From: an uncultured euryarchaeote
GTDB taxonomy: Archaea; Thermoplasmatota; Poseidoniia; Poseidoniales; Thalassarchaeaceae
NCBI GenBank assembly: GCA_937911265.1
Contig: CALDRG010000057.1
Location: forward strand, 19,025-83,024
Direction of reading: 5' to 3'
DNA length: 64,000 bases
In this document: piece after piece, positions 1-64,000 of the stretch
How positions within the stretch are numbered: position 1 is the first letter of the stretch
How the letters are laid out: each line of letters starts with the position of its first letter
The notes under the pieces: model-generated
Database searches by the model: none
Told to the model about the DNA's origin: nothing
Seen by the model: the letters and a program-made list of their open reading frames with translations, nothing else
Translations under genes and position numbers: made by a program

Positions 1-1
1 T

Positions 2-505
2 AGCCCCACGCAGGGTATTGGACAGACCGATGTTGTCAATCGGCTCGCGTACCGAGGTAGAGATGATGTTCACGATTCGCCCAGTACCAACGGCCTCCAT
101 GCCGGGCACCAGAGTCTGTGTAATGGTGTGAGCAGCGTGTAGGTGACGGCGGAATGGCCCCTCGAACTCATCAAGGGTGTTCTCAAGCAATGGTCCCCCA
201 GGAGGTCCACCGGAGTTGTTCACTAGGATATGTATGGTGTCCAAATCTGATACGGCCTCGAGTACGGCGCTCAGATCCTCAAGGTCCAGTGCGAGAGCCT
301 CGTGCCCGTCTCCGTGCATTTCTGTAACCAGCGAGTCGAGATTGGCTGCAGAGCGGGCGCACGCGACTACGCGGGCGCCCGCTCGAGCGAGCATTAGCGC
401 GCAGGCGCGCCCGATGCCCTTCGAGGCACCGCAAACCAGTGCAGTCTGTCCGTCTAATACGCCATCGGCGAAAGGAAATCCATCATTGAGCAGTCCATTG
501 TTCAT
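2..505 (-). CDS. SDR family oxidoreductase (3-oxoacyl-ACP reductase-like), runs off the window edge
   Basis: Own translation of minus strand from ATG at 505: MNNGLLNDGFPFADGVLDGQTALVCGASKGIGRACAL...ILVNNSGGP...GRIVNIIS; Rossmann GxxxGIG and NNxG motifs. Not in the ORF track because it is truncated. Confidence 0.88.
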   Translation of the reverse strand, partial: MNNGLLNDGFPFADGVLDGQTALVCGASKGIGRACALMLARAGARVVACARSAANLDSLVTEMHGDGHEALALDLEDLSAVLEAVSDLDTIHILVNNSGGPPGGPLLENTLDEFEGPFRRHLHAAHTITQTLVPGMEAVGTGRIVNIISTSVREPIDNIGLSNTLRGA

Positions 506-513
506 TTTATCAC

Positions 514-1284
514 CTAATCCACATAATGAGCGTACGTCTGGTCACGCAGTTTCTGGTCGACGACTTCGAGCACCTCATCCGGCGCATTGCGGAATGTCGG
601 GTGCTCGCTTTCACCTTGCGGTCGACGCATCTCATGCCAGCGGCCATCCTCGTATGCCATCAATGCCTCCTTCATCAAGACTCCAGCCAGAACTAGCGTC
701 TCGTAGCACAGATCCTCATAGGTCATCCCTCTCTTCACCGCGACTTCGCGCTTAATCAGCATCTCCCCTGTGTCTATGCCATTGTCACAGAAGTGACAGG
801 TTGAGCCGACGCGGATATCGTGGTACACCGACCATGCAGGTGAGGCCGAACCCCTGCATTCGGGCAGCAGTCCGGGATGGGCGTTGATCACCCCGTCGGA
901 GGGGTAGTCGAGTATCTCCCCCCGGATTATTCGGGTCCCTCCGAATACGATGAGGTCGAGCTCCAGCCCCTCTAGATGAGGCATGACCTCGGGTGATTTG
1001 TGAATCGGGACAGGTACCAGTAGGATTCCGTTTTCAGCAGCCTGCTCGGCTATGGGTGGGGCTATTGGGTTGCCCTCGATTCGCTTGAGGAACTTCTCAC
1101 GCTCCTCGTCGCCGACTGGTGAATCCTCCTCTATGATAATCTCGGGCACGAAGCCCTCGGAGAGGATCTGGCGCAGCATCTCGCGGCCGTACGGATGCTC
1201 CTTCAAGAGCAGGTAAGCAAATCTTGGCTTGGCCATGGTCCCCGTTTCGGGGAGGGGCCTTAGATACCCGTTATTTTCGGTCAC
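514..1284 (-). CDS. Formyltransferase (Formyl_trans_N domain, 10-formyl-THF dependent), substrate unknown
   Basis: INAHPGLLPECRGSASP motif (N-x-H catalytic pair) and downstream DNGIDTG aspartate; GTG start overlaps the aspS stop (GTGA). Confidence 0.85.
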   Translation of the reverse strand: MTENNGYLRPLPETGTMAKPRFAYLLLKEHPYGREMLRQILSEGFVPEIIIEEDSPVGDEEREKFLKRIEGNPIAPPIAEQAAENGILLVPVPIHKSPEVMPHLEGLELDLIVFGGTRIIRGEILDYPSDGVINAHPGLLPECRGSASPAWSVYHDIRVGSTCHFCDNGIDTGEMLIKREVAVKRGMTYEDLCYETLVLAGVLMKEALMAYEDGRWHEMRRPQGESEHPTFRNAPDEVLEVVDQKLRDQTYAHYVD

Positions 1285-2690
1285 GGAGTGACTCGACTCC
1301 GGTCGCGCGGGAAAAGCACGACCTCGCGGACATTGCCAGCTCCGGTCAGTACCATCAGCAGGCGGGCCACACCAAGTCCCCAGCCAGCGTGCGGAGGCGC
1401 ACCGTAGCGGAATCCGTCTGTATAGAAGGTGAAGTCTGCCGGCTCTAGGCCCATGTTCCGTAGGTTCTGCTCGAGCACGTCCACGCGATGCTCGCGCTGA
1501 CCACCGCTGGTCATCTCGTCACGCCCGTAGTTGAGGTCGAAGCCACGACTCAACTGGCCGCCCGAGGATCCTTTCTCGTCTTCCTTGTGGTGGATGTAGA
1601 AGGGTTTCATCGACATCGGCCAGCGCGGAATAAAGTGGAAACCGGGATATTGGGCTGCGACGATGTCGCAGTGATGACTCTCGATGTCGTCACCCCACTC
1701 TATCTCGCCTCCGCCCGCCTTGACAATCTTGATGGCGTCGCAGTAGGATATGCGCGGAAACGGCACATTCGGGACCTCGACTGTGACAGGCTCTTGGTTC
1801 TGGCCTGATCGGTATTCGTTCACTACATCGATGAGGTTCTGGTCATTGGCCGCCACCTCGCTCCAGATATGGTGGATCATGCGTTCCTGCACACCCATCA
1901 CGTCTTCCTCGTCCATCCAAGCGCCTTCAATATCGAAGGAGATGAACTCGTTCAGATGACGATAGGTGTCGTGCTTCTCCGCTCGGAAGGCCGGGCCAAT
2001 CTCAAACACCCGTTCGAGTCCTCCAAGGACTGCCAATTGCTTGTACAACTGGGGACTCTGTGAGAGGTATGCATCTGTCTCGAAGTACTTTATCGGGAAC
2101 AGATTGGTGCCACCCTCTGCTGCAGCAGCGATAATCTTCGGTGTGTTGATTTCTTGGAAACCCTCGGAGATGAGGTGGTCGCGGCCGTACTGCAGTACCT
2201 TCCCTCGCAGTTGGAACATCGCGTTCACATGAGCCCTCCGAAGGTCGAGATGACGGTTATCCAGTCTGACATCGAGACCCACATGAACATCGTCAGTCAC
2301 ACCTACTGGTAGAGGTGCAGCAGCATCGGCGAGAACTCTCGCGGTCGCCACATTGACCTCAAACTCTGGAGGCGGCGCAGACTCGCCCTCGGCGAGTTTC
2401 GGAGGACGCTTCTGAGCCACCGTTCCAGTGACTTGAATGGTCGACTCGCGAGTCGCTGATTGGATGGCGCTGAACAGCGCCTCGTCCATGTTATCTTTCT
2501 TCAGGAATGCCTGTATGTGGCCAGTACCGTCGCGCAGCATCAGGAAGCAGATTCCCCCGCGCCCTCGCACTGTCTCGGCGTAGCCTGCGACGGTTACTTC
2601 GGAGCCAACCATGTCCGCGCCGTTGGACACCACCTGCCCTATGGTGTGGGAGCGGTAAGCCGTAGGCCTCCATCCGCTACTGTCTCTCAT
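1281..2690 (-). CDS. aspS: Aspartyl-tRNA synthetase, archaeal type
   Basis: N-terminal OB fold (FLMLRDGTG), EGGTNLF, YLSQSPQLYKQ, FEIGPAFRAE, GAPPHAGWGLGVARL, LFPRDR. Start moved to ATG at 2690. Confidence 0.96.
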   Translation of the reverse strand: MRDSSGWRPTAYRSHTIGQVVSNGADMVGSEVTVAGYAETVRGRGGICFLMLRDGTGHIQAFLKKDNMDEALFSAIQSATRESTIQVTGTVAQKRPPKLAEGESAPPPEFEVNVATARVLADAAAPLPVGVTDDVHVGLDVRLDNRHLDLRRAHVNAMFQLRGKVLQYGRDHLISEGFQEINTPKIIAAAAEGGTNLFPIKYFETDAYLSQSPQLYKQLAVLGGLERVFEIGPAFRAEKHDTYRHLNEFISFDIEGAWMDEEDVMGVQERMIHHIWSEVAANDQNLIDVVNEYRSGQNQEPVTVEVPNVPFPRISYCDAIKIVKAGGGEIEWGDDIESHHCDIVAAQYPGFHFIPRWPMSMKPFYIHHKEDEKGSSGGQLSRGFDLNYGRDEMTSGGQREHRVDVLEQNLRNMGLEPADFTFYTDGFRYGAPPHAGWGLGVARLLMVLTGAGNVREVVLFPRDRSRVTP

Positions 2691-2739
2691 ACCCCTCTCG
2701 TGTCGGGACGGGGTTTTGAATGGTATCGGGCCAGGGGGC

Positions 2740-3219
2740 TCAATCATCCGACAATCGCTCGAGATACGCATCATCGAGCTCAGGTGGGAAGGCTAGCCAG
2801 CGGATGAGCACGAAGTTGAGGAAACCGAACAAGCAGGTGTTGATTAGCCAAGCGACGTAGTGGTTGACTAACCACTTCTCTATCATGATGTATTCGAGAG
2901 AAGTTGTCACTGCTAGTTGCGCAGTGTAGCACCAGAACGCCCGGTTGAGACTGGTGGAGTAGGTAAATGTCGATTTGAAGGTAAATCTGTAGTGCATATA
3001 GTGGGCTTCGACATTCCCTATGATGTTGGACACGACCCAGGCCGACACTGCTGTGTGGGCTTCCCACAGATTCATCCAGTACAGAATCAGATAAATTGCA
3101 AAAGCGAATGCGGAGTTGAAGCATCCAGTGACGTTGAATCTCATGAACTCTCGGAGGACTGTACTTGAGGTCCAGCCGACATCAGCAACCCTGCCCTTGA
3201 AGCGATTGATCCAGCCCAT
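2740..3219 (-). CDS. GtrA-family small membrane protein
   Basis: Four hydrophobic segments; FMRFNVTG, HYMHYRFTFKS, NFVLIRWLAF resemble the GtrA pattern. Start moved to ATG 3219. Confidence 0.75.
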   Translation of the reverse strand: MGWINRFKGRVADVGWTSSTVLREFMRFNVTGCFNSAFAFAIYLILYWMNLWEAHTAVSAWVVSNIIGNVEAHYMHYRFTFKSTFTYSTSLNRAFWCYTAQLAVTTSLEYIMIEKWLVNHYVAWLINTCLFGFLNFVLIRWLAFPPELDDAYLERLSDD

Positions 3220-3229
3220 AGATGATCTC

Positions 3230-4042
3230 TCACTCTTCTTCGTGAGGGACAATCTTAGCTGCAATCAGTAGGAACGCAGTGTGCCCCATAGGCTGGTTTC
3301 CTGGTCTGACACCACCTTTGCTAGCCTTGACCCACTTGCGCTCAATCATCTCGCCCGCCCATTCGATGACCAGCCCCTGCCTCTGAGCGGATTCCCAGGA
3401 TCTCTCAAGTTGCACGGTGGTCGGGCAGTAGCAGGCCAGTCTGCCTCCAGCCCTCAGCAGTGGCTCGATAGTCGGGACAACCTGCCAAGGCTCGGCCACA
3501 TCGATGATTGCCGCATCGAGAGATTGACAGATTCCCGAAACAGCTTGTCCGACTTCGATTAGATCACCGTCAATCAGGTGCCAATCTGGGAACTCAGGTA
3601 GTACTTCGGCTAGGCGCTCCATGTTGGCCCGTCCGACCTCGGCATGCTCTGGCCTAGATTCGACTGAGATGAGGGTGCCAGACGAGCCTAGGACATTGGC
3701 CAGATGCATAGCTAGACCGGCCGAACCATGACCGCCCTCGAGCACCTTTGAGCCGACGCCGATGCCCATCCAAGAGATGAGGAATCCAGAATCCTTGATG
3801 CCAATGACTTGAGCCCTCCTAGCCATGTTCCTGCGGGCCTCGGGGAGAGCCGGGTCGACGATGGACAGGGACTTCTGGCCGACAGTAATCCTATCTCCAA
3901 TTGAGTATCCGTTCAGGAGTTGCTCGACATCAAATCTCCCTAGTCCCTTCACCTTGACTTCGCCGGGTGTTCGCTGCAGCAGGTAGGCGCGACCGTCGTC
4001 CTCCCTTAGCGCGACCCACTCGCTGCCTCCGTCCTCGTTCAC
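3230..4042 (-). CDS. trmI: tRNA (adenine-N1)-methyltransferase (TrmI/Gcd14 family)
   Basis: AQVIGIKD, VLEGGHGSAGL, ESRPEHAEV, AAIIDVAEPW, YCPTTVQL, HTAFL motifs. Confidence 0.88.
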   Translation of the reverse strand: MNEDGGSEWVALREDDGRAYLLQRTPGEVKVKGLGRFDVEQLLNGYSIGDRITVGQKSLSIVDPALPEARRNMARRAQVIGIKDSGFLISWMGIGVGSKVLEGGHGSAGLAMHLANVLGSSGTLISVESRPEHAEVGRANMERLAEVLPEFPDWHLIDGDLIEVGQAVSGICQSLDAAIIDVAEPWQVVPTIEPLLRAGGRLACYCPTTVQLERSWESAQRQGLVIEWAGEMIERKWVKASKGGVRPGNQPMGHTAFLLIAAKIVPHEEE

Positions 4043-4152
4043 GCTTCGGGCCCGTCCTCCGCCTACTCAAGTTCTCCGGCTCTCTAAAGAGCCGTCCCAG
4101 CAACTATCCTGAGTACAGCATGGTTATACGGCGCCACGTTAGGGATATTTTA

Positions 4153-7100
4153 ATGACTATAGTGCGAATGCTGTCAATCGTTCAACCGCTGACTCTGGCA
4201 ACCCTGGTGGTCATGATGTCCTTCATTGGCTTCATGACGATGGACGAGAAGGTCGAGAAGGTCGAAGAAAGAGAGCAATTGATGCAGGAGGAAGCGCCGC
4301 TTTACGCTACCAGTCCAGGTCACCCTGTGTTCGGCGAGTACGTCGGCGCACACTGGTGCCCTCCTTGCATGGACAGCGCATCACCCTCGCTTTACAATCT
4401 GAAGACGTCAAATCCAGAGGATTTCACATTCGTCTCAATCTTTGAGTCCGAATCAGATGGTTGGCCCTCGGACAGCCCAATAAATCGACAGGACCACGTC
4501 ATGGCAGCCTCAAGTGGTTACCCTACATTCTCTTTCGCCGATGAGCAGAGTGGGACTTGCTTCAAGGTTGGCGCAGCCGGAACAAACTACTACGACGCAG
4601 ACTACACGAACGGTGGCTGCATGAGTTCGGATGTCTCCGACTACGCTGTCGAGCTCTCAATCGCTCTCGATTCAGTGACCAACGATGTCACCATCACCGT
4701 AGAGTCGACATACCTCGGTTCATCGTCATCCGTGACTGTCTACCTCTACGCAGCAGTGACTGAGAAAATTGGCGCTGATGCCTACGACAATGGTGTACGA
4801 CCTCACCACAACTGGAGAGAGTGGCTGCTGAACAGCAACGGGGACGGCTTCGAGGAGATGACTCTGACTCCGAACAACGTCGCTGAGAGGACTTGGACTG
4901 TTCCACTCAACACCGTTAGGGCCACTTCGGGTAACACCCAGTACGAGAACTTCTGGCCGGTAGTCGCTCTGATGGATGGCCCACACACATCCTACAACGA
5001 CTTCCTAACTGCAGCGGACCTAGACATGGCACCGCTCATCGATATCGGCATCTCTGATTTCGATGTCGTCAACCAGAATGGCAACCTCGGATTCGTGCCT
5101 GGAGACACACTCGACCTAACCATCGAGGTCACCAACTTCGGTGTCGATCCCTACAATGATGGCGGCGAGATATCGATTTACGAGCTCGTCGGCCTAGACG
5201 AGGTCTACGCCGGAGGTTCGTCAATCACCAATCTCGCTTCGGGAGGGACCCAGGTCCTCACGATCCAGTTCGACACCTCTGACATAGAGCCCTACGCATC
5301 CGGCTCCACGACCTTCAGGGCGAAACTCTCGGGACTGACAGGTGACCGTGTCTCCTCCAATGACTACACGGACGATAATGCCCTGCATGACATGGCCCCG
5401 GTCGCCAACCAACCAACCGCCATCGCTTCCACCTCCATAGAGAGGGGCAGTACAATTCAGTTCGAGTCCACGGCTCTGTCTAACGACATGGTCGACGACA
5501 TGTCATCAATGACGCCGACTCTGCATTACGCTGAGTCAGGAACTGACATGTGGGACAATTCATGGATAGCTTCCTCCGACTTGGTCGGCAGCGGAGGAAA
5601 CGCTCGCTATGTGTTTACCATCGACGCACCTCTCAATGCTGAGGTGGGAGATTACGATCTCAGGGTCCGCTGGGTGGATGCTGGTGGCCAGTACGGCGAC
5701 TGGTTGATATCCGAGGAGGCCTTTGAATTGCGTAACGCCCTGCCTGTGGTGCTGAATAGCGATTACCCGCAGTACGCAGGAATGCCGACTGTCAAGGTTG
5801 AGACTCAGGAAAGAGTCTCCATAATGGGTCTGGTGTACGATGCCGAGACCCCGCTTTCAATGCTGCAGATTGACAGCAACTCGCCCGAGTTCATCGAGTG
5901 GGACTCGTCCTCGCTTGAGATTGTTGTCGAGTTCAGCGCGGTCATCAGGGACAGCCAAGGCAATCCTATTCCTCAGGGTATATTCGTCACTATCAATGAC
6001 GGTGATGACAGCAACTCAGGCATGATGATGTTCAACGTGGTGGAGAATGGCGCCCCAAGGTGGGCACCGGTCCCTTCGCAATCGTTCAATGAGGGTGGCT
6101 CGGCCAGCTTCGGTCTGTCTGAGTACCTTTCAGACACTGATGACAACGGCTATCTGGTGCCGGTTTCTGGTCTGACCCTAGAGTTGCTGGGGATATCTAA
6201 CGGAGCCCTAGTAGATGCAAGTATCTCGGGACATACCCTCTCCGTCAGTGCCATAGATGACGACTCCATTGGCGTCGTAGACCTCACATTGAGGGCCAGC
6301 GACGGAGTCAAATTCTCGGACACCGTCATCACGTTCCACGTACTGAATGTCAACGACGCCCCGCGGATGGAAATGGCTGGAATTGACGAATTCACCGTCG
6401 AGATTGGAGACAGGATAACCCTAGAACTCCTTGACCTAATGACGGATATCGATGACCCCGACGAGGAAATCTGGGCGTCTGCGATGACCTTCGTTGCGGG
6501 TGCCGCCCAGTTCAACCCGATTACCGGCATCCTGACCATGGCTTGGGAAGAGGCTGGGACTGAGATTGTGACCATCACTCTAGAGGATAGGCACGGCGAC
6601 GCCAGTGCCTACCTGATTACGGTCACTGTTGTTGACGATATGCCACTCTACTGGGATACGGACCTAGTTGCGACTTTCAGCACCATCGAGTATGGTTCAA
6701 ATCCCTCTGTTATCATCGACAATGTTGGTCAGCACGAGCTCAGTAACATCAGGATTACTTGGACGGTATGCAATAGTATAACTGGAATCTGTCACTCCTC
6801 GGGAGTTTCGCACAACTACGGGCCATTCATCGTCTATCCAGTGAGTGGCGAAGGACTTGGGGTAGGGGACTACGTCACCCTCTCTGCTGAGGGCGAAGAC
6901 GAGAACGGATTCGATCGAGTCACAGAGGAGCAGTTCCGAGTATATGCGACTGAGGTCGAGGAGGTCATCGAAGAACCCGTTGAGGAAGAGGCCAATACCA
7001 AGACTGGCGGCATAAGTTCGATGATGTCAGCAGGCCTCATAACTCTAGGACTAATGCTGTCAATCGCTCTTGTACTGGCGCTGGCCATCGTCCTGCGCCG

Positions 7101-7308
7101 ACAAAGACTCGACTCGGAGTCGGCTATCGATTTCGCTTCTGAGATTGAGGCGTATGAAGGAAACGACTCCTACTCTACCGATTTGACCGGAGAAACCCCT
7201 CCTCCTCCTCCGATGACCCCCCCGCTGCCACCTGAGGGCCTACCGCCGGGTTGGACCATGGAACAGTGGCACTACTATGGTGCAGAGTACCTCCACCGAC
7301 GTGAATAA
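4153..7308 (+). CDS. Large membrane-anchored surface protein: thioredoxin-like CxxC/Omp28-like domain, Ig/CARDB- and cadherin-like domains, C-terminal TM helix and Pro-rich cytoplasmic tail
   Basis: N-terminal hydrophobic segment; HWCPPC; DNGVRPHHNWREWL; NVNDAP and ASDG cadherin-like motifs; TM LITLGLMLSIALVLALAIVL; tail PPLPPEGLPPGWTMEQW. Start uncertain (4120-4168). Confidence 0.7.
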   Translation: MTIVRMLSIVQPLTLATLVVMMSFIGFMTMDEKVEKVEEREQLMQEEAPLYATSPGHPVFGEYVGAHWCPPCMDSASPSLYNLKTSNPEDFTFVSIFESESDGWPSDSPINRQDHVMAASSGYPTFSFADEQSGTCFKVGAAGTNYYDADYTNGGCMSSDVSDYAVELSIALDSVTNDVTITVESTYLGSSSSVTVYLYAAVTEKIGADAYDNGVRPHHNWREWLLNSNGDGFEEMTLTPNNVAERTWTVPLNTVRATSGNTQYENFWPVVALMDGPHTSYNDFLTAADLDMAPLIDIGISDFDVVNQNGNLGFVPGDTLDLTIEVTNFGVDPYNDGGEISIYELVGLDEVYAGGSSITNLASGGTQVLTIQFDTSDIEPYASGSTTFRAKLSGLTGDRVSSNDYTDDNALHDMAPVANQPTAIASTSIERGSTIQFESTALSNDMVDDMSSMTPTLHYAESGTDMWDNSWIASSDLVGSGGNARYVFTIDAPLNAEVGDYDLRVRWVDAGGQYGDWLISEEAFELRNALPVVLNSDYPQYAGMPTVKVETQERVSIMGLVYDAETPLSMLQIDSNSPEFIEWDSSSLEIVVEFSAVIRDSQGNPIPQGIFVTINDGDDSNSGMMMFNVVENGAPRWAPVPSQSFNEGGSASFGLSEYLSDTDDNGYLVPVSGLTLELLGISNGALVDASISGHTLSVSAIDDDSIGVVDLTLRASDGVKFSDTVITFHVLNVNDAPRMEMAGIDEFTVEIGDRITLELLDLMTDIDDPDEEIWASAMTFVAGAAQFNPITGILTMAWEEAGTEIVTITLEDRHGDASAYLITVTVVDDMPLYWDTDLVATFSTIEYGSNPSVIIDNVGQHELSNIRITWTVCNSITGICHSSGVSHNYGPFIVYPVSGEGLGVGDYVTLSAEGEDENGFDRVTEEQFRVYATEVEEVIEEPVEEEANTKTGGISSMMSAGLITLGLMLSIALVLALAIVLRRQRLDSESAIDFASEIEAYEGNDSYSTDLTGETPPPPPMTPPLPPEGLPPGWTMEQWHYYGAEYLHRRE

Positions 7309-7385
7309 TCCCCTCATTGGGGTTTGATACCTGTAACGCACCTTCAAGAAGGTGCCAGCATCAGGAATGACCCCGGGGGAGTACT

Positions 7386-9440
7386 ATGCCGAGAGAGTCT
7401 GAGCACACGCAGGACGCAACTGAGGCCGAAGAGGACGCTCTGGAATCATGGGAGGATGGACCTGCTTTCGGCGTCTCCGAGGACAAGGATCCGGTATGCG
7501 AGGACTCTGTGGCGGATTGGATTAAGGGGATCGATATCACCTCGACGGTCGATGTGCCGATTCCGGAGAAGCTGGTAGATCAGGTGATTGGCCAGGAGGC
7601 TGCTTCGATAGTGGTCAGGAAGGCCGCCCAGCAGAGGCGACACGTAATCATGGTAGGAGAGCCTGGAACTGGTAAGTCGATGCTTGCCCGCTCTATGACC
7701 GAGTTTCTGCCTAGAGAGCAACTCGAAGACATCCTTGTATTCCGCAACCACGATGACGAGAATGAACCCAAGGTGAGGACCGTTCCCGCTGGACGAGGCT
7801 CGCGCATCATCTCAGAGAGGAAGGCGCAGATTAGACTTCAGCGAGAAAGGACCAACCGCACCCTGTTGTTCGTGGCTCTGGTAGTCGGCGCCGCCCTACT
7901 GCTTGCAACCATTTCTAGCGGCGAGATACTGACATTCATCTTCGGTTCCTTTATCCTTGTCTTCGGATACTTCTTCCTCAGAACCCGTCTGACAGCAGGT
8001 GACGATGCTAACATTCCGAAACTGCTGATTAAGCACGAGCGCGAAGATGATCCCCCGTTCATTGATGCCACCGGGACTCTAGCCGGAGCTCTTCTGGGCG
8101 ATGTTCGCCACGACCCATTCCAGTCTGGTGCCGACCTCGCCACCCCTGCTCACGAGAGGGTTGAGCCGGGGGCCGTGCATAGATCCAACAAGGGTGTTCT
8201 GTACATCGACGAGATTCGTATGCTTAGAATGGAGGAGCAGCAGGCACTACTGGTCGCCATGCAGGAGAAGGAACTCTCCATCAGCGGTCGATCCGAGCGC
8301 TCCTCGGGAGCCCTTACCAAGTCAGAACCTGTCCCAACCGATTTCATACTCATCGCCGCAGGAAACCTCGACAGTGTACAGAACATGCACCCTGCTCTGC
8401 GCAGTCGTATCCGAGGATATGGCTACGAGGTCTACGTCAACACCGATATGCGTGACACTGAGCGCAACCGTCGTCGTCTAATCCGATTCATTGCTCAGGA
8501 GGTCCGCAACGAGCTCAAGAAAGGATCTGGCAGGCCGATACCTCACTTCGATCGTGGCTCAATATCCCTTATTCTGAAGGAGGCGCAGAGACGCAGCGGT
8601 CGCCGTGGAAAATTGTCACTGCGTCTGAGGGAGCTCGGCGGACTTGTTCGCATCGCTGGCGACCTAGCTGCTGAAGATGGTGCGGAACTGACCTGCGCCG
8701 AACACGTCACTAGAGCGAGGATGATTGCCAAGCCTCTAGAGCAGCAGGTGGCTGATCGCCACTTAGAACGCCAGGCCGAGTATGCCATGCTGGTCAACCG
8801 CGGCAACCGAGTGGGACGAGTCAACGGCCTCGCTGTTCTAGGGGCCGATAGTGGCCTCTCTGACTACTCCGGAGTCGTGCTGCCTGTCGAGGCCATGGTT
8901 ACACCGGCTCAAGGGATGTCAGGACGAGTCATCGCTACTGGTGGTCTCTCAGACCTCGCTAACGAGAGCGTGACTAACATCAGCGCAGTCGTGAAGAAGC
9001 TCACTGGCAAGGACATCAAGGACTTCGATCTCCACGTTCAGTTCCCTGGAACTCACAATGTCGACGGCGATAGTGCATCGATTACTATGGCCACTGCCAT
9101 AATCAGTGCCTTCGAGGGCGTGCCAATCGAGCAGAACCTAGCTATGACGGGTTCGCTTTCTGTTAGAGGGGAGATTCTGCCTGTGGGCGGAGTCACCGCG
9201 AAGATTGAGGCTGCCGCCAAATCCGGCATTCAGAAAGTGATCATTCCCCGCTCCAACCTGCAGGACGTTCTGATGGATGAGAAGTGGGAGAAGATGGTCG
9301 AGGTACTGCCTGTGGACTCTCTGGACGAGGTTCTTGAGCACGCGCTTGTCGGGGCCGAGGAGAAGGTCAGCTTGGTAGATCGTCTCTCCAAGGTCATAGA
9401 CACCATCTCGAAGGGCACCGACACTCAACCATCGGCTTGA
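7386..9440 (+). CDS. lonB: Archaeal membrane-bound Lon protease (LonB)
   Basis: Walker A GEPGTGKS, TM insertion inside the AAA domain, YIDEI Walker B, protease DGDSAS catalytic Ser and VGGVTAK Lys. Confidence 0.96.
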   Translation: MPRESEHTQDATEAEEDALESWEDGPAFGVSEDKDPVCEDSVADWIKGIDITSTVDVPIPEKLVDQVIGQEAASIVVRKAAQQRRHVIMVGEPGTGKSMLARSMTEFLPREQLEDILVFRNHDDENEPKVRTVPAGRGSRIISERKAQIRLQRERTNRTLLFVALVVGAALLLATISSGEILTFIFGSFILVFGYFFLRTRLTAGDDANIPKLLIKHEREDDPPFIDATGTLAGALLGDVRHDPFQSGADLATPAHERVEPGAVHRSNKGVLYIDEIRMLRMEEQQALLVAMQEKELSISGRSERSSGALTKSEPVPTDFILIAAGNLDSVQNMHPALRSRIRGYGYEVYVNTDMRDTERNRRRLIRFIAQEVRNELKKGSGRPIPHFDRGSISLILKEAQRRSGRRGKLSLRLRELGGLVRIAGDLAAEDGAELTCAEHVTRARMIAKPLEQQVADRHLERQAEYAMLVNRGNRVGRVNGLAVLGADSGLSDYSGVVLPVEAMVTPAQGMSGRVIATGGLSDLANESVTNISAVVKKLTGKDIKDFDLHVQFPGTHNVDGDSASITMATAIISAFEGVPIEQNLAMTGSLSVRGEILPVGGVTAKIEAAAKSGIQKVIIPRSNLQDVLMDEKWEKMVEVLPVDSLDEVLEHALVGAEEKVSLVDRLSKVIDTISKGTDTQPSA

Positions 9441-9474
9441 GCACCTGCTCGTCGTAATGTTTCAAGTCCCGTAT

Positions 9475-9495
9475 CATCCCCGCAAAGCGGGGATG
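9475..9495 (+). promoter_or_regulatory. Perfect 9-bp hairpin covering the likely MFS start codon
   Basis: CATCCCCGC-AAA-GCGGGGATG; the last three bases are the ATG at 9493. Confidence 0.4.
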
Positions 9496-10833
9496 TCCTT
9501 GACCGAACAGCAGAGATCCCCTATGGGAATATTGTTCCTCGTTGTCCTGGTCGACATGATCGGCTTCACCATAGTAATCCCATTCCTGACCTACTTTGTC
9601 CAGGATCTTGCTACCGCGGAAGGTGTCATGGATATTGGCAACCGCGATCTCTGGGTAGGCATCGTCATCGCCACATACTCTCTAGCCCAGTTCATCTTCA
9701 CTCCTGTGTTGGGGTCCCTCAGCGACAGGATGGGGCGCAGACCTATCCTGATGTTCGGACTGTTCTCAAACACTGTCTTCTTCACCGTTTTCGGCCTCTC
9801 TGAAAGTTTGGCCATGGCGCTCGTAGCACGCTTCCTAGCCGGCGCCGGTAACGGCAACATCGCCGTTGCCCGAGCCTACATCGGCGACATCAGCGAGCCT
9901 GAGATGATAGCGCGCAGGATGGGTATGATAGGAGCTGCCTTCGGACTAGGTTTCATGATAGGTCCGTTCATCGGAGGTGTCCTTTCTGATCCGGCCAACA
10001 GTATCGGGGCGCCGTTCGATGGACAGTTCTGGATAGACCACCCATACCTACTCCCGTGCGTGTTCTCTAGCGCTCTTTCACTGGCCTCACTGGCTCTCGC
10101 TGTTACTCGACTCCCTGAAACTCTGCCACCTGAGTCTCGAAGTCCCTCAGATGGCTCTCTGTTCAGCGGAATGGGTGGGATGATGACTAACATCGTCAAG
10201 GTCATGAAGTTCCCAACAGTATCTACATTGGTTTCGATCAACTTCCTATTCATGATGGGGTTTAGCATGATGCACGGGACATTCATCCTGTACACATCGA
10301 TGACTCCCAATGATGGCGGTCTTGGATGGAGCGAACTTGACAACGGCTGGATATTCGCCTTCATTGGACTACTGGGTGTTATCATCCAAGGAGGACTCAT
10401 CGGTCCGCTGACTGACAGGTTCAGCATGCCCCGTTTGATGATTGTAGGGACACTCCTGTGCGGTGCCGGTATAGCCAGTATTCCGTATGTCCAGCATGAT
10501 GTAAGTTGGCTGATTTTCGCATCATCCGCTGGTCTAGCGATAGGTAACGGGCTATTCTCGCCGACTCAGTCCTCGGTGCTGACCTTCGAGGCCAAATCAC
10601 GGGGTTACGAACTCGGTATGGTCATGGGAGCGCAGGAAGGCTTTGGTGCCTTAGCGCGCATCATCGGCCCGCTGTTTGCCGCCTACTTGTGGTCTCTTAC
10701 GGTTCAGGGAACAGGCCTATGGACCTATCACACCTGCTTCAGAGTAGCAGGAATCATATTCGTCCTAGCCATACTGCTACAACTCCGATTGAAATTGAAT
10801 GGCGAGTCTGTGAATGAGTCTAGAATGTTGTAG
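9493..10833 (+). CDS. MFS transporter (TetA/DHA1-like)
   Basis: Motif A GSLSDRMGRRP, ARFLAG, motif C GFMIGPFIGG, about 12 hydrophobic segments. Confidence 0.92.
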   Translation: MSLTEQQRSPMGILFLVVLVDMIGFTIVIPFLTYFVQDLATAEGVMDIGNRDLWVGIVIATYSLAQFIFTPVLGSLSDRMGRRPILMFGLFSNTVFFTVFGLSESLAMALVARFLAGAGNGNIAVARAYIGDISEPEMIARRMGMIGAAFGLGFMIGPFIGGVLSDPANSIGAPFDGQFWIDHPYLLPCVFSSALSLASLALAVTRLPETLPPESRSPSDGSLFSGMGGMMTNIVKVMKFPTVSTLVSINFLFMMGFSMMHGTFILYTSMTPNDGGLGWSELDNGWIFAFIGLLGVIIQGGLIGPLTDRFSMPRLMIVGTLLCGAGIASIPYVQHDVSWLIFASSAGLAIGNGLFSPTQSSVLTFEAKSRGYELGMVMGAQEGFGALARIIGPLFAAYLWSLTVQGTGLWTYHTCFRVAGIIFVLAILLQLRLKLNGESVNESRML

Positions 10834-10840
10834 TGATAGT

Positions 10841-11635
10841 ATGGCAGTTCCAGCAGCAATTGCTCACGGCGGTGCGGGCCCGGGACCTCCTAGGCAGGAA
10901 AATGTGGAGACCGCAATTGCTCGGGCGGCAAATATTCTTGAGGCCGGTGGCTCCGCTGTTGAGGCAGCAGTAGAGGCATGTGTAATACTGGAGGACGACC
11001 CTGTGTTCAACGCCGGTACCGGGGCTGTATACAGGACCGACGGTTCAGTTTTGCTGGACGCCTCATTGCATACCTCGGACGGTCGCATGGGATTCGTGAT
11101 AGCTATGCGAGACACGCCCAACCCGATACGAGTCGCAGCCGATTTGCTGGATGAGGAAATTAACGGACTAGCAGGCGACGGTGCAAGGGTCTGGGCAGAT
11201 TCCAAAGGTCATCTCAAGGCAGCCGTCGAAGGTAGACCCCCTCGTGTGGGGGCTGGAGATACTGTGGGCGTTATCGCTAGGGACTCTACTGGGACTCTGG
11301 CTTGTGCTACCAGCACGGGCGGGACCAGCTACCGTCCAGCAGGCCGGGTGGGAGATGTCTCACTTCCGGGCTCCGGATTCTGGGCCGGCCACGGCCTCGC
11401 AGTTGCCGCAACCGGGGTCGGTGAGGCTATTACCAGATCGCTGCTGAGTTACAGAGTCCATGACAAGATACTCTCGACTGAGTCGACTATAGAATCGGCG
11501 ATGCAGTGGGGTATCAATGAACTCATCGACGACGACGTATCCGTTGGCCTAATCTCCATTGCCTCGGAGGGCGAAGGGGTGGGTCATTCGAACACCGAAA
11601 TGCCATGGGCAGCATGGATGGGTGAGTCGCCCTAG
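10841..11635 (+). CDS. iaaA: Isoaspartyl peptidase / L-asparaginase type 2 (Ntn hydrolase)
   Basis: IAHGGAG, LEDDPVFNAG, autoproteolysis site GDTVG, ATSTGG, GRVGD, TGVGE. Confidence 0.9.
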   Translation: MAVPAAIAHGGAGPGPPRQENVETAIARAANILEAGGSAVEAAVEACVILEDDPVFNAGTGAVYRTDGSVLLDASLHTSDGRMGFVIAMRDTPNPIRVAADLLDEEINGLAGDGARVWADSKGHLKAAVEGRPPRVGAGDTVGVIARDSTGTLACATSTGGTSYRPAGRVGDVSLPGSGFWAGHGLAVAATGVGEAITRSLLSYRVHDKILSTESTIESAMQWGINELIDDDVSVGLISIASEGEGVGHSNTEMPWAAWMGESP

Positions 11636-11694
11636 GGAAGTTCCGGGGATGCGCTTAAGGGGCTCCCTCGGGTGGCCGCGTCAGAGGGATATGC

Positions 11695-11970
11695 GTGACC
11701 GACATCGAAGAAAGGATACAGCAGATTGCGCAGGTCCTCGGACAGCTCGATGACACACAGGTGCCCCGCAACATCAGGGCATCTGCGAAGGACGCGGTCG
11801 AGAAGTGGCTGCTCAACAAAGACAAGGAGATGGACCTCAGGCTGGGCATGACCGCATCGATCCTAGATGACATCTTCAACGATGCTAACCTGCCAATTCA
11901 CTTCGGCCCCCTGTGCCTACAGATTCAGACAGTTTTGGAGACTCTTCTGAACGAAGTTAGACACTCCTGA
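11695..11970 (+). CDS. UPF0147 family archaeal protein
   Basis: DDTQVPRNIRASA and DDIFNDANLP match the UPF0147 pattern as I recall it. Confidence 0.8.
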   Translation: MTDIEERIQQIAQVLGQLDDTQVPRNIRASAKDAVEKWLLNKDKEMDLRLGMTASILDDIFNDANLPIHFGPLCLQIQTVLETLLNEVRHS

Positions 11971-12012
11971 GCCTTGAAGTGCGCAACACCTGTCGCTTGT
12001 CCCCTGGCTCGT

Positions 12013-13128
12013 ATGAAGAACTGGACAAACCTCTCCTACGCCAATGTGGCGACTACCTCGCCCGCGGCACACAAGGCCTCCATGGAATGGTCTGATGCTC
12101 TTGCGCGCGGTGGTGCGGCAGAATTCGGTGGAGAGGCCGAGAAGAACGGAATGATGCCTCTACGCAGAGCCGCAGCAAGACTGCTTTCCAGCGAGGTCGC
12201 AGATGTTTGTGTGGGCTCAAGCGCGACCGAACTGCTATGCTCTCTGGCATGGGCGGTTTCCCCTCCAAGAGGTAGCAACATCGTATCCACCAGAGCTGCG
12301 TTCCCCTCCACGGTTTACCCTTGGAGCAGAGTGGCTGAGGCAAACGGTGCGGAAATAAGACTCGCGGATCATGATGAGGCACTCTATACCAATCCCGATA
12401 GCATCTTGGATTTGATAGACGATACCACCTCAGTGGTCACTTTGTCTCACGTCGAGTACTCCAATGGTCAGCGTTACGACCTCAGGAAGTTTGCAGATGC
12501 AGCACATTCGGTGGGGGCGTTGTTGGTAGTTGACGCGACCCAGTCGATGGGAATGGTACCAATCAATGCCGTCTTGTCGGGGGCCGATGCCATAGTGTCC
12601 TCTGGGTACAAATGGCTGCGCGGTACCTACGGCGCTGCAGTTGCTTACATTTCACCAGAAATCAGGGGTGACCTGAATCCCGGCCTACTGGGATTCCGAA
12701 GCCATGTTGACATTTGGGATCTCAGGGCCGACCGCATGGAGCTGCCAAAGGATGCCAGTCGATTCGAGTACACCACAATCCACTTCGGTGCAGCGCTCGG
12801 GCTTGCCGCTGCAGTGGAGGAGATTAACGAGATAGGGATTGAAGAGGTTTGGAAACACGACCTAACACTTGCCGACTCGGTCGTCGATGGTGCACTGCTC
12901 CTCGGTATCGAGGTGGCCTCGCCGCTCTCGGATTCAGAGCGCAGCGCCATTGTCAGTCTGAGGCTCCCGGAAGGGGTCAGCAGCGAGGTGATATCTCGCA
13001 GGCTTCAGGACGAATACTCCATCTTGGTAACTAGTCGAGCCGGACTGCTCAGAGTATCTCCTCACATTGATAACTCACAGGCAGATGTGCAGTCTCTGCT
13101 CGATGCGCTCAAGCATCTACTCTCATAG
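12013..13128 (+). CDS. PLP-dependent aminotransferase class V (kynureninase/lyase-like)
   Basis: YANVATTSP, VVDATQSMG, SSGYKWLRG (PLP Lys), RFEY, LRVSPH; no persulfide-forming HCA motif. Confidence 0.88.
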   Translation: MKNWTNLSYANVATTSPAAHKASMEWSDALARGGAAEFGGEAEKNGMMPLRRAAARLLSSEVADVCVGSSATELLCSLAWAVSPPRGSNIVSTRAAFPSTVYPWSRVAEANGAEIRLADHDEALYTNPDSILDLIDDTTSVVTLSHVEYSNGQRYDLRKFADAAHSVGALLVVDATQSMGMVPINAVLSGADAIVSSGYKWLRGTYGAAVAYISPEIRGDLNPGLLGFRSHVDIWDLRADRMELPKDASRFEYTTIHFGAALGLAAAVEEINEIGIEEVWKHDLTLADSVVDGALLLGIEVASPLSDSERSAIVSLRLPEGVSSEVISRRLQDEYSILVTSRAGLLRVSPHIDNSQADVQSLLDALKHLLS

Positions 13129-13743
13129 GTGCGGCAATAGAATCGCTCCTGCAATCACGAACATTATACAGGCAATTCCGAAATCTATGGTTCTCCAAGA
13201 CTCTGGCTTGTTCAGAACTCCGGAGAGACTCTTGGCGCCGTAACCGAGAGAGAAGAAGAATACGAACGAAGCAGTAGCAGCACCTATTCCGAACGCCAAA
13301 CGATCATCGCCGAAGTACCTGCTTGATGCGCCTCCAATTAGAAGCAGCGTGTCGATGTAGACGTGCGGGTTGAGGAAGGTAAATGCAAGAGCTGCTCCTA
13401 TAGTCGGCCCGAGTTCGCTTTCTCCCTCGCCCTCTACAGACATTCCAACCGGGCTCATCGCAGACCTGATACGCAGCAGACCATATCCAGTTAGGAACAC
13501 TGCCGCAGCAACGGCAATCCAGATCTCTGCTCCCTCGATGTCAGATAGCACTGAGCCCATTCCGAGCACTCCCGCTGCTATCAGACTGGCATCGGCAAGA
13601 GAGCAGACCAAGCATACGGCGAAGACATGCGAGCGGAGTAGGCCCTGCCGGAGGACGAACACATTTTGTGGGCCGAGAGCGAGTATGAGTCCTATGCTCA
13701 GAGCGAAGCCTTCGAGTCCTGCAGACCCGACACTCATGCTCAT
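13123..13743 (-). CDS. LysE/ArgO-family amino acid exporter
   Basis: [29 protein letters not shown]; start ATG 13743 overlaps the L40e stop. Confidence 0.92.
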
Positions 13744-13895
13744 GTCTTCCTGCGCTCGGAAGCCTTCATTCTCAGACCCGTGTATTTGCACTTACGGCAT
13801 GCTCTCGGCTTTCTCCCCCTGTGGGTCGCAGAGCAACGCATACATACCCACTTCTTGAGTAGACGAGCCTCTGCCTCGGGGTGCCTCTGAGCCAT
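13740..13895 (-). CDS. rpl40e: 50S ribosomal protein L40e
   Basis: 51 aa; CMRC...CRKC zinc finger, LRMK; start moved to ATG 13895. Confidence 0.92.
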
Positions 13896-14011
13896 GCAGT
13901 CCGGTCGACCTGACAACCCTTCATAATCGCTTCCCACCGTAAAATCTCTGAGATATGTGGATTGATTCCCGCCAAAGCATTCATCGGCAGTTCATACTGC
14001 CCGAGGCTACG

Positions 14012-15358
14012 GTGCCTGCTAGCGTCGTACTTGGAGCCCAGTGGGGTGATGAGGGAAAGGGCAAGGCCATAGATCAACTAGCCAACCATTCGACGTGGAC
14101 CGTCCGCTTCCAAGGAGGCAACAATGCTGGCCACACAATCGTACATGGCGACACCACTCTCAAACTCCATCAGATACCTTCGGGAATTTCTTACGAGCAC
14201 TGCAATCTCGTCCTTGGTGACGGCATGGTCATCGACCCCTGGGTCCTTGAGGAAGAACTCGACAAGTGGCATGACCTAACCGGCGAGAGGCCCGAGGGCA
14301 AGCGGTTGTTCATCAGTGAGAGAGCCTCAATCATCCTCCCCTTCCACAGGCTGTACGACAGTGCGGATCGCGTCGTTGGCACGACCGGTCGTGGCATCGG
14401 CCCGACCTATCGAGACCGCATAGAGAGAGTAGGCATCAGATTCGCTGACCTCGCTAATCTGGTAGCCAACGAAGAAGCAATTCAAACTCAGGCAGAACGG
14501 ATGAGTAAGCAACTCGAGACCGTAGGGGTGAGCGATGACATTGAGGTTGATGCCCTACAGTCAGACCTCAAGTGGATACTCGAGCGCTATTCGGATGCAA
14601 TTAGGCCAACTGGACTGATGATTGACATGGCCCTGAGGAACGAGGAGAGGGTACTGCTAGAGGGAGCGCAGGGAGCTATGCTTGACATAGATCAGGGCAC
14701 TTACCCCTTCGTTACCTCGTCTGTGACCAGCAGAGCTAACGCCACTCACGGTGCTGGAATCCACCCCGGGCATGTAGACCAGTGCTTCGGAATCACCAAG
14801 GCCTATACGACGAGGGTTGGCAACGGGCCGTTCCCTTCTGAACTCTCTCTTGAAGAGGGTCCCGGAATGCACATGGCGCAGGTGGGCAACGAGTACGGAA
14901 CCACCACAGGCCGACCGAGGCGTACCGGGTGGCTGGACATGGTGGCACTGCGTGAGAGCAATCGTATCAATGGCTACACCGGCTTGGTGGTCACTAAGTT
15001 GGACGTACTCGGGGGTCTTGACGAACTGAGGATATGCATTGGCTACGAGATGGACGACAGGACGCTCCATGTTATGCCGACCACCAGTGAAGACCTTGCG
15101 AGATGCACTCCGATATACGAGACTCATCCAGGATTCCCAGCGATTTCTATGGATGAGTGGATCGCTATGGCCGACGCTTCTAGGTCAGAGGACACTGGGT
15201 TCGACACCTTCCCAGAAGTCATCAGGAAGTACATCGCGCGGATTGAGTATCTAGCAGGAGTCCCCATCGTCAGTGTCGGAGTCGGCCCCGATCGTCACGC
15301 ATCGATCGCTAGCAAAGGAGGCCCGTTCGACTTCCCTGCGGATGAGGCAACCTTCTAA
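14012..15358 (+). CDS. purA: Adenylosuccinate synthetase
   Basis: GAQWGDEGKGK, GGNNAGHT, LEGAQG, TYPFVTSS, EYGTTTGRPRR, TKLDVL; GTG start at 14012. Confidence 0.97.
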   Translation: MPASVVLGAQWGDEGKGKAIDQLANHSTWTVRFQGGNNAGHTIVHGDTTLKLHQIPSGISYEHCNLVLGDGMVIDPWVLEEELDKWHDLTGERPEGKRLFISERASIILPFHRLYDSADRVVGTTGRGIGPTYRDRIERVGIRFADLANLVANEEAIQTQAERMSKQLETVGVSDDIEVDALQSDLKWILERYSDAIRPTGLMIDMALRNEERVLLEGAQGAMLDIDQGTYPFVTSSVTSRANATHGAGIHPGHVDQCFGITKAYTTRVGNGPFPSELSLEEGPGMHMAQVGNEYGTTTGRPRRTGWLDMVALRESNRINGYTGLVVTKLDVLGGLDELRICIGYEMDDRTLHVMPTTSEDLARCTPIYETHPGFPAISMDEWIAMADASRSEDTGFDTFPEVIRKYIARIEYLAGVPIVSVGVGPDRHASIASKGGPFDFPADEATF

Positions 15359-15373
15359 TCAGTCCACTTTGGC

Positions 15374-15670
15374 GTGCGCCGTATGGGATTCAAGGCCAAC
15401 GCACGTAAGAAGCGTAATACAGCGTCAGCCACCGCTGGCCCCGGGAAGAAGGAAGACGAGGAATACGTAGGCGAAATCAAGTGCGATGTTGCAGGATGCG
15501 AAAACTGGTCAGACAAGAAGGTCGGCGGTCGAAAATTAGCCTTCGACAGAGCAGTTGACGTCTGGGGTGAGTCAGGACTCACCAAGGACTCGAAGCGAGT
15601 CACAATATGCAAGTCGTGCTACAGGTCATGGAAGAAGGCAAAGAAGGACGAGCCTACCGAGTGGACATAG
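15374..15670 (+). CDS. Small basic Zn-binding hypothetical protein
   Basis: CDVAGC and CKSC cysteine pairs, Lys-rich ends; same strand and 15 bp after purA. Confidence 0.65.
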   Translation: MRRMGFKANARKKRNTASATAGPGKKEDEEYVGEIKCDVAGCENWSDKKVGGRKLAFDRAVDVWGESGLTKDSKRVTICKSCYRSWKKAKKDEPTEWT

Positions 15671-15803
15671 TGAACTGAGGGGAAAAAGAATTGGTGGGAG
15701 AAAAAATCCTAGGATTCTTCTGAATTCTTAATCGTAATAATGTTAGATGGAATCTTAGAGTGGGATTCGCAATCATCAAAGCCAACTTGATTGACCCGCA
15801 GCC
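15671..15803. promoter_or_regulatory. AT-rich intergenic region with 12-bp palindrome upstream of the P5C dehydrogenase operon
   Basis: Visibly more AT-rich than the flanking CDS; AATCCTAGGATT at 15705-15716. Confidence 0.4.
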
Positions 15804-17423
15804 ATGGCGGGACATCCCGATAACGAACCGATTCTCGGATACGCTCCCGGCTCCGAGGAGAGGGCGCTGCTACATGCAGAGATGGACCGGCAGATGAGCG
15901 AGGTTATTGAGATACCATGCATCATCAATGGCGAGGAGGTCTATACCGAGGTCACCGCCACTCAGGTCATCCCTCATGATCACGGGCACATCATCGCAAA
16001 TGTGCATCTGGCAGGAAGGGCCGAGATGGAAGCTGCCTGCGACGCGGCAGTACAGGCCCAACAGGACTGGATTGAACTCGGACTTGAGGGCCGTTGTGCC
16101 GTGTTCGAGCGCTGTGCAGAATTACTGGCAGGCGACTGGCGCATGAGAGTCAACGCAGCGACGATGCTGAACCAGTCCAAGACAGCCTTCCAAGCGGAGG
16201 TAGACGCGGTTTGCGAACTCATCGACTTCTGGCGCTTCAACTGCCACTACGCGCGCAGCTTCCACGATGACTTCCAGCCACTCATCTCTCCTGAGGGCGT
16301 CCAGAACTCGACTGAGATTAGACCTCTCGAAGGCTTTGTTCTTGCAATCACACCCTTCAATTTCACCAGCATCGCTGGAAATCTACCCAGTGCGCCAGCG
16401 ATAGTTGGCTGCACCGCAGTATGGAAACCAAGCCGGAATTCATACCACTCAAACTACGTCCTGATGCAGCTGATGATGGAGGCAGGCCTGCCGGCCGGAG
16501 TCATCAACTTCCTGCCCGGATCGGGCGCCGAAATCACCGAAATCGCTCTGGCAAATCCTGATTTCGCCGGACTTCATTTCACCGGATCGACTGCCACCTT
16601 CCAGGGACTGTGGCAAGAAATTGGTCTAGCCCTTCCCAATCTTCGGTCATACCCTCGGATAGTCGGCGAGACTGGAGGCAAGGACTTCGTTGTCGCTCAC
16701 CCCGACTGTGACCGCCAGGGTCTACTTGTCGCGCTTCTACGTGGGGCTTTCGAGTTCCAGGGACAGAAGTGCAGCGCAGCCAGTCGCGCCTACATCCCAC
16801 AATCCGTCTGGAACGCCATCTCGGATGACCTGTGTGCAGAGATTGGCAAGATTAAGATAGGCGATGCGAGAGATTTCACGAACTTCATGACCGCTGTGAT
16901 AGACCAGCGCGCCTTTGACAAGATTACAGGCTACATCGAGCGCTCCCGGGGTCGCGACTGCTGCCAGATTATCGTCGGAGGTGGCTCGGATGACAGCACG
17001 GGATGGTTCATTGAGCCGACAATCATCGTCACCACCAACTCGACCTCGGAGACCATGGTCGAGGAGATATTCGGACCGGTACTCACCGTGTTCGTGTACG
17101 ACGACGATGACTTCGATAACGTCCTGAAGATGTGCGACGAGGCATCCCCGTACGCCCTCACTGGCTCGATTTTCTCCAGTGACGAGTCCAATATACAGAA
17201 GGCGTTCAACGCTCTTCGCTTCACAGCCGGGAACTTCTACATCAACGACAAGCCGACCGGGGCAGTCGTCGGCCAGCAGCCGTTCGGCGGGGCACGGGCC
17301 AGCGGCACCAATGACAAGGCAGGCGGTCCTCTGAACCTGCTCCGCTGGATTAGCCCACGCTCAGTAAAGCGTGCAATCGATATCCCACAGGACTGGAGTT
17401 ACCCGTTCATGGGTGAGGATTGA
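15804..17423 (+). CDS. pruA: L-glutamate gamma-semialdehyde (1-pyrroline-5-carboxylate) dehydrogenase
   Basis: NEPILGY, TPFNFTSIAGNL, FTGST, GETGGKDF, FEFQGQKCSA catalytic Cys, EEIFGP, GTNDKAG. Confidence 0.95.
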   Translation: MAGHPDNEPILGYAPGSEERALLHAEMDRQMSEVIEIPCIINGEEVYTEVTATQVIPHDHGHIIANVHLAGRAEMEAACDAAVQAQQDWIELGLEGRCAVFERCAELLAGDWRMRVNAATMLNQSKTAFQAEVDAVCELIDFWRFNCHYARSFHDDFQPLISPEGVQNSTEIRPLEGFVLAITPFNFTSIAGNLPSAPAIVGCTAVWKPSRNSYHSNYVLMQLMMEAGLPAGVINFLPGSGAEITEIALANPDFAGLHFTGSTATFQGLWQEIGLALPNLRSYPRIVGETGGKDFVVAHPDCDRQGLLVALLRGAFEFQGQKCSAASRAYIPQSVWNAISDDLCAEIGKIKIGDARDFTNFMTAVIDQRAFDKITGYIERSRGRDCCQIIVGGGSDDSTGWFIEPTIIVTTNSTSETMVEEIFGPVLTVFVYDDDDFDNVLKMCDEASPYALTGSIFSSDESNIQKAFNALRFTAGNFYINDKPTGAVVGQQPFGGARASGTNDKAGGPLNLLRWISPRSVKRAIDIPQDWSYPFMGED

Positions 17424-18898
17424 TGGACACACTATTCTCCTACGCACTGCTGCTAGGAACTCTTGGCATTTTCGCCTATGTCGCCTACAAGGCTGCAACG
17501 GATTATGAGATCGACGATGATACCTATCTTTCAGCCCGAGGCACTCAGGGCTGGCAGAGGATCGGCCTGAGCCTCTTCGCTTCTGGAATGGGAGTCTGGG
17601 TGTTACTAGGGCCTTCAGAGGTCGCATACTACGGCGGCTTCTGGGACGTGATGGGGTACGCAGTCTCCTCCTCGACACCGTTCCTACTTCTTGCTTATGT
17701 GGGGCCTAAGATCAGAGACAGCCTGCCAGACGGGGTCACCTTGGCAGACTATGTCAGATTACGTTTGGGAAGAAGAATGCAGATCTATGTGGGTCTGATT
17801 TCTATTCTCTACATGTTCACCTTCCTATTCGCAGAATTCACCGCCATCGGCAAGGTAATGGATGAATTGGTAGGCATCAAGCCGCTAATCCCAATGATTC
17901 TGGTCGGGGTCGTCACTGCAGCCTACACCGCGTACGGTGGTCTACCAGCCTCTTTGGCCACTGACAGGGTTCAGGCCTTGGCTATCGCCCTGCTCGTCAC
18001 AACTCTACTACTCTTCTTGTTCGGAGCCGACATGGGGCAGCTGATCGATGACGCCAAGGCATACAATCCCGATGGGTTCGACGCGACTTGGTCTCACGGT
18101 AGCATGAGCTACATGGGCTCGTTAAAGTCGGGACTGGCCTTGGTAGTCGCCATTACCGCCGCAGAGATGTTCTCTCAGGGTAATTGGCAGCGAGCCTACG
18201 CCTCAGAGGATGACGAAGCCCTACAGAGAGGGGCTCTCCTAGCTGCAGTCATGGTCTTCCCCCTAGTTTTCGTGATGGGCATCTTAGGTACTGTGGCTGC
18301 TGGCCAGGGGGGTGTGTCCGACCCATCCATTGCTTTCTTCTACCTAGTTGATGGCACTAGCAGCTTGATTGTAGCCGCCTTCATTGTTCTGGTAGTCTCA
18401 CTGGTATGCTCGAGTACCGACACACTGCAGAACGCCATAGTAGCGTCTGTGTCCAGGGATATTACGGACGGGAGGATGAGTATCGTATATTCGCGGATTG
18501 TTACAGTGGCTATGATTCCGCTGGCAATATATCTTGCAACAGGGCCTACAATACTCGGATTCCAGTTCAACGCCTGGAGCGTATTCGGAATCTTCCTGTT
18601 CGCAGACATGTTAGCCGCAGCAACGGTTGCCCCGATCCTATTGACCCTCTGGGGAGGGGTGTCATCGAGAGGTGCCTTACTCGGATGCTTGGCGGGTCTG
18701 GCATCGGTAGCAGTGTACGGGATGATTGAACCTCCTGCGGACTCCCAGTTCTACATGTACCTGATTCATCCAACAGGGGGCGCAATTCCTGCATCCGATG
18801 GTGGTCTGACGAACTTGTGGCCATTCGTCTCAGCCATCATCGGCTCGGCCACAGTAACGGTGGCAGGCTCATATGCTCTGCCTGACGAAGTCGAGTGA
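17420..18898 (+). CDS. Sodium:solute symporter family transporter
   Basis: About 13 hydrophobic segments; SLFASGMG, YTAYGGLPASLATD, QGNWQR, SSTDT; overlaps the pruA stop. Confidence 0.88.
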   Translation: MMDTLFSYALLLGTLGIFAYVAYKAATDYEIDDDTYLSARGTQGWQRIGLSLFASGMGVWVLLGPSEVAYYGGFWDVMGYAVSSSTPFLLLAYVGPKIRDSLPDGVTLADYVRLRLGRRMQIYVGLISILYMFTFLFAEFTAIGKVMDELVGIKPLIPMILVGVVTAAYTAYGGLPASLATDRVQALAIALLVTTLLLFLFGADMGQLIDDAKAYNPDGFDATWSHGSMSYMGSLKSGLALVVAITAAEMFSQGNWQRAYASEDDEALQRGALLAAVMVFPLVFVMGILGTVAAGQGGVSDPSIAFFYLVDGTSSLIVAAFIVLVVSLVCSSTDTLQNAIVASVSRDITDGRMSIVYSRIVTVAMIPLAIYLATGPTILGFQFNAWSVFGIFLFADMLAAATVAPILLTLWGGVSSRGALLGCLAGLASVAVYGMIEPPADSQFYMYLIHPTGGAIPASDGGLTNLWPFVSAIIGSATVTVAGSYALPDEVE

Positions 18899-19713
18899 TT
18901 CATTTGCCCTACTCACATCGGGGCCTCATGGATGAGTCGCCCCCCACTCGCATTCACTCTCTTGTGATGCCTTGGAGGGGGTTCTGGCGTTCGACGTGGT
19001 CACGCCGTGAGATGATGGGCGGATACTGGTTCCCAATCGAGATGTTCCTCTTCGGCATGCTGTGCGTCGCTGTCCCCTACTTCGGCTCAAACAACATCGC
19101 AGAACATTACCTCAGTACGGTTTGGGACCCGGAGATTTGGCTGGACCGCGAGATTCCCGTAGTCAACTGGATGATTGTCCCATATGCTGCTCTATACCTG
19201 TTCTATCCTGCCACGCTCATAATCAGTCCTAGGGACGATAGGGGAAGGGCTGAACTGATTCTGGCAATGCAAGGACTAATCCTCGTTACTCTTTTCTGCA
19301 CCTTCTTCTTCCTTTTCTTCCCGGCTGAGATTGACCTAAGAGATCAACTTGATTTGGATTCTCTAAGTGGAATTGAAACCTCTTTGTTCAGTTTTATTCA
19401 CTTCTCTGATAATCCTTGGAACGCATGGCCGAGCCTGCACATAGTCCACTCTTACCTGCTTGCTAGACTGATGACTTTCTGGGTCAATCGAGAACATGGG
19501 GAAAAGCCTCTCGCAAAGGTCTTCCTGGTCTTGCTGTGGGTTGAGTATGTGCTGTTGTGCGTAAGTATCCTGACGACCAAGCAGCACTATCTGTTCGATC
19601 TGGCAACCGGGCTTGCCACGGCCATGCTGGTGTGGAAACTGTTCGAGTATGCGCTGGGGCTCGCAGAGCGCCAGTCACCTGGGCAGATTGCAGAGGACGC
19701 CGGATGGGCCTGA
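18895..19713 (+). CDS. PAP2-superfamily membrane protein (AUR1/IPC-synthase-like, PAP2_3)
   Basis: PWNAWPSLH and TTKQHYLFDLATG catalytic His/Asp motifs; six hydrophobic segments. Confidence 0.75.
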   Translation: MIHLPYSHRGLMDESPPTRIHSLVMPWRGFWRSTWSRREMMGGYWFPIEMFLFGMLCVAVPYFGSNNIAEHYLSTVWDPEIWLDREIPVVNWMIVPYAALYLFYPATLIISPRDDRGRAELILAMQGLILVTLFCTFFFLFFPAEIDLRDQLDLDSLSGIETSLFSFIHFSDNPWNAWPSLHIVHSYLLARLMTFWVNREHGEKPLAKVFLVLLWVEYVLLCVSILTTKQHYLFDLATGLATAMLVWKLFEYALGLAERQSPGQIAEDAGWA

Positions 19714-21840
19714 TCAGTTGTACACCATCGGCAGGAAGGCGTTTGCCGCGGTCTCGCATGCATTGGATACATCGTCGAGACGTTGTAGGACTCGGTACAT
19801 GTGTACAGCAGCCAGTGGATCGTCCCCGCCGATGCTGAACACGAACCCAGCGGCCCGACTCTCGACCAAGTCAGACTCGTGCTCAGCCAGATTGACATCG
19901 TCAATCAGTCCTCCAAGCTTCTCTCGGCCGGCCCTAGTGTATCCGGAAAGCGTCAAGTCACGCAGCGCTTCGACAGTGTCCTCGTAGGTAGCCGCGGTCT
20001 TGGCGACTGCTTGTGCCATTTCCTTGAGCAGGGTTTTGGCCTCCGCATTGTCGTAGAGAGGTCTGAAGGAGAGTTGTTCGGCGACGTTTTGGGCATAGTC
20101 GGCAATGCGATCTTGACGAGCTAACATGTGGTAGAAATCATCAGACCTCATCAGCAGATTCCACTTGCCTGAACCGACCCTCCTTCTCAAATCATTCTTC
20201 ACATTGTCAGCGTTCAATTCAGCCGATATTGTCGCCTCGATGGCTTCACTCGGATCCTTTCCGTCCGCTGCGTTGTTCACTGCTTCCAGCATATGGTTGA
20301 CCGTGTCCTCGACAGCCACGGCGTGTGTATGGAACAACTCGAAGTAGGTTGAAGCCCCCTTCTCTATATCGCCTCCTGCATCGGCCAAGGCGTCATCGAC
20401 AAACACCTCTCCATCGCGAGTGGACCAAATCACATAGAGCACCATAGCGAGTGTGATGGGTATTACAATGAGCATCTTGATGGGATCCGAGCTGATGGCT
20501 ACGTAGATCACTATTGAACCAAATCCTGCAGCCGGAAGACTCGCCAGCCAGGAGGCGATAATCTTGCCGAAGACCCTGAAGTCGACGGCCTTTGCACCCC
20601 CTGCTAGCCCTACCCCCACTACTGCGCCTACGAGAGTGTGGGTGGTGGAGACGGGGACAGCGAGGAAGGGCATGGAGAAGATCAAGACAGTCGTTGCAGC
20701 ACCAAATGTCGCTGCGAAGCCACGAGTAGGTGTGATGTCAGTGATCTTTCTTCCTATCGTTTCCATCACTCTCCATCCCCAGGTGACCACACCGACGGCT
20801 ATCCCGACGCTTCCCAGAAGAACGAGCCAAGTCGGTACATCAGCCACTGCTTCAATTTGCCCACCGGTCGAAAGAACTTGGTAAACAGCGGCCATAGGGC
20901 CTATGGCATTGGATCGGTCATTTGCTCCGTGAGCGAAGGCGACGTAGGCAGCGGCGATGACTTGCAACCAGACAAATATCCTCTCGACACCATGAAAACC
21001 CTCCTTCTCTCCCTTGAAGTCGTAGTTTCTCAGGATGTAGGCCAGAGCCACTGCAGCGATGATAGAAACTATTCCTGCTAGGATGAGGCTGTTGATTGGG
21101 AACCATGCATTATCCATCATCGGGTTCCAAGAACCATTCTCCTTGACTGGCAACCAGTCGTACTTGTTCTCAATCCAGTCATTATCCTGGGCCTTTGCGA
21201 AGAAACCCTTCAGAGCTTTGAACTGCAGTGCGAGGCCAAGCACGAAGAACGTAGGGATAGAAAGTATCGGGGCCATCCAGCGCGCGCGCGCTTCAGGATC
21301 AGATGTATCGAGAATAGTCTCTCTGATGACCCAGAAGGTGAAGAATGCGAATAGGCCCCCCATCACTGGGCTAGCAACCCATGACATAGCGACCTTCTCG
21401 ACCACCGCCCAGTCGATGAGGGAGGTTTCATGCTGAACCTCCATGACTAACCCGACACCGACGATTCCACCGATGATACTGTGAGTAGTCGAAACCGGTA
21501 GTCCGTATCTCGTGGCAATAGTTAGCCAGGCCGCCGCTGCCATCATGGCAGCGATGAAGCCATACATTAGGTCATTCGAAATCGCGTCAACTAGGGCCTG
21601 ATTGTCGAAATCAACAACTAAGATTCCCTTGCGAACTGTGTCTGTAACTGCATCTCCAGCAAAAAAAGCACCTATGAACTCAAAGATGGCAGCGATGATT
21701 ACTGCTTGCTTAAGCGTCAGCGCGCGAGAGCCGACAGATGTTCCCATCGCATTCGCGACATCGTTGGCACCGATATTCCACGCAAGATATGCGCAAACCA
21801 AAATCGTGACGAACAGAACGAGCCCCATCAGAGGTTCCAT
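19714..21840 (-). CDS. PiT-family inorganic phosphate transporter fused to a C-terminal DUF47/PhoU-like domain
   Basis: Two PiT signatures (IGANDVANAMG; AHGANDRSNAIG) and PVSTTH; C-terminal helical domain with ELNADNVK, EHESDLVE, RLDDVSNACE. Confidence 0.92.
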   Translation of the reverse strand: MEPLMGLVLFVTILVCAYLAWNIGANDVANAMGTSVGSRALTLKQAVIIAAIFEFIGAFFAGDAVTDTVRKGILVVDFDNQALVDAISNDLMYGFIAAMMAAAAWLTIATRYGLPVSTTHSIIGGIVGVGLVMEVQHETSLIDWAVVEKVAMSWVASPVMGGLFAFFTFWVIRETILDTSDPEARARWMAPILSIPTFFVLGLALQFKALKGFFAKAQDNDWIENKYDWLPVKENGSWNPMMDNAWFPINSLILAGIVSIIAAVALAYILRNYDFKGEKEGFHGVERIFVWLQVIAAAYVAFAHGANDRSNAIGPMAAVYQVLSTGGQIEAVADVPTWLVLLGSVGIAVGVVTWGWRVMETIGRKITDITPTRGFAATFGAATTVLIFSMPFLAVPVSTTHTLVGAVVGVGLAGGAKAVDFRVFGKIIASWLASLPAAGFGSIVIYVAISSDPIKMLIVIPITLAMVLYVIWSTRDGEVFVDDALADAGGDIEKGASTYFELFHTHAVAVEDTVNHMLEAVNNAADGKDPSEAIEATISAELNADNVKNDLRRRVGSGKWNLLMRSDDFYHMLARQDRIADYAQNVAEQLSFRPLYDNAEAKTLLKEMAQAVAKTAATYEDTVEALRDLTLSGYTRAGREKLGGLIDDVNLAEHESDLVESRAAGFVFSIGGDDPLAAVHMYRVLQRLDDVSNACETAANAFLPMVYN

Positions 21841-21877
21841 TGATTCGCGCGCATCGCTGATGGTACTTGACTTCTGC

Positions 21878-23323
21878 TCATAGCAAACCTACTACGATTT
21901 CGGGTTGTGTCAGATAGACTAGCAGACCAATTCCAGCGAACATCATCATCCACGCACCAGTGGCCTTGACTATCCCTGTAGAGCGTCGCAGGAAGTCGAG
22001 CATCGACTGCCGACCGAGGCTGACTAGAACTGTCACGGTTATCATCAGCATAGTGACGGAAAGAATGAGTCCCGCCATCCCGAACGCGAAGGCACCGTTG
22101 CCGACTACAGCGAGCCAAGCGACGAACGGGAAGACCGCCGCAGCGGTGCAATCTACCGAGGCCGCACTGTAGCCTATGCCCCACAGGTACATGTTGCGTC
22201 TAGGTGTGAATTGCTCATCCATCTCCGTGGTCTGATAGCGGTCGAGCACACCTTGGACCCAGTTCAGCAAGTGCGAGGTCCAGCCGAGCAACATGAGTAC
22301 TCCGAGGATTACCAACAGCAATGCGATACCAATCGCGATGTCATGTAGCACTCCCGAGAGATCAATGATCCCGTCAAGTCCGAAGATGACAGCTCCGACC
22401 GCACCAAAGAAGGTCAATTGACCCAGAGCAGCATAGCCACCGACCTCGAAGGGCTTGGGCATGCTGCCAGAGAGTTTGCCAGCTTCTTGCAGTTCGTCCT
22501 CTCTCATCCCGAGGTTGAGGTAGTAAGCGATGAAAGAGGGGAGCACTGGGAAGGCACAAGGAGAGAAGTAGACCAGTACGCCCAAGAACAGGCCAATCAC
22601 GAAGACTCCGGAGAGTGATCGATCTGCCTTCTCAATGCCGAATCGGAGACTATCAGCTTCGCCAGCATTTGCGTTTGCAACAGCCGAATCGAAGGACGAC
22701 CATCCATCGAGAGGTGTCCCGGTATTCTCTTTGGCGACGACGTACCCTTCATGGTCGACCACAATCACCAGCGGGATGGCTTGGGCAGAGTAGTACTCGA
22801 CTAGATCGCCTGTGGCGCCATCTTCGAGAATCACGACATCAGTACCACCGTTGGCGACCGGCCACGGCATGTGCTTGTCGGAGCCCGACTCCCCAAAGGT
22901 CGCATTGATGTCTTCGAAAGTCTCGTAGCCATACCAGGATCCAATTGACAGGACCAATACCTCGTATGGCCCTTCGAGTGTCTGCCAATTCTCGAGATTA
23001 TGGTCTATATGTGTCTGGACGTAGTGGCAATTCGAGCAGTCCACTGCCATGAAGTCCAGAATGACCACACTTCCGCGTAGGTCGGACAGACGAATCATCC
23101 CCGAATCGTCGGCGATGACGTCATCGATTCCAGTCCTGTTCATCGTAGCGACTTCGAAGTCAGGCACCAGTTCGATGTCGTCGGATACCCCATACGCAGA
23201 TGCTGAGAGACCGAATAGTGCCAAGGACGAATATCCTATGATGCAAAACAAGACTGCGCCAACACCGAATGCTCGCCAAGTCTCTTTCTGGCGCAGAACA
23301 TCGAAGTCTAAGCCTGCTACCAT
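21878..23323 (-). CDS. Thioredoxin-like domain fused to CcdA/DsbD-beta transmembrane domain
   Basis: VILDFMAVDCSNC in the N-terminal soluble domain; FSPCAFPVLP and SVDCTAAAVFP cysteines in the TM domain. Confidence 0.82.
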   Translation of the reverse strand: MVAGLDFDVLRQKETWRAFGVGAVLFCIIGYSSLALFGLSASAYGVSDDIELVPDFEVATMNRTGIDDVIADDSGMIRLSDLRGSVVILDFMAVDCSNCHYVQTHIDHNLENWQTLEGPYEVLVLSIGSWYGYETFEDINATFGESGSDKHMPWPVANGGTDVVILEDGATGDLVEYYSAQAIPLVIVVDHEGYVVAKENTGTPLDGWSSFDSAVANANAGEADSLRFGIEKADRSLSGVFVIGLFLGVLVYFSPCAFPVLPSFIAYYLNLGMREDELQEAGKLSGSMPKPFEVGGYAALGQLTFFGAVGAVIFGLDGIIDLSGVLHDIAIGIALLLVILGVLMLLGWTSHLLNWVQGVLDRYQTTEMDEQFTPRRNMYLWGIGYSAASVDCTAAAVFPFVAWLAVVGNGAFAFGMAGLILSVTMLMITVTVLVSLGRQSMLDFLRRSTGIVKATGAWMMMFAGIGLLVYLTQPEIVVGLL

Positions 23324-23422
23324 GGAATGCCGAATTAGGGTCGACTTTTGATTCCGGCGGGAGTTGTGCTCTCGAGACGAGTCATCACGCTTATTGCCAA
23401 CTCATGGTCGGATGTGGAGCGC

Positions 23423-23498
23423 GGGCTCGTGGTCTAGGGGTTATGACGTCGCCTTCACATGGCGAAGATCGCAGGTTCAATTCCTGCCGAGCCCACCA
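23423..23498 (+). tRNA. tRNA-Val (CAC)
   Basis: Acceptor GGGCTCG/CGAGCCC, anticodon arm TCGCC-TT-CAC-AT-GGCGA, GTTCAAT T-loop, encoded CCA. Confidence 0.96.
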
Positions 23499-24203
23499 TC
23501 ATCCTATGAGCTCATCGAGCAACGACGATGCGCCAATTCTCAGTCTCTCAGGTCCCTCGATGCTCGGGTCCTCAGAGTTGACCAGTCCGAGCAGGCGATC
23601 TACGTCTCCAAGGGTGCTTATCCCTCCAGACAGCTTGACTCCCGGATGGCTACCCATGGTGATGCCATGCCTCATGACCTCGAATGCCAGAATCTCTGCC
23701 GCCTCGTCGCTACACCCTCCTCGCTTACCTGTACAGCTCTTGACGAAATCAGCTCCTGCTGCCAGCGTCATCCTCGCAGAGGCGCGCATACTGCGCTCAT
23801 TGAGCAAAGGAGTCTCGATGATGACCTTTAGAACACAGCCGGCTGAAGCCTCGCGCATAGCAATCAACATTGCCAGTTCAGACTCTCCAGGAAAGTCCTC
23901 ACCCTCACGCGGCTCTAGGACGCAATCAATCTCGTCCGCCCCGGCCTGTACTGCTGCACGGATGGCCTCAGACACAGCAGAGGGATTACTTTCTCCGACA
24001 GGGAAACCAGCGGCTACAGCAGCCACAGATATTCCTCTGTCCAACCGACTCTTGACATAAGCGACGTGCTCAGCGAAGACGCAAATTGCCGCAGGGCGGT
24101 ACTCATTTGCCTTTTGACATAGCATATCGAGGTCAGCTTCGCTGGCATCATGGTCGAGCAGTGTGAGGTCAAGTAGATCGAGCACGCCTCTCGCGTTCAT
24201 CAT
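23499..24203 (-). CDS. deoC: Deoxyribose-phosphate aldolase
   Basis: LLDLTLL, AGFPVG, GADEIDCV, LKVIIETPLL, DFVKSCTG (Schiff-base Lys), GVKLSGGI, LRIGASS. Confidence 0.92.
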   Translation of the reverse strand: MMNARGVLDLLDLTLLDHDASEADLDMLCQKANEYRPAAICVFAEHVAYVKSRLDRGISVAAVAAGFPVGESNPSAVSEAIRAAVQAGADEIDCVLEPREGEDFPGESELAMLIAMREASAGCVLKVIIETPLLNERSMRASARMTLAAGADFVKSCTGKRGGCSDEAAEILAFEVMRHGITMGSHPGVKLSGGISTLGDVDRLLGLVNSEDPSIEGPERLRIGASSLLDELIG

Positions 24204-24208
24204 ATCAC

Positions 24209-25300
24209 TCAGCCATGCTGCGACTCGAAGTCACGCATGAAACCAACTAGTGCCACGACGCTCTCAATCGGGCATCCATTGTACATGCTGGCACGTATGC
24301 CACCGATGCTTTGATGCCCCTTTAGTCCGCCAAATCCTGCTGCCGTGGCCGCCGCTAGGAAGACTCCCTCGAGATCCTCATCGGCCAGACGCCATGTGAC
24401 ATTCATCACCGAGCGCGAACCGCCATGCGCATGCGGGCGCCAGAAATCACTCCGGTCAAGCTCTCCGTAGAGGAGAGCAGCCTTGGCGCGGTTTCGCTCG
24501 ATGGCGCCATCGAGTCCACCGTTGCGCTCAATCCAGGCGAAAACCCGGCCGAGTACGTAGATGCCGAAGGTGTTGGGAGTGTTGAACATCGAACCCTTGG
24601 AGACGTGAGTATGGTAGTCGAGCATCGTAGGGATGCCCTGCTTGGCCTGGGTCAATGCCCACGGCGAGAGGATTACCAGAGTCACGCCGCTTGGACCGAG
24701 GTTTTTCTGCGCGCCTGCGTAGATGATATCGTGAGCGGAGATATCAATTGGAACACCGCAAATGTCCGAGCTGGCATCGACCACCCTTGGTTTTCCTCCA
24801 CTGTCGGGAAGATGGTGGAACTGGGTGCCGTACAGGGTGTTGTTAGAGGTATAGTGGATGTAGGACGCATCCTCGCGAATCGTGTAGTCTCCATCCTGCG
24901 GAACTGATTTGAAACCGTTCTCAGAGTCGTCCCAAACTGCAAATGCATCGCCTACTCCGCTGGCCTCCTTGAGGGCCTTCTGCGACCAGCCACCAGTGAC
25001 TAGGAAATCCGCCTTACCCCCCTTTCCGAGTAGATTCAGGGCAGTCATGTAGAATTGAGTTGAGGCACCTCCCTGCAGGAACAGCACCTCGTAGTCATCT
25101 GGAACAGATAGGACTCTCCTGATTCGTTCCACAACCGAGTTGATTATGCCCTGGAAAGTCGGACTGCGATGAGACGTCTCAAGTAGCCCGAAACCACTCT
25201 CGTCGAGGTTGGGCAGCGCCGCCGCGACCTCCTCAACTACTTCCAGCGGCAGTACAGCCGGTCCGGCGCCGAAGTTGTGGATGCGACCGGCAGGTTGCAC
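24209..25300 (-). CDS. serC: Phosphoserine aminotransferase, bacterial type
   Basis: HNFGAGPAVLP, SHRS, FLQGGAS, SNNTLYGTQ, AGAQKNLGP, NTP, RSVMNV, GIRASMYN; GTG start at 25300. Confidence 0.96.
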   Translation of the reverse strand: MQPAGRIHNFGAGPAVLPLEVVEEVAAALPNLDESGFGLLETSHRSPTFQGIINSVVERIRRVLSVPDDYEVLFLQGGASTQFYMTALNLLGKGGKADFLVTGGWSQKALKEASGVGDAFAVWDDSENGFKSVPQDGDYTIREDASYIHYTSNNTLYGTQFHHLPDSGGKPRVVDASSDICGVPIDISAHDIIYAGAQKNLGPSGVTLVILSPWALTQAKQGIPTMLDYHTHVSKGSMFNTPNTFGIYVLGRVFAWIERNGGLDGAIERNRAKAALLYGELDRSDFWRPHAHGGSRSVMNVTWRLADEDLEGVFLAAATAAGFGGLKGHQSIGGIRASMYNGCPIESVVALVGFMRDFESQHG

Positions 25301-25363
25301 GCTCCGATGCGCCCGCTTCCGGCCTTTCAGCCCATCGGAGCCTACGATAGGGTTCATTTTCGG

Positions 25364-25984
25364 ATGGCCGGACGGACAGCCGTGCTTCGCATAGGCCTCG
25401 TCATGCTGCAAGGCGCCCGCCACGTCCACATTGCAGCGCTCCAGCGGGCCGCCGAAGAGTGCAATATTGAGATTGAAGTCCACGAGCTACGCAAGGCCTC
25501 CGATTTGGCCGCAGCAGATCCTCACGCCATCGTGCTGCCAGGGGGGGAGTCGACGACCATGCGACTGACTGGGAACCACGAGGCATCAGGACTCCTGCCC
25601 GCTCTATTCGAATGGATTCGTTCCGACTCATCGCTCCCTGTGCTTGGCACCTGCGCGGGTGCGATTCTACTGGCCGATCCGCAGGATGGTGGCAATCCAC
25701 TAATCGGCGCAAACATCGATCGTAACGCGTACGGCCGACAGTCTGACTCATTCCAGAGTCCATTAAAGGCCACTATCCTAGGGCGCGATTTCCCCGGTGT
25801 GTTCATCCGGGCACCTCGGTTCGCATCGCACAGTGAGTCCTCATCTGTGGCTGCACTGCACGGAGAGGAGGTGGTTGGAGTGAGGACCGGTAACAGACTC
25901 GCCCTGACCTTCCACCCTGAACTCTCATCTGACACAGGCTTCCACCGCTGGTTGCTTGAGACCGCGACAGGTGCTGCGACATGA
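25364..25984 (+). CDS. pdxT: Pyridoxal 5'-phosphate synthase glutaminase subunit
   Basis: LQG, LPGGESTT, GTCAG, RNAYGRQ, VFIRAP, TFHPEL; start moved to 25364. Confidence 0.95.
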   Translation: MAGRTAVLRIGLVMLQGARHVHIAALQRAAEECNIEIEVHELRKASDLAAADPHAIVLPGGESTTMRLTGNHEASGLLPALFEWIRSDSSLPVLGTCAGAILLADPQDGGNPLIGANIDRNAYGRQSDSFQSPLKATILGRDFPGVFIRAPRFASHSESSSVAALHGEEVVGVRTGNRLALTFHPELSSDTGFHRWLLETATGAAT

Positions 25985-27123
25985 GCATCATAGTTGGCTT
26001 GCCACAGGTGCCCGAGTTGCATGAACCTCCCGAGGAGGCTGACACAGAGGGGTGCATACAGTGCCAGATGGGCAGCAAACTGGTGTTGTTCATCACAGGT
26101 AACTGTCACTGGCGCTGTGATTACTGCCCGCTCTCCGAGACCCGACGCGACATCGATCACATGTTCGCTAACGAGCGGCGATGCGAGAGTTTCGATGAGG
26201 TAATCGAGGAGGCGAGGGCTATGCGTGCCACAGGCGCAGGAATTACCGGTGGTGACCCACTGATGGCACGCGAGAGGACACTTGAGGGAATTAGGCGTCT
26301 GAAGGCCGAGTTCGGCACGGATTTCCACCTACACATGTACACCAGCATCCCATTCCGTCCGGAGTGGGCGTCTGAGTTCGCCGAGGCGGGCCTCGATGAG
26401 ATACGCTTCCACTTCCTCGACCTTGAAGCCGAGCAGTACCGTGAAACCATAGCAGCCTGCTCTTCTGCCAGTATCCTCACCGGCGTCGAACTGCCATGCG
26501 AGCCTGACAAGGAATCCGAACTGCTAGAACTGTTGGAGGCCCTACGGGACTTCGATGTAGACTTCATCAATCTCAACGAACTTGAAATCACCGTCGGTAA
26601 CATCGACAACATGGAGTTGCGCGGATTTAACCTGTCAACTGAGATAACCGCTGGCGCTGCTGGTTCAGCCGAACTGGCGCATATACTGCGTAATCGCGTA
26701 AATGCCGCTGCGAGTGGCCTCCCTGACCCAATCGATGGAGAGACGCGAGACCCGTATGGCTACCACCTGAAGTTCTGCACCGCCGTTTACAAGGACGCCG
26801 GGCAGTTGAGAAGGAGGTTCCAGCGTCGTGGCGAAGCGACCATAGCACCTCACGAGACGCTGACTGAGGACTCAACACTGATGTTCGGTGCCATATACGC
26901 TACCGAGGGAGATCAGGAATCGTGGACAGAGGAGATAGCCGAGCAGACCGACCTACCGCACAGGTTCATGCTGTGGGACCCCGATAACCAGCGCATTGAA
27001 ATCCCACTCGTCGTGGCTGAGTTGATAGCCGAGCACGTCGACACTCCAGTCGCCATGGTGGAAGTCACACCGACCTTCGAGAGAATGGAGGTTACGGTGG
27101 TTTGGCTCAATGACAATAGATAG
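25981..27123 (+). CDS. Radical SAM protein (archaeal, function unknown)
   Basis: CHWRCDYC CxxxCxxC motif, GITGGDPL, extra N-terminal CIQC; 4-bp overlap with pdxT. Confidence 0.9.
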   Translation: MSIIVGLPQVPELHEPPEEADTEGCIQCQMGSKLVLFITGNCHWRCDYCPLSETRRDIDHMFANERRCESFDEVIEEARAMRATGAGITGGDPLMARERTLEGIRRLKAEFGTDFHLHMYTSIPFRPEWASEFAEAGLDEIRFHFLDLEAEQYRETIAACSSASILTGVELPCEPDKESELLELLEALRDFDVDFINLNELEITVGNIDNMELRGFNLSTEITAGAAGSAELAHILRNRVNAAASGLPDPIDGETRDPYGYHLKFCTAVYKDAGQLRRRFQRRGEATIAPHETLTEDSTLMFGAIYATEGDQESWTEEIAEQTDLPHRFMLWDPDNQRIEIPLVVAELIAEHVDTPVAMVEVTPTFERMEVTVVWLNDNR

Positions 27124-27173
27124 AGCAAGCCCTTCTCGTTGGGTTCATAGAGCCTCGACTTTCGTTACCAGTC

Positions 27174-29015
27174 ATGCCGGTTAGAATCGGAGACCCTCAG
27201 GCCGTTGGAGTCAATCCGTACCGCAGGCTCTCAGCCTCTCAGGTCATCACTTGGAAGTCCTGCAACAGGCTCTGGTACTACACCTACATAGAGCGGTTGA
27301 AGAGCCCCCTGCCTCCTCAGATTATCCGCGGTAACGCTGCAGAGGAATGCGTCTGTCGCGTTCTCAGGGACTCCCCAGTTCTAGTTTCAGCCGACTCAGC
27401 CGACGAAATGACATCCCCTTTGCTCGATGACGGCTCACTTGACTATGACAATCAGAATGCATGGCCCTGCCCTGCCATGTTCGAGTTGCCCGGAGAGCAG
27501 TGGCCCACCGATAGACAGTCCCTCGAGGCTTGGGCACTGGCCCGGGTCGAGGTTCACTTCGATGTCTGCTGGGAGGCGGCCGTCGCAGATTGGAAATCAT
27601 CTCCCAACCACTCCGGCTCGGTTACTGATGCCGATCCCGAAGAAGCTCTTGAGATGACACGGGCTGGCATCAGGATGCACCTCGACCAGGTCGAAGCCTG
27701 CTTAGAGGTCGGAGGTGGTCCAAGGTTCACGCAGTGGCGCGCAGGTGGAATCAGGGGTCATTGGCCTGCCCCAGATGGCTTCCCACGGGCTTGGATTGAG
27801 AGGCACCCTGCCGCAATCGACTCGGGAGACATCACTTGGTGTGAGGCGTGGGAGGTAGCCCGGCCGTGGTTTGTTGATCCTGATGCTGGGCAATGGAAGC
27901 AGACCACTTCACATCCTGAAGAGTGGTTCCAGGGGGAGTACGACATGGTGTACGATTGGACAGGAGCCATCCGGATTATTGACCTCAAGGCTTCGATAGG
28001 AAGGGGCGACCGCTCAGGTGGCTATATCGATCAACTGCGCCTGTACTGCTGGCTGTGGTGGGAGACTCATGGAAGGGCTGATGAGGTCGAGGCGCTGGAG
28101 ATCTGGTATCTCGGAACCGGTTCAATCAAGGATGTCCCTAGGCCGAATCCGGAGGAAATGCAGACTCTCAGCGAGGAGCTCGAGGAATTGTATCAGACTA
28201 TCCACGCTCGTAATCCCTCGATTGATGAGTGCCAGCCCGACCCGGCACCACTGCGATACTTCGATGAGGGAGGTGTGCCTTCCAAGACGCCAGTCGACCC
28301 TGACCCGAGAGCCCGTTGCAAACGCTGTCAGTTGCGAGGTGTATGTGAGGGCAGCAATCACGAACTTGAACTCCCCCTTGAGCGCAGCATAGAGCGCTTC
28401 GGCCACCGCTGGCCCGTCACCCCACTCGGAGAGATAGTGACCCGTGTAAAAGTCGTCGGAGAAGTCTCAGGTTTGCGCGGACCTAACCTAGCAGCCGACG
28501 GCTCAGTAGAACTCTCTTTCATGTTACAGGAGGGCTACGATCGCGCCAAGGTCCAAACCTCTCGCTACGGCACCCCGCGGGAGGTGACCCGCTCAATTAC
28601 CAACGGCAGCAGGGTACGCATCGAGAACGCTATAGCATCAGTGTGGAAGGGCGAAGTCGTTCTTGACCTCGACGATAAGACCTCAGTCGCAATCACAGAC
28701 GAGTCCGACTCCGCTCCCATCGTGGACATAGAGATCAAAATCAATGCTATTGGCAGGGTTTGGTCGATAAACGCATTCCCGGATGGAGCAGGGGTGACTA
28801 GGTGGTCGGTAACGATGATGGATCAGACAGGCTCTGTCGGGGTGGTGGCGTTCAGGCAGTTCATCCCCCTAGCTGCAGCAGGGGTGGCGAGGGGTGATGA
28901 GATAGCGGTGTTGAATGGAGAGATTGGTGAATTCAATGGGCAGCCGCAGGTCAGGATTGGCCCCGGTGGACGGCTCGTCATACTCCGAAAAGCCTCCGAA
29001 GTTCCAGATTTCTAG
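27174..29015 (+). CDS. PD-(D/E)XK nuclease of the AddB/Cas4-like Fe-S type fused to C-terminal OB folds
   Basis: LSASQVITWKSC, QGEYD, IIDLKAS, QLRLY, CKRCQLRGVC; C-terminal RPA-like strands (DQTGSVGVVAF, GDEIAVLNG). Confidence 0.8.
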   Translation: MPVRIGDPQAVGVNPYRRLSASQVITWKSCNRLWYYTYIERLKSPLPPQIIRGNAAEECVCRVLRDSPVLVSADSADEMTSPLLDDGSLDYDNQNAWPCPAMFELPGEQWPTDRQSLEAWALARVEVHFDVCWEAAVADWKSSPNHSGSVTDADPEEALEMTRAGIRMHLDQVEACLEVGGGPRFTQWRAGGIRGHWPAPDGFPRAWIERHPAAIDSGDITWCEAWEVARPWFVDPDAGQWKQTTSHPEEWFQGEYDMVYDWTGAIRIIDLKASIGRGDRSGGYIDQLRLYCWLWWETHGRADEVEALEIWYLGTGSIKDVPRPNPEEMQTLSEELEELYQTIHARNPSIDECQPDPAPLRYFDEGGVPSKTPVDPDPRARCKRCQLRGVCEGSNHELELPLERSIERFGHRWPVTPLGEIVTRVKVVGEVSGLRGPNLAADGSVELSFMLQEGYDRAKVQTSRYGTPREVTRSITNGSRVRIENAIASVWKGEVVLDLDDKTSVAITDESDSAPIVDIEIKINAIGRVWSINAFPDGAGVTRWSVTMMDQTGSVGVVAFRQFIPLAAAGVARGDEIAVLNGEIGEFNGQPQVRIGPGGRLVILRKASEVPDF

Positions 29016-29101
29016 TGGCGCCGAGAGAGGGATTTGAACCCCCGCGTCCAATGGACAGTGGATTTCGAATCCACCGCAATACCGGGCTATGCGATCTCGG
29101 C
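29016..29101 (-). tRNA. tRNA-Ser (CGA)
   Basis: Acceptor GCCGAGA/TCTCGGC, anticodon arm GTGGA-TT-CGA-AA-TCCAC, long variable arm, encoded CCA. Confidence 0.95.
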
Positions 29102-29134
29102 AGCGGTCCGGCCACCTACGGATTAGAGATAAGC

Positions 29135-29356
29135 ATGACCCGACACGCAAGGGTTGTGCGAATCGAGGTCAGCCACGACGGAGAAGTACTCCCGATCGAA
29201 TCCGAGGGACCTATCACAATATCGGAGTTACTTGAGAAACTAGGCATACCATCGTCTACCGTTCTCGCGGTTCACGGTGATACAATAGTACCTCACACAT
29301 CTCGAATAGAGTCCGATGTCAGTCTGGAGTTGATTGTGGTCTCATCCGGCGGTTGA
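29135..29356 (+). CDS. ThiS/MoaD-family ubiquitin-like protein (SAMP2-like)
   Basis: 73 aa beta-grasp pattern (TISELLEKLGI), C-terminal VVSSGG. Confidence 0.85.
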   Translation: MTRHARVVRIEVSHDGEVLPIESEGPITISELLEKLGIPSSTVLAVHGDTIVPHTSRIESDVSLELIVVSSGG

Positions 29357-29438
29357 AATAATCCAGTCGCTTATTGCATAATAGAAAATCACCCTATCCA
29401 ATGAATCGTATTTTACGTTCGTCGCCTAACGACTGGAT

Positions 29439-31340
29439 ATGCGCCGCCTGACCTATCTCGCCGTGCTCCTCCTACTCTCAGGCCCTCTGGCCGGTTGCAC
29501 CTCGCCCCCGGATGACGCCGAAACTGCGTCCGGATGCACCTATCCGGATGCGCTCAATTTCAACGAGTCGGCCGTAACAGACGACGGCTCCTGCGAGTAC
29601 CCCGAACCGCTCGAGGAGACCTCCGGGTGCATGTACGAGCGGGCCACCAACTTTGAGGAGGGTGCCACGGTTGACGACGGCTCTTGCGAGTTCCTGCAGC
29701 CTACCGAAGAGAAACCTGGATGTACCTACTCAAACGCTTTGAATTTCGATGAGAACGCCAGTGTAGACGACGGCTCTTGCGAGTTCCTGCAGCCTCCCGA
29801 AGAGAAACCTGGATGTACCTACTCTAACGCTTTGAATTTCGATGAGAACGCCAGTGTAGACAATGGTTCGTGCGAATTCAGACCCTACCTGGTCTTCGGA
29901 TGTAATGACACGACTGCACTGAACTTCGATGCCAACGCCACGTATAATGACGGATCTTGTGAATATATCACCCAACACGTTTTGATGGTGCTCATCGATG
30001 GATGGCGTCCTGATTCGATAGCTGCTGGACAAACTCCTACAATCGACATGATGATGCCAGATAGTGCCTATTCTATGGCAGCCAGAGTTGAGGACACAAC
30101 GATTAGTGGTTCGGGACATTCCAGTTACCTAACAGGGGTTCACCGTGACAAGCACAATGTCCATAGCAATAATTTCGAAGACCACAACTACAATCAGTAC
30201 CCCTACTGGTTCCGCCTTCTCCGAGATTCTGCACCCGACACCCATCGTTCAGCATATCACAACTGGCCGACTATGTCGGATGCAGCACTCGACGAATCCG
30301 TCTGTTCCGGCTGTGGAGATTACTTCCAGGATTACGACCAGAATATCGTCAATCGGCTAGTTGCTGATTTAGCGACTAAGGAGATGAATGCAGCAACCCT
30401 CGTCCTAGATCTTATGGACGCGCGCGGACATGGCAGTGGATTCAACAGTGCGAATCCGCAGTATATCGCTGGAATGAATCAGACTGACATTTGGCTGGGT
30501 GAAGTCATGGATGCAATCTTCGCACGACCGAATTACGTCAATGAGGAATGGATGGTCATCCTCTCCTCTGACCATGCAGGAACCGGATACGGCCACGGCT
30601 ACAACATCCCCGAGCATAGAAATGTCCCACTAATTATCTGGGGGGCGGAATCTCCAGGGGAGATATGGCCACCACCTGACGCGGTGGATGCGGTGCCTAC
30701 CGCCTTGCACCACCTCGGAGTCGATATCGATCCCGCGTGGAGCCTCGATGGACGCGTTATCGGCATCGATCCGACCGCATCTCCGATCGCTGCGCTAGGC
30801 GTTAATCTAATCTTCAACGGTGACGGAGAACTTGAGCGTGGAATGACTCCCGGAATCGACGCATCGGTGCCGGGTTGGGTCGACAATGGAACGATGACGA
30901 CCTGGATCTACAACGTCCCGACATATCTGCAAACTACCGATCCCGGGCCCGCGAACAGAGGATCGAACTACTTCGGAGGTGGATCTGGTGATACAACGAT
31001 GTATCAGGAGATAGATCTCACTGGTATTGAAGCAGATATTGACTGGGGTAATCTGACCTACTCACTAACAGCATATCTGGGCGGGTATTCATCTCAGAAT
31101 GATCGCATGGAAGTACTCGTCGAATTCTTCGATTCGTCAGGTAATCTCCTACTTTCGGGAGGAATTGGGCCCGTCAATGCCGCTGATCGCAACGACACGA
31201 CTGGAATCTATCTTCATAGTGAAATAGGCCAAGTACCAGTGAATTCATCTTGGGTTCGAGTCACATTGAACTCATATCTAGAAACCGGCTACAATGATGC
31301 ATACGCGGATAACGTTTCACTGATTCTCTCAACTCAATGA
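29439..31340 (+). CDS. Predicted lipoprotein: Cys-flanked GCT...DDGSC repeats, alkaline-phosphatase-superfamily (nucleotide pyrophosphatase/phosphodiesterase) domain, C-terminal jelly-roll-like domain
   Basis: LAGC lipobox; five GC...A.NF...A..DDGSC units; VLIDGWR, TISGSG, DARGH, SSDH metal-ligand motifs. Confidence 0.8.
   Translation: MRRLTYLAVLLLLSGPLAGCTSPPDDAETASGCTYPDALNFNESAVTDDGSCEYPEPLEETSGCMYERATNFEEGATVDDGSCEFLQPTEEKPGCTYSNALNFDENASVDDGSCEFLQPPEEKPGCTYSNALNFDENASVDNGSCEFRPYLVFGCNDTTALNFDANATYNDGSCEYITQHVLMVLIDGWRPDSIAAGQTPTIDMMMPDSAYSMAARVEDTTISGSGHSSYLTGVHRDKHNVHSNNFEDHNYNQYPYWFRLLRDSAPDTHRSAYHNWPTMSDAALDESVCSGCGDYFQDYDQNIVNRLVADLATKEMNAATLVLDLMDARGHGSGFNSANPQYIAGMNQTDIWLGEVMDAIFARPNYVNEEWMVILSSDHAGTGYGHGYNIPEHRNVPLIIWGAESPGEIWPPPDAVDAVPTALHHLGVDIDPAWSLDGRVIGIDPTASPIAALGVNLIFNGDGELERGMTPGIDASVPGWVDNGTMTTWIYNVPTYLQTTDPGPANRGSNYFGGGSGDTTMYQEIDLTGIEADIDWGNLTYSLTAYLGGYSSQNDRMEVLVEFFDSSGNLLLSGGIGPVNAADRNDTTGIYLHSEIGQVPVNSSWVRVTLNSYLETGYNDAYADNVSLILSTQ
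29673..29858 (+). repeat. Tandem 93-bp duplication (2 near-identical copies) encoding 31-aa Cys repeats
   Basis: GACGACGGCTCTTGCGAGTTCCTGCAGCCT... starts at 29673 and 29766; a third, diverged unit starts at 29859. Confidence 0.9.
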
Positions 31341-31367
31341 TTGGCTAGAATGTAATTCATTCCAAAT

Positions 31368-32132
31368 TCAGACGTAAAAGTCGCTAGAACCTTCAGACTC
31401 CGATGCACCGAGTGTCTCCTCTATCGTGCTGCCGACCTCCATAGTTTCCACCAGTTTCCTAGCCGTCTCTTCGGTTGAATCGAGATCCAGGTCCAGAGGT
31501 AGGTCCAACCCCGCCTCTATCCACGAAGCCAGACGGTCGGCTGCCAACACATCGGTGCTGGCTCCAATGGTCTCTGCTACAAGGCCGACTGTGGGAACGC
31601 CATATAGGGGTGAGAGGGAAATCAGCAGCCCTGCTATCCCTATCATCCCGGCCTTAGGGTGCTCCCTGCTGACTGGGATGTCATTGGCCTCGAGATTCTT
31701 CCTGACTTCGGCATCGGCGCAGATTACGTGAATCTCCCTGTCGTCGGTACCTGCTGCGAGACCGGCCAGCACCAGCAGCTGAGGGGTGTCCGATTCCGAG
31801 GCCATCTCGAGGATTGCCTCGGAGACCTCGTGCTGGCCGGCAGCTGTCATCGGCTGCAACGGCCCACCGATCGTGATTACCGTCCTGCCATCGGGGAGTA
31901 AGATCGAATTGATGTTGATGCGAGGAGGTGAGACGAGCCCATTGCCGTCTAGTGTTGAATGAGGAGGGAAGTCAGGATGTAGAATCCATCCTATGGTTCG
32001 TGAGGGGTGTTTATCCGCTAGAGAGTCGACCACTATCTTACCGACGTTGCCCACACCAGGCACCGCCTCCAGTATTGCTGCGTGCTCAGGCATCCCTTCG
32101 CCTACGAGCCAGTGAATCCTCGTACGGTTCAT
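31368..32132 (-). CDS. PAC2-family proteasome assembly chaperone
   Basis: PGVGNVGKI, HPDFPP, GMIGIAGLL; conserved position downstream of nop10. Confidence 0.88.
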   Translation of the reverse strand: MNRTRIHWLVGEGMPEHAAILEAVPGVGNVGKIVVDSLADKHPSRTIGWILHPDFPPHSTLDGNGLVSPPRININSILLPDGRTVITIGGPLQPMTAAGQHEVSEAILEMASESDTPQLLVLAGLAAGTDDREIHVICADAEVRKNLEANDIPVSREHPKAGMIGIAGLLISLSPLYGVPTVGLVAETIGASTDVLAADRLASWIEAGLDLPLDLDLDSTEETARKLVETMEVGSTIEETLGASESEGSSDFYV

Positions 32133-32347
32133 TCCTCTTCACTTCCATCAGCCCTAGGTGTTGGGAGGGATGCGAGCCACTCCTTGCTGCCGACATCGAG
32201 CCTCTTCCTGCGCCTTGCCCCCTGCGGGTCCTCCGGCGAGTACTTCATCGGTGAAACGGCCACCATAGCAGCCCCGCACTTCTTGCACCTCGTAGCCAAG
32301 CCGTACTCGCTACAGGAACTGCAGCGCTGTAATCTGGTGCGAACCAT
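32129..32347 (-). CDS. nop10: H/ACA RNP protein Nop10
   Basis: CSSCSEYGL...CKKCG, PMKYSPEDP. Confidence 0.93.
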   Translation of the reverse strand: MVRTRLQRCSSCSEYGLATRCKKCGAAMVAVSPMKYSPEDPQGARRRKRLDVGSKEWLASLPTPRADGSEEE

Positions 32348-32408
32348 CCTATCCTCAATCAGCGTCCGCTAGGAAGAGTCAATGAAGTCTGTGCCTCGTT
32401 CGTACTTC

Positions 32409-33191
32409 TCAGAGGCGTTCGAGGGAGATTGAGCCCTCGACCGAGGACATGCGCTCCGAGGCTGCCTTCTGTGCAGCTTCCCACACAGACTCCGCTGCCC
32501 GATAGTCCGGGGCCCGTATGTCCACTCTGTAGTGAGGGGCTCCATCGTAGTGACAGGTCAGCGTGACCTCCTCGAGGCCTACGGCACAGGATTCCGCGGC
32601 CTGCAACGCCTCGCGAATCGCACTGACGCCTTCGGGCCCCCAGACCTGTAGGTCGAACTCGCCACGAATCTCGACGAATGGAGGCACGATGTTCTCTACT
32701 GCGAGTTCGGTAACCACGGTTATCCAATCTCCGGTGAAACCTGATTCACTCAGAACATTCTCGCTCATGGCGCACTCCTCGAGAGCCCCATACAGAGTCC
32801 CGAAGACCTCACGCATCTCATCGCAGACTTCGATCTTCTTCTGTTCGTCCCAGCCGACTCTCTCGGCTGCGACTCGCATGATCTGGCTGGCCCGCTTACG
32901 GTTCTTCCACGCCTGCAGAGTGTCTCTCCTACGCTCGTCGGAAACGGATTTTATCGAGAGCTCGATACGCTCCTTGGCACGCTTCACCTGAATCGCCTTG
33001 GCGACCACGCGCTGACCTTCTCTGAGGTGGCTGCCGATGTTCTTGACCCAGCCAGAGGCGACCTCTCCAATGAAGACGAAACCGGTTCTGCCCTCGTAAC
33101 CCTCAAGATTGAGGTAGGCACCGTTTTCCTTGACGCTCCTGACCGTACAAATCAGCAGTTCCCCCTCTTCGGGCCAAGCAGCAGAACTCAC
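32409..33191 (-). CDS. eif2a: Translation initiation factor 2 alpha subunit
   Basis: WPEEGELLICTV, S1 domain, GEVASGWVKNI, IELSIK, DGAPHYR. Confidence 0.95.
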   Translation of the reverse strand: MSSAAWPEEGELLICTVRSVKENGAYLNLEGYEGRTGFVFIGEVASGWVKNIGSHLREGQRVVAKAIQVKRAKERIELSIKSVSDERRRDTLQAWKNRKRASQIMRVAAERVGWDEQKKIEVCDEMREVFGTLYGALEECAMSENVLSESGFTGDWITVVTELAVENIVPPFVEIRGEFDLQVWGPEGVSAIREALQAAESCAVGLEEVTLTCHYDGAPHYRVDIRAPDYRAAESVWEAAQKAASERMSSVEGSISLERL

Positions 33192-33204
33192 CTAAACGCC
33201 CCCT

Positions 33205-33375
33205 TTACTCAAGGACATCTACAATCGTGCTGCCTGACAAGTCCGCCCTGCCTCCCGCGGGGCGAGCTAGTGTCGCACCGCAGATGGTGCAGGCAATCGA
33301 GGTTGACGCCCTTTCAAAGATGATGGCCTCGTGACCGCAGTCACGGCAATTCACACGAAGGAACCTTCCACTCAT
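33205..33375 (-). CDS. rps27e: 30S ribosomal protein S27e
   Basis: Own translation (below the ORF-track cutoff): MSGRFLRVNCRDCGHEAIIFERASTSIACTICGATLARPAGGRA; sits between L44e and aIF2-alpha as expected. Confidence 0.95.
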   Translation of the reverse strand: MSGRFLRVNCRDCGHEAIIFERASTSIACTICGATLARPAGGRADLSGSTIVDVLE

Positions 33376-33388
33376 CATCTCACCTCAA

Positions 33389-33670
33389 TCACTTGTCGAC
33401 TAGTTCGAACTTCTTAGCACGCTTCCCAGCAGGGGAGTGCGCTTTACCGGTCTCTTGGCATCGGAAGATTAGATTCACGCGCTTGGTAGGCTTCTCTCCG
33501 GATGGCTTCGGTCGAGGGAAACCGCGGTATCCTGCGGTAACACGGCGGAAGCGGCGCTGACCCCACTTCAGTTCGCTAGCACGGCGCTTCTTGACACGCT
33601 CGACGGTGTGTATGGTGTGCTTACCAGCTGTAGGGCTGTAGCGCTTCACCGTCCGCGGCATCTTCACCAT
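33389..33670 (-). CDS. rpl44e: 50S ribosomal protein L44e
   Basis: MVKMPRTVKRYSP, GYRGFPRP, KPTKRVNL; preceded by a GAGGTGGAG SD-like sequence. Confidence 0.95.
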   Translation of the reverse strand: MVKMPRTVKRYSPTAGKHTIHTVERVKKRRASELKWGQRRFRRVTAGYRGFPRPKPSGEKPTKRVNLIFRCQETGKAHSPAGKRAKKFELVDK

Positions 33671-33808
33671 GTCTCCACCTCAGCGTCTTGCGACGTCGCG
33701 GCCACCGATGACCCGTTTATGAACTCTATCGAGACTCCTGCATAGCAGGAATCTTCAGGATAGGTCGATTACACAAATACGATGTAATGAGTCAATGCTC
33801 AGTGGACC

Positions 33809-34348
33809 ATGTCGCTATGGGCCGCTCAGGTGTGGCTCGGCATGGCTATTGCTGTCATTGGTTTCGGCATGCACAGAACGGGGCCCGCATTCAGGCGGCA
33901 CCCCTTCGGGGCACCTGTGGCTCTGCTTGGATTGGCGGTGATGCTATTTCGAGTCGAGGAGCCCCCGCAGCCCGAGTCAGAAGTGGTGGCAGCTGCTATA
34001 GACGCCGCCATGTGGCTTCTGCCGGCTCTGATCGGTTCGGCACTCGTACTCATGGGAGCGCCGCTGTACTGGAGGACGCGATTGTTACCGTTGCTGGCCG
34101 GCTGGGCTCTGATCGTGGTGGCATGGTGTCAGTACTATTCGACCATGAGTGTGGTCCTATCGGACACCCTTAGGTGGGTAACCGCTCTGCTTGGAGTGGT
34201 TCTGGCTTTCACAGTGTTTGCGCTATGCGTCCGCACGGCTGAGAGGATGACCCCGCAGGAGCCCGAGACAGAGGGCCTGTCTGAGAAGGAGAGGAAGTAC
34301 GTTGAGAGCGTCTTGAGGAGGCATCTGGAGGTGGCGGATGAACCCTAA
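33809..34348 (+). CDS. Hypothetical membrane protein (about 5 TM)
   Basis: Hydrophobic segments; overlaps the next gene; no family recognised. Confidence 0.6.
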   Translation: MSLWAAQVWLGMAIAVIGFGMHRTGPAFRRHPFGAPVALLGLAVMLFRVEEPPQPESEVVAAAIDAAMWLLPALIGSALVLMGAPLYWRTRLLPLLAGWALIVVAWCQYYSTMSVVLSDTLRWVTALLGVVLAFTVFALCVRTAERMTPQEPETEGLSEKERKYVESVLRRHLEVADEP

Positions 34349-34694
34349 TCTCGAATCGGTAATCTCAGCGTTTGCGGGCTCGGCCGCACTAACCTCGCTG
34401 TTCATAATACTCGCCTTGATAGGCACACTGAACCCCTATCACCGCCCTGCTATCCCGATGCTGGGCGCCTCAACCATCATCCTTGCTTCCACCTACTTGT
34501 TCGCCAAAACCGTCGGCATACCTGCTGACAGCGTCGCCCTCAGAATGACGATGTCCGAGGGTGTGTTGGCCTTGCTCGATATATTGCCGATTGTCTTCCT
34601 AATGTCCACCTTCATGTTTCTCAAGGCCTCATTGCGCAAACGCCCCGAAGACCCTCTACTGGCCCTGCTGGAGTCTGAGCCCGGTCCCAAGTGA
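34338..34694 (+). CDS. Hypothetical membrane protein (3 TM)
   Basis: Hydrophobic segments; GAGGTGG SD-like sequence upstream of ATG. Confidence 0.6.
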
Positions 34695-34758
34695 TTCGTT
34701 TCGCTTGGGCAACTCTCATAACACTCCCTTCGGTGGCCGCGCTGTCCTAGGTGGTACG

Positions 34759-34944
34759 ATGTCAAAGGGAACTCCAAGCATGGGCAAGCGGCAGAAGTCG
34801 ACACACATCCGTTGCCGACGCTGCGGCAGGCACTCATATCACAAGACCAAGAGCGTCTGCGCTCACTGCGGCTACGGCGCCACCGCTAGGATACGCAAGT
34901 ACCGGTGGAACAAACGCACCCGATTAATGGGAGCACGCAAGTAA
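34759..34944 (+). CDS. rpl37e: 50S ribosomal protein L37e
   Basis: [28 protein letters not shown]. Confidence 0.96.
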
Positions 34945-34990
34945 GCCGGAAAGGGCTAAGTCCCGAACCACTAGGGTCCAATGGTATCCG

Positions 34991-36514
34991 ATGTGCGGCA
35001 TCATCGGGATTTTGGGGAACCCGGGCTCTCAGGTCGCAGGCGGCATCTACGACGGCATGATTGTGCTGCAGCACCGTGGGCAGGACGCCGCCGGAATAGT
35101 GACCAGTGATTCCGACAACATCTCGCACCGCCGGGCCAATGGACTAGTCAGAGACGTCTTCAGGTCGAAGCACATGTCCAAACTCATAGGGTCGATGGGA
35201 ATCGGGCACGTTCGCTACCCCACAGCAGGCTCAGGCTCAGCGAGCGAGGCTCAGCCCTTCTACACCAACACTCCGTTCGGAGTGAGCCTCGCCCACAATG
35301 GCAATCTGAATAATACCACGGACATCATCAACAGCCTGCTTGAGTATGATCACAGGAGAATCAACACCAGTTCTGATTCCGAGGCCCTACTAAATCTCTT
35401 CTCCGCTGAGATTCAGCGCTCTGTTAACGGCCGACCGGGAGGCATGGAGGCACTCACCGAAGACGATATCTTCCGCGCCGTAGAGCGCACACACCTCCGG
35501 GCCGAGGGCAGTTACAGCGTAGTCACCATGATTACGGGATGGGGGCTAGTAGCCTTCCGCGACCCCAACGGGATAAGGCCTCTATTCATGGGCAAGAACG
35601 AGGTCGACGGTTTCACTGAGCGACTATTCGCCTCGGAGAGCGTGACCTGTTCTGCTTTAGGATTCGAAGCAGATCGAGACATCGCCCCCGGCGAGGCGGT
35701 GATAGCCAAGATGGATGGCTCGTTCTCATCCAAGGTCTGCCACGCTGAGCCGGTCCACACTCCCTGTATTTTCGAGCACGTCTACTTCGCTCGCCCGGAC
35801 TCTACCATTGACGGTATATCGGTACACGGGGCGAGGTTAAGGATGGGGGCGGCTTTGGCTAGGAGGGCCCTCAAAGAGCGCCCCGAACATGGTATCGATG
35901 CGGTGATCCCAGTGCCGGATAGCGGCAGGATAGCCGCTATGGAGATGGCCTCTGAGATGGGTGTGCCGTTTCGAGAGGGCTTCGTCAAGAACCGCTACAT
36001 AGGCAGGACGTTCATCATGCCAGGTCAGGCTATCCGTAAGGATTCGGTTAAGAAAAAGCTCAACACGATAGAGGAGGAGTTCTCAGGCAAGACGGTGATG
36101 ATTGTTGACGACAGCATAGTCAGAGGTAACACGTCACAAAGGATTGTCGAAATGGCCAAGGAGGCCGGTGCCAAACAAGTATACTTTGCATCCTCGGCAC
36201 CTCCTATTGTACATCCGAACGTGTACGGCATCGACATGCCGGCCCGCGATGAGTACGTCGCCCATGACAGGACTATAGATGAGATTAGGAAAGCCATCGG
36301 CGCTGATTGGCTAATCTATCAGGAGTTACCAGACCTCGTTGAGGCCTGCCTAAGGACGGGAGACCATAATCTAGTAAACTTCGACTGCTCCTGCTTCAAC
36401 GGAGTGTACGTCACCGGGGGAATTACCGAGGAGTACCTAGCGAGAATAGAGGGCGCACGCAGCGATACTGCCAAGAGAGAATCTTCGGCTGAGCACGCCG
36501 ACGCGGCAGAATGA
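34991..36514 (+). CDS. purF: Amidophosphoribosyltransferase
   Basis: MCGI N-terminal Cys, QHRGQDAAG, GHVRY, HNGN, VDDSIVRG. Confidence 0.97.
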   Translation: MCGIIGILGNPGSQVAGGIYDGMIVLQHRGQDAAGIVTSDSDNISHRRANGLVRDVFRSKHMSKLIGSMGIGHVRYPTAGSGSASEAQPFYTNTPFGVSLAHNGNLNNTTDIINSLLEYDHRRINTSSDSEALLNLFSAEIQRSVNGRPGGMEALTEDDIFRAVERTHLRAEGSYSVVTMITGWGLVAFRDPNGIRPLFMGKNEVDGFTERLFASESVTCSALGFEADRDIAPGEAVIAKMDGSFSSKVCHAEPVHTPCIFEHVYFARPDSTIDGISVHGARLRMGAALARRALKERPEHGIDAVIPVPDSGRIAAMEMASEMGVPFREGFVKNRYIGRTFIMPGQAIRKDSVKKKLNTIEEEFSGKTVMIVDDSIVRGNTSQRIVEMAKEAGAKQVYFASSAPPIVHPNVYGIDMPARDEYVAHDRTIDEIRKAIGADWLIYQELPDLVEACLRTGDHNLVNFDCSCFNGVYVTGGITEEYLARIEGARSDTAKRESSAEHADAAE

Positions 36515-36539
36515 AGTCGCAGCGTTTTCTCAGGAATCC

Positions 36540-38027
36540 ATGAGAGGGGTCATTGACGTACTGGCGACCATCGAGATGGATGAGGTGGCTCGCTGCGTCT
36601 GCATGCTCCTTGACGGCAACTTTGCAGTGGGCTTCGACTCAGGAACTCTCCACATTTACGGCTCTGACGGAGTAGTCATCGACTCCGCTATGCTTGACAG
36701 CCGAGTAGTGGGTATCGCGAGCTTACGCGGCGTTTTGGTCGCCGGTACCAGCACTGGTGGTGTTCAAGCATTCCACGACGAGCTTCTCTGGGACCATCCC
36801 CTGGACTCCGGATGCGAGGCGGTGACAGCGTCATCGTTCCGCGCGGTGGTGGCCGATGGTACTGGACGAATCATCTCTCTAGCAGATGACGGAAGCGAAG
36901 TCGCCCAAGCAGAGTTTGGACACGTCACATCTCTCACATGTTCGGCTGAGGGAGTATGCGCTGCTGCCCTTGAGGACGGCAGGTTGCTTCTCCTCGGGCC
37001 AGCACTCGAGGTGTTGTACGATTCGCCCGCCGCCGAGGACGACGTCGAGACCATATCGTGCATGGCATTCCGTCATGATGGTGTCCTTATGGTCGCACGA
37101 AACTCTCTCGGGATGACCGTCGACGACAGGCCTGAGAACAGACTCGAGTGCTGGCATCCGGAGGAGGGGATGCTGAACACCTCGGAACTCCCTTCTAGGG
37201 CCACGGCGTTGCTGCCTACAGGGTCCGGAACAATAGTGGGCTGCTTCGATGGCAGTATTCTTTCTCTCGACATAGGCGATTCGAACCCTAGGCTAATCAC
37301 CAGATTGGACTATCAGGTCTCTCAAATCATCCAGTGGGGTGATGACATCTTGGTCGCCTCGTGGTTCGATGTATTTCGAATCACCACTAGTGGCGAGGTG
37401 GTTTGGCATTTCGAGCACATCGGGGTGGTCGAGCATATCCTTCCTCTCACAGAGAGAATCGCTCTTATGGGCGACGACAGGAAGGGCAGGACACCAGCGC
37501 CTCTCGTCATAATCGACCCCGACTCGCCACCTAGGTACGACGATATACCTGCGGAGAGAGAAAATCTCTCGGTCTCTGAGAAGCACTCGGGAGCACTATC
37601 CGATGAGGAGGAGAGGCAGGTTGACATGAGGCCCAAGATGCTTGAGGAGGCTGAAGGTATTCTGGACACGCTGCACGAGGAGACAGAGCTTGAGGTTGGC
37701 CCACCAATCATAGAGAGCGACCTGCTCGAAGATCTTTCGGCGGAGGCGCGAGCGATTAACCTGCCACCGGTTGCAGATGCTGGAGAAGACAAGACAGTTG
37801 ACGTCGACGAGGAGGGCAAGGCAACAGTGCTGCTGGACGGAGGACGATCTTACGACCCAGACGGCAGTATCGAGAGATGGGCTTGGGAGGATGGTAGAGG
37901 GAATGTCATAGGAGACACTTCGCAGATCCGTGTCAGGTTGTCCGGCGGAGTCCACGTTTTCCATCTGACTGTAACCGACGACAGAGGTGCCTCTAGCAAG
38001 TCCACGATAACCGTCCACGCTCGATGA
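36540..38027 (+). CDS. Beta-propeller (WD40-like) protein with acidic linker and C-terminal PKD domain
   Basis: Repeating short strands ending in G-D/DG; C-terminal PPVADAG, SYDPDG, WAW, LTVTDDRG PKD signature; no signal peptide seen. Confidence 0.7.
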   Translation: MRGVIDVLATIEMDEVARCVCMLLDGNFAVGFDSGTLHIYGSDGVVIDSAMLDSRVVGIASLRGVLVAGTSTGGVQAFHDELLWDHPLDSGCEAVTASSFRAVVADGTGRIISLADDGSEVAQAEFGHVTSLTCSAEGVCAAALEDGRLLLLGPALEVLYDSPAAEDDVETISCMAFRHDGVLMVARNSLGMTVDDRPENRLECWHPEEGMLNTSELPSRATALLPTGSGTIVGCFDGSILSLDIGDSNPRLITRLDYQVSQIIQWGDDILVASWFDVFRITTSGEVVWHFEHIGVVEHILPLTERIALMGDDRKGRTPAPLVIIDPDSPPRYDDIPAERENLSVSEKHSGALSDEEERQVDMRPKMLEEAEGILDTLHEETELEVGPPIIESDLLEDLSAEARAINLPPVADAGEDKTVDVDEEGKATVLLDGGRSYDPDGSIERWAWEDGRGNVIGDTSQIRVRLSGGVHVFHLTVTDDRGASSKSTITVHAR

Positions 38028-38948
38028 TTAGAGTTTGCCCAATTCTTCCTTGAGGGCGGGAAGCGCAGCTTCCCAAGTAGCCACTATCCCATAGTCAGCC
38101 ACACCGAATATGGGAGCATCAGGGTCTTTGTTGATGGCGACGATGTACTTGCTCGTCCTCATCCCGGCGAGATGCTGTATTGCCCCGCTGATTCCGACCG
38201 CGATGTACAGGCTCGGTGTTACCGTCTTCCCGGTCTGCCCCACCTGCATTCCGTGAGGTATCTCATCCCAAGTGTCTACTGCTGCCCTGCTGGCGCCGAC
38301 GGCGGCCCCTATCATGTCCGCAATCTCGTTTAGATGAGAGAAGTTGGCGGGATCCCCCATCCCTCTGCCGCCTGAAATGATGATGTTAGCTTCTGCGACA
38401 TCCAGTCTCTCACTGGCTTTGGCAATGGCTTCTCTCACAGCCACGGCCACGTCAGCGCTCTGATTCACCGTACTGACCTCTGCCGAACCACCTTCTCCGG
38501 CGGCATCGAAGGCATTGGCTCGCAGGGTGATGGCGCATGGTGCAGTTACCGTTGAGGTCTCGATTGCCTTGCCGGAGTAGATGCCCCTAGTGACGGTGAT
38601 GCCAGCTTCTAGTCCGGTTGCATCCTGTATGATTGGGATTCCGCGCATAGCTGCGATCTGTGCTGCGACTTCTCTTCCGGAGGGTGCTGAAGCAGCTATG
38701 ATGACTCCGTCGGAGACGAGTGGGTTGAGAGCGGCCGCCCAAGCACCGCTGTCGAAGGTGTTGAAGCAGTCTCCTTTGACGCCTATTACTTTGGAAACAC
38801 CGCTGATGGAAGCAGCGGCGGTCGTACCTATTCCTCCCGGGCACAGCACGGTCGGAGTTCCTCCAATGGCAATCGCGGCGCCGACGAGTTGCGATGTCAC
38901 CGGGTGAAGGCCATCCACTGTGGTTTCTGCGATGATTGTCACGTCCAT
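38028..38948 (-). CDS. etfA: Electron transfer flavoprotein alpha subunit
   Basis: [48 protein letters not shown]. Confidence 0.96.
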
Positions 38949-38957
38949 TATTGCACC

Positions 38958-39713
38958 TCAAATGACATTGGCCTCATCACGAAGCTTTGCTACTACTGCA
39001 GGTACAGAATCGGCACCTTCAAACTTCTGTCCAGGTGGCTTCACTGGAGGAGGGGAGTGGGATTGCAGTGAGACGGAAGAAGTTCCAATTGTCACTCCTA
39101 GGTCATCTGGTGTCACAGTTTCAATCTGCTTCTTCTTGGCCATCATAATCCCTCGCACATTTGGCCTGCGCAGTTCCGTGGCCCCCTTGTCGAATGTGAA
39201 GAGGCAAGGTCGAGAGACCTCGACTCGTTCGTTACCGGTTGGGCTGGCTCGCAGGGCGATGAATCCATCTCCCTCTGCAGAGACCTCCGAAATCATTCCC
39301 ACACAGGCAGCTCCAATCAGATGCGAAACTCCGGGGCCTGTCGACCCTCCATTGGTGTCGGCGGCCTGCTTGCCACAGAGCACCACATCCGCCCCAGACC
39401 TTTTGACCGCGGCTGCGAGTAGCGACTGAATGTGCGTGCTATCGGTAACTCCATCATCTTGGATTAGAATCAGGTTGTCAGCACCTACGGCCGCAGCATC
39501 CGTCAGCATCTTCATGGCCCGAGCTGGACCGCATGTAATCGCGATGATATCCTCTCCGCCGGCCTCCTTCAACTGGAGTGCGGCTTCGAGTGCGTACTCG
39601 TCGTAAGGACTCATGGACCACTTGCTGACAGCGGTTTCGTCCACCCTGTCACCCGAGATAGAAATCTTGGCTGTGGTGTCGGGAACCTGCTTGAGTAGTA
39701 CGGCTATTCCCAT
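38958..39713 (-). CDS. etfB: Electron transfer flavoprotein beta subunit
   Basis: LKQVPDT, PYDEYALEAAL, GKQAADT, LRRPNVRGIMMAKKK; start moved to 39713. Confidence 0.96.
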   Translation of the reverse strand: MGIAVLLKQVPDTTAKISISGDRVDETAVSKWSMSPYDEYALEAALQLKEAGGEDIIAITCGPARAMKMLTDAAAVGADNLILIQDDGVTDSTHIQSLLAAAVKRSGADVVLCGKQAADTNGGSTGPGVSHLIGAACVGMISEVSAEGDGFIALRASPTGNERVEVSRPCLFTFDKGATELRRPNVRGIMMAKKKQIETVTPDDLGVTIGTSSVSLQSHSPPPVKPPGQKFEGADSVPAVVAKLRDEANVI

Positions 39714-39797
39714 ATCATCACCCGCGCTCTGGCGACTAAAGCCCCCTCTATGAATTTTCGGCAGTCCCACCGAAGGTGGGAAACACCAATCCAAACT

Positions 39798-40970
39798 TCA
39801 AGACTCTCTTGTGAATGCCTGTATCCCGGTAATGTAGCGACCGAGAATCAGGTTGTGGATGTCGTGAGTGCCCTCGTAGGTCTTGACCGACTCTAGGTTG
39901 GCCATGTGCCGCATCACCGGATACTCATCTAGGATTCCGTTGGCTCCGTGGATGTCACGAGCCATACGTGCAATGTCGAGTGCGATGTCGACGTTATTCA
40001 TCTTGGCCAACGAAATATGCTCAGGTATCCAAGTCCCCTCATCCTTCTTCTTGCCTAGGTGGTACGCCAGCAACTGGGCCTTGGTGATCTCCCTCAGCAT
40101 CCACGCCAACTTGTTCTGCACCAGTTGGAAAGAGGCTATCGGGTGGTCGAACTGTATTCTGCTCAGAGCGTACTCTTTAGCCGAACTGAAGCATGATTGA
40201 GCAGCCCCCACGGCCCCCCAGGATATTCCGTAACGGGCGTTGTTGAGGCAGCTGAAAGGCCCCTCAAGTCCCTTAGCATCCGGCAGCATCCTGTCTTTGG
40301 GGATTTTGCAGTCTTGGAACACCAACTCACTGGTGACACTGGCCTTCAGTGAGTGCTTCCCTGTCATCTCGGGGGCTGTAAATCCAGGATCGTCTTTTTC
40401 GACTATGAAGCCTCGGATTACGCCGTCGAGTTTGGCCCACACCACGGCTAGGTCCGCGATGGTGCCGTTAGTTATCCACATCTTCGCACCGTTGAGCAGG
40501 TAGTGATCTCCCTTGTCTTCGGCCCGAGTAATCATGTCACCAGGATTTGAGCCATAGTCGGGCTCAGTCAGGCCAAAGCATCCAATCCATTCACCAGTCG
40601 TCATCTTGGGGAGGTAGTGGTTCTTCTGCTCCTCGCTTCCGAAGTTCCAGATTGGATACATGGCTAACGAGCCCTGAACACTGGCAAAAGAGCGCACGCC
40701 ACTGTCGCCACGTTCCAACTCCTGACAGATTAGGCCGTAAGCGATGTATGAGAGTCCAGGGCAGCCATAGCCCTCTAGGGGGGCTCCGAGAATGCCCATT
40801 TCACCGAGGTCGACCCGCCATTCATCGGGAAACACGCCATCATGGCAAGCCTTCTCGATGTTTGGGAGAATTTTCTCATCTACCCAGTCGCGCACCATGT
40901 CGCGCACCATGCGTTCCTCATCGGTTAGCAATGAATCGATATCGTAGAAGTCCAAAGCCTCGTATGCCAT
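39798..40970 (-). CDS. gcdH: Acyl-CoA dehydrogenase, glutaryl-CoA dehydrogenase-like
   Basis: ELERGDSG, GCFGLTEPDYGSNP, GAKMWITN, TYEGTHDIH; co-oriented with etfB/etfA. Confidence 0.88.
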   Translation of the reverse strand: MAYEALDFYDIDSLLTDEERMVRDMVRDWVDEKILPNIEKACHDGVFPDEWRVDLGEMGILGAPLEGYGCPGLSYIAYGLICQELERGDSGVRSFASVQGSLAMYPIWNFGSEEQKNHYLPKMTTGEWIGCFGLTEPDYGSNPGDMITRAEDKGDHYLLNGAKMWITNGTIADLAVVWAKLDGVIRGFIVEKDDPGFTAPEMTGKHSLKASVTSELVFQDCKIPKDRMLPDAKGLEGPFSCLNNARYGISWGAVGAAQSCFSSAKEYALSRIQFDHPIASFQLVQNKLAWMLREITKAQLLAYHLGKKKDEGTWIPEHISLAKMNNVDIALDIARMARDIHGANGILDEYPVMRHMANLESVKTYEGTHDIHNLILGRYITGIQAFTRES

Positions 40971-41017
40971 CTTTCTCAACACTCTGCGACAGTGTGCCGC
41001 AAATGAACGTTGCTCGG

Positions 41018-42235
41018 CTATCTGCCCTTCTTCCTACGTGCTTCTCGGCGTGCCGCCCGTTTCTCTTCGACAGTGCCAAATCGCAGGGTGAAACGCTGCT
41101 GAAGCCCCGGAGAGAGGCTGAGTGCGAAACTGAGTAACACCAGTAGTGTAACAGCAGGGATGGCAATGAGGATCCAAACCTCTAGCACGCCTCCGATGGC
41201 GTTCGAGTATGGCGGGTGGTATTGCACCAGCTCACCTCGGTCCGTAAGTATCCACCCACTGTCTCTGTCAGTACTCCATGTCGCTACTATCCGACTACCT
41301 GAGACTCCCGTGTCGTATTCCGCCACATCTGAGTTCTCCAGCCAGGGGAAGGAGGAATTCAAGCTCAGGTCGTGCTCAATCAGGCCGAAGGGAGCTACGT
41401 AGATTAGAGACCTGTCATCGCTCTGACGCGATATCCCGGTGAAGTAACCCTCGGCACCGGTAACTTGCACCAACCTCACATCGGAGGTTGACGCGACGTC
41501 TGCGTTCAGAGTCACCCTCGCGATGTTCCTGTCGCTCGAGACAGCGACGCAGTCTGCTGTTTCAGTTGAGGGGCATACGACGTCGGACCATGGATATCCG
41601 GTACCACCTAGCCAGTACAGAGTATGGTCCCTATCAATCACTCCGATGCCATCAACTAGGCTGGTGACTACGCAGGCCATTACCGATGGATGACAGTCTA
41701 TTCCTGTGATGTCGCTCTCTCCCCGGCCCTGAATTAGATGCACCTCAGCACCACCGTCAGCAGCGGCCCTCATCCTCCACAGCCAGCCGTCGGACCCTCC
41801 TACATAGGCCCAAGATCCTCCGGAGTTCCATGCCACTGCGGTCAACCTGATTTGATTGAACTCCAGATCCCCTCCTGCGTCGGTTACCGAGTGGTCCTCG
41901 CGTGCGTATCTGAGGACCTGCCCATCACTGCCTACGATGAGGGCTGTTTGCCCTCCGGGGTGGAAGTCGCCATACGTCAAATCCTCGCCGCCATTCCAAA
42001 TTAGTTCCACTCTGTCATCTGGATTAGAGGTCTTCACTAACTCTAGGTATGAGTCGGCCCCGAACACTATCGCCCATTCTCCCAGGGGATCCACCGCAGC
42101 TCCGTTTAGCCCGAGATCCTGCTCAGACAGACTGATTTTCTCGTACAGTCCGACAGCGGAACCAGCGCTGACCACAGGAGTCAGCATCAGCATCGCGAAG
42201 ATTACTGCTAGCGCGCTGCTGCTGCCTCGGTGCAC
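41018..42235 (-). CDS. Secreted beta-propeller protein with C-terminal TM anchor
   Basis: Signal peptide; propeller-like repeats (DFHPGGQTALIVGSDG, AWNSGGSWAYVGGSDG); TM followed by a basic tail. Confidence 0.65.
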   Translation of the reverse strand: MHRGSSSALAVIFAMLMLTPVVSAGSAVGLYEKISLSEQDLGLNGAAVDPLGEWAIVFGADSYLELVKTSNPDDRVELIWNGGEDLTYGDFHPGGQTALIVGSDGQVLRYAREDHSVTDAGGDLEFNQIRLTAVAWNSGGSWAYVGGSDGWLWRMRAAADGGAEVHLIQGRGESDITGIDCHPSVMACVVTSLVDGIGVIDRDHTLYWLGGTGYPWSDVVCPSTETADCVAVSSDRNIARVTLNADVASTSDVRLVQVTGAEGYFTGISRQSDDRSLIYVAPFGLIEHDLSLNSSFPWLENSDVAEYDTGVSGSRIVATWSTDRDSGWILTDRGELVQYHPPYSNAIGGVLEVWILIAIPAVTLLVLLSFALSLSPGLQQRFTLRFGTVEEKRAARREARRKKGR

Positions 42236-42335
42236 GTCCCGCCGACAGGCGATGCCGGTTTAGCCCGTTCGACACAAGCATCGATTGGGCTTGCGTGGTA
42301 ACAGCATTCAAGAAGGGTTCAGCCAGCGCTCGACC

Positions 42336-42851
42336 ATGGAGAGATTTGATGTCAAGCGCGGACTGGTAAAGCAGGTAACTTCGAACGGCGGGCTGGCAGT
42401 GCTGGCGCGGGATTACTTCGATAATGTCGAGGCCGCCGGTGACAATTCATTCAACGGTTCGCACGACATAATGACCTCCATTGTAGCCAGTTACAACGAG
42501 CAGGGCGCATTGGTTGTGAACATAACCAATATCCCTCCTGACTTCGATGATGCGGAGGCCGTTAAATCAGCCATGGAGGCGCGCAAGAATTGGACTTTGT
42601 TCCTCGACGCTGCCACCGGATACAATTCCAAGCAGAGAGGAGATAAGGCCAAAGAATGGGCCAAGAAGGCCAGTAAGGCGAAGTCCGGCATTTCTGCAGC
42701 GCGACACTTCATATCAATGTCGCAAAACATCCCCGAAGAGATCTCTGAACAGGCAGAGTCTATGATTGAGGAAATCGAGGCCGCGTTGGAGCAGGGAGAC
42801 AACACGAAGGCGGCAGGACGCGCGGGAAAACTGGCCAAACTGCTCGAATGA
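42336..42851 (+). CDS. Conserved archaeal hypothetical protein (DUF5611-like)
   Basis: FDVKRG at the N-terminus and WTLFLDAATGYNSKQR resemble DUF5611 as I recall it; 8 bp upstream of tyrS. Confidence 0.6.
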   Translation: MERFDVKRGLVKQVTSNGGLAVLARDYFDNVEAAGDNSFNGSHDIMTSIVASYNEQGALVVNITNIPPDFDDAEAVKSAMEARKNWTLFLDAATGYNSKQRGDKAKEWAKKASKAKSGISAARHFISMSQNIPEEISEQAESMIEEIEAALEQGDNTKAAGRAGKLAKLLE

Positions 42852-42859
42852 GGTGAACC

Positions 42860-43978
42860 ATGAGCGACAATGACCCTCTCTTGTCGCTAGATGATGAGGG
42901 GCGCTCACGCGTCTCCCGTATGTTCGCCGGTTGCGCTGAAGTCGTCGGCGCAGAACACGTCGCCTCTGTTGTTTCAGGAGGACCGACGCACTCTGGAGAC
43001 GATCAATTGGTTGCATATATCGGACTTGAGCCCAGTGGCAAGGCACACTTGGGCTGGATACTGCTTGCCGACACCATACGCAACATGCTCGACGAAGGCG
43101 TGAACGTAATCATCCTACTCGCCGACTGGCACGCTTGGGTGAATGACAAGTTCGATCGCGATATGGACAAGATTACACTCGCCGGCGAATACATGACCGA
43201 GGTCTTCAGGGCGCTATTGGGAAATCCTCCCGAGGGCGAGGGGGCAGGCCAGCTCAGATTCCTGAGCGCATCACAGCTGATGGACTCAGGCAGGTACTGG
43301 GAGAGAGTGCTCAGGTGTTCGAAGAACATGAGCCTCTCTAGGGTGCGCAGGACGTTCAGCATCATGGGTCGCGACGAGGACTCCTCGGATCACGACCTAG
43401 CCGCGTTCTACTACCCAGCCCTACAGGCAGCGGACATTTTCGAGTTGGAGATTGACATTGCTTTCGGAGGCATGGACCAGCGCAAGGCGCACATGTACAT
43501 GCGAGAGGTTGCCGACAAGTACGATTGGACCAAGGCCACGTGCATCCACACTCCCATGATGTCGGGCCTGAAGGGGCCAGGGGGGAGGATGGATTCGTTT
43601 GATCACAAGATGTCCAAGTCTGACCCAGGCAACGCAATCCTGCTCGATGACGACCTCGATTCACTCAGAACCAAGATGAGGAAAGCATTCCTCGAGATCG
43701 GCAACCCCGCCTCTCCAGTATTCGAGATTGCCCAATACATCGTGCTACCAAAACTCGACTCCATCGCGGTGACTCCCGACCCCAAGTTTGGAGAGCCCTC
43801 AAATTGGGATAATCTGCAGAGTTTTGTCGAAGCCGTATCGGACGGATCTATACACCCGCTCGACGCCAAGATGGCCGTAGCAGACGGCCTGTCCGAAGTC
43901 CTAGCTCCGGTTTCGCAGCACTTCTCTCAAAAACCGGACCTCCTAGCAGCGATGAACCAACTAACCGGCTCGCAATAG
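42860..43978 (+). CDS. tyrS: Tyrosyl-tRNA synthetase, archaeal type
   Basis: YIGLEPSGKAHLG (HIGH-like), LADWHA, YPALQAADI, GGMDQRKAH, KMSKS. Confidence 0.96.
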   Translation: MSDNDPLLSLDDEGRSRVSRMFAGCAEVVGAEHVASVVSGGPTHSGDDQLVAYIGLEPSGKAHLGWILLADTIRNMLDEGVNVIILLADWHAWVNDKFDRDMDKITLAGEYMTEVFRALLGNPPEGEGAGQLRFLSASQLMDSGRYWERVLRCSKNMSLSRVRRTFSIMGRDEDSSDHDLAAFYYPALQAADIFELEIDIAFGGMDQRKAHMYMREVADKYDWTKATCIHTPMMSGLKGPGGRMDSFDHKMSKSDPGNAILLDDDLDSLRTKMRKAFLEIGNPASPVFEIAQYIVLPKLDSIAVTPDPKFGEPSNWDNLQSFVEAVSDGSIHPLDAKMAVADGLSEVLAPVSQHFSQKPDLLAAMNQLTGSQ

Positions 43979-44063
43979 TACGTTTATTACTGAAACTAAT
44001 GGTTTTTGCGCAGAGCGAGGACTCATAACCCACTCTCGCCCGCGCGGGCTTGAGAGTGGACTA

Positions 44064-45614
44064 ATGGCATCAGTAGGGATAGACGACATCGCAATTCACT
44101 TCCCTCGCCTCTACTTCGACATGGAGGACTTCGCCAAGCTCAGAGGGGCCGATTTCGGTAAGCTGAACCGTGGACTCGGACTTGCAGCGATGGCAATTCC
44201 CGACGTCCACGAGGATACAGCAACAATGGGTGCTAACGCGGTTCGCAGGCTGCTCGACCGTAATGAGCTCGACCCTACTTCCATCGGCAGGATATACCTC
44301 GGAACCGAGTCAGCCTTAGACGGCTCCAAGCCGACTGCCACTTACATCATGGACATGCTCGAGCAGCGTTACACTCCCACTCAGGGGAAGGACTGCTTCC
44401 GCAACTGCGACGTAGTCGACATGACCTTCGCTTGCATAGGTGCAGTGGATGCCATGCACAACACCCTCGACTGGGTTGCTCGTGGGGGCGAGGGGAAGAG
44501 TAGAATCGGCATCGTTGTGTTCGCTGACAACGCCAAGTACGACATCGGTTCGACAGGCGAGTATACTCAAGGCGCTGGTGGCGGTGCGATACTGATACGT
44601 CACAATCCTCGGCTGCTTGAGATCCCTGACATCTGGGGCGTCTCGACGATGCCCGTTCATGACTTCTTCAAGCCTCGCAGAGAAGTCAATACTAGGGCCA
44701 TTGTAGAGAATGTTCTCGACCTCGCCCGTGAGAGCGGCGAGAAGATCAGGGAAGGACTCACTGAGCGTATACTCAAGCATCTTCCACGCTCTTCTAAGAA
44801 GGACGATGTCATGTTCGAGAGCCCGATGCTACAGATTCACAAGGACACTCCCATCTTTGACGGCCAGTTCTCCAACCGCTGCTATTCTGAGTCAGTCAAG
44901 CAGGCATTCATCAACTTCCGCGAAAAGGCGATTCGTGAAGGTCGCTATAGCCCCGAGAACGACGAGATTCTGACCAACCAATGGAGCCGCATCATCGTCC
45001 ACTTGCCATATGCATTCCAAGGTAAGAGGATGTTCCCGGATGTCTTCCGTCACGACAGGAGACATCTGCCGATGTGGGCAGAGATTGTCGAGCAGATTGG
45101 CCCAGAGCCAATGCCTGAGGACTTCCCGGACACATCTGAGGGGATTGAGGAGTTCGAGCGAGCGAATGATTCGTACCGTAGACTAATCTCCAAGACAGAT
45201 GCATTCCAGATCTTCGTGGATGAAAAAATCGAGAGAACCACCCGCGCATCAAGCCTGATTGGCAATCAGTATACTGGTTCTATCTTCCTCGCTCTGATGT
45301 CGACCATGGAATCCGACTATATTGAGAACATCGATATGTCAGGGGAGAAGCTTGGGCTGTGCGGCTACGGTTCGGGTGCTAAGGCCAAGGTCTTCGAAGG
45401 CATCGTCCAGCCCCAGTGGCGCGAGATCGCTTCAAGATTCCACCTCTTCGAACGCCTGTCTGAACGCCATCCAATCAACAAGACGGTCTACGAGGCCCTG
45501 CACAGGGGCTCCCGCAAGCGTTCAGTGGTCAAACCGAACGACGAGTTCGCACTAGTCAGCATTGGTGCCGAGGGAAATCTCGAGGGTCAGCGCGTGTATC
45601 GCTGGGCCGAGTAA
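44064..45614 (+). CDS. Hydroxymethylglutaryl-CoA synthase, bacterial-like
   Basis: Catalytic Glu (GTES), Cys (FACIG), His (HLPY); GEYTQGAG, GNQYTGS, GYGSG. Confidence 0.93.
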   Translation: MASVGIDDIAIHFPRLYFDMEDFAKLRGADFGKLNRGLGLAAMAIPDVHEDTATMGANAVRRLLDRNELDPTSIGRIYLGTESALDGSKPTATYIMDMLEQRYTPTQGKDCFRNCDVVDMTFACIGAVDAMHNTLDWVARGGEGKSRIGIVVFADNAKYDIGSTGEYTQGAGGGAILIRHNPRLLEIPDIWGVSTMPVHDFFKPRREVNTRAIVENVLDLARESGEKIREGLTERILKHLPRSSKKDDVMFESPMLQIHKDTPIFDGQFSNRCYSESVKQAFINFREKAIREGRYSPENDEILTNQWSRIIVHLPYAFQGKRMFPDVFRHDRRHLPMWAEIVEQIGPEPMPEDFPDTSEGIEEFERANDSYRRLISKTDAFQIFVDEKIERTTRASSLIGNQYTGSIFLALMSTMESDYIENIDMSGEKLGLCGYGSGAKAKVFEGIVQPQWREIASRFHLFERLSERHPINKTVYEALHRGSRKRSVVKPNDEFALVSIGAEGNLEGQRVYRWAE

Positions 45615-45628
45615 GCGCTAACGATTCC

Positions 45629-46819
45629 TCACTCGGGTGCTATCGAACGGTTGATAACAATCCTCTGAACCTCTTGGGTACCTTCGTAAATCTGGGTAAT
45701 CTTGGCATCGCGGAAGAATCGCTCGACGGGAAAGTCAGTTGTGTAGCCATACCCTCCGAGGACTTGGACCGCCCTCTCAGAAACCCACATTGCGGTATCG
45801 CCCGCGAAAAGCTTGGCCATGCTGGCCTCCTTGGTGTGCCTGGGGCCTGCATTCTCGTAGTGCATCTGCTTGGCCCAAGCCGCCTTGTAAACCATCATTC
45901 TGGCCGCTTCGGTTCGGGTAGCCATGTCTGCGAGGTAGTTGCCGATGCTCTGGTGGTGGGCAATCGGCTTGCCGAAGGCGACCCGCTCGTGAGCGTAGTT
46001 CAGTGCCGCCTCGTATGCCCCTTGCGCGATGCCTAGAGCCTGAGCAGCGATTCCTATCCTTGAGTTGTCGAGCGCATTCATGGCTATTGGAAATCCCTCT
46101 CCGGAGCTCTTTAGGACATTCTCCACCGGAACTTTACAGTCCTCAAGAAGCAGCGAACAGGTGTCGCTAGATCTAATTCCGAGCTTGTCCTCCTTCTTTC
46201 CAACGGAGAAACCATCGAAACCTCTCTCGACGATGAATGCCGTCGTTCCCCCGTGCTTCTTCTGACCGTATTCAGGATGGTCAACATCCTTGGCGAACAG
46301 CACGTAGATGCCGGCGCTCGCGCCGTTGGTTACCCACATTTTCTCGCCGTTCAGGACATAGTGGCTACCATCCTCGTTCAGTTTCGCCTTGCATCCGAGT
46401 GCAGCAGCGTCGGTACCTGCTCCGGCCTCGGATAGAGAATAGGCCCCAATCTCGCTTCCAACTAGTCTCGAGAGGTACTTCTGTTTCTGCTCGTGGTTGC
46501 CGTGCAGGGCTATGGTCTTCGAGCATAGTCCGACATGTACGCAAAACATCACGGAGAACGATGGATCGACACGGGCAAGCTCCTCGACAATTATCGCTTC
46601 CGAGATGTCGTCGACTGGGCTACCTCCATAATCCTCGGGTATCGTGATGCCCTGCAGCCCGGATTGCTCGCAGAATGCCGCCCATTCCTCAAGGGGGGCC
46701 CGCTGCGCTCTGTCACGCTCCAAGCAAGTCGGGGCGAGTACGCTCTCAGCGAAATCGCGTACCATCTCGCGAATCATGCATTGTTCCTCAGTCTCGCGGA
46801 AATCCATCTCTCTCCCCAT
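45629..46819 (-). CDS. Acyl-CoA dehydrogenase (short/branched-chain type)
   Basis: YSLSEAGAGTD, GEKMWVTNG, KLGIRSS, GGYGY, KITQIYEGTQEVQR; start moved to 46819 or 46807. Confidence 0.95.
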   Translation of the reverse strand: MGREMDFRETEEQCMIREMVRDFAESVLAPTCLERDRAQRAPLEEWAAFCEQSGLQGITIPEDYGGSPVDDISEAIIVEELARVDPSFSVMFCVHVGLCSKTIALHGNHEQKQKYLSRLVGSEIGAYSLSEAGAGTDAAALGCKAKLNEDGSHYVLNGEKMWVTNGASAGIYVLFAKDVDHPEYGQKKHGGTTAFIVERGFDGFSVGKKEDKLGIRSSDTCSLLLEDCKVPVENVLKSSGEGFPIAMNALDNSRIGIAAQALGIAQGAYEAALNYAHERVAFGKPIAHHQSIGNYLADMATRTEAARMMVYKAAWAKQMHYENAGPRHTKEASMAKLFAGDTAMWVSERAVQVLGGYGYTTDFPVERFFRDAKITQIYEGTQEVQRIVINRSIAPE

Positions 46820-46921
46820 GCAACCGAGGCGGGTTTCGTTGTTAATCCCTCGTGGTCTTCTGAGGGGCATCCCAATCGAATAGTTCAAATTGCTCATCTG
46901 AGCGGCCGAGTTCGGTATAAC

Positions 46922-47425
46922 ATGGCGAACGGCGACTATTCCGAGTTCAGCATCGCACACGACCGTAGGTACACGTTGGAACATCTTTGGCTCCAAGCGT
47001 TGGATGACAAAGCAAAATCGGTGAAGGTCGGAATCAGCGAATTCATCCGTGCTGAGTACGGCAACATCGTCAGAGTAGTACTCACTCGCCCTGAGGATGA
47101 TAGCGAGTTCAAGGGTGACTCCGATGCCGAGGACAACGATGACGACTCTCCTCAAATCATGGGGAGCGGTGACGAGGTCGGGTCGGATGACCTGTTGATT
47201 ACCATCACCACCAGCTACAATGGCGTGATTGAGACACTTCTGATAAATTCCCCTTTCTCTTGTAAGATTCTGGAACTGAATGGGGAGGTCGAAGACAATC
47301 CAGACCTACTCAACGACGAGGCCTATGGGGACGGTTGGTGCGTGATAGTGGAGCCACACGAATTCGACGAGGACCAATTCCTCAATCAGGAAGAGTACAT
47401 TGAGATGCTGAACGAGTTGCCCTAG
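46922..47425 (+). CDS. Glycine cleavage H-protein-like protein lacking the lipoyl-accepting lysine
   Basis: YTLEHLW, VKVGISEF, NPDLLNDEAYGDGW match the GcvH fold; the hairpin reads ITTSYNGVIE instead of ESVKA. Confidence 0.8.
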   Translation: MANGDYSEFSIAHDRRYTLEHLWLQALDDKAKSVKVGISEFIRAEYGNIVRVVLTRPEDDSEFKGDSDAEDNDDDSPQIMGSGDEVGSDDLLITITTSYNGVIETLLINSPFSCKILELNGEVEDNPDLLNDEAYGDGWCVIVEPHEFDEDQFLNQEEYIEMLNELP

Positions 47426-48660
47426 GGCCAACTGAGTGCTGTCCACTCTTCGTGATCTGAGTCTCTCCAGTTCAACTCATCCAGTAACGACAGAACTCTT
47501 TCTGCAGTAGGCAGGTCCCGTTCTACCTGGATTCTGTGCAACAGCCCCTTCAGACGCCCCATCCTCGGACCCGGATCCAGCCCGGTGGCAGCAACCAGAG
47601 TGTTTCCGTCTATCAGGGGGGCGTTACCTGCAATGAGGGGGCTTAGTGTGGCCAGAGCCTCGACGAACTCGGTGGTTTCTTTCCCCAATCCGTGCGAATA
47701 GGCAATGAAAGCATTCTGCCACTCTAGAGGGAGAGCAGCACGGAAGCGGCGAAGCCCACCAATTTCAGTTGTCACAGGGGTATTCTTCGCGTCGTGAAGG
47801 AACGCGACTTGACGTAACGGCCCCTTTGCCATCATGAGGGCATTGCGTAGATTGCCCGCGAGGGCATTGCCCTCGGACGGGTCATCGCTGCACAGCAGAG
47901 CGAGATTGACCAGAAAGTCGGTGCAGAATGATGGTGATACGGTACAGGCGATTCTAGGTAGGACATGTTCCAGAACACCGTCTTCATGCATTTGCAAGAT
48001 TACCTCTCCAGCATTTCTACCTCCGAGAATCCTTTCCATCTCCATTCCAATCCGCTCTCTGGAAACCCCATCGAGCATACTGAGGTTCCCTCTCACAGCA
48101 GATCTCAACGAGGACTCCATGTCCCGCATGCCACCAGTGGAATCTAGGAATCGGTACGCCCTCATTATCCGTAGACCATCTTCACCAAGCCTCTCGCTTG
48201 CTTCACCTACTGCCCTCAGGACACCCGCTCGTAGATCGGACATACCGTCATAGGGATCTATCACATCGCCATCCGAGTCGATGGCCATCGCATTTATCGT
48301 GAAATCTCGCCGGGCCAAATCATCCTCTATACTCTGGCCAAATTCTACCTGATCTGGCCTCCTGCCATCGCCGTAACTACCTTCGCTTCGCAACGTAGTC
48401 ACCTCCCAAGTTCCATCAGAGATATTATCTTTCAATCGGACAATCACTGTACCATACTTCTCCCCTACCATGAGAGAGCGCGGAAACAGTCCCTTGACCT
48501 CAGCAGGCAGCAGTGTAGTGGCAATATCTAAGTCAGTTTCGTGACGGCCCGAAGCAGCCTCCCTGACCCATCCTCCGACTATCCACGCCTCGCCGGCCGA
48601 GCGCAGCCCTTCCAACACCAGCCTGTCGGCTTTGCTGAGGTGCTCATACGCGGATCCCAT
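47422..48660 (-). CDS. cca: Class II (bacterial-type) CCA tRNA nucleotidyltransferase / poly(A) polymerase family
   Basis: VGGWVR, DLDIATT, RSEGSYGDGRRP loop, DLARRDFTINAMA, EDGLRIMRAYRF, VSRERI. Confidence 0.9.
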   Translation of the reverse strand: MGSAYEHLSKADRLVLEGLRSAGEAWIVGGWVREAASGRHETDLDIATTLLPAEVKGLFPRSLMVGEKYGTVIVRLKDNISDGTWEVTTLRSEGSYGDGRRPDQVEFGQSIEDDLARRDFTINAMAIDSDGDVIDPYDGMSDLRAGVLRAVGEASERLGEDGLRIMRAYRFLDSTGGMRDMESSLRSAVRGNLSMLDGVSRERIGMEMERILGGRNAGEVILQMHEDGVLEHVLPRIACTVSPSFCTDFLVNLALLCSDDPSEGNALAGNLRNALMMAKGPLRQVAFLHDAKNTPVTTEIGGLRRFRAALPLEWQNAFIAYSHGLGKETTEFVEALATLSPLIAGNAPLIDGNTLVAATGLDPGPRMGRLKGLLHRIQVERDLPTAERVLSLLDELNWRDSDHEEWTALSWP

Positions 48661-48733
48661 GTTGCGCCGACGGCCTTCTGGACATGATTGCTTCGGGCGT
48701 TAGGCATATTGGGAAACAGCCCCTCGGCTCTAT

Positions 48734-49147
48734 GTGAAGGTCGAACTCGTACCCGTCGAAACTCTGCTTCCACACGAGCAGGTAGAGGAACATCGAGTCG
48801 ACAATCTAGAGAAGATGACTCTACGCTGGAAGGCTTACACTAAGCCCTTGCTGGTCGATCGCAAGACAGGCACAATACTGGACGGCCATCACCGGACTAG
48901 CGTTGCGAATAGGCTGGAGCTTCTGTGCCTGCCGTGTGTACGGGTCGACTATCTCGAAGACGACCGGGTGACGCTGACTGTTTGGCCCCGCTGTGGACGC
49001 GACTCATTAGAGAAGGAAGAGGTCGTCGAAGCAGCGCTGTCTGGTGAACTGTTTCCCCCTAAGACATCCAGGCATCTTCTCTCGGATCATCTTCCACCGA
49101 TTTCGATACCGCTGTCCAGACTCTTACAGCCAGCAATAGAAAATTAA
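48734..49147 (+). CDS. ParB/Sulfiredoxin-fold protein, SerK-like without the insertion domain
   Basis: PHEQ, ILDGHHR, VDY, W, KEEVV, LFPPKTSRH in the same order as in Thermococcus SerK. Confidence 0.78.
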   Translation: MKVELVPVETLLPHEQVEEHRVDNLEKMTLRWKAYTKPLLVDRKTGTILDGHHRTSVANRLELLCLPCVRVDYLEDDRVTLTVWPRCGRDSLEKEEVVEAALSGELFPPKTSRHLLSDHLPPISIPLSRLLQPAIEN

Positions 49148-49151
49148 CCAT

Positions 49152-50150
49152 CTAAGGTATGAGATCCTCGTGTCCGCCAAACATATCCTGATCATCATCT
49201 TCGGGCGAGCCGGGGTTGGCCATCTCAACTGACAGATAATCCCCGAACAGCGGCCACATGGGGCCAAGCCACTCCATCTCCATTAGCAGAAGTTCCATCA
49301 CCGGGTGCTCTAGAATCTCGTCCTCAGTGGATTCCTCATCTAGGAGAGGCAGGTCGATAGGAAGGTCTCTGAGGGATATGATTAGTCCCTCCAACCTATC
49401 GATAGTTTCTTCTTCGATTTCTATTACTTCAGCCATCAGATCAAGTAAGTCTTCAAGGTGTTCAGCCAGAGAATGCGGATCTAGAGGAGATCTCTCCGAC
49501 TCAGCGAGATCCATTGGTCCGAAAACCACCCCTCCAAGGTCGGTATCCATCCAATCATTACCCTGCCGCTCCCTCTTGAGCAGCCTTTGGTGGAGCGGAC
49601 CTCCAAACGGACCTAGCACGAAGCCGCCTTCCTCGACCATCGACTCCACCTCGGGAGCTAGTCCCCTGACGGCTCCAGTGACAAGTACTCTGTCTACTCG
49701 TCTGCTGAAGTCCGCCCAACCCTCTATGGCATCAGGTGGCAACGCCCTCAGCAGGCCCATCGAGCGGTGTAGTTCCAATCTCTCGCTGGTATGCTGTAGG
49801 ACCTCATGGTGAGGCTCGATGATAGTCACAGTGCCGTCTGGACCGAGCATGCAATCGAGGAGTGAAGCAAGATACCCTCCCTTGGAACCCATCAACAGCA
49901 CGTGCTGCCCCTCTCTAATCTCAAGGTGGTGCAACAGGGTCGCTACCATGTGAGGGGCAGAAATGGTCTTGGCCGCACCGCTCTCAGTGACTAGGAATGG
50001 GACTGGTTTGTCCATCAGGAACGGCTCCGTGTCGTAGTCAGTAAAATTTCCAAGGTCAACGGAATTCATAGCTTCGGCGATTCTGTCATCGACTGGTACC
50101 CCTGCGGCCCTGAGCCGTTTGACCAAGTCGGAAATACCCTCCACACACAC
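49152..50150 (-). CDS. Protein-L-isoaspartate O-methyltransferase-like protein with acidic C-terminal extension
   Basis: TISAPHMVA, DRVLVTGA, EGGFVLGP; motif I degenerate (VLLMGSKGGY). Confidence 0.78.
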   Translation of the reverse strand: MCVEGISDLVKRLRAAGVPVDDRIAEAMNSVDLGNFTDYDTEPFLMDKPVPFLVTESGAAKTISAPHMVATLLHHLEIREGQHVLLMGSKGGYLASLLDCMLGPDGTVTIIEPHHEVLQHTSERLELHRSMGLLRALPPDAIEGWADFSRRVDRVLVTGAVRGLAPEVESMVEEGGFVLGPFGGPLHQRLLKRERQGNDWMDTDLGGVVFGPMDLAESERSPLDPHSLAEHLEDLLDLMAEVIEIEEETIDRLEGLIISLRDLPIDLPLLDEESTEDEILEHPVMELLLMEMEWLGPMWPLFGDYLSVEMANPGSPEDDDQDMFGGHEDLIP

Positions 50151-50209
50151 CCCTCTGTATTGTCATCCAGCCGCAGAGGATTTGAACACAACGCCCGTGC
50201 GCTCTCTTA

Positions 50210-50285
50210 GGGTCCGTGGTCTAGGGGTTATGACGTCGCTTTTACAAAGCGAAGATCGCAGGTTCAATTCCTGCCGGACCCACCA
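50210..50285 (+). tRNA. tRNA-Val (TAC)
   Basis: Acceptor GGGTCCG/CGGACCC, anticodon arm TCGCT-TT-TAC-AA-AGCGA, encoded CCA. Confidence 0.96.
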
Positions 50286-50381
50286 AGCGTAAAACGACGT
50301 CAGACTCCGTCAATCGCACTATTGAGTCCATATTTGACTCTGAGACGTGAGTGAAACTCTCAAGAGTGTCGGCCATGGCCG

Positions 50382-51071
50382 GTGAACGTGGTCGAAGAGA
50401 CTGCGGGACTGGCTTCCCGAGTGACCCGCCGACTTCGCATGCGAGGTTGGACCGTATCGACTGCCGAGTCTTGCACTGGAGGGCTGCTGGCATCATTGAT
50501 CACTGACATCTCCGGAGCGTCTGAATGGTTCAAGCAAGGATGGGTGGTCTACTCCAACGAGTCCAAGATGCGCGAGCTTGGTGTCGAGAAGACAGCATTT
50601 GACGAGGGCGAGGCCGGAGCTGTTTCGCACGAGGTCGCAGTGCAGATGGCTCAGGGAGCGCGCTACCAGTCGGACTCGGACGTGGCAATCTCCATCACTG
50701 GCATTGCTGGACCAGGAGGTGCGACCGCTGACAAGGAGGTCGGCAGGGTGCACGTGGCAGTAGTAACTGAGGATTATTTTCTAGTCAGGAGGATGGACTA
50801 TGGCGATAATGACCGGCTGGACAACAAACGCTCTTTCGCCGCCTTCGCATTCAGACTGGCCCTTGAGACTCTAGATAGGGTGGAAGAGAACGAGGAGAGA
50901 GAGTCCAAAGCGTCCAACGGGCAGGTCGAGAGTGCTGAGATAGACACCTCCGGGCTCGATCCGTCTGACGAGGAGTGGGAAGGCAGCATGATCTGGCAGG
51001 GCACCAAGAAGACGGTGGCCAAGGAGATCTCCGAGGTCGATCTCGCTTCACTCACAGATTGGGATGACTGA
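50382..51071 (+). CDS. CinA/PncC family nicotinamide-mononucleotide deamidase domain
   Basis: STAESCTGG, GASEWF, YSNESK, GAVS, ITGIAGPGG; acidic C-terminal tail. Confidence 0.92.
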   Translation: MNVVEETAGLASRVTRRLRMRGWTVSTAESCTGGLLASLITDISGASEWFKQGWVVYSNESKMRELGVEKTAFDEGEAGAVSHEVAVQMAQGARYQSDSDVAISITGIAGPGGATADKEVGRVHVAVVTEDYFLVRRMDYGDNDRLDNKRSFAAFAFRLALETLDRVEENEERESKASNGQVESAEIDTSGLDPSDEEWEGSMIWQGTKKTVAKEISEVDLASLTDWDD

Positions 51072-51142
51072 ATCGGTGCCTATGGCACCGGCACGGAATT
51101 CCTGCGATATTATCATGAGCGTTCCCGGCACACCCGCTGAGG

Positions 51143-52765
51143 ATGGTCGATGAGGAATGGGCGAATCGGCAGCGTCAACTGACCGCTGCGGGGCTGCTCG
51201 TGCTCGGTAAGGCGGCCCAAGAGAGGATTCAACGCCTCTCCGACATCTCATCCTTAATCGAAGCCGCCCAGAGATCGAATGTGGTAATGCTCAGTGAGAG
51301 GGCCGTGGAAGAGATGCTGACATTGGTCCCGACTGAGGAGGCCATCGATGCGCCTCAGGACATTCCAAGGTCCAAACAGGCAACTCTGCCGGACCCGGAG
51401 AGCCAATCTGCTATCGGCAGGACACTGGCACCCGTAGGGCCCCAGGTGCTCGCCCCTCCTGTGCGTCGCCACGGCCTTGATCACTACAATCTCGACGACT
51501 TCCCAATGCAGGCCAAGGATGTCGACTCGGAGATTGAGATTCACTTCGATATCACAGGCAACTCGACTACGGAGGGTAAGATGAGCGACATAAGGTCGTG
51601 CTTCTCTGACAGGCTGCGCCAGATTCGCCAGATGATGATCTCGGGCCAAGCTCTGCCGCGCCGCCCAATCAGTGTCTCGGAGGCGTGGCGCAATAGGCAG
51701 CGTCACTCGAGTCGAGATTACGAAGTCACTTTGGTGGGTCTTGTCAGCGTGGATAAGTGGTCCAAAGGAGGCTACCTGTGGTTTGATGTCGAAGACGACT
51801 CGATGCAGATTAGGTGTATGCTGAAGGAACCCTCTGGAGCATCTAACTTCCACCCATCACTGGATGGTCTGATGAATGACGATGTAGTCGGAGTCAGCGG
51901 GCACTTCGTGATAGGGAACAGGGACCCATATTTCTCGGTGAGCGACATCCACATGCCTCCATTGGGAAGGCATTCCAAGTCCGCTGCCAGCGAGGCCGAG
52001 GCCGTCTCAGCCGCTTTCCTGTCCGATGTTCATGTCGGCAGTAAGACCTTTCTAGCACCCCAATGGGAGAAGATGATTGAATGGTTCAGAAAAGACCCTC
52101 TAGCCCGGACTGTGAAGTACTTCGTACTGAGCGGCGACGGTGTCGACGGTGTGGGCATCTATCCGGGCCAGGAGCGTCACCTCGCCATCAAGGACCTGTT
52201 CAACCAGTACGGCGAGCTGGCAAGGCTACTGGAGGATCTGCCTGACTGGGTCGATTTGATGATCTTGCCGGGTAACCACGACGCGGTTCGTCCGGCCGAG
52301 CCGCAACCTGCGTTGGACCCAGAGGTCCAACAGGACTACTCGGACGCAGTGTTCGTGGGCAATCCCTGCGACTTCAGTCTGCACGGCGTCCGTATACTGG
52401 CATACCACGGCAAGAGCATCGATGACTTCGTCGCAGGACTTCGCTCTGTAACTTACTCATCACCGGAATTAGCGATGAGGGCAATGATGGAACGCAGGCA
52501 CCTAGCTCCGTCATGGGGCGGAAAGACCCCGCTTTCCCCCGAGCCGGAGGATAGAATGGTCATCTCGACTGTCCCCGACATCTTCGTGACCGGCCACGTG
52601 CATGGGCACTACGTCGGCAATCACAAAGGAACCACGATGGTACACAGTTCGACCTGGCAGGATCAGACCGACTACCAACGTATGCTGGGGTTCCAGCCCA
52701 AGCCCTGCATCCTGACAATCGTCAATCTGCATACGCACGCCACGGCCTCAATCCCCTTCGCCTGA
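51143..52765 (+). CDS. polB: DNA polymerase D small (exonuclease) subunit DP1
   Basis: OB fold followed by phosphoesterase motifs SDVH, GDGVDG, PGNHD, YHG, RHLAP, GHVH, STWQDQT. Confidence 0.95.
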   Translation: MVDEEWANRQRQLTAAGLLVLGKAAQERIQRLSDISSLIEAAQRSNVVMLSERAVEEMLTLVPTEEAIDAPQDIPRSKQATLPDPESQSAIGRTLAPVGPQVLAPPVRRHGLDHYNLDDFPMQAKDVDSEIEIHFDITGNSTTEGKMSDIRSCFSDRLRQIRQMMISGQALPRRPISVSEAWRNRQRHSSRDYEVTLVGLVSVDKWSKGGYLWFDVEDDSMQIRCMLKEPSGASNFHPSLDGLMNDDVVGVSGHFVIGNRDPYFSVSDIHMPPLGRHSKSAASEAEAVSAAFLSDVHVGSKTFLAPQWEKMIEWFRKDPLARTVKYFVLSGDGVDGVGIYPGQERHLAIKDLFNQYGELARLLEDLPDWVDLMILPGNHDAVRPAEPQPALDPEVQQDYSDAVFVGNPCDFSLHGVRILAYHGKSIDDFVAGLRSVTYSSPELAMRAMMERRHLAPSWGGKTPLSPEPEDRMVISTVPDIFVTGHVHGHYVGNHKGTTMVHSSTWQDQTDYQRMLGFQPKPCILTIVNLHTHATASIPFA

Positions 52766-53440
52766 ATCGGGAAAGTTCTCACCGTCATACAAATGCTGCC
52801 AGAGATCACGCAGATCATCGCCTTCTACCACCGGCACCCCTGCTCCCTTGAAGGCATCCACAGCCCTCTGCCGGGCCGGGTTGAAACCGATGAACTGAGA
52901 GCCAGGGATCATCATTGACAAGTCTGTGCTGGAATCTCCCACTGAGACGATTCCCGACGGGTCAATTCCCTCGATTCTAGCCAGTTTCTCCACCAACAGC
53001 CCCTTCTCGTGCGAGTTAACGCGCGAGGGAGTGGGCCCGCGCAGCCAACCGTCGTCATCCCAGTCGAAACCATTGGCGACCCAGTCATCGACCTTGAGCA
53101 TCGATGCTATACTCGCGACGAAGACATCTACGCCTGCGGAGACTATGGCCACGAAGACCCCCCTCTCCTGCAACTCGCGCACGACATCACGTGCCCCGGT
53201 CATCAGGGTGATGCCGGAATAGCATCGCGCGATGTCATCACGATGTATGCGAGGCTGCACTGCTGTCCATAGGCGTATGTCTTCTGCCATGAACTCGTCA
53301 TCGCTGATTTCACGATTGAGGAAACGTTCCAAGGTCTCGAGGTTTTCAGTCCCGAAGTAATCGTGAATGTTCTGCCACGAGGAGCCGTTGTCTGTGAGCA
53401 CACCATCGCAGTCAAAGACCACGGCACCAAGTTCACTCAT
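52748..53440 (-). CDS. HAD-superfamily phosphatase (phosphoserine phosphatase-like)
   Basis: FDCDGVLT motif I, VSAG motif II, K, VGDSSTDLSM motif IV. Confidence 0.88.
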   Translation of the reverse strand: MSELGAVVFDCDGVLTDNGSSWQNIHDYFGTENLETLERFLNREISDDEFMAEDIRLWTAVQPRIHRDDIARCYSGITLMTGARDVVRELQERGVFVAIVSAGVDVFVASIASMLKVDDWVANGFDWDDDGWLRGPTPSRVNSHEKGLLVEKLARIEGIDPSGIVSVGDSSTDLSMMIPGSQFIGFNPARQRAVDAFKGAGVPVVEGDDLRDLWQHLYDGENFPDSGEGD

Positions 53441-53517
53441 CGCCCCTTCGCGGTGCGCGGGTGGTATAGTCCCTGCGAGGGAGATGGGTTGATGGGAGCC
53501 GCTGAGTTCGGCGGTGC

Positions 53518-53775
53518 GTGGCTGACACAGGGAAGGCTGTCAAGGTTAGAATGCTGTTCTTCGGGCCACTAGCCGAGAGGTTAGGTGAACGCGAGATTGA
53601 GGTCGCACTCAAGTTTGGAACCACCGCCGAGCAACTAATCGACAGGTTCGAGCTCTCAGAATACCTCGATTCGGGCCTCAGAGTGGCAATCGACGGCCAG
53701 ATAGGAGCATCTCTTGATGTCCCATTGGCCGACTCTTCCGAGGTAGCCTTTCTCCCTCCTGTTTCTGGCGGTTGA
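53518..53775 (+). CDS. MoaD/ThiS-family ubiquitin-like protein (SAMP1-like)
   Basis: VRMLFFGPLAE, VAIDG, EVAFLPPVSGG. Confidence 0.92.
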   Translation: MADTGKAVKVRMLFFGPLAERLGEREIEVALKFGTTAEQLIDRFELSEYLDSGLRVAIDGQIGASLDVPLADSSEVAFLPPVSGG

Positions 53776-53830
53776 CGGGCCACCGAGCCGAAGCATTTGA
53801 ACGAGAACACTCTCACCTAGGGATGATAGC

Positions 53831-54040
53831 ATGGCAATAGGAACTACAGAGATGGCGATTCTGATTGGATTTGCAGTACTGTTCTTCGGCTCTAAGAAGA
53901 TACCAGAGTTGGCCCGCAGTCTTGGATTGGCCAAGGGCGAGTATGAAATGGCAGTGAGTGAGGTCAGAAGTCCATCCGAAGCCGAGCATGATATGGACAG
54001 AGGCGGCATGACTGATGATGTCGCTGACGAGGCCGAATAA
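53831..54040 (+). CDS. tatA: Twin-arginine translocase TatA/E subunit
   Basis: IGTTEM, LFFGSKKIPELARSLG. Confidence 0.93.
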   Translation: MAIGTTEMAILIGFAVLFFGSKKIPELARSLGLAKGEYEMAVSEVRSPSEAEHDMDRGGMTDDVADEAE

Positions 54041-54538
54041 TCAGTCCCTCTTACGACTCAGTTTGAGAGTGGAACCACAATCGGAACAGTTTCCCAGTTC
54101 TCGGCGGGAACTAGGTGTGTCGGGAGAGGGGAGTACCGCCCCGCACCCCGTGCAGCGCAACTCCCAGGACCAAAGTGAGCTTATGCCCTCCATGGTCACA
54201 GAGAGCCAAGGCACTCCACCTAACTCACACAAATTCTGTAGCCTGTAATCGTCAGTTGCCAGAGTTGCGGCCCTCTCGATGGCCAGCGCCAGCAATTCGA
54301 GGTCGACAGGTGACAGGCCAGCCATGTCTCCTGTGGTGGTGGCGAGGCCACTGGCTCGAGCAATCGCAGCAGATCCCGGAGATGCCCATTCTAGCGCTGC
54401 TGCGTCGAGCATAATCTCACGATCGGGCGATATTCGGGAGAGCTCAGCTCTCTGGGAGGGGACAACGAGGCTGCCACGCATTCTCTCCAGAGGCCACGCG
54501 ATTAGTGCAGCGGTGTCCAAGACCTCACCCGCCGCCAT
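54041..54538 (-). CDS. nob1: Nob1-like PIN-domain rRNA endonuclease with Zn ribbon
   Basis: VLDTAAL, LSPVDLELLALA, TDDYRLQN, CTGCG...CSDCG; start moved to 54538. Confidence 0.9.
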   Translation of the reverse strand: MAAGEVLDTAALIAWPLERMRGSLVVPSQRAELSRISPDREIMLDAAALEWASPGSAAIARASGLATTTGDMAGLSPVDLELLALAIERAATLATDDYRLQNLCELGGVPWLSVTMEGISSLWSWELRCTGCGAVLPSPDTPSSRRELGNCSDCGSTLKLSRKRD

Positions 54539-54637
54539 GCTCGGGCGGAGGCTGGCTGTGCTTTCAGGGGTCGCCTCCGTGCCTAGTCGGTGTCCGCGGG
54601 AAGCAACGTTCATCCCGAAAAGGATGGACGAAGGTAC

Positions 54638-55234
54638 GTGTTAGAGGGTGTTATAGGCTCGATAATCGATTGGGCGGGTGAATGGGGTCTGCTGGGTTTG
54701 GCCGTCGTTTCGGCCTCCGAAGCAGCCTTCCAACCAGCACCGCCCGACTTACTGGTCATCCCTATGGTCCTCGGGACTGATAGTTCCCTCGATATTCTAG
54801 CCATCGTCCTAGTCGCTACCTTATCGAGTGTGGCCGGAGCAGTAGGAGGATATGGAATCGGTGCCTATGCTGGCAGACCGATACTCGGGCGTTTTGCCAG
54901 CGATGCCACAGTTGCCAGACTCGATGCCCTGATGATTAGGTACGGGTCCGCGGGCATCTTCATTGCAGCTGTCTCTCCGATTCCCTACAAGGCGCTGGCA
55001 TGGGCGGCGGGAGCCGGTAGGATGGACCTCAGGATGTTCATCTTAGCGGGTCTCTTTGGTCGGGGTATAAGGTTCGGTATGGAGGGAATAGTGCTTGGGA
55101 TTTGGGGCGACGAGTTCCTCAATCTGATTGAGAACCCTTTAGCTTGGCTGGTCGGCGGATTATTGGGACTGTTACTGTTCTTGCCTTTGATGGGCTGGTG
55201 GTCGGGACTAGCGGAAGCAGCCGACAGCGAGTAA
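54638..55234 (+). CDS. YqaA/DedA (VTT domain) membrane protein
   Basis: SEAAFQPAPPDLL, SPIPYK, GRGIRF. Confidence 0.88.
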   Translation: MLEGVIGSIIDWAGEWGLLGLAVVSASEAAFQPAPPDLLVIPMVLGTDSSLDILAIVLVATLSSVAGAVGGYGIGAYAGRPILGRFASDATVARLDALMIRYGSAGIFIAAVSPIPYKALAWAAGAGRMDLRMFILAGLFGRGIRFGMEGIVLGIWGDEFLNLIENPLAWLVGGLLGLLLFLPLMGWWSGLAEAADSE

Positions 55235-55295
55235 TGATTCCTGACAAACGCGACAACCCACGACCCTTAACCCCTGCAAGCATCTCCGATTTCGC

Positions 55296-56288
55296 ATGGC
55301 AAGGGCGCCAGCGTGTGCAACACGCACGGTTTCCATCATTGCAGTGCTGACTACCCTGCTCATTGTTTCCGCTCCCTCCGTTGCCGCAGATCAGGAGGCC
55401 ACCTGGGTGCGAACATCCCCTGGTGTGTGGATGCTGGAGGACTCTCAGGGCCTGCTGCACGAGCCGCAGCCTGAGGCAGGACTGTTCCTCAGCCCTGTCG
55501 TGGGCGAGTTGGTAGATGTTTCAGTGAGTGGTTCGACGGCAGGGACATGGTCCATCAATGGAATCCTCTCATATGGCCAGCAGGAATTCCAGCAGGACGC
55601 CCCGGATTCTCAAGGTAGAGAACCGATCCTAGATTTCTCACTGCCAGTCGTTCCATATATCTCTGCATTCCTCGCAGTCATCCTTTTCTCTCTCGCTTTG
55701 GTTTCAGCGGGAGATGAGCCGACAAGGGCGAAGATGGTCAGGTCCATGGGCCGCTTCTCACAACTCAGGGTCACTGAGGGTTCCGGCACACTGGCCGGAA
55801 CCCACCAGAGAGGGCGACTCGAGGGCTTTCTTACTGCACATCCCGGCTGCCACCTCTCTGGCATAATTCGTGCTCTTGAGATGGGTAATCATCAGGCAGT
55901 GCACCATCTCAGAATTCTAGAGAACGAGGGCCGTGTGTGGTGCAGGCGCGACGGTCGCCTACTGCGCTACTACACTTCGGCAGTCGACCGCGCCGCAGAG
56001 TTATCCAACCTACCTCGTCCGGTCGATGCCAATCAACTCAGTGATGTGGCTCTGATGGTGCTGCGCTCGATAGTCGAGCAAGAGGATGGACGACCCTCTC
56101 CGACACAGAGGGAATTAGCATCGAGACTTGAGACTAGTCAGCAACTGGTGGGGCACCATCTGAAGAGACTTGAATCGCAGGGACTAATCACCCGCAAAAG
56201 GAGTGGATTGCGCACCAATCGCCAGCTTACGGAAGAGGGTATGAGGCTATGGGCGACGCTTGTAGAACCTCTCTCTTCGAGGCTTTGA
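55296..56288 (+). CDS. Membrane-anchored winged-helix transcription regulator (signal peptide, extracellular domain, TM, two wHTH)
   Basis: Signal peptide ending PSVAA; TM VPYISAFLAVILFSLALV; wHTH1 HPGCHLSGIIRALEMGNHQAVHHLRILE; wHTH2 TQRELASRLETSQQLVGHHLKRLE. Confidence 0.8.
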   Translation: MARAPACATRTVSIIAVLTTLLIVSAPSVAADQEATWVRTSPGVWMLEDSQGLLHEPQPEAGLFLSPVVGELVDVSVSGSTAGTWSINGILSYGQQEFQQDAPDSQGREPILDFSLPVVPYISAFLAVILFSLALVSAGDEPTRAKMVRSMGRFSQLRVTEGSGTLAGTHQRGRLEGFLTAHPGCHLSGIIRALEMGNHQAVHHLRILENEGRVWCRRDGRLLRYYTSAVDRAAELSNLPRPVDANQLSDVALMVLRSIVEQEDGRPSPTQRELASRLETSQQLVGHHLKRLESQGLITRKRSGLRTNRQLTEEGMRLWATLVEPLSSRL

Positions 56289-56340
56289 CAAATCCAATGA
56301 CCCACTTTCCTTTAAGGTGAAAAGAGGCGCCCTCTGGTTG

Positions 56341-59319
56341 ATGTACAGGACTTCCCGAGAAAGAAACAACCGTCGCCGAATCCATACTGGTCTTTTCCTA
56401 GTTGCCCTGATGCTGGGTTCTGGATGCTTGGGTGCCACCGATGAGATTGTTGAGCAGCCAGAGCCGTCGGTAGTGACTGCCAGTGTGACTATCGAAGGCT
56501 CGCCGACCTCGGCCAGCAATCTGATCATCGCAAACGCTGTCATTGAGGAAGGAACCGCCCCTTTCATCGCCAACTGGCGCCTCGATGGTGTACTCGTCCA
56601 GACATCCAACAGCTTGGCCTACGATGCAGGATTCCTCTCAGTTGGGACTCACACCATCGAGGTAGAGTTGACTGATTCGATGGGTGCTTCTACTGTGTCA
56701 ACGGTCATATTCACACTGATTGAGCCTAACAGGGCGCCTACTGTCTCACTTGAACTTCCTTCCGAGGGCATTGCAGGAGTTCCCATTGCTTGGTCCGTGG
56801 ACGCTACCGACCCTGATGGCGACAATCTAGTGGTAGAGGTGGACTTCTCGGATGGCGCCACTCTGCGCGACCTCTCTGGTCAGCATATTTGGGGTGAGCC
56901 GGGAACCTACTCGGTCCGTGTATCGGTCACTGACACCTCGGGCTTCCTAGCCACTGCGCAGGAATCGATAAGAATAGACGACGCGAAAGCCCCATTGCTC
57001 ACCGTTTCAACCAATCCCTCCCCTCAGGGGCGCATACACCTCAATCTGGCCGGTGAACTCAGCATCGCCACTGTAGCAGAGGATCCAATGGGACCAACCT
57101 CTGTCTCGATCGACTGGGGCGACGACTCCACATCCGACCCGGCTATGGTCGATGAATCGCATCAGTACTCCGAAGAAGGAATCTACGTGGTCCGTGTGAC
57201 TGCCACAGGACCCACTGGAATTACCACTGAGCGCGTGTTCCACGTCGAAGTGGTTTCAGTCGCCGACGATCTAGAGGCCGCGCAGCTCCAAGATGAGCTG
57301 GAGGGTGAGGCTGAGGAGCAGTTGGAAAACGAAGTCGAGCAGGGGCTCGACCCTGACGGCGATGGTACTGTCGACGAGGTTACCGAGGCCCAGAGCGACT
57401 CTGAGTATGACTGGCAGTCTGATTTCGACTCAGACGGGGATGGATACTATGATGACGACCAAGAGGTCGATGACTGGGTGACCACCGATGAGGAATCAGT
57501 GCGCGACGAGGTTGGCGACGAGGAGGAGGCCGACACCATCCCGAGCGACCCCCTGATGATTCAGAGCAGCGTCGTCAACGAGGATGAGATCCCCTCGGAG
57601 GACGAACTCGCCCCAATCCCACTCGAAAACGCAGCGAGGACTGAGATAGTCGAACCCGTGTTCGACGAGGCATGGGGAGAAATCGATGACTCCTCTATGC
57701 AAGAGCAGACCTACTCGCGTTCCATCTCGCAAGTAACGGCCACGTGGTGGAACGACAGTTTCTGGGAGGACTGGGATAACGACGGGGTCGCAGAGACCCT
57801 CTGCCACAGGACGGTAGGCGTGTTCTGGTTCGACTCGGACGGCGTCCCGGGTCCCGAGCGCATCATCCTAGTTCGCAACACTCAATGCTCGCACGACCGC
57901 GACGGCGACGGGCAAGATGACCTCTTCTTCACACGCTTCAGAGGGATGGACCTCGTCGATCAGAATTCAGATGGCATACCCGAGCGACACGACGTCCTGA
58001 CCAGGACCGTGTGGACTTGGGACAATGGCACCTACGAGGACGTCAACATACACCTGTTCGTTCATGCCCGGACCGATGCCGACCAAGATGGTAATCTGGA
58101 GCGCAGGGTTATCTTGAACCGGGATCAGAGGATGGTCGATCAGGGCATCGGCTCGGTCCTGACCGCCTACTTCTCGCACTCTCGACTCATCCATCGCATC
58201 GATGGTAACGATGACGGCACTCCCGAGCGCTGGATGGCAATCGACCACACTTCATGGGTCTGGGACCCCACCGAGGACGGCAATGCCGACCGCCATCGTG
58301 ACAACCTGCGAGCGGTCGTAGTCAGGGACACCAACTCCGACGGCAACGTCGATGTGGTCCGCGCGCTTCAGCAGAACACCGCTCAGTTCGACAACGACTC
58401 CAACGGCGTCATCGAATTGCAGTGGACATGGCGAGCGGGGGTCCTCAAGGTCGACACCGACCACGACGGCGACCTCGACTACACCGCCCGCATGCGAGGC
58501 TGGCACCAGCACTGGGACTGGGGGATGGTGGAGCACCACATCCACCGGTTCGCACTGACTCGCATGGTCGACGACGATGCGGATGGGACGCTTGAGTGGA
58601 AGCAGAGGATCATACACATGTCCAATGCGACCGACTGGGACTTCGACCACTACCTAGAGCAGCGCGAGTCATACACTGCTACCCTGACATGGTGGGACCC
58701 CAATGAGGATGGCTCTGAGGAGCATGTCTTCAGACGGGTTAGGGAGACGTTGTACCTCGATGAGCACGCCCACGGATGGACGTATATCTCCGAGGAGACG
58801 CGCTCGATGGAGCTATGGCGCAACTCATGGCAGCAGCCGCATACCATCCGTATCAGAGTGGCCACCTTGACAGCGTGGGACAACAACTCAGACGGCAGTC
58901 CTGATACCTACCACTATCTGAGTCGGACCTGGCAGGCAACTGATACCAACGACGACGACTTCCTCAACCGTAGGGTGTTCCACCGTCACTACATGGGGCA
59001 GAGGGACGACAACGCTGACGGCAACGTGACTTCCGCTGTCAATAACAACATCTGGCACGCGAGAAACCTCTCGCTCTCTTCCACCGGTAGCATCGAGGTA
59101 CTGCAGGAGGGCTATCTCTCACACTCCGTGTTCGAGTGGAACATCAATCCCCAGGGTCATGCTTACCGCACCAACAGCACTTGGGTCGGATTCCAGATTG
59201 ACTACGTCGCCGGCACCTCCCAAGGCCTCACCGTCACGGTCATCACCATAGATTCCGACCAGGACGGCACGCCCGAATCGCAGACCATAACCACCGCAGG
59301 ATCGGGCAACCCTCCCTGA
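56341..59319 (+). CDS. Large predicted lipoprotein: PKD/Ig domains, acidic linker, C-terminal 21-aa periodic DxDxDG repeat domain
   Basis: RRR followed by hydrophobic stretch and GSGC; PKD motifs (DFSDG, HIWGEPGTY, DWGDD, HQYSEEGIY); periodic motif counted by hand. Start 56317 or 56341. Confidence 0.85.
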   Translation: MYRTSRERNNRRRIHTGLFLVALMLGSGCLGATDEIVEQPEPSVVTASVTIEGSPTSASNLIIANAVIEEGTAPFIANWRLDGVLVQTSNSLAYDAGFLSVGTHTIEVELTDSMGASTVSTVIFTLIEPNRAPTVSLELPSEGIAGVPIAWSVDATDPDGDNLVVEVDFSDGATLRDLSGQHIWGEPGTYSVRVSVTDTSGFLATAQESIRIDDAKAPLLTVSTNPSPQGRIHLNLAGELSIATVAEDPMGPTSVSIDWGDDSTSDPAMVDESHQYSEEGIYVVRVTATGPTGITTERVFHVEVVSVADDLEAAQLQDELEGEAEEQLENEVEQGLDPDGDGTVDEVTEAQSDSEYDWQSDFDSDGDGYYDDDQEVDDWVTTDEESVRDEVGDEEEADTIPSDPLMIQSSVVNEDEIPSEDELAPIPLENAARTEIVEPVFDEAWGEIDDSSMQEQTYSRSISQVTATWWNDSFWEDWDNDGVAETLCHRTVGVFWFDSDGVPGPERIILVRNTQCSHDRDGDGQDDLFFTRFRGMDLVDQNSDGIPERHDVLTRTVWTWDNGTYEDVNIHLFVHARTDADQDGNLERRVILNRDQRMVDQGIGSVLTAYFSHSRLIHRIDGNDDGTPERWMAIDHTSWVWDPTEDGNADRHRDNLRAVVVRDTNSDGNVDVVRALQQNTAQFDNDSNGVIELQWTWRAGVLKVDTDHDGDLDYTARMRGWHQHWDWGMVEHHIHRFALTRMVDDDADGTLEWKQRIIHMSNATDWDFDHYLEQRESYTATLTWWDPNEDGSEEHVFRRVRETLYLDEHAHGWTYISEETRSMELWRNSWQQPHTIRIRVATLTAWDNNSDGSPDTYHYLSRTWQATDTNDDDFLNRRVFHRHYMGQRDDNADGNVTSAVNNNIWHARNLSLSSTGSIEVLQEGYLSHSVFEWNINPQGHAYRTNSTWVGFQIDYVAGTSQGLTVTVITIDSDQDGTPESQTITTAGSGNPP
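57769..59319 (+). repeat. Cryptic protein-level tandem repeat, 21-aa period (63 nt), about 25 units
   Basis: Of the first 21 units starting at DWDNDG, 18 are exactly 21 aa and three are 18-19 aa; no obvious DNA-level identity between units. Confidence 0.88.
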
Positions 59320-59357
59320 CGAATCGTTATGGGGGGGGCGTCTGTCGTCACCTCGTC

Positions 59358-59435
59358 GCTCCTGTGGTGTAGCACGGCCCATCATTCCGGGTTTTCATCC
59401 CGGCGACTCGGGTTCGAATCCCGACAGGAGCACCA
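59358..59435 (+). tRNA. tRNA-Glu (TTC)
   Basis: Acceptor GCTCCTG/CAGGAGC, anticodon arm CCGGG-TT-TTC-AT-CCCGG, TTCGAAT loop, encoded CCA. Confidence 0.95.
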
Positions 59436-59436
59436 A

Positions 59437-59886
59437 TCATTCCACTTCATGAACATCCGTGGGAATGCCTCTGGAAGCTGCCTGTTCAATTACTATTCTC
59501 GTCCACTTGCTAGTCGGAGATGGCATCGCCAGGATGTGCGAGGCCCCCCTCAGAATCTTTTCAGTCAGGGTGTTAGCAGCCTCGCCCCTGCCTCTGTCAA
59601 CCAGACTCCTGTTAGGGTCACTCCACTCCTCAGTGAATACAGCTATCGGAATCGAGTTGTTGTCGGCCCAGCGCTCGGCCATGTAGTCAACTCCGCTCGC
59701 ACCGCCAACAATAATCATGTCCGGGTAGCCGTTATCATCGACCCAAGATTCGACGGCAATCTCGAAGGCCATGAAGTCGTAGAACCTACTCGATCCAACG
59801 ATAGCGAGATTAATAATTTCCCCATCTAGATTGAGATCGCGACTCCCGAGCCGCTCGACCGTGTCTTGTCCAGCATGACCTGCCAT
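59437..59886 (-). CDS. SLOG-superfamily protein (YspA/DUF2493-like)
   Basis: LAIVGSSRF, IIVGGASGVDYMAERWA, SKWTRIVIEQA; start moved to 59886. Confidence 0.78.
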   Translation of the reverse strand: MAGHAGQDTVERLGSRDLNLDGEIINLAIVGSSRFYDFMAFEIAVESWVDDNGYPDMIIVGGASGVDYMAERWADNNSIPIAVFTEEWSDPNRSLVDRGRGEAANTLTEKILRGASHILAMPSPTSKWTRIVIEQAASRGIPTDVHEVE

Positions 59887-60064
59887 GGACCGGTCGAGGG
59901 GGGTTGTGAACAATAAACATCCCCTGTCAATGTGCGATTCAGTCGTTTTCTGGATTTTTTCTTCTTCTATGGGAGAAGGCAAGCAGAAGCCCAGCCATAA
60001 TCACTGGAATGTTCGGGCGCGAGTTGATATTGGACCGTCTGTTCGAAATTACCGAGGAACAGCA

Positions 60065-61291
60065 ATGGCTCTGGATATCGAGGCTATACGGGGCGATTTC
60101 CCTATCCTGGGGCGCACTCTGCCTAACGGTAAGAAACTCGTATACTTCGACAACGCCGCGACCTCGCAGAAACCACAATGCGTCATCGACGCCATGTCCC
60201 GTTACTATGAGGAGTACAACTCTAATGCCCACCGTGCCAACCACACTCTTGCAGATGAGGCCACCACCGCTCTTGAGGGCGCCCGGGAGCGAATATCCTC
60301 CTACTTCGGGACCTCTCCCGATCAGATGATCTACACCAGCGGCGCCACAGAGGCAATCAACCTAGTCGCCTATGGCTGGGCACGAGAGAATCTCAGCGAG
60401 GGAGACGTCGTCGTTCTGACCGAGATGGAGCACCATGCTGACATCGTGCCGTGGCAGCAGTTGGCAATCGACAAGGGCGTTGAGGTCAGGTACGTGCCGA
60501 TAGACACTGAGTCCTTCACTCTCGACATGGATGCCTTCGAAGTGGCTCTGGATGGCGCCTCGCTGGTCTGCGTTGTACACACGAGCAATGTTCTGGGGGT
60601 ACGCAATCCCGTAGAGGACATCGTAGAGATGTCGCACTCCGTTGGTGCGCGGGTGCTAATCGACTGCGCACAGGGTGCGCCACACGAGAGGATTGACTTC
60701 GACTCTCTCGGAGCTGATTTCGTCGCCATCTCAGCTCACAAAATGGCCGGGCCCACAGGAATCGGGTGCATACTGGTGAAGCGAGATGCGATGGCTGAGA
60801 TGGGTCCGTTCATGACCGGTGGCTCGATGATTAAGCGAGTCACCACCGAGGGCTCAACGTTCCAAGAGGGCCACGCCATGTTCGAGACCGGGACTCCTCG
60901 GATTGCTGAGGCGATAGGATGGGGTGCCGCCGTGGAATGGCTCGACCAGTTCGACATGAGGGAGATCCACGATCATATCAACGATGTCGCTTCTTGGACT
61001 GCAGCCCGGATGAGAGAAATTCCCGGAATCAGGATATACGGCCACCCTCAGAGGGAAGACAGTAGCGGAGCCGTCTCCTTCCTACACGAGAGCATCCAGT
61101 CTCAGGACCTTGCATTGCTTCTCGATGAGGGCGGTTTCGCCGTCAGGTCTGGCCATCACTGCGCCCAGCCCCTAATGGATGCCTTGGGAGTACCTTCGAC
61201 AAACCGTGCCTCGTTCTGGATCTACAATACCATGGGAGAGGCGGAGTCCTTCGTAGAGTACCTCGGCCAAGTGGTGAAGAGATTCGCCTGA
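60065..61291 (+). CDS. sufS: Cysteine desulfurase, SufS type
   Basis: YFDNAATSQKP, EMEHHA, SAHKMAGPTG, RSGHHCAQP persulfide Cys. Confidence 0.96.
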   Translation: MALDIEAIRGDFPILGRTLPNGKKLVYFDNAATSQKPQCVIDAMSRYYEEYNSNAHRANHTLADEATTALEGARERISSYFGTSPDQMIYTSGATEAINLVAYGWARENLSEGDVVVLTEMEHHADIVPWQQLAIDKGVEVRYVPIDTESFTLDMDAFEVALDGASLVCVVHTSNVLGVRNPVEDIVEMSHSVGARVLIDCAQGAPHERIDFDSLGADFVAISAHKMAGPTGIGCILVKRDAMAEMGPFMTGGSMIKRVTTEGSTFQEGHAMFETGTPRIAEAIGWGAAVEWLDQFDMREIHDHINDVASWTAARMREIPGIRIYGHPQREDSSGAVSFLHESIQSQDLALLLDEGGFAVRSGHHCAQPLMDALGVPSTNRASFWIYNTMGEAESFVEYLGQVVKRFA

Positions 61292-61333
61292 CCGCCTAGT
61301 CATGTTCAAGGCTGGCCTCTAGGACGCAGCGGT

Positions 61334-61762
61334 ATGGCAGAGGGTAGGAAGTGGCCCGATCACCTCGACCCTGTGGTCGAGGAATTCCGCGCCTGCTTCG
61401 ACGCGATGGAGAGATACGAGCTTTTGTTCGGATATGCCAAATTGCATCCGTCACCGCTCCCCCAGGAAGAGTGGAACGACGACAACCAAGTCCACGGTTG
61501 CCAGTCTAGAGCCCACGTCATTTGTTCAGTCGATGAAAGTGGAAGGTTCCTCCTGAGAGGGGGCGCTGATGCCCAGATAGTGCAAGGCCTGATGGCGGTG
61601 ACGGCGATTGCCGTTAATGGCATGAATCCCTCTGAGGTGGCTGAGATGGAGCCTGATTATGCCGAGGCGATGGGTATCCGCTCCTCGCTCACTCCGAGCA
61701 GGGCCAATGGCTTCCTGAATATGTTCAAGAGAGTCCGCGAGGAGGCGGTCCTGCTCCAATGA
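61334..61762 (+). CDS. sufE: SufE sulfur acceptor
   Basis: VHGCQS, DAQIVQGL, LTPSRANG. Confidence 0.92.
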   Translation: MAEGRKWPDHLDPVVEEFRACFDAMERYELLFGYAKLHPSPLPQEEWNDDNQVHGCQSRAHVICSVDESGRFLLRGGADAQIVQGLMAVTAIAVNGMNPSEVAEMEPDYAEAMGIRSSLTPSRANGFLNMFKRVREEAVLLQ

Positions 61763-61771
61763 GGCACCACC

Positions 61772-62086
61772 ATGGTAGAAGAGTCCGATATTATTGTCTC
61801 ACTAGGGGAGGTAGAAGACCCCGAGATGAAGATTTCAGTCACCGAGCTGGGGTTAATCTACGCCATCAGAATTGAGGAGAGAGGTGAGGAAGTACACGCA
61901 GAGATTGACATGACTTTGACTAGCCCAGGCTGTCCGGTCGCACCTGAGATTATGGCTGCAGTACATCGCTCAGCTCTAGCCACTGAAGGAGTGGACAGTG
62001 TCCACGTGAATCTTACATTCTCTCCGCCCTGGGATCCCCGAATTCACGCAACTGAAGACGCGAGATTCGATTTGGGCGTGTTCTAG
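61772..62086 (+). CDS. DUF59/SufT Fe-S cluster assembly protein
   Basis: DPEMKISVTELGLIY, MTLTSPGCP, FSPPWDP. Confidence 0.92.
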   Translation: MVEESDIIVSLGEVEDPEMKISVTELGLIYAIRIEERGEEVHAEIDMTLTSPGCPVAPEIMAAVHRSALATEGVDSVHVNLTFSPPWDPRIHATEDARFDLGVF

Positions 62087-62934
62087 GGGGACTCGGCTGC
62101 ACTCACTGTGTTAGCCATCAGCATAGCTATGGTCATGGGCCCGACTCCTCCAGGGACCGGGGTCAACCAGCCAGCGACTTCCCCGACTCTAGGATCGACA
62201 TCACCGGCGAGTTCACCGTCATCTGCCCTCGAAATCCCGACATCGACTACGAACGCGCCGGGCTTAATCCAATCAGCTTTCACAGTGTGAGGCCTGCCGA
62301 TTGCTGCCACTACGATGTCAGCCCCGCGACACAGCGCCGCTACATCCTCGGTCCGCGAATGTGCAATGGTCACCGTTGCATCCACTCCTCGCTGGGCCAG
62401 CATCAGTGCCATTGGCATACCCACTATCCTTGAGCGCCCGAGCACAACCGCTTTCGCACCGCTGAGTCCGGTACCGTTCTCCTCGAGCATCATCAGCACA
62501 CCGGAGGGAGTACATGGCAGCAGCCCGCTGGCATCGCCTTGCACCAGCTTACCGAGGTTAGCAGGGTGGAATCCATCGACATCTTTCTTCGATGAAATAG
62601 CCGATGCGACGATGAGCTCGTCGATCCCCTCGGGAGCCGGACTCTGGACCAGAATCCCGTGCACTGATGAATCGGCATTCAGTTCTGTGACCACTTCAAG
62701 TATACTTTCTAGTGTAGTGCTGAATGGCAGATCAATACGGGTACTCAGGATACCGCACCTCTCACAGGCCCGCTGCTTGTTGCGGACATAGACATGACTG
62801 GCCGGATCATCCCCGACGATTACCACGGCAAGATGAGGGAATACGCCCTTCTCCCTGAGGGCTCCGACTCGCTCTCGCAACCCCTCCTCGAGACTGAGTG
62901 CAAGCGCCTTCCCGTCCACTATGACTGCACTCAT
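62083..62934 (-). CDS. folD: Bifunctional methylene-THF dehydrogenase/cyclohydrolase
   Basis: YVRNK, GILVQ, KDVDGFHP, PCTP, GRSRIVGMP, PVPGGVGPMT. Confidence 0.97.
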   Translation of the reverse strand: MSAVIVDGKALALSLEEGLRERVGALREKGVFPHLAVVIVGDDPASHVYVRNKQRACERCGILSTRIDLPFSTTLESILEVVTELNADSSVHGILVQSPAPEGIDELIVASAISSKKDVDGFHPANLGKLVQGDASGLLPCTPSGVLMMLEENGTGLSGAKAVVLGRSRIVGMPMALMLAQRGVDATVTIAHSRTEDVAALCRGADIVVAAIGRPHTVKADWIKPGAFVVDVGISRADDGELAGDVDPRVGEVAGWLTPVPGGVGPMTIAMLMANTVSAAESP

Positions 62935-62982
62935 GTCAGCCTCTCGGAACGACTCGCCCTTTGACCTTTCACAGTGAGATTT

Positions 62983-63059
<77 letters not shown>

Positions 63060-63086
63060 GCGCTCCAAGACAACCGACCCAGACTC

Positions 63087-63563
63087 TTGAACCCTACATC
63101 CCGGAAACGATGGTATCAGGGCCATCTTCATGCACTCAAGTCCCCTCGAAGGAGCGTGCAGTTAGCGCCTGAGAGCAACCTCAGGGCCAATACGGTCCTC
63201 GCCGCATGGGTGTGCATAGCCCTCGGTAGCGGCATCATCCTCACATCCGGTATCTCTGCTTTCGCCCTAGCCGTAGCCGTTCCACTTGCAATCGTTGGAA
63301 TCGTGCTTCTGATCGTCGGATTAGGGATGGCTGCCGAGGAGAATGCAGATCCCGAGAAGGTTGCCGCATGGGAGCCCGATTCCACCAAGATGCCAGATGC
63401 CGGTCGGGTGATGTACCGGGTTGACACTACTCTGGAGTCACCAATCAGGACCTCTGTGCTATGTGGAAGGTGCGGTAATCTCGATTGGGTCGACGGACCA
63501 AAGCCGAAGACCCACTCTTGCAACTCATGTTCGACTCTTCTCTGGGAGTCCGAAGAGGAGTAA
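63087..63563 (+). CDS. Hypothetical membrane protein with C-terminal Zn ribbon
   Basis: Two TM segments; CGRC...CNSC. Start uncertain. Confidence 0.6.
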   Translation: MNPTSRKRWYQGHLHALKSPRRSVQLAPESNLRANTVLAAWVCIALGSGIILTSGISAFALAVAVPLAIVGIVLLIVGLGMAAEENADPEKVAAWEPDSTKMPDAGRVMYRVDTTLESPIRTSVLCGRCGNLDWVDGPKPKTHSCNSCSTLLWESEEE

Positions 63564-63564
63564 C

Positions 63565-63584
63565 CGCCGCCCCTAAGGGCGGCG
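63565..63584 (+). terminator. GC-rich hairpin just after the stop codon (possible terminator or RNA stabiliser)
   Basis: CGCCGCCC-CTAA-GGGCGGCG perfect 8-bp stem; no U-tract follows. Confidence 0.4.
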
Positions 63585-63637
63585 CATCGACAAGCATCAA
63601 GTGGACGGTCCAATTCGGCAAGGTCCAAGGTGGTACG

Positions 63638-64000
63638 ATGGATCTAGGCAACAACGAGCGCCGGATGCTGCGTGTGATGCTGTCAAAACCTGCCCACTCA
63701 TGGTCTCTGGAACAACTACTGTCGGAGACGGGCTGGGACGATCAGGTCCACGTAGCCGGAGCCGGAGCAGGCCTCGCAGAAGCCGGGCTAGTAGAGGTCT
63801 TTGAGGAGCGAGTAAACTCAGTCTCACTAGGCGAAGAGGGTTCATCGGCCGCATCTGCAGGATTGCTCGAGGCCCGACTGTGGGGGTGGATTAGCGAGCA
63901 GCAGCCAGACGACAGGACGATGGCTGCATTATCATCTGAGTTCGAGCGACACGAGGCTGGCCCGGGAGTCGGATTGCTCAAGGCTCTGGGAGTCAGGCTC
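63638..64000 (+). CDS. pheS: Phenylalanyl-tRNA synthetase alpha subunit, archaeal N-terminal region (truncated by window)
   Basis: Own translation: MDLGNNERRMLRVML...GLVEV...SLGEEG...GLLEARLWGWI...GVGLLKALG resembles the archaeal PheS N-terminal winged-helix region; the catalytic domain is not in the window. Confidence 0.7.
   Translation, partial: MDLGNNERRMLRVMLSKPAHSWSLEQLLSETGWDDQVHVAGAGAGLAEAGLVEVFEERVNSVSLGEEGSSAASAGLLEARLWGWISEQQPDDRTMAALSSEFERHEAGPGVGLLKALGVRL

Follow-up and report, generated by a model that had tools for sequence, protein, structure and literature searches.

A candidate transmembrane regulator and an adjacent surface lipoprotein gene share a promoter box in an uncultured marine archaeon

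Two neighbouring genes in the analysed window, a stretch of 64,000 nucleotides from an uncultured archaeon of the Poseidoniales, may constitute a small regulatory cassette, in which a regulator would act as a transmembrane one-component transcription regulator. Both open reading frames lie where the preliminary description of this DNA had placed them. Based on comparative sequence analysis we consider it reasonably likely that the regulator (55296..56288, plus strand) controls its own expression and also the promoter of the lipoprotein (56341..59319, plus strand). Its tandem winged helices would bind a 20-nt box that immediately precedes the BRE/TATA position at each of two leaderless promoters, one driving the regulator itself and the other the lipoprotein, and the state of the outside domain would set the expression of both genes. 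At the cell surface, the lipoprotein would expose three PKD domains of Ig-like fold together with a large calcium-loop beta-repeat domain. The preliminary description had already suggested a one-component transmembrane unit in control of a surface structure. Its transmembrane topology and conserved linkage stand and gain new support from a shared, genome-unique box that co-varies between lineages, while sensing, DNA binding and the direction of control are what we infer.

Architecture of the regulator

The regulator comprises 330 amino acids with a signal peptide (residues 1-31), an ectodomain (32-112) that includes a small beta module (55389..55631, plus strand), a transmembrane helix at about 113-140 and a cytoplasmic part with two winged helix-turn-helix (wHTH) domains (166-232 and 245-311) followed by a C-terminal helix. 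Kyte-Doolittle analysis detected hydrophobic segments at residues 5-32 and 110-141. The AlphaFold model contains a helix at 6-25, a small beta ectodomain at 32-91, a transmembrane helix at 121-138 and two winged helices of helix-helix-helix-strand-strand type (166-227 and 250-311, pLDDT 80-93). In Pfam, residues 169-232 matched HTH_HVO_0163_N (PF24266, 46.5 bits at a cut-off of 31) and residues 248-304 matched MarR_2 (39.2 bits at a cut-off of 27). The previously proposed order of signal peptide, outside segment, single transmembrane helix and two cytoplasmic wHTH domains is thereby borne out, with an ectodomain of about 80 amino acids and a transmembrane segment between the outside and the DNA-binding domains in both the hydropathy profile (110-141) and the model (121-138). 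Furthermore, a cleavage site of the A-x-A type (SVAA|DQE), which is retained in regulator orthologs, precedes the ectodomain, and basic residues follow the transmembrane helix. As modelled, the regulator has the topology of a type I membrane protein, with one transmembrane helix and two ArsR/MarR-like winged helices inside the cell, and its signal peptide would be cleaved off. With a recognised DNA-binding domain and a transmembrane segment between this domain and the outside part, it has the structural features of transmembrane transcription regulators (TTRs), and binding and control of target promoters would complete the assignment. No Trans_reg_C domain was detected in the regulator, which places it outside the ToxR/CadC family. 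Likewise, its score against NF033788 (NCBIfam HTH_metalloreg; 48.6 bits over two stretches) lies below the cut-off of 55 for the ArsR/SmtB family.

The first winged helix exceeded the PF24266 cut-off in all relatives examined, be they short, long or soluble, including those of lineages L021, L126 and L002. A functional study of the PF24266/HVO_0163 family was not found, and the sole full-text match for HVO_0163 was an acetylome paper. Between lineages, the cytoplasmic domains are 67-95% identical where the ectodomain is just 25-72% identical. The first half of the ectodomain is nevertheless conserved (W..T..G.W.LED...L..P.P..G).

The tandem winged helices could also form a membrane-tethered scaffold for protein interaction or DNA tethering, similar to ScpB or ESCRT-II, with the two genes merely sharing one operon. 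Foldseek searches with the whole tandem module indeed returned tandem winged-helix scaffolds (ESCRT-II, ScpB), and an RNA contig spans the junction of the genes. These scaffold matches are poor (TM-scores 0.17-0.27, rmsd >12 A), however, and the single winged helices superpose far better on DNA-bound MarR/ArsR proteins (2.1-2.4 A over 82-85 residues). Both recognition helices carry an ArsR-type signature (GNHQAVHHLRILE and SQQLVGHHLKRLE) that is invariant in the aligned homologues, soluble homologues of 155 amino acids are made up solely of the two winged helices, and a conserved TATA-like element stands at fixed spacing before the second ATG. We therefore regard a scaffold as very improbable and favour a DNA-binding regulator.

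A shared box at two promoters

The promoter of the regulator contains a first copy of the box (TGACAAACGCGACAACCCAC; 55242..55261, plus strand), a candidate operator for autoregulation. It is followed by the TATA-like element CCTTAAC (55265..55271, plus strand), which lies 24 nt before the ATG at 55296, a geometry that points to a leaderless transcript. A Shine-Dalgarno-like sequence was not found before this ATG. The second copy (TGACAAATCCAATGACCCAC; 56286..56305, plus strand) lies in the lipoprotein promoter, where it overlaps the TGA stop codon of the regulator; in L048 it is fully intergenic. Here, the TATA-like element (CCTTTAAG; 56309..56316, plus strand) is likewise placed 24 nt before the ATG at 56341. 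At both genes the box follows the pattern TGACAAAYnCnAnnnnCCCAC directly upstream of the TATA-like element, and the offset of the 20-nt box is nearly equal (54 and 55 nt before the ATG). In most lineages the box resembles a direct repeat (GACAA-N4-GACAA).

In the 1.46-Mb genome, TGACAAA-N8-CCCAC has no matches other than these two promoters, and the same is true, independently, of ACCCA[AC]-N3-CC?TTT?AA. The pattern GACAAAYNCNANNNCCCA has exactly two matches, both at the two promoters, in each of 14 genomes with both promoters, compared to 0-1 matches for the reversed-pattern control. Although the box pattern was derived from the two sites themselves, its recurrence in other genomes and lineages does not depend on this. 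Two further box-like sites were taken as chance occurrences: C70:20060 falls within a coding region of the opposite strand, and the same holds for G005:C28:81122. An RNA family as the explanation of the conserved intergenic block was discarded, as no Rfam family matched.

Copy 1 is nearly invariant over the genus and retained in sister lineages. The regulators of these lineages are 51-55% identical, and there the two copies of the box vary in concert from lineage to lineage. The TATA-like element of the lipoprotein gene is invariant in 17 genus sequences, and its flanking codons vary. In the distant lineage L049/L057 a related motif (ACAAAT-N7-CCCAC) precedes the TATA box of the regulator gene; there, the box occurs at the promoter of the regulator only and not at that of the lipoprotein, which limits the proposed coupling. 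With the regulator gene, the box is preserved down to 34% identity. It is absent from the lipoprotein promoter in the regulator-less lineages L058, G021 and G025. Because the two promoters have in common a box that is unique in the genome, we infer that the regulator binds it. That it would activate and not repress is suggested only by where the box lies, namely before weak TATA elements.

Alternatively, the adjacency of the two genes could be inherited synteny and the box could belong to another factor, such as a 292-aa transmembrane double-wHTH paralog or a general promoter element, in which case the neighbouring regulator would have another target or none here. Every genome contains paralogs that share its DNA-binding module, the whole neighbourhood of 14 genes is collinear within the genus, and genome G013, which has no regulator, retains an intact box before an unrelated gene. 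On the other hand, the box is confined to the two promoters in 14 genomes and follows the regulator gene over the large sequence distance described above. It was not found upstream of paralogs, long-form or soluble relatives, the start codons of which are uncertain. In addition, the two genes stay together in three unrelated contexts, and their loss or replacement affects both at once (see below). An inherited neighbourhood with a foreign box thus appears unlikely to us.

Metatranscriptome contigs cover both genes, which are accordingly transcribed in seawater. These contigs break at the invariant box because strains converge there. Only one RNA contig crosses the junction between regulator and lipoprotein, and the contigs are uninformative on co-transcription or start sites. 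Given this one contig, read-through transcription may also occur.

The lipoprotein and its pairing with the regulator

The lipoprotein has 992 amino acids and consists of a signal peptide with the lipobox cysteine Cys29, three PKD/Ig domains (residues 45-305), an acidic linker (306-455, 37% D+E) and a beta-repeat domain (456-992). A start at GTG 56317 was ruled out, since L017 and L054 contain frame-breaking 1-nt indels between this codon and ATG 56341. The latter is therefore the start, which gives the co-oriented neighbour its shorter length, in place of the 1000 amino acids of the earlier account, and a gap of 52 nt, the upper value of the 28-52 bp given there. A 1466-aa 'fusion' frame in G002 was an artefact of an N-masked stretch.

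PKD_4 matched the lipoprotein in two stretches with 65.2 bits (Pfam cut-off 27), which assigns it to the PKD proteins. The AF2 model shows three Ig-like domains at 45-305 with a pLDDT of about 80, and these tandem domains match adhesins and S-layer proteins in Foldseek. The C-terminal domain of 537 amino acids contains 14 DxDxDG-type loops with a spacing of 21 or about 42 residues. It was modelled with a pLDDT of just 45-65, the Foldseek matches come from the PKD part only, and neither a Pfam model nor a confident structural match was found for it. This domain family is rare, with only 29 matches among 1.84 billion representative proteins. We propose that the lipoprotein forms an adhesin-like or binding surface with its Ig-like PKD domains and the large calcium-loop beta-repeat domain.

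Its signal consists of a positively charged n-region, a hydrophobic core and GSGC. Cys29 and the preceding glycine are invariant in homologues down to 30% identity; the lipobox reads GSGC or SSGC here and LAGC or FAGC in deep homologues (test consensus [LVI][ASTVI][GAS]C). The genome encodes TatA and two TatC proteins, so that Tat export of the lipoprotein is conceivable, as had been suggested before. This suggestion found no support, however. An RR occurs only in Thalassarchaeum and sister lineages (NRRR and SRRK; NRRRIH and SRRKPL), where it is not followed by the rest of the Tat consensus (S/T-R-R-x-F-L-K), and is absent from the lipoproteins of L049, L058, G021 and G025. Moreover, short Sec-type signals prevail among the roughly 30 further lipobox proteins that this genome encodes. 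The tatA gene lies 2.3 kb upstream of the pair within the collinear 14-gene block and is not near the pair in other contexts; its proximity reflects synteny and carries no information on export. Most likely, the lipoprotein is anchored by the lipobox cysteine after Sec export.

The lipoprotein gene adjoins the regulator gene in all 15 genus genomes that have the regulator (15/15). It was also found downstream in 45/45 metagenome loci, these being the loci with a full-length short-ectodomain ortholog and enough downstream DNA. As the 14-gene block is collinear, adjacency inside the genus was rejected as evidence for linkage, and other contexts were needed. The pair occurs in three contexts in total (the DedA-YspA slot, L049-51 and L057). 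One species (G001) has lost the two genes jointly, and in another (G013) both have been replaced. Linkage in relatives therefore holds well beyond local synteny. Against a strict coupling, lipoprotein genes without the regulator exist in the three regulator-less lineages mentioned above.

The ectodomain of the regulator is homologous to the juxtamembrane module of relatives of 850-980 amino acids. In other Poseidoniales families, this module, the transmembrane helix and the two winged helices are fused to an ectodomain of 550-700 amino acids. The lipoprotein might thus be a partner or co-sensor of the regulator and not merely its target: the regulator would have lost the large ectodomain in this genus, and the lipoprotein would supply a replacement ligand-binding surface outside and signal via the retained juxtamembrane module. 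In line with this, the long form is absent from this genome, the short form always adjoins the lipoprotein, and in G021 another short paralog directly follows a giant surface protein. Lipoprotein or periplasmic co-sensors are known from bacterial sensors (NlpE-CpxA, ToxS-ToxR). Nevertheless, the large ectodomains of the long forms have no sequence similarity to the lipoprotein at E <= 1e-5, G021 contains both a lipoprotein and a long-form regulator at unlinked loci, and ectodomain and lipoprotein do not co-vary, as seen in L106/L107 with 25% identical ectodomains and 79% identical lipoproteins. A co-sensor role is compatible with autoregulation, and we judge it improbable. Similarly doubtful is a wider idea in which the genes form an exchangeable, self-contained 'sense-and-display' unit. 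The lipoprotein would be both output and extracellular input, its state being read by the small juxtamembrane module of the regulator. This would close a feedback loop in which one and the same operator serves both promoters, and the family of tandem-ArsR membrane regulators would be a general archaeal device fused to or placed beside large surface proteins.

Significance and comparison with known systems

Marine Group II is one of the most abundant groups of archaea in the plankton but is uncultured, and therefore almost nothing is known about how its members regulate their cell surface. The host studied here is an abundant uncultured member of Marine Group IIb (MGIIb). Comparative sequence data alone would provide a complete minimal circuit with a regulator of defined topology, a 20-nt candidate operator, two leaderless promoters and a single structural target. 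If true, this circuit would help to learn when these archaea make use of a large calcium-loop surface protein, plausibly in attaching to particles or polymers, and would serve as a model for PF24266, a widespread uncharacterised Pfam family. With this pair, a putative membrane-bound gene switch of the TTR kind becomes amenable to testing in archaea.

Like the lipobox lipoproteins of archaea (AliA/AliB pathway, PMC12462473), the predicted lipoprotein has a signal peptide that ends in [SA][SA]GC with an invariant cysteine. It differs at lipobox position -3, which is G in this genus and not L/V/I.

With TTRs such as ToxR, CadC and TcpP, the regulator shares a one-component design, in which a single polypeptide combines an extracytoplasmic domain, one transmembrane helix and a DNA-binding domain in the cytoplasm, and it would likewise act on promoters from the membrane. 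TTRs often govern surface or envelope functions, and the proposed target here is a surface lipoprotein gene. ToxR and CadC, however, have an N-terminal winged helix of the OmpR/PhoB type, a C-terminal periplasmic sensor and type II topology. The order is reversed in the regulator described here because its DNA-binding domains are C-terminal; it is of type I with a cleaved signal peptide and has two tandem winged helices of the ArsR/MarR type.

Nearly all archaeal genomes are predicted to encode transmembrane one-component regulators, and according to the TTR survey by Demey et al. (2023) ArnR and ArnR1 are the only studied archaeal membrane-bound one-component regulators (PMC10269533). Both resemble the system proposed here as membrane regulators whose boxes precede the BRE/TATA of a gene for a surface structure. 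In Sulfolobus acidocaldarius they bind such boxes at flaB, and also at aapF and upsX, and activate (PMC6396743). In comparison to ArnR, the present regulator belongs to another phylum and another DNA-binding family, and its putative target is a lipoprotein and not a type IV pilus-like filament. ArnR itself begins with an HTH, followed by a cytoplasmic sensor-like region and, at the C-terminus, two transmembrane helices; it is not known to have a large outside domain.

In fold and recognition-helix signature, each winged helix resembles the ArsR/SmtB and MarR repressors (MepR-DNA 4LLL, ST1710 3GFI, CzrA). Autoregulation via a site in the own promoter is typical of both families. These repressors are soluble homodimers that bind inverted-repeat sites and sense their ligand within the dimer, whereas the regulator joins two divergent copies in a single chain anchored in the membrane and the candidate operator looks like a direct repeat.

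Predicted architecture of the regulator and its relatives

The window organism is a Marine Group IIb archaeon, and its regulator gene was confirmed as an open reading frame of 330 aa at 55296-56288 (+), as in the preliminary description. The layout proposed there (signal peptide, ectodomain, one transmembrane helix, two winged helix-turn-helix domains) was borne out by hydrophobicity, Pfam and AlphaFold. Two hydrophobic segments were detected (residues 5-32 and 110-141), two Pfam models matched above their cut-offs (HTH_HVO_0163_N, 169-232; MarR_2, 248-304) and the NCBIfam ArsR/SmtB model matched two stretches with a score slightly below its cut-off. In the AlphaFold model, built from an alignment of 15 diverse homologues, an N-terminal helix is followed by a small beta ectodomain (32-91, pLDDT 65-75), which a disordered stalk connects to the transmembrane helix at 121-138. 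Two canonical winged helices come next (166-227 and 250-311, pLDDT about 80-93), and a final helix closes the chain. Taken singly, each winged helix can be superimposed on MarR/ArsR proteins in complex with DNA (about 2.1-2.4 Å), and the likeness of the complete tandem module to ESCRT-II or ScpB is only loose. Because the N-terminal segment closes with an A-x-A site in all orthologs, the mature protein is most likely of type I, with an extracellular predicted sensor and cytoplasmic DNA-binding domains. Between lineages, the cytoplasmic domains are conserved (67-95% identity) and the ectodomain is variable (25-72%).

The closest homologue in other Poseidoniales families and genera is a long form of 850-980 aa, which combines a large ectodomain, in one case with a BsuPI-like domain, with the same juxtamembrane module, transmembrane helix and two winged helices. 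Its gene lies immediately upstream of leuS at both loci examined (L021:1477-3594 (-) and L037:4830-7622 (-)). A long form was sought in the window genome and was absent. Together with the large ectodomain of the long-form relatives, this would suit a reading in which the lipoprotein encoded downstream is a co-sensor standing in for an ectodomain that the regulator has lost. We consider this improbable, as no sequence similarity was found between the lipoprotein and the long-form ectodomains and no co-variation was found in its support.

The family also includes short variants without ectodomain and fully soluble ones. The latter are 155-aa proteins of two winged helices alone with 42-46% identity (L116:6010-6474; also loci L117, L118 and L129), which shows that the tandem module also occurs free of a membrane anchor. 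In genome G021 (contig C8, locus L039), a 238-aa paralog (3274-3990) combines the two winged helices of the family with a pair of closely spaced hydrophobic segments and lacks an ectodomain. Its gene directly follows that of a surface protein of more than 1050 aa with a C-terminal anchor (83-3160), a second instance in which a giant surface protein adjoins a member of this family. No study of PF24266 proteins turned up in our literature search.

The lipoprotein and its linkage to the regulator

The lipoprotein gene lies downstream on the same strand, as previously described, and encodes 992 aa from ATG 56341 to 59319 (+). This start is given by gene callers and is conserved in the ortholog alignment; the alternative GTG at 56317 was ruled out by 1-nt indels between GTG and ATG in two orthologs. 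At its N terminus, a basic n-region precedes a hydrophobic core and the motif GSGC, of which the lipobox cysteine and the preceding glycine are invariant among homologues down to 30% identity; deeper homologues carry a canonical LAGC or FAGC instead. AF2 predicts three Ig/PKD domains (45-305), a largely disordered acidic linker (306-455, 37% D+E) and, with low confidence, a C-terminal domain of about 26 long strands with DxDxDG-type loops between them. Foldseek returned adhesins and S-layer proteins, matches that stem from the Ig part, and the family of the C-terminal domain is tiny (29 matches in 1.84 billion representative proteins).

The genome encodes TatA and two TatC. The twin arginine of the lipoprotein signal is limited to the window lineage and its sister lineages and the residues following it deviate from the Tat consensus, which leaves the previously suggested Tat export unsupported. 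Most of the about 30 other lipobox ORFs in the genome have short single-arginine signals. Since these signals mostly lack a twin arginine and that of the lipoprotein is lineage-confined and off consensus, Sec export followed by lipidation is the more likely predicted route and Tat export the less likely one; lipidation of archaeal lipobox proteins is established in Haloferax (PMC12462473). The short signal peptides of these ORFs, examples of which lie in the region of window position 29439 (C57:48463) and at C61:173 on a further contig, end in [LS][AST]GC, after which comes an acidic stretch; RR is present in four only. Judged by such signals, this genome seems to encode many lipobox proteins of the Sec type.

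Within the genus, the lipoprotein gene adjoins the regulator gene in 15/15 regulator-bearing genomes, which says little because an entire 14-gene block around the pair is collinear. A metagenome scan with the regulator alignment returned 69 loci, and the lipoprotein followed directly in all 45 that had a full-length short-ectodomain ortholog and downstream sequence, including sister lineages with 51-55% regulator identity. Two unrelated neighbourhoods likewise contain the pair. At L049-51 its neighbours are a TSP3-repeat protein on one side and an S8 peptidase on the other (identity 34% for the regulator, 32% for the lipoprotein), and at L057 it is preceded by ctaB and an HMGL-like gene. There the regulator gene (3855-4942) is frameshifted into two frames of 264 and 148 aa, owing either to gene decay or to faulty assembly. 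The proposed adjacency thus extends beyond genus synteny, although an obligate tie is argued against by lipoproteins without regulator in three places: L058, which shares the L057 neighbourhood and has lost the regulator gene altogether, G021 and G025.

In the slot between the DedA and YspA genes, two species of the genus lack the pair. In genome G001 both genes are gone and only a decayed promoter with box is left (L135, contig C1, about 4935-5140). In G013 both have given way to a gene (L133, contig C39, original coordinates 4016-6040 (-)) whose secreted product of 674 aa is arylsulfotransferase (ASST)-like and which retains the regulator promoter, the box and the first ~15 codons, the start of the signal peptide. 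Among sister-lineage loci with flanking genes at 59-72% identity to those of the window, the identity of the lipoprotein to that of the window takes one of two values, 45% or 79% (L106:4598-7537 and L107:7139-10078, compared with L099:7269-10199). As the 79% copies sit among such flanks and retain the sister-lineage type of box, the gene looks to have been exchanged between lineages, with a putative breakpoint near its start.

A box shared by both promoters

In the ortholog alignment of the 52-nt spacer, the block CTTGACAAAYCCRATGACCCACTYYCCTTTAAGGTG is almost invariant and the flanking codons are variable. Both genes share the layout TGACAAA-N8-CCCAC, 3 nt, CC(T)TTAA, 24 nt, ATG, and the distance from box start to ATG is 54 nt at one gene and 55 nt at the other. 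Because no Shine-Dalgarno-like sequence precedes either ATG, both promoters are assigned a leaderless archaeal geometry, in which the box immediately precedes the predicted BRE position.

TGACAAA-N8-CCCAC matches the 1.46-Mb genome at these two promoters only, as does the separate proximal pattern ACCCA[AC]-N3-CC?TTT?AA; the patterns were derived from the two sites themselves, so that this single-genome count is not unbiased and the cross-genome replication is the independent evidence. In each of 14 genus genomes, GACAAAYNCNANNNCCCA has exactly two matches, at both promoters, and the reversed pattern 0-1. Sister lineages carry the box at both promoters in copies more alike than in the window genus (ACAAACGCGACGTCCCA and ACAAACGCGACGCCCCA at L104; ACAAACACGACACCCCA and ACAAACGCGACACCCCA at L105). 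At L048 the second copy is wholly intergenic, and its conservation is therefore not explained by an overlapping stop codon. In most lineages the box reads as a direct repeat, GACAA-N4-GACAA, followed by CCCAC.

In the distant L049/L057 lineage, ACAAAT-N7-CCCAC precedes the TATA box of the regulator gene and no box precedes the lipoprotein gene. Likewise, no box was found upstream of the lipoprotein gene in lineages without regulator, nor in the promoters of the paralogs, long forms and soluble forms, and Rfam returned no RNA family for the box region. The lipoprotein promoter of the distant lineage contains a conserved palindrome, TATCTA-nn-AGATA, in an AT-rich stretch (L049:2520-2560; L057 and L058, about 4930-4970). 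It is present with or without the regulator gene and may for this reason be an operator for another factor.

Seawater RNA contained transcripts of both genes. Since one RNA contig spans their junction, some read-through from the regulator into the lipoprotein gene is possible. In the stretch 56272-56333, the depth of metatranscriptome contigs increases several-fold precisely at the invariant box, and contigs break at 56291-56294; the likely cause is that these bases are common to all co-occurring strains, so that the assembly graph converges on them.

A candidate one-component circuit and known systems

The simplest reading, which we regard as probable, is that the regulator is an autoregulated transmembrane one-component regulator that also controls the lipoprotein promoter. 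Through its two ArsR-like domains in tandem it would recognise the box and act on its own promoter and, in Thalassarchaeum and sister lineages, on that of the lipoprotein. Conserved cytoplasmic domains and a variable ectodomain fit this proposal, being what one would expect if the operator is fixed and the input changes. The previously suggested one-component control is thus partly supported: its core is strengthened by the transmembrane helix, the linkage and the shared box, and its Tat component is not. The candidate circuit is testable with one protein fragment and two oligonucleotides.

We lean towards activation because weak TATA elements follow the box at both promoters, an arrangement that resembles archaeal activator sites such as the ArnR boxes (PMC6396743). 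The architecture of the regulator is unlike that of ArnR. Nor is the regulator a member of the ToxR/CadC group, from which it differs in its reversed topology and its DNA-binding family. It would rather work like a transmembrane transcription regulator (TTR; PMC10269533).

Follow-up and report, generated by a model that had tools for sequence, protein, structure and literature searches.

A predicted 26-stranded calcium-loop beta-meander, the distal domain of a surface protein in a Marine Group II archaeon

The gene and the architecture of its product

The window analysed in this work, a 64,000-nucleotide stretch of contig CALDRG010000057.1, contains an open reading frame whose host is a Marine Group II (MGII) archaeon (Ca. 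Thalassarchaeum). The following parts of the gene are distinguished:

56317..59319, + strand: whole gene (open reading frame list), coding for a 1000-aa surface protein with signal/lipobox, PKD/Ig-like domains, acidic linker and Ca-loop beta-meander
56317..56427, + strand: N-terminal signal sequence with lipobox-like LGSGC ending at Cys37, predicted lipid anchor (sequence reading)
56449..57276, + strand: about three PKD/Ig-like domains, aa ~45-320 (Pfam PKD_4 and PKD, in two to three stretches)
57277..57723, + strand: acidic D/E-rich linker, aa ~321-469, about 150 aa (sequence; aligns with the equally acidic linkers of orthologs)
57724..59316, + strand: Ca-loop beta-meander domain (aa 470-1000), parsed into 25 units with a nominal length of 21 aa and predicted to have 26 strands (AF2 model, periodicity, dN/dS)

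In the N-terminal half of the protein, gathering scores of Pfam were passed by PKD_4 (65.2 bits, cut-off 27) and PKD (49.9 bits, cut-off 23.5). The lipobox of the window protein, L-G-S-G-C37, is one residue longer than the canonical [LVI][ASTVI][GAS]C and thus deviates from that form; LAGC, FSGC, FAGC or SSGC occupy the equivalent place in the orthologs P0005-P0012, and Cys37 is probably lipidated. Read from the N-terminus, the protein would be exported and probably lipid-anchored, with the signal/lipobox followed by about three PKD/Ig-like domains, the acidic linker of some 150 residues and, as the distal part, the Ca-loop domain.

A 21-residue repeat with nine-residue loops

The preliminary description of this DNA had reported a periodicity of 21 residues starting at aa 485, and its parse into 25 units was reproduced in our analysis: 18 of the first 21 units are exactly 21 aa long, while units 5 and 13 comprise 18 aa and unit 18 comprises 19 aa, as had been claimed. 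The thirteen strict Dx[DN]x[DN]G hexamers were likewise recovered (aa 485, 527, 548, 587, 629, 671, 692, 713, 752, 794, 855, 897 and 979), as was the predominance of D/E at position 9 (15 of the 25 units). The interval 57769-59319 given there does correspond to aa 485-1000 plus the stop codon; the domain itself begins about 15 aa earlier and spans approximately 57724-59316, since the first predicted strand lies at aa 472-484. In 5000 composition-preserving shuffles the mean number of hexamers was 0.15 and the maximum 3, compared with 13 in the domain; the autocorrelation of Asp reached 0.38 at lag 21 and 0.24 at lag 42, the maximum in 5000 shuffles being 0.20 at any lag. The repeat is indeed not obvious at the level of DNA, which lacks a 63-nt tandem array: the short DNA matches come from loop codons alone and are mostly located at multiples of 63 nt.

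The consensus of 394 distinct units of the family is D-x-[ND]-S-D-G-N-P-[ED]-x12; 91% of the units have D/E at position 9, and position 12 is R/T/K/H, not an acid. V/I/T/Y/F/W abound in the strand segments, where D occupies less than 5% and C less than 2% of positions and Pro is essentially absent. Each unit would accordingly consist of a nine-residue loop D-x-[DN]-x-[DN]-G-x-x-[DE] and a single beta-strand of about 12 residues. The domain of the window protein contains 12 complete loops and a thirteenth (unit 21) devoid of the position-9 acid; these and the only two cysteines of the domain are listed below.

57769..57795, + strand: Ca loop of unit 1, DWDNDGVAE, aa 485-493 (strict motif; identical to non-strand segment 16-24 of the model)
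57802..57804, + strand: Cys496, 10 residues before loop 2 (present or absent together with Cys524 in every lineage examined)
57886..57888, + strand: Cys524, 10 residues past loop 2; a cross-strand disulfide with Cys496 is predicted (register)
57895..57921, + strand: Ca loop of unit 3, DRDGDGQDD (motif, model)
57958..57984, + strand: Ca loop of unit 4, DQNSDGIPE (motif, model; D, N, G and E invariant in 11 divergent orthologs)
58075..58101, + strand: Ca loop of unit 6, DADQDGNLE (motif, model, ortholog alignment)
58201..58227, + strand: Ca loop of unit 8, DGNDDGTPE (motif, model, ortholog alignment)
58327..58353, + strand: Ca loop of unit 10, DTNSDGNVD (motif, model)
58390..58416, + strand: Ca loop of unit 11, DNDSNGVIE (motif, model; D, N, S and G invariant in orthologs)
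58453..58479, + strand: Ca loop of unit 12, DTDHDGDLD (motif, model)
58570..58596, + strand: Ca loop of unit 14, DDDADGTLE (motif, model)
58696..58722, + strand: Ca loop of unit 16, DPNEDGSEE (motif, model)
58879..58905, + strand: Ca loop of unit 19, DNNSDGSPD (motif, model; DNN..G invariant)
59005..59031, + strand: loop of unit 21, DDNADGNVT, strict hexamer lacking the position-9 acid (motif, unit parse)
59251..59277, + strand: Ca loop of unit 25, DSDQDGTPE (motif, model; D and G invariant)

In propeller blades, the Dx[DN]xDG loop followed by D/E connects the strands of a hairpin and binds Ca2+ (Rigden et al., 2011, PMC3123361; Pereira and Lupas, 2021, PMC8023676). The initial assignment to an EF-hand-like calcium-blade motif therefore stands as far as the nine-residue, integrin-type calcium blade is concerned, while a true EF-hand of 12 residues it is not. 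By identity of the motif with that of experimentally characterised calcium blades (PMC3123361), the loops are expected to bind Ca2+.

Predicted fold and its nearest likenesses

AF2, supplied with an alignment of only 23 sequences and modelling the chain without Ca2+, returned an ordered model with a mean pLDDT of 92.0 and pTM of 0.76 (pLDDT of the five models 90.9-92.0). It comprises 26 consecutive strands of 12-18 residues and no helix; the non-strand segments coincide exactly with the nine-residue motifs, and the loops join neighbouring strands. The long antiparallel meander proposed earlier, with one strand per unit and Ca loops as turns, is thus what the model depicts, and disorder, which had been named beforehand as evidence against it, was not seen. 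As each loop would be a hairpin between two adjacent antiparallel strands, successive loops should lie on opposite edges of a single continuous sheet; on one edge the intact loops follow each other uninterrupted (units 4, 6, 8, 10, 12, 14 and 16), and shortened or degenerate loops, several of which are now tight turns, are confined to the other edge. At the canonical strand spacing of about 0.48 nm, an open sheet of 26 strands would be about 12 nm long.

The cysteines back this register independently of AF2. That the two lie in units 1 and 2, as had been noticed before, proved correct, and Cys496 and Cys524 would stand directly opposite each other across hairpin 2-3, because 496+524 equals 506+514; a disulfide between them would clamp strands 2 and 3.

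Seawater contains about 10 mM Ca2+. At such a concentration the 12 complete loops, and possibly also the thirteenth, would be occupied by Ca2+, which would neutralise the acidic clusters and lock the hairpins, resulting in a rigid Ca2+-dependent beta-platform that a stalk holds off the membrane. None of the strands is amphipathic, about 40% of the residues being bulky and hydrophobic on both faces. Such a composition would be unusual in a single-layer sheet exposed on both sides and points to packing beyond the model, i.e., self-association, folding back or a partner.

Searches of Pfam, NCBIfam and PDB sequences gave no significant match for the repeat of the window protein or of its true relatives, in agreement with the earlier statement that it belongs to no named family, and none of the structural neighbours found by Foldseek superposed (TM at most 0.39 in the PDB and at most 0.45 in BFVD). 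Several groups of known proteins nevertheless share parts of its design.

The first are the calcium-blade propellers (integrin-alpha FG-GAP PF01839; FG-GAP_3/VCBS PF13517; PVL lectin, rhamnogalacturonan lyase, PilY1), which have the same nine-residue Dx[DN]xDGxx[DE] hairpin connection between two antiparallel strands (PMC3123361), are extracellular and repetitive, and occur beside PKD/Ig domains in surface proteins. The domain could then be one or several diverged propellers, in which a 42-aa double unit makes a four-stranded blade and the 12-residue segments are short hairpins. Indeed, hhalign aligned the double unit to a single 49-aa FG-GAP_3 blade (probability 93%, E = 4e-7), which could place the family closer to propellers than the AF2 model suggests; the family profile retrieved many true FG-GAP proteins (E = 1e-5 to 1e-20), and sub-threshold FG-GAP_3 matches occur in some relatives (P0017, P0019). 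The confident FG-GAP match that had been named as a reason to abandon the meander did not, however, materialise: PF13517 scored 7.6 bits on the domain (E = 7.8; cut-off 26.9), PF01839 was absent, and the true relatives P0018, P0021, P0009, P0036 and P0044 had no FG-GAP match, whereas real propellers in the same search gave E = 1e-127 to 1e-272. The architecture differs as well. Propellers have one loop per four short strands with conserved internal turns, arranged in radial blades with a period of about 45-60 aa; in the window domain one loop falls to each strand of about 12 residues without internal turns, at a period of exactly 21 aa, and the loops line both edges of one predicted continuous sheet. 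Loop spacing in the family was exactly 21 aa in 401 cases (20 aa in one, 22 aa in four), compared with a broad 45-53 aa peaking at 49 aa in propellers, and turn-formers remained at 0.1-0.3 throughout the inter-loop segments, with no conserved turn position, as against peaks of 0.7 in FG-GAP blades. Propellers were absent from the top 50 PDB fold matches listed for the AF2 model, where barrels, belts and an Rhs shell appeared instead, and the strands of the model are long and continuous. Finally, Cys496 and Cys524 co-vary, although a blade would place them on strands A and D, which are not adjacent. Considering all this, we regard a propeller as quite improbable; FG-GAP blades may plausibly be distant relatives, and the family may descend from calcium-blade (FG-GAP/VCBS) hairpins without forming a propeller.

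The meander has also to be compared with arrays in which metal loops alternate with short helices or irregular segments, as in EF-hand/lanmodulin-like or thrombospondin-type-3-like proteins, and whose role would be to buffer or bind metal. EF-hand arrays such as lanmodulin share closely spaced DxDxDG loops with the window domain, EF-hand proteins were the sole PDB sequence matches (lanmodulin the best, E = 3e-5 with the family profile), and NCBIfam LanM matched at E = 2e-4, although with 21.4 bits against a cut-off of 135. Bacterial TSP3 repeats (22 aa) have a similar period; TSP3_bac (PF18884) and Cys-rich TSP3-like repeats share a period of 21-23 aa, one DxDxDG Ca loop per unit and the surface-protein setting. 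EF-hands, however, have 12-residue loops with Glu at position 12, flanking helices and a spacing of 24-25 aa, as opposed to nine-residue loops in a domain predicted to be all-beta (pLDDT 92): position 12 here bears no acid, i.e., lacks the bidentate Glu, and the alignments to lanmodulin and EF-hands in the PDB require a gap of 3-4 residues in every unit. TSP3 units lack a beta-strand and are marked by a second cluster of acids and by conserved Pro/Cys or a short helix, in contrast to the V/I/T/Y/F/W-rich, Pro-free strand segments of the window domain, which lacks the D/C-rich TSP3 signature. No TSP3 or TSP3_bac match appeared in Pfam at E <= 10, a match to thrombospondin type 3 having been another of the grounds named for rejecting the meander, and the cysteine register agrees with a beta-sheet. 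Such an array is, in our judgement, very improbable. Two proteins containing TSP3 (P0059 and P0098) were set aside as look-alikes clearly different from the family.

The best Foldseek matches, namely the LptD/SlpA barrels, the apolipoprotein B-100 beta-belt and Rhs/YD shells, share dozens of consecutive antiparallel strands with the domain. They have no Ca loops and could not be superposed globally (TM 0.07-0.39). A meander of about 26 strands closed into a beta-barrel or tube filled with water, and serving as pore, cage or conduit, would account for the presence of the largest barrels among the matches with the best E-values (SlpA, 30 strands; LptD, 26; TonB-dependent transporters, 22; probability 0.8-1.0), for the even number of strands, for the 25-26 units fixed within the orthologous group, and for the defined global shape implied by the pTM of 0.76. 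Against this, TM to the 22-30-strand barrels was just 0.14-0.22 (rmsd 24-36 A), the best PDB TM belonging to the open apoB-100 belt (0.33/0.39). The lipid-facing amphipathic pattern of LptD/SlpA-type barrels is missing: hydrophobicity does not alternate between inside and outside, the even/odd difference being at most 0.25 in all 26 strands. Furthermore, members of the family differ in their number of units (about 10 to 36), the archaeal host presumably has no outer membrane, and the domain sits at the end of the acidic linker, far from the membrane anchor. The evidence thus leans against a closed barrel like the solved ones of 22-30 strands, and we consider closure unlikely. As to the shells, YD repeats have a period of about 21 aa; an RHS/YD shell was rejected, as RHS_repeat of Pfam matched neither the window protein nor its relatives and the Rhs core 8qjd_B gave TM 0.07 at a probability of 0.16.

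Weighing these comparisons, we favour, with some reserve, the reading of the region as a distal Ca-loop meander domain of 26 strands, which represents an unnamed repeat family and is carried by an exported, probably lipid-anchored surface protein.

Conservation and possible role at the cell surface

Among the best 150 matches listed, 60 representative clusters passed the unit criteria. Nearly all complete members of these clusters have an N-terminal signal/TM stretch or a lipobox, and all members of traceable source are archaeal and labelled only 'hypothetical protein'. The repeat family had no name before and, as far as its members could be traced, is archaeal; with some 60 related clusters in the 150 matches listed, it would merit a new entry in domain databases.

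Single-copy orthologs of the gene were present in 18 species genomes in identical gene order. No conserved operon partner was found. In 17 of these genomes the domain has a length of 531 aa and no indels; in the remaining one (L012) it measures 532 aa. It is under strong purifying selection (dN/dS 0.06 overall, 0.07 in strands and 0.04 in loops) and is as conserved as SufS. The gene was found in at least 16 seawater metatranscriptome assemblies and is therefore transcribed.

Because strong conservation extends over the strand surfaces of both faces, the domain is most likely no mere spacer but a scaffold, a binding platform or a component of the envelope, which would act through fixed contacts with proteins or ligands. 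One particular form of such a role would be that of an S-layer-like lattice module, a Ca2+-dependent self-assembling sheet of the MGII cell envelope. A core, single-copy, syntenic gene and the constraint on both sheet faces are what fixed self-contacts would require; the partly hydrophobic, non-amphipathic faces need a packing partner, and the protein, predicted to be Ca-rich and membrane-anchored, is surrounded by 10 mM Ca2+. Ca-dependent S-layers do exist, for instance in Caulobacter (PMC5425405). On the other hand, S-layer proteins usually evolve fast, which is at odds with a domain as conserved as SufS, and in four metatranscriptome assemblies the depth of the gene was close to that of neighbouring housekeeping genes and not dominant, contig depth being a poor measure. 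No paper on the envelope or surface proteins of MGII was found in the searchable literature. Taken together, a lattice of this kind seems possible, with low probability. About as doubtful is its more specific form, a new fold in which an open 26-stranded sheet, stapled by Ca2+ at metal sites on both edges, associates with itself via the conserved faces into an MGII envelope lattice. If the lattice did exist, it would embody a new architectural principle, with metal-locked hairpins in place of a hydrophobic core, and give structural access, for the first time, to the surface of these archaea.

The favoured meander has implications of its own. The Dx[DN]xDG loop is well known, though only as a feature that now and then adorns propeller blades, EF-hands and similar folds, whereas here it forms the universal turn of a 21-residue repeat, and the very large predicted sheet has neither a solved analogue nor a family name. 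Should the prediction hold, it would widen the known uses of the motif and provide a natural beta-architecture held largely by metal sites at its edges, which bears on fold evolution and protein design. As part of a strongly conserved, expressed core surface protein of MGII, archaea both abundant and uncultured, the domain is a target for recombinant structural work and for antibody- or tag-based identification of cells, as well as a route to asking how MGII cells contact particles, polymers or viruses.

Beyond the repeat domain, three further Dx[DN]x[DN]G hexamers, which overlap or lie next to one another, occur in the acidic linker, at aa 345, 369 and 371.

The repeat and the protein that carries it

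The repeat domain studied here forms the C-terminal part of the product of a gene present in a single copy in the window:

56317-59319, + strand: surface-protein gene, ORF of 1000 aa

The window is recognizable as archaeal by its genes for the small subunit of DNA polymerase D, for an HTH protein of the HVO_0163 type and for SufS/SufE, and MAGs of Marine Group II match it (MGII; Poseidoniales, Thalassarchaeaceae, Ca. Thalassarchaeum; 81-97% amino-acid identity). The protein starts with a signal sequence, basic and hydrophobic, whose end is a lipobox-like LGSGC37 (LAGC, FSGC or FAGC at the same site in the orthologs). PKD/Ig-like domains (Pfam PKD_4, 65 bits) come next, then an acidic linker some 150 aa long and finally the repeat domain. 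The linker (57277-57723, + strand; aa 321-469) contains the hexamers DPDGDG at aa 345 and DSDGDG, overlapping, at aa 369/371, and for this reason may also bind Ca2+. The orthologs have kept linkers of similar acidity in which the stretch 'YDW..DFD.D.DG' recurs.

The preliminary description, made from sequence alone, had divided the domain into units of about 21 residues, and this parse was reproduced: 25 units were delineated starting from aa 485, and among the first 21 of them 18 are exactly 21 aa long, two comprise 18 aa and one 19 aa. The thirteen strict Dx[DN]x[DN]G turns reported there were recovered; 5000 shuffles gave 0.15 on average and never more than 3. The Asp autocorrelation reached 0.38 at lag 21 and peaked again at lag 42, and in the shuffles it did not exceed 0.20 at any lag. 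Position 9 is occupied by D/E in 15 of 25 units, in line with the majority claimed earlier, and the only two Cys residues of the domain indeed fall one each into the adjacent units 1 and 2. The domain is strongly acidic (88 D+E vs. 44 K+R). As had been supposed, the repeat is inconspicuous in the DNA: Tandem Repeats Finder detected no 63-nt tandem array in the gene and the short matches came from loop codons only, which argues that the units are old and diverged.

Predicted fold of the repeat domain

An AF2 model built with five sequences (pLDDT 50) was uninformative beyond secondary structure, and a fold search with it returned no match. With 23 orthologous sequences, the mean pLDDT rose to 92.0 at a pTM of 0.76 (90.9-92.0 in the five models). 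This model is ordered and consists of 26 consecutive strands of 12-18 residues each with no helix, while its non-strand segments coincide residue for residue with the 9-residue motifs (e.g., DWDNDGVAE at residues 16-24 and DQNSDGIPE at 79-87 of the model) and the three short units appear as turns of 4-5 residues. The long antiparallel beta-meander with one strand per unit, proposed in the preliminary description with disorder as the opposite outcome, is therefore what the model predicts, namely a continuous 26-strand sheet with loops on both edges. The start of the units at aa 485 was retained, whereas the domain itself begins earlier than was thought, as the first predicted strand spans aa 472-484.

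Three features of the sequences, none of which depends on AF2, are consistent with a single long strand in each unit. Nine divergent lineages and 18/18 species genomes have both Cys496 and Cys524, four lineages have neither, and the two never occur singly. Cys496 lies exactly 10 residues before and Cys524 exactly 10 residues after loop 2, and, since 496+524 = 506+514, they should face each other directly across an antiparallel hairpin with a length of 10 residues or more. Furthermore, loops are intact in units 4, 6, 8, 10, 12, 14 and 16 and short or degenerate in units 5, 7, 13, 15 and 17 of this protein, as would be expected if successive loops lay on alternate edges of a meander; this accounts for the 42-aa super-period. 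Finally, the 12-residue segments display no conserved turn position and are essentially devoid of proline.

A Foldseek search of the PDB with the confident model revealed no global structural match (TM ≤ 0.39, rmsd 20-36 Å), and in BFVD the maximal TM was 0.45, to an unnamed protein; thus, no structure in either database superposes on the model. By E-value, the leading PDB matches were the largest meanders known: SlpA (30 strands), an Rhs shell and LptD (26 strands) came first, then TonB-dependent transporters and the beta-belt of apoB-100, which had the highest PDB TM (0.33/0.39). A YD/RHS shell, considered on account of the 21-aa period and of 'YDNxSDG' in the family member P0004, was rejected (no RHS Pfam match, TM 0.07). 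Tests of amphipathicity (period-2 and helical moments, even/odd hydrophobicity) gave no signal above shuffles in the strands and so could not fix the three-dimensional form. Considering the low TM to barrels of the same strand count, the variable number of units and the non-membrane context, we lean toward an open, curved sheet rather than a closed barrel in interpreting the model. Both faces of the sheet are conserved and carry about 40% bulky hydrophobic residues, suggesting that it packs against something unmodelled.

An unnamed family and its relation to calcium-loop proteins

When a profile was run exhaustively against 1.84 billion representative proteins, 258 matches were obtained, 16 of them with E < 1e-30, and a further homologue search with the family alignment added two proteins only. 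Among the best 150 of the 258 matches, motif spacings fell into two separate populations, one of exactly 21 aa (401 occurrences vs. 1 at 20 and 4 at 22) and the other forming a broad peak at 49 aa, the latter made up of true FG-GAP/FG-GAP_3 propellers, with Pfam E-values from 1e-127 to 1e-272. The initial census comprised 63 proteins with the 21-aa period, from which look-alikes were removed by composition filters and Pfam; 60 representative clusters of true 21-aa members were recognized among the matches listed (best 150 of 258). Their units have the consensus D-x-[ND]-S-D-G-N-P-[ED], after which come 12 beta-prone residues. Array length varies from about 10 to 36 units family-wide, while orthologs of the window protein keep the same 25-unit register at identities as low as about 20%, with 28 invariant columns. 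Nearly all complete members possess an N-terminal signal/TM stretch or a lipobox, and the traceable ones stem from MAGs of MGII and Thermoplasmata or from archaeal gene contexts.

The family is unnamed, as the preliminary description had presumed: Pfam gave no significant match for those members that were scanned, the members looked up bear the sole name 'hypothetical protein', and literature searches yielded nothing specific on the fold, on the repeat or on envelope proteins of MGII. The two known families named there as possible full-length matches did not account for the domain, as FG-GAP_3, at 7.6 bits, stayed below its cut-off of 26.9 and Pfam listed neither TSP3 nor RHS at E ≤ 10; LanM, at 21 bits, likewise fell short of its cut-off (135). 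Sequence matches in the PDB were EF-hand proteins only, aligned loop to loop with a gap in every unit; these share the loop with the family, the units of which, however, lack the position-12 acid.

The family loop is the integrin-type 'calcium blade' loop as defined by Rigden et al. (PMC3123361), which forms the A-B hairpin in VCBS/integrin propellers (PMC8023676). In an hhalign comparison with FG-GAP_3 propellers (P0032, P0061 and P0068), one 42-aa double unit aligned with one 49-aa blade (93%, E = 4e-7), its second Ca loop falling on the 'GNGDGtF' loop of the blade and the 12-residue strands on longer strand-turn-strand segments. This makes a distant origin of the family from calcium-blade hairpins plausible, and the position of the 'GNGDGtF' loop suggests that the blade itself is an internally duplicated hairpin pair. 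Such ancestry is not established, since three loops dominate the 57 aligned columns and motifs of the Dx[DN]xDG type are known to arise convergently (PMC3123361). The propellers have the same Ca-type loop but differ in their broad 49-aa spacing. The domain is a conserved, putatively exported repeat of Ca-type hairpin loops with long predicted strands: a known motif, possibly of common ancestry with calcium-blade propellers, in a new and apparently unprecedented architecture.

Among the proteins rejected as members, P0059 has a similar period (22-23 aa) but a different repeat, TSP3_bac, while P0098 and P0034 were marked as look-alikes by the composition filters and Pfam. P0098 (Maribacter aestuarii, WP_430682121.1) carries at aa ~600-1070 about 22 near-identical Cys-rich repeats DSDSDGVPDGCDICAAGDDSV with the same 21-aa period, but these are of a different, TSP3-like kind; they are preceded by an FG-GAP_3 propeller and followed by a T9SS sorting tail.

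Conservation, neighbourhood and candidate roles

The repeat domain still shows 81-87% identity in the most distant species, about the level of SufS, vs. 60-77% in the N-terminal half of the same protein, and dN/dS is 0.06 at dS ~1.3 (strands 0.07, loops 0.04). At seawater Ca2+, 12 complete loops, and possibly also the 13th strict hexamer, would be occupied, which would neutralise the acidic excess and lock each hairpin, while the predicted Cys496-Cys524 disulfide would clamp the N-terminal one. The resulting rigid platform, at the tip of a putatively lipid-anchored PKD stalk and acidic tether, could act via conserved surface contacts. A scaffold or binding platform and an envelope lattice are candidate roles, the lattice being considered improbable. 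At least 16 metatranscriptome assemblies from seawater contain the gene, with a depth similar to its housekeeping neighbours; S-layer-level expression was not seen in these contig depths, which are a weak measure.

The gene order DP1, HAD, PIN, VTT, TM-HTH, surface-protein gene, tRNA-Glu, SLOG, SufS, SufE is identical in 18 species. The flanking and other features are:

55296-56288, + strand: membrane-spanning (TM-HTH) regulator with N-terminal signal, extracellular part, one TM helix and HVO_0163-type and MarR-type winged-helix domains
59358-59435, + strand: tRNA-Glu(UUC), immediately downstream of the surface-protein gene
62983-63059, - strand: tRNA-Thr(UGU)
3967-7308, + strand: 1113-aa ORF with no Pfam match at 1e-5

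The TM-HTH regulator immediately precedes the surface-protein gene in 18/18 Thalassarchaeum genomes and also a 43%-identical ortholog, but since the entire neighbourhood is syntenic there, no functional link can be claimed. The distant members P0004, P0009 and P0017 have unrelated housekeeping genes as neighbours, the regulator not being adjacent, and a conserved partner is therefore absent.

In two of the species genomes, L006 and L018, SufS is separated from the SLOG-family gene by an inserted stretch of about 2 kb that the window and the other genomes lack, placing the SufS start near 10397 vs. ~8348. The metatranscriptome depth of tRNA-Thr (~130 vs. 2-10) is by far the highest in the 14-kb stretch. 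The 1113-aa ORF, with its beta-rich Ig/cadherin-like body, C-terminal TM helix and Pro-rich tail, appears to encode a further large surface protein, one that has no relation to the 21-aa repeat.
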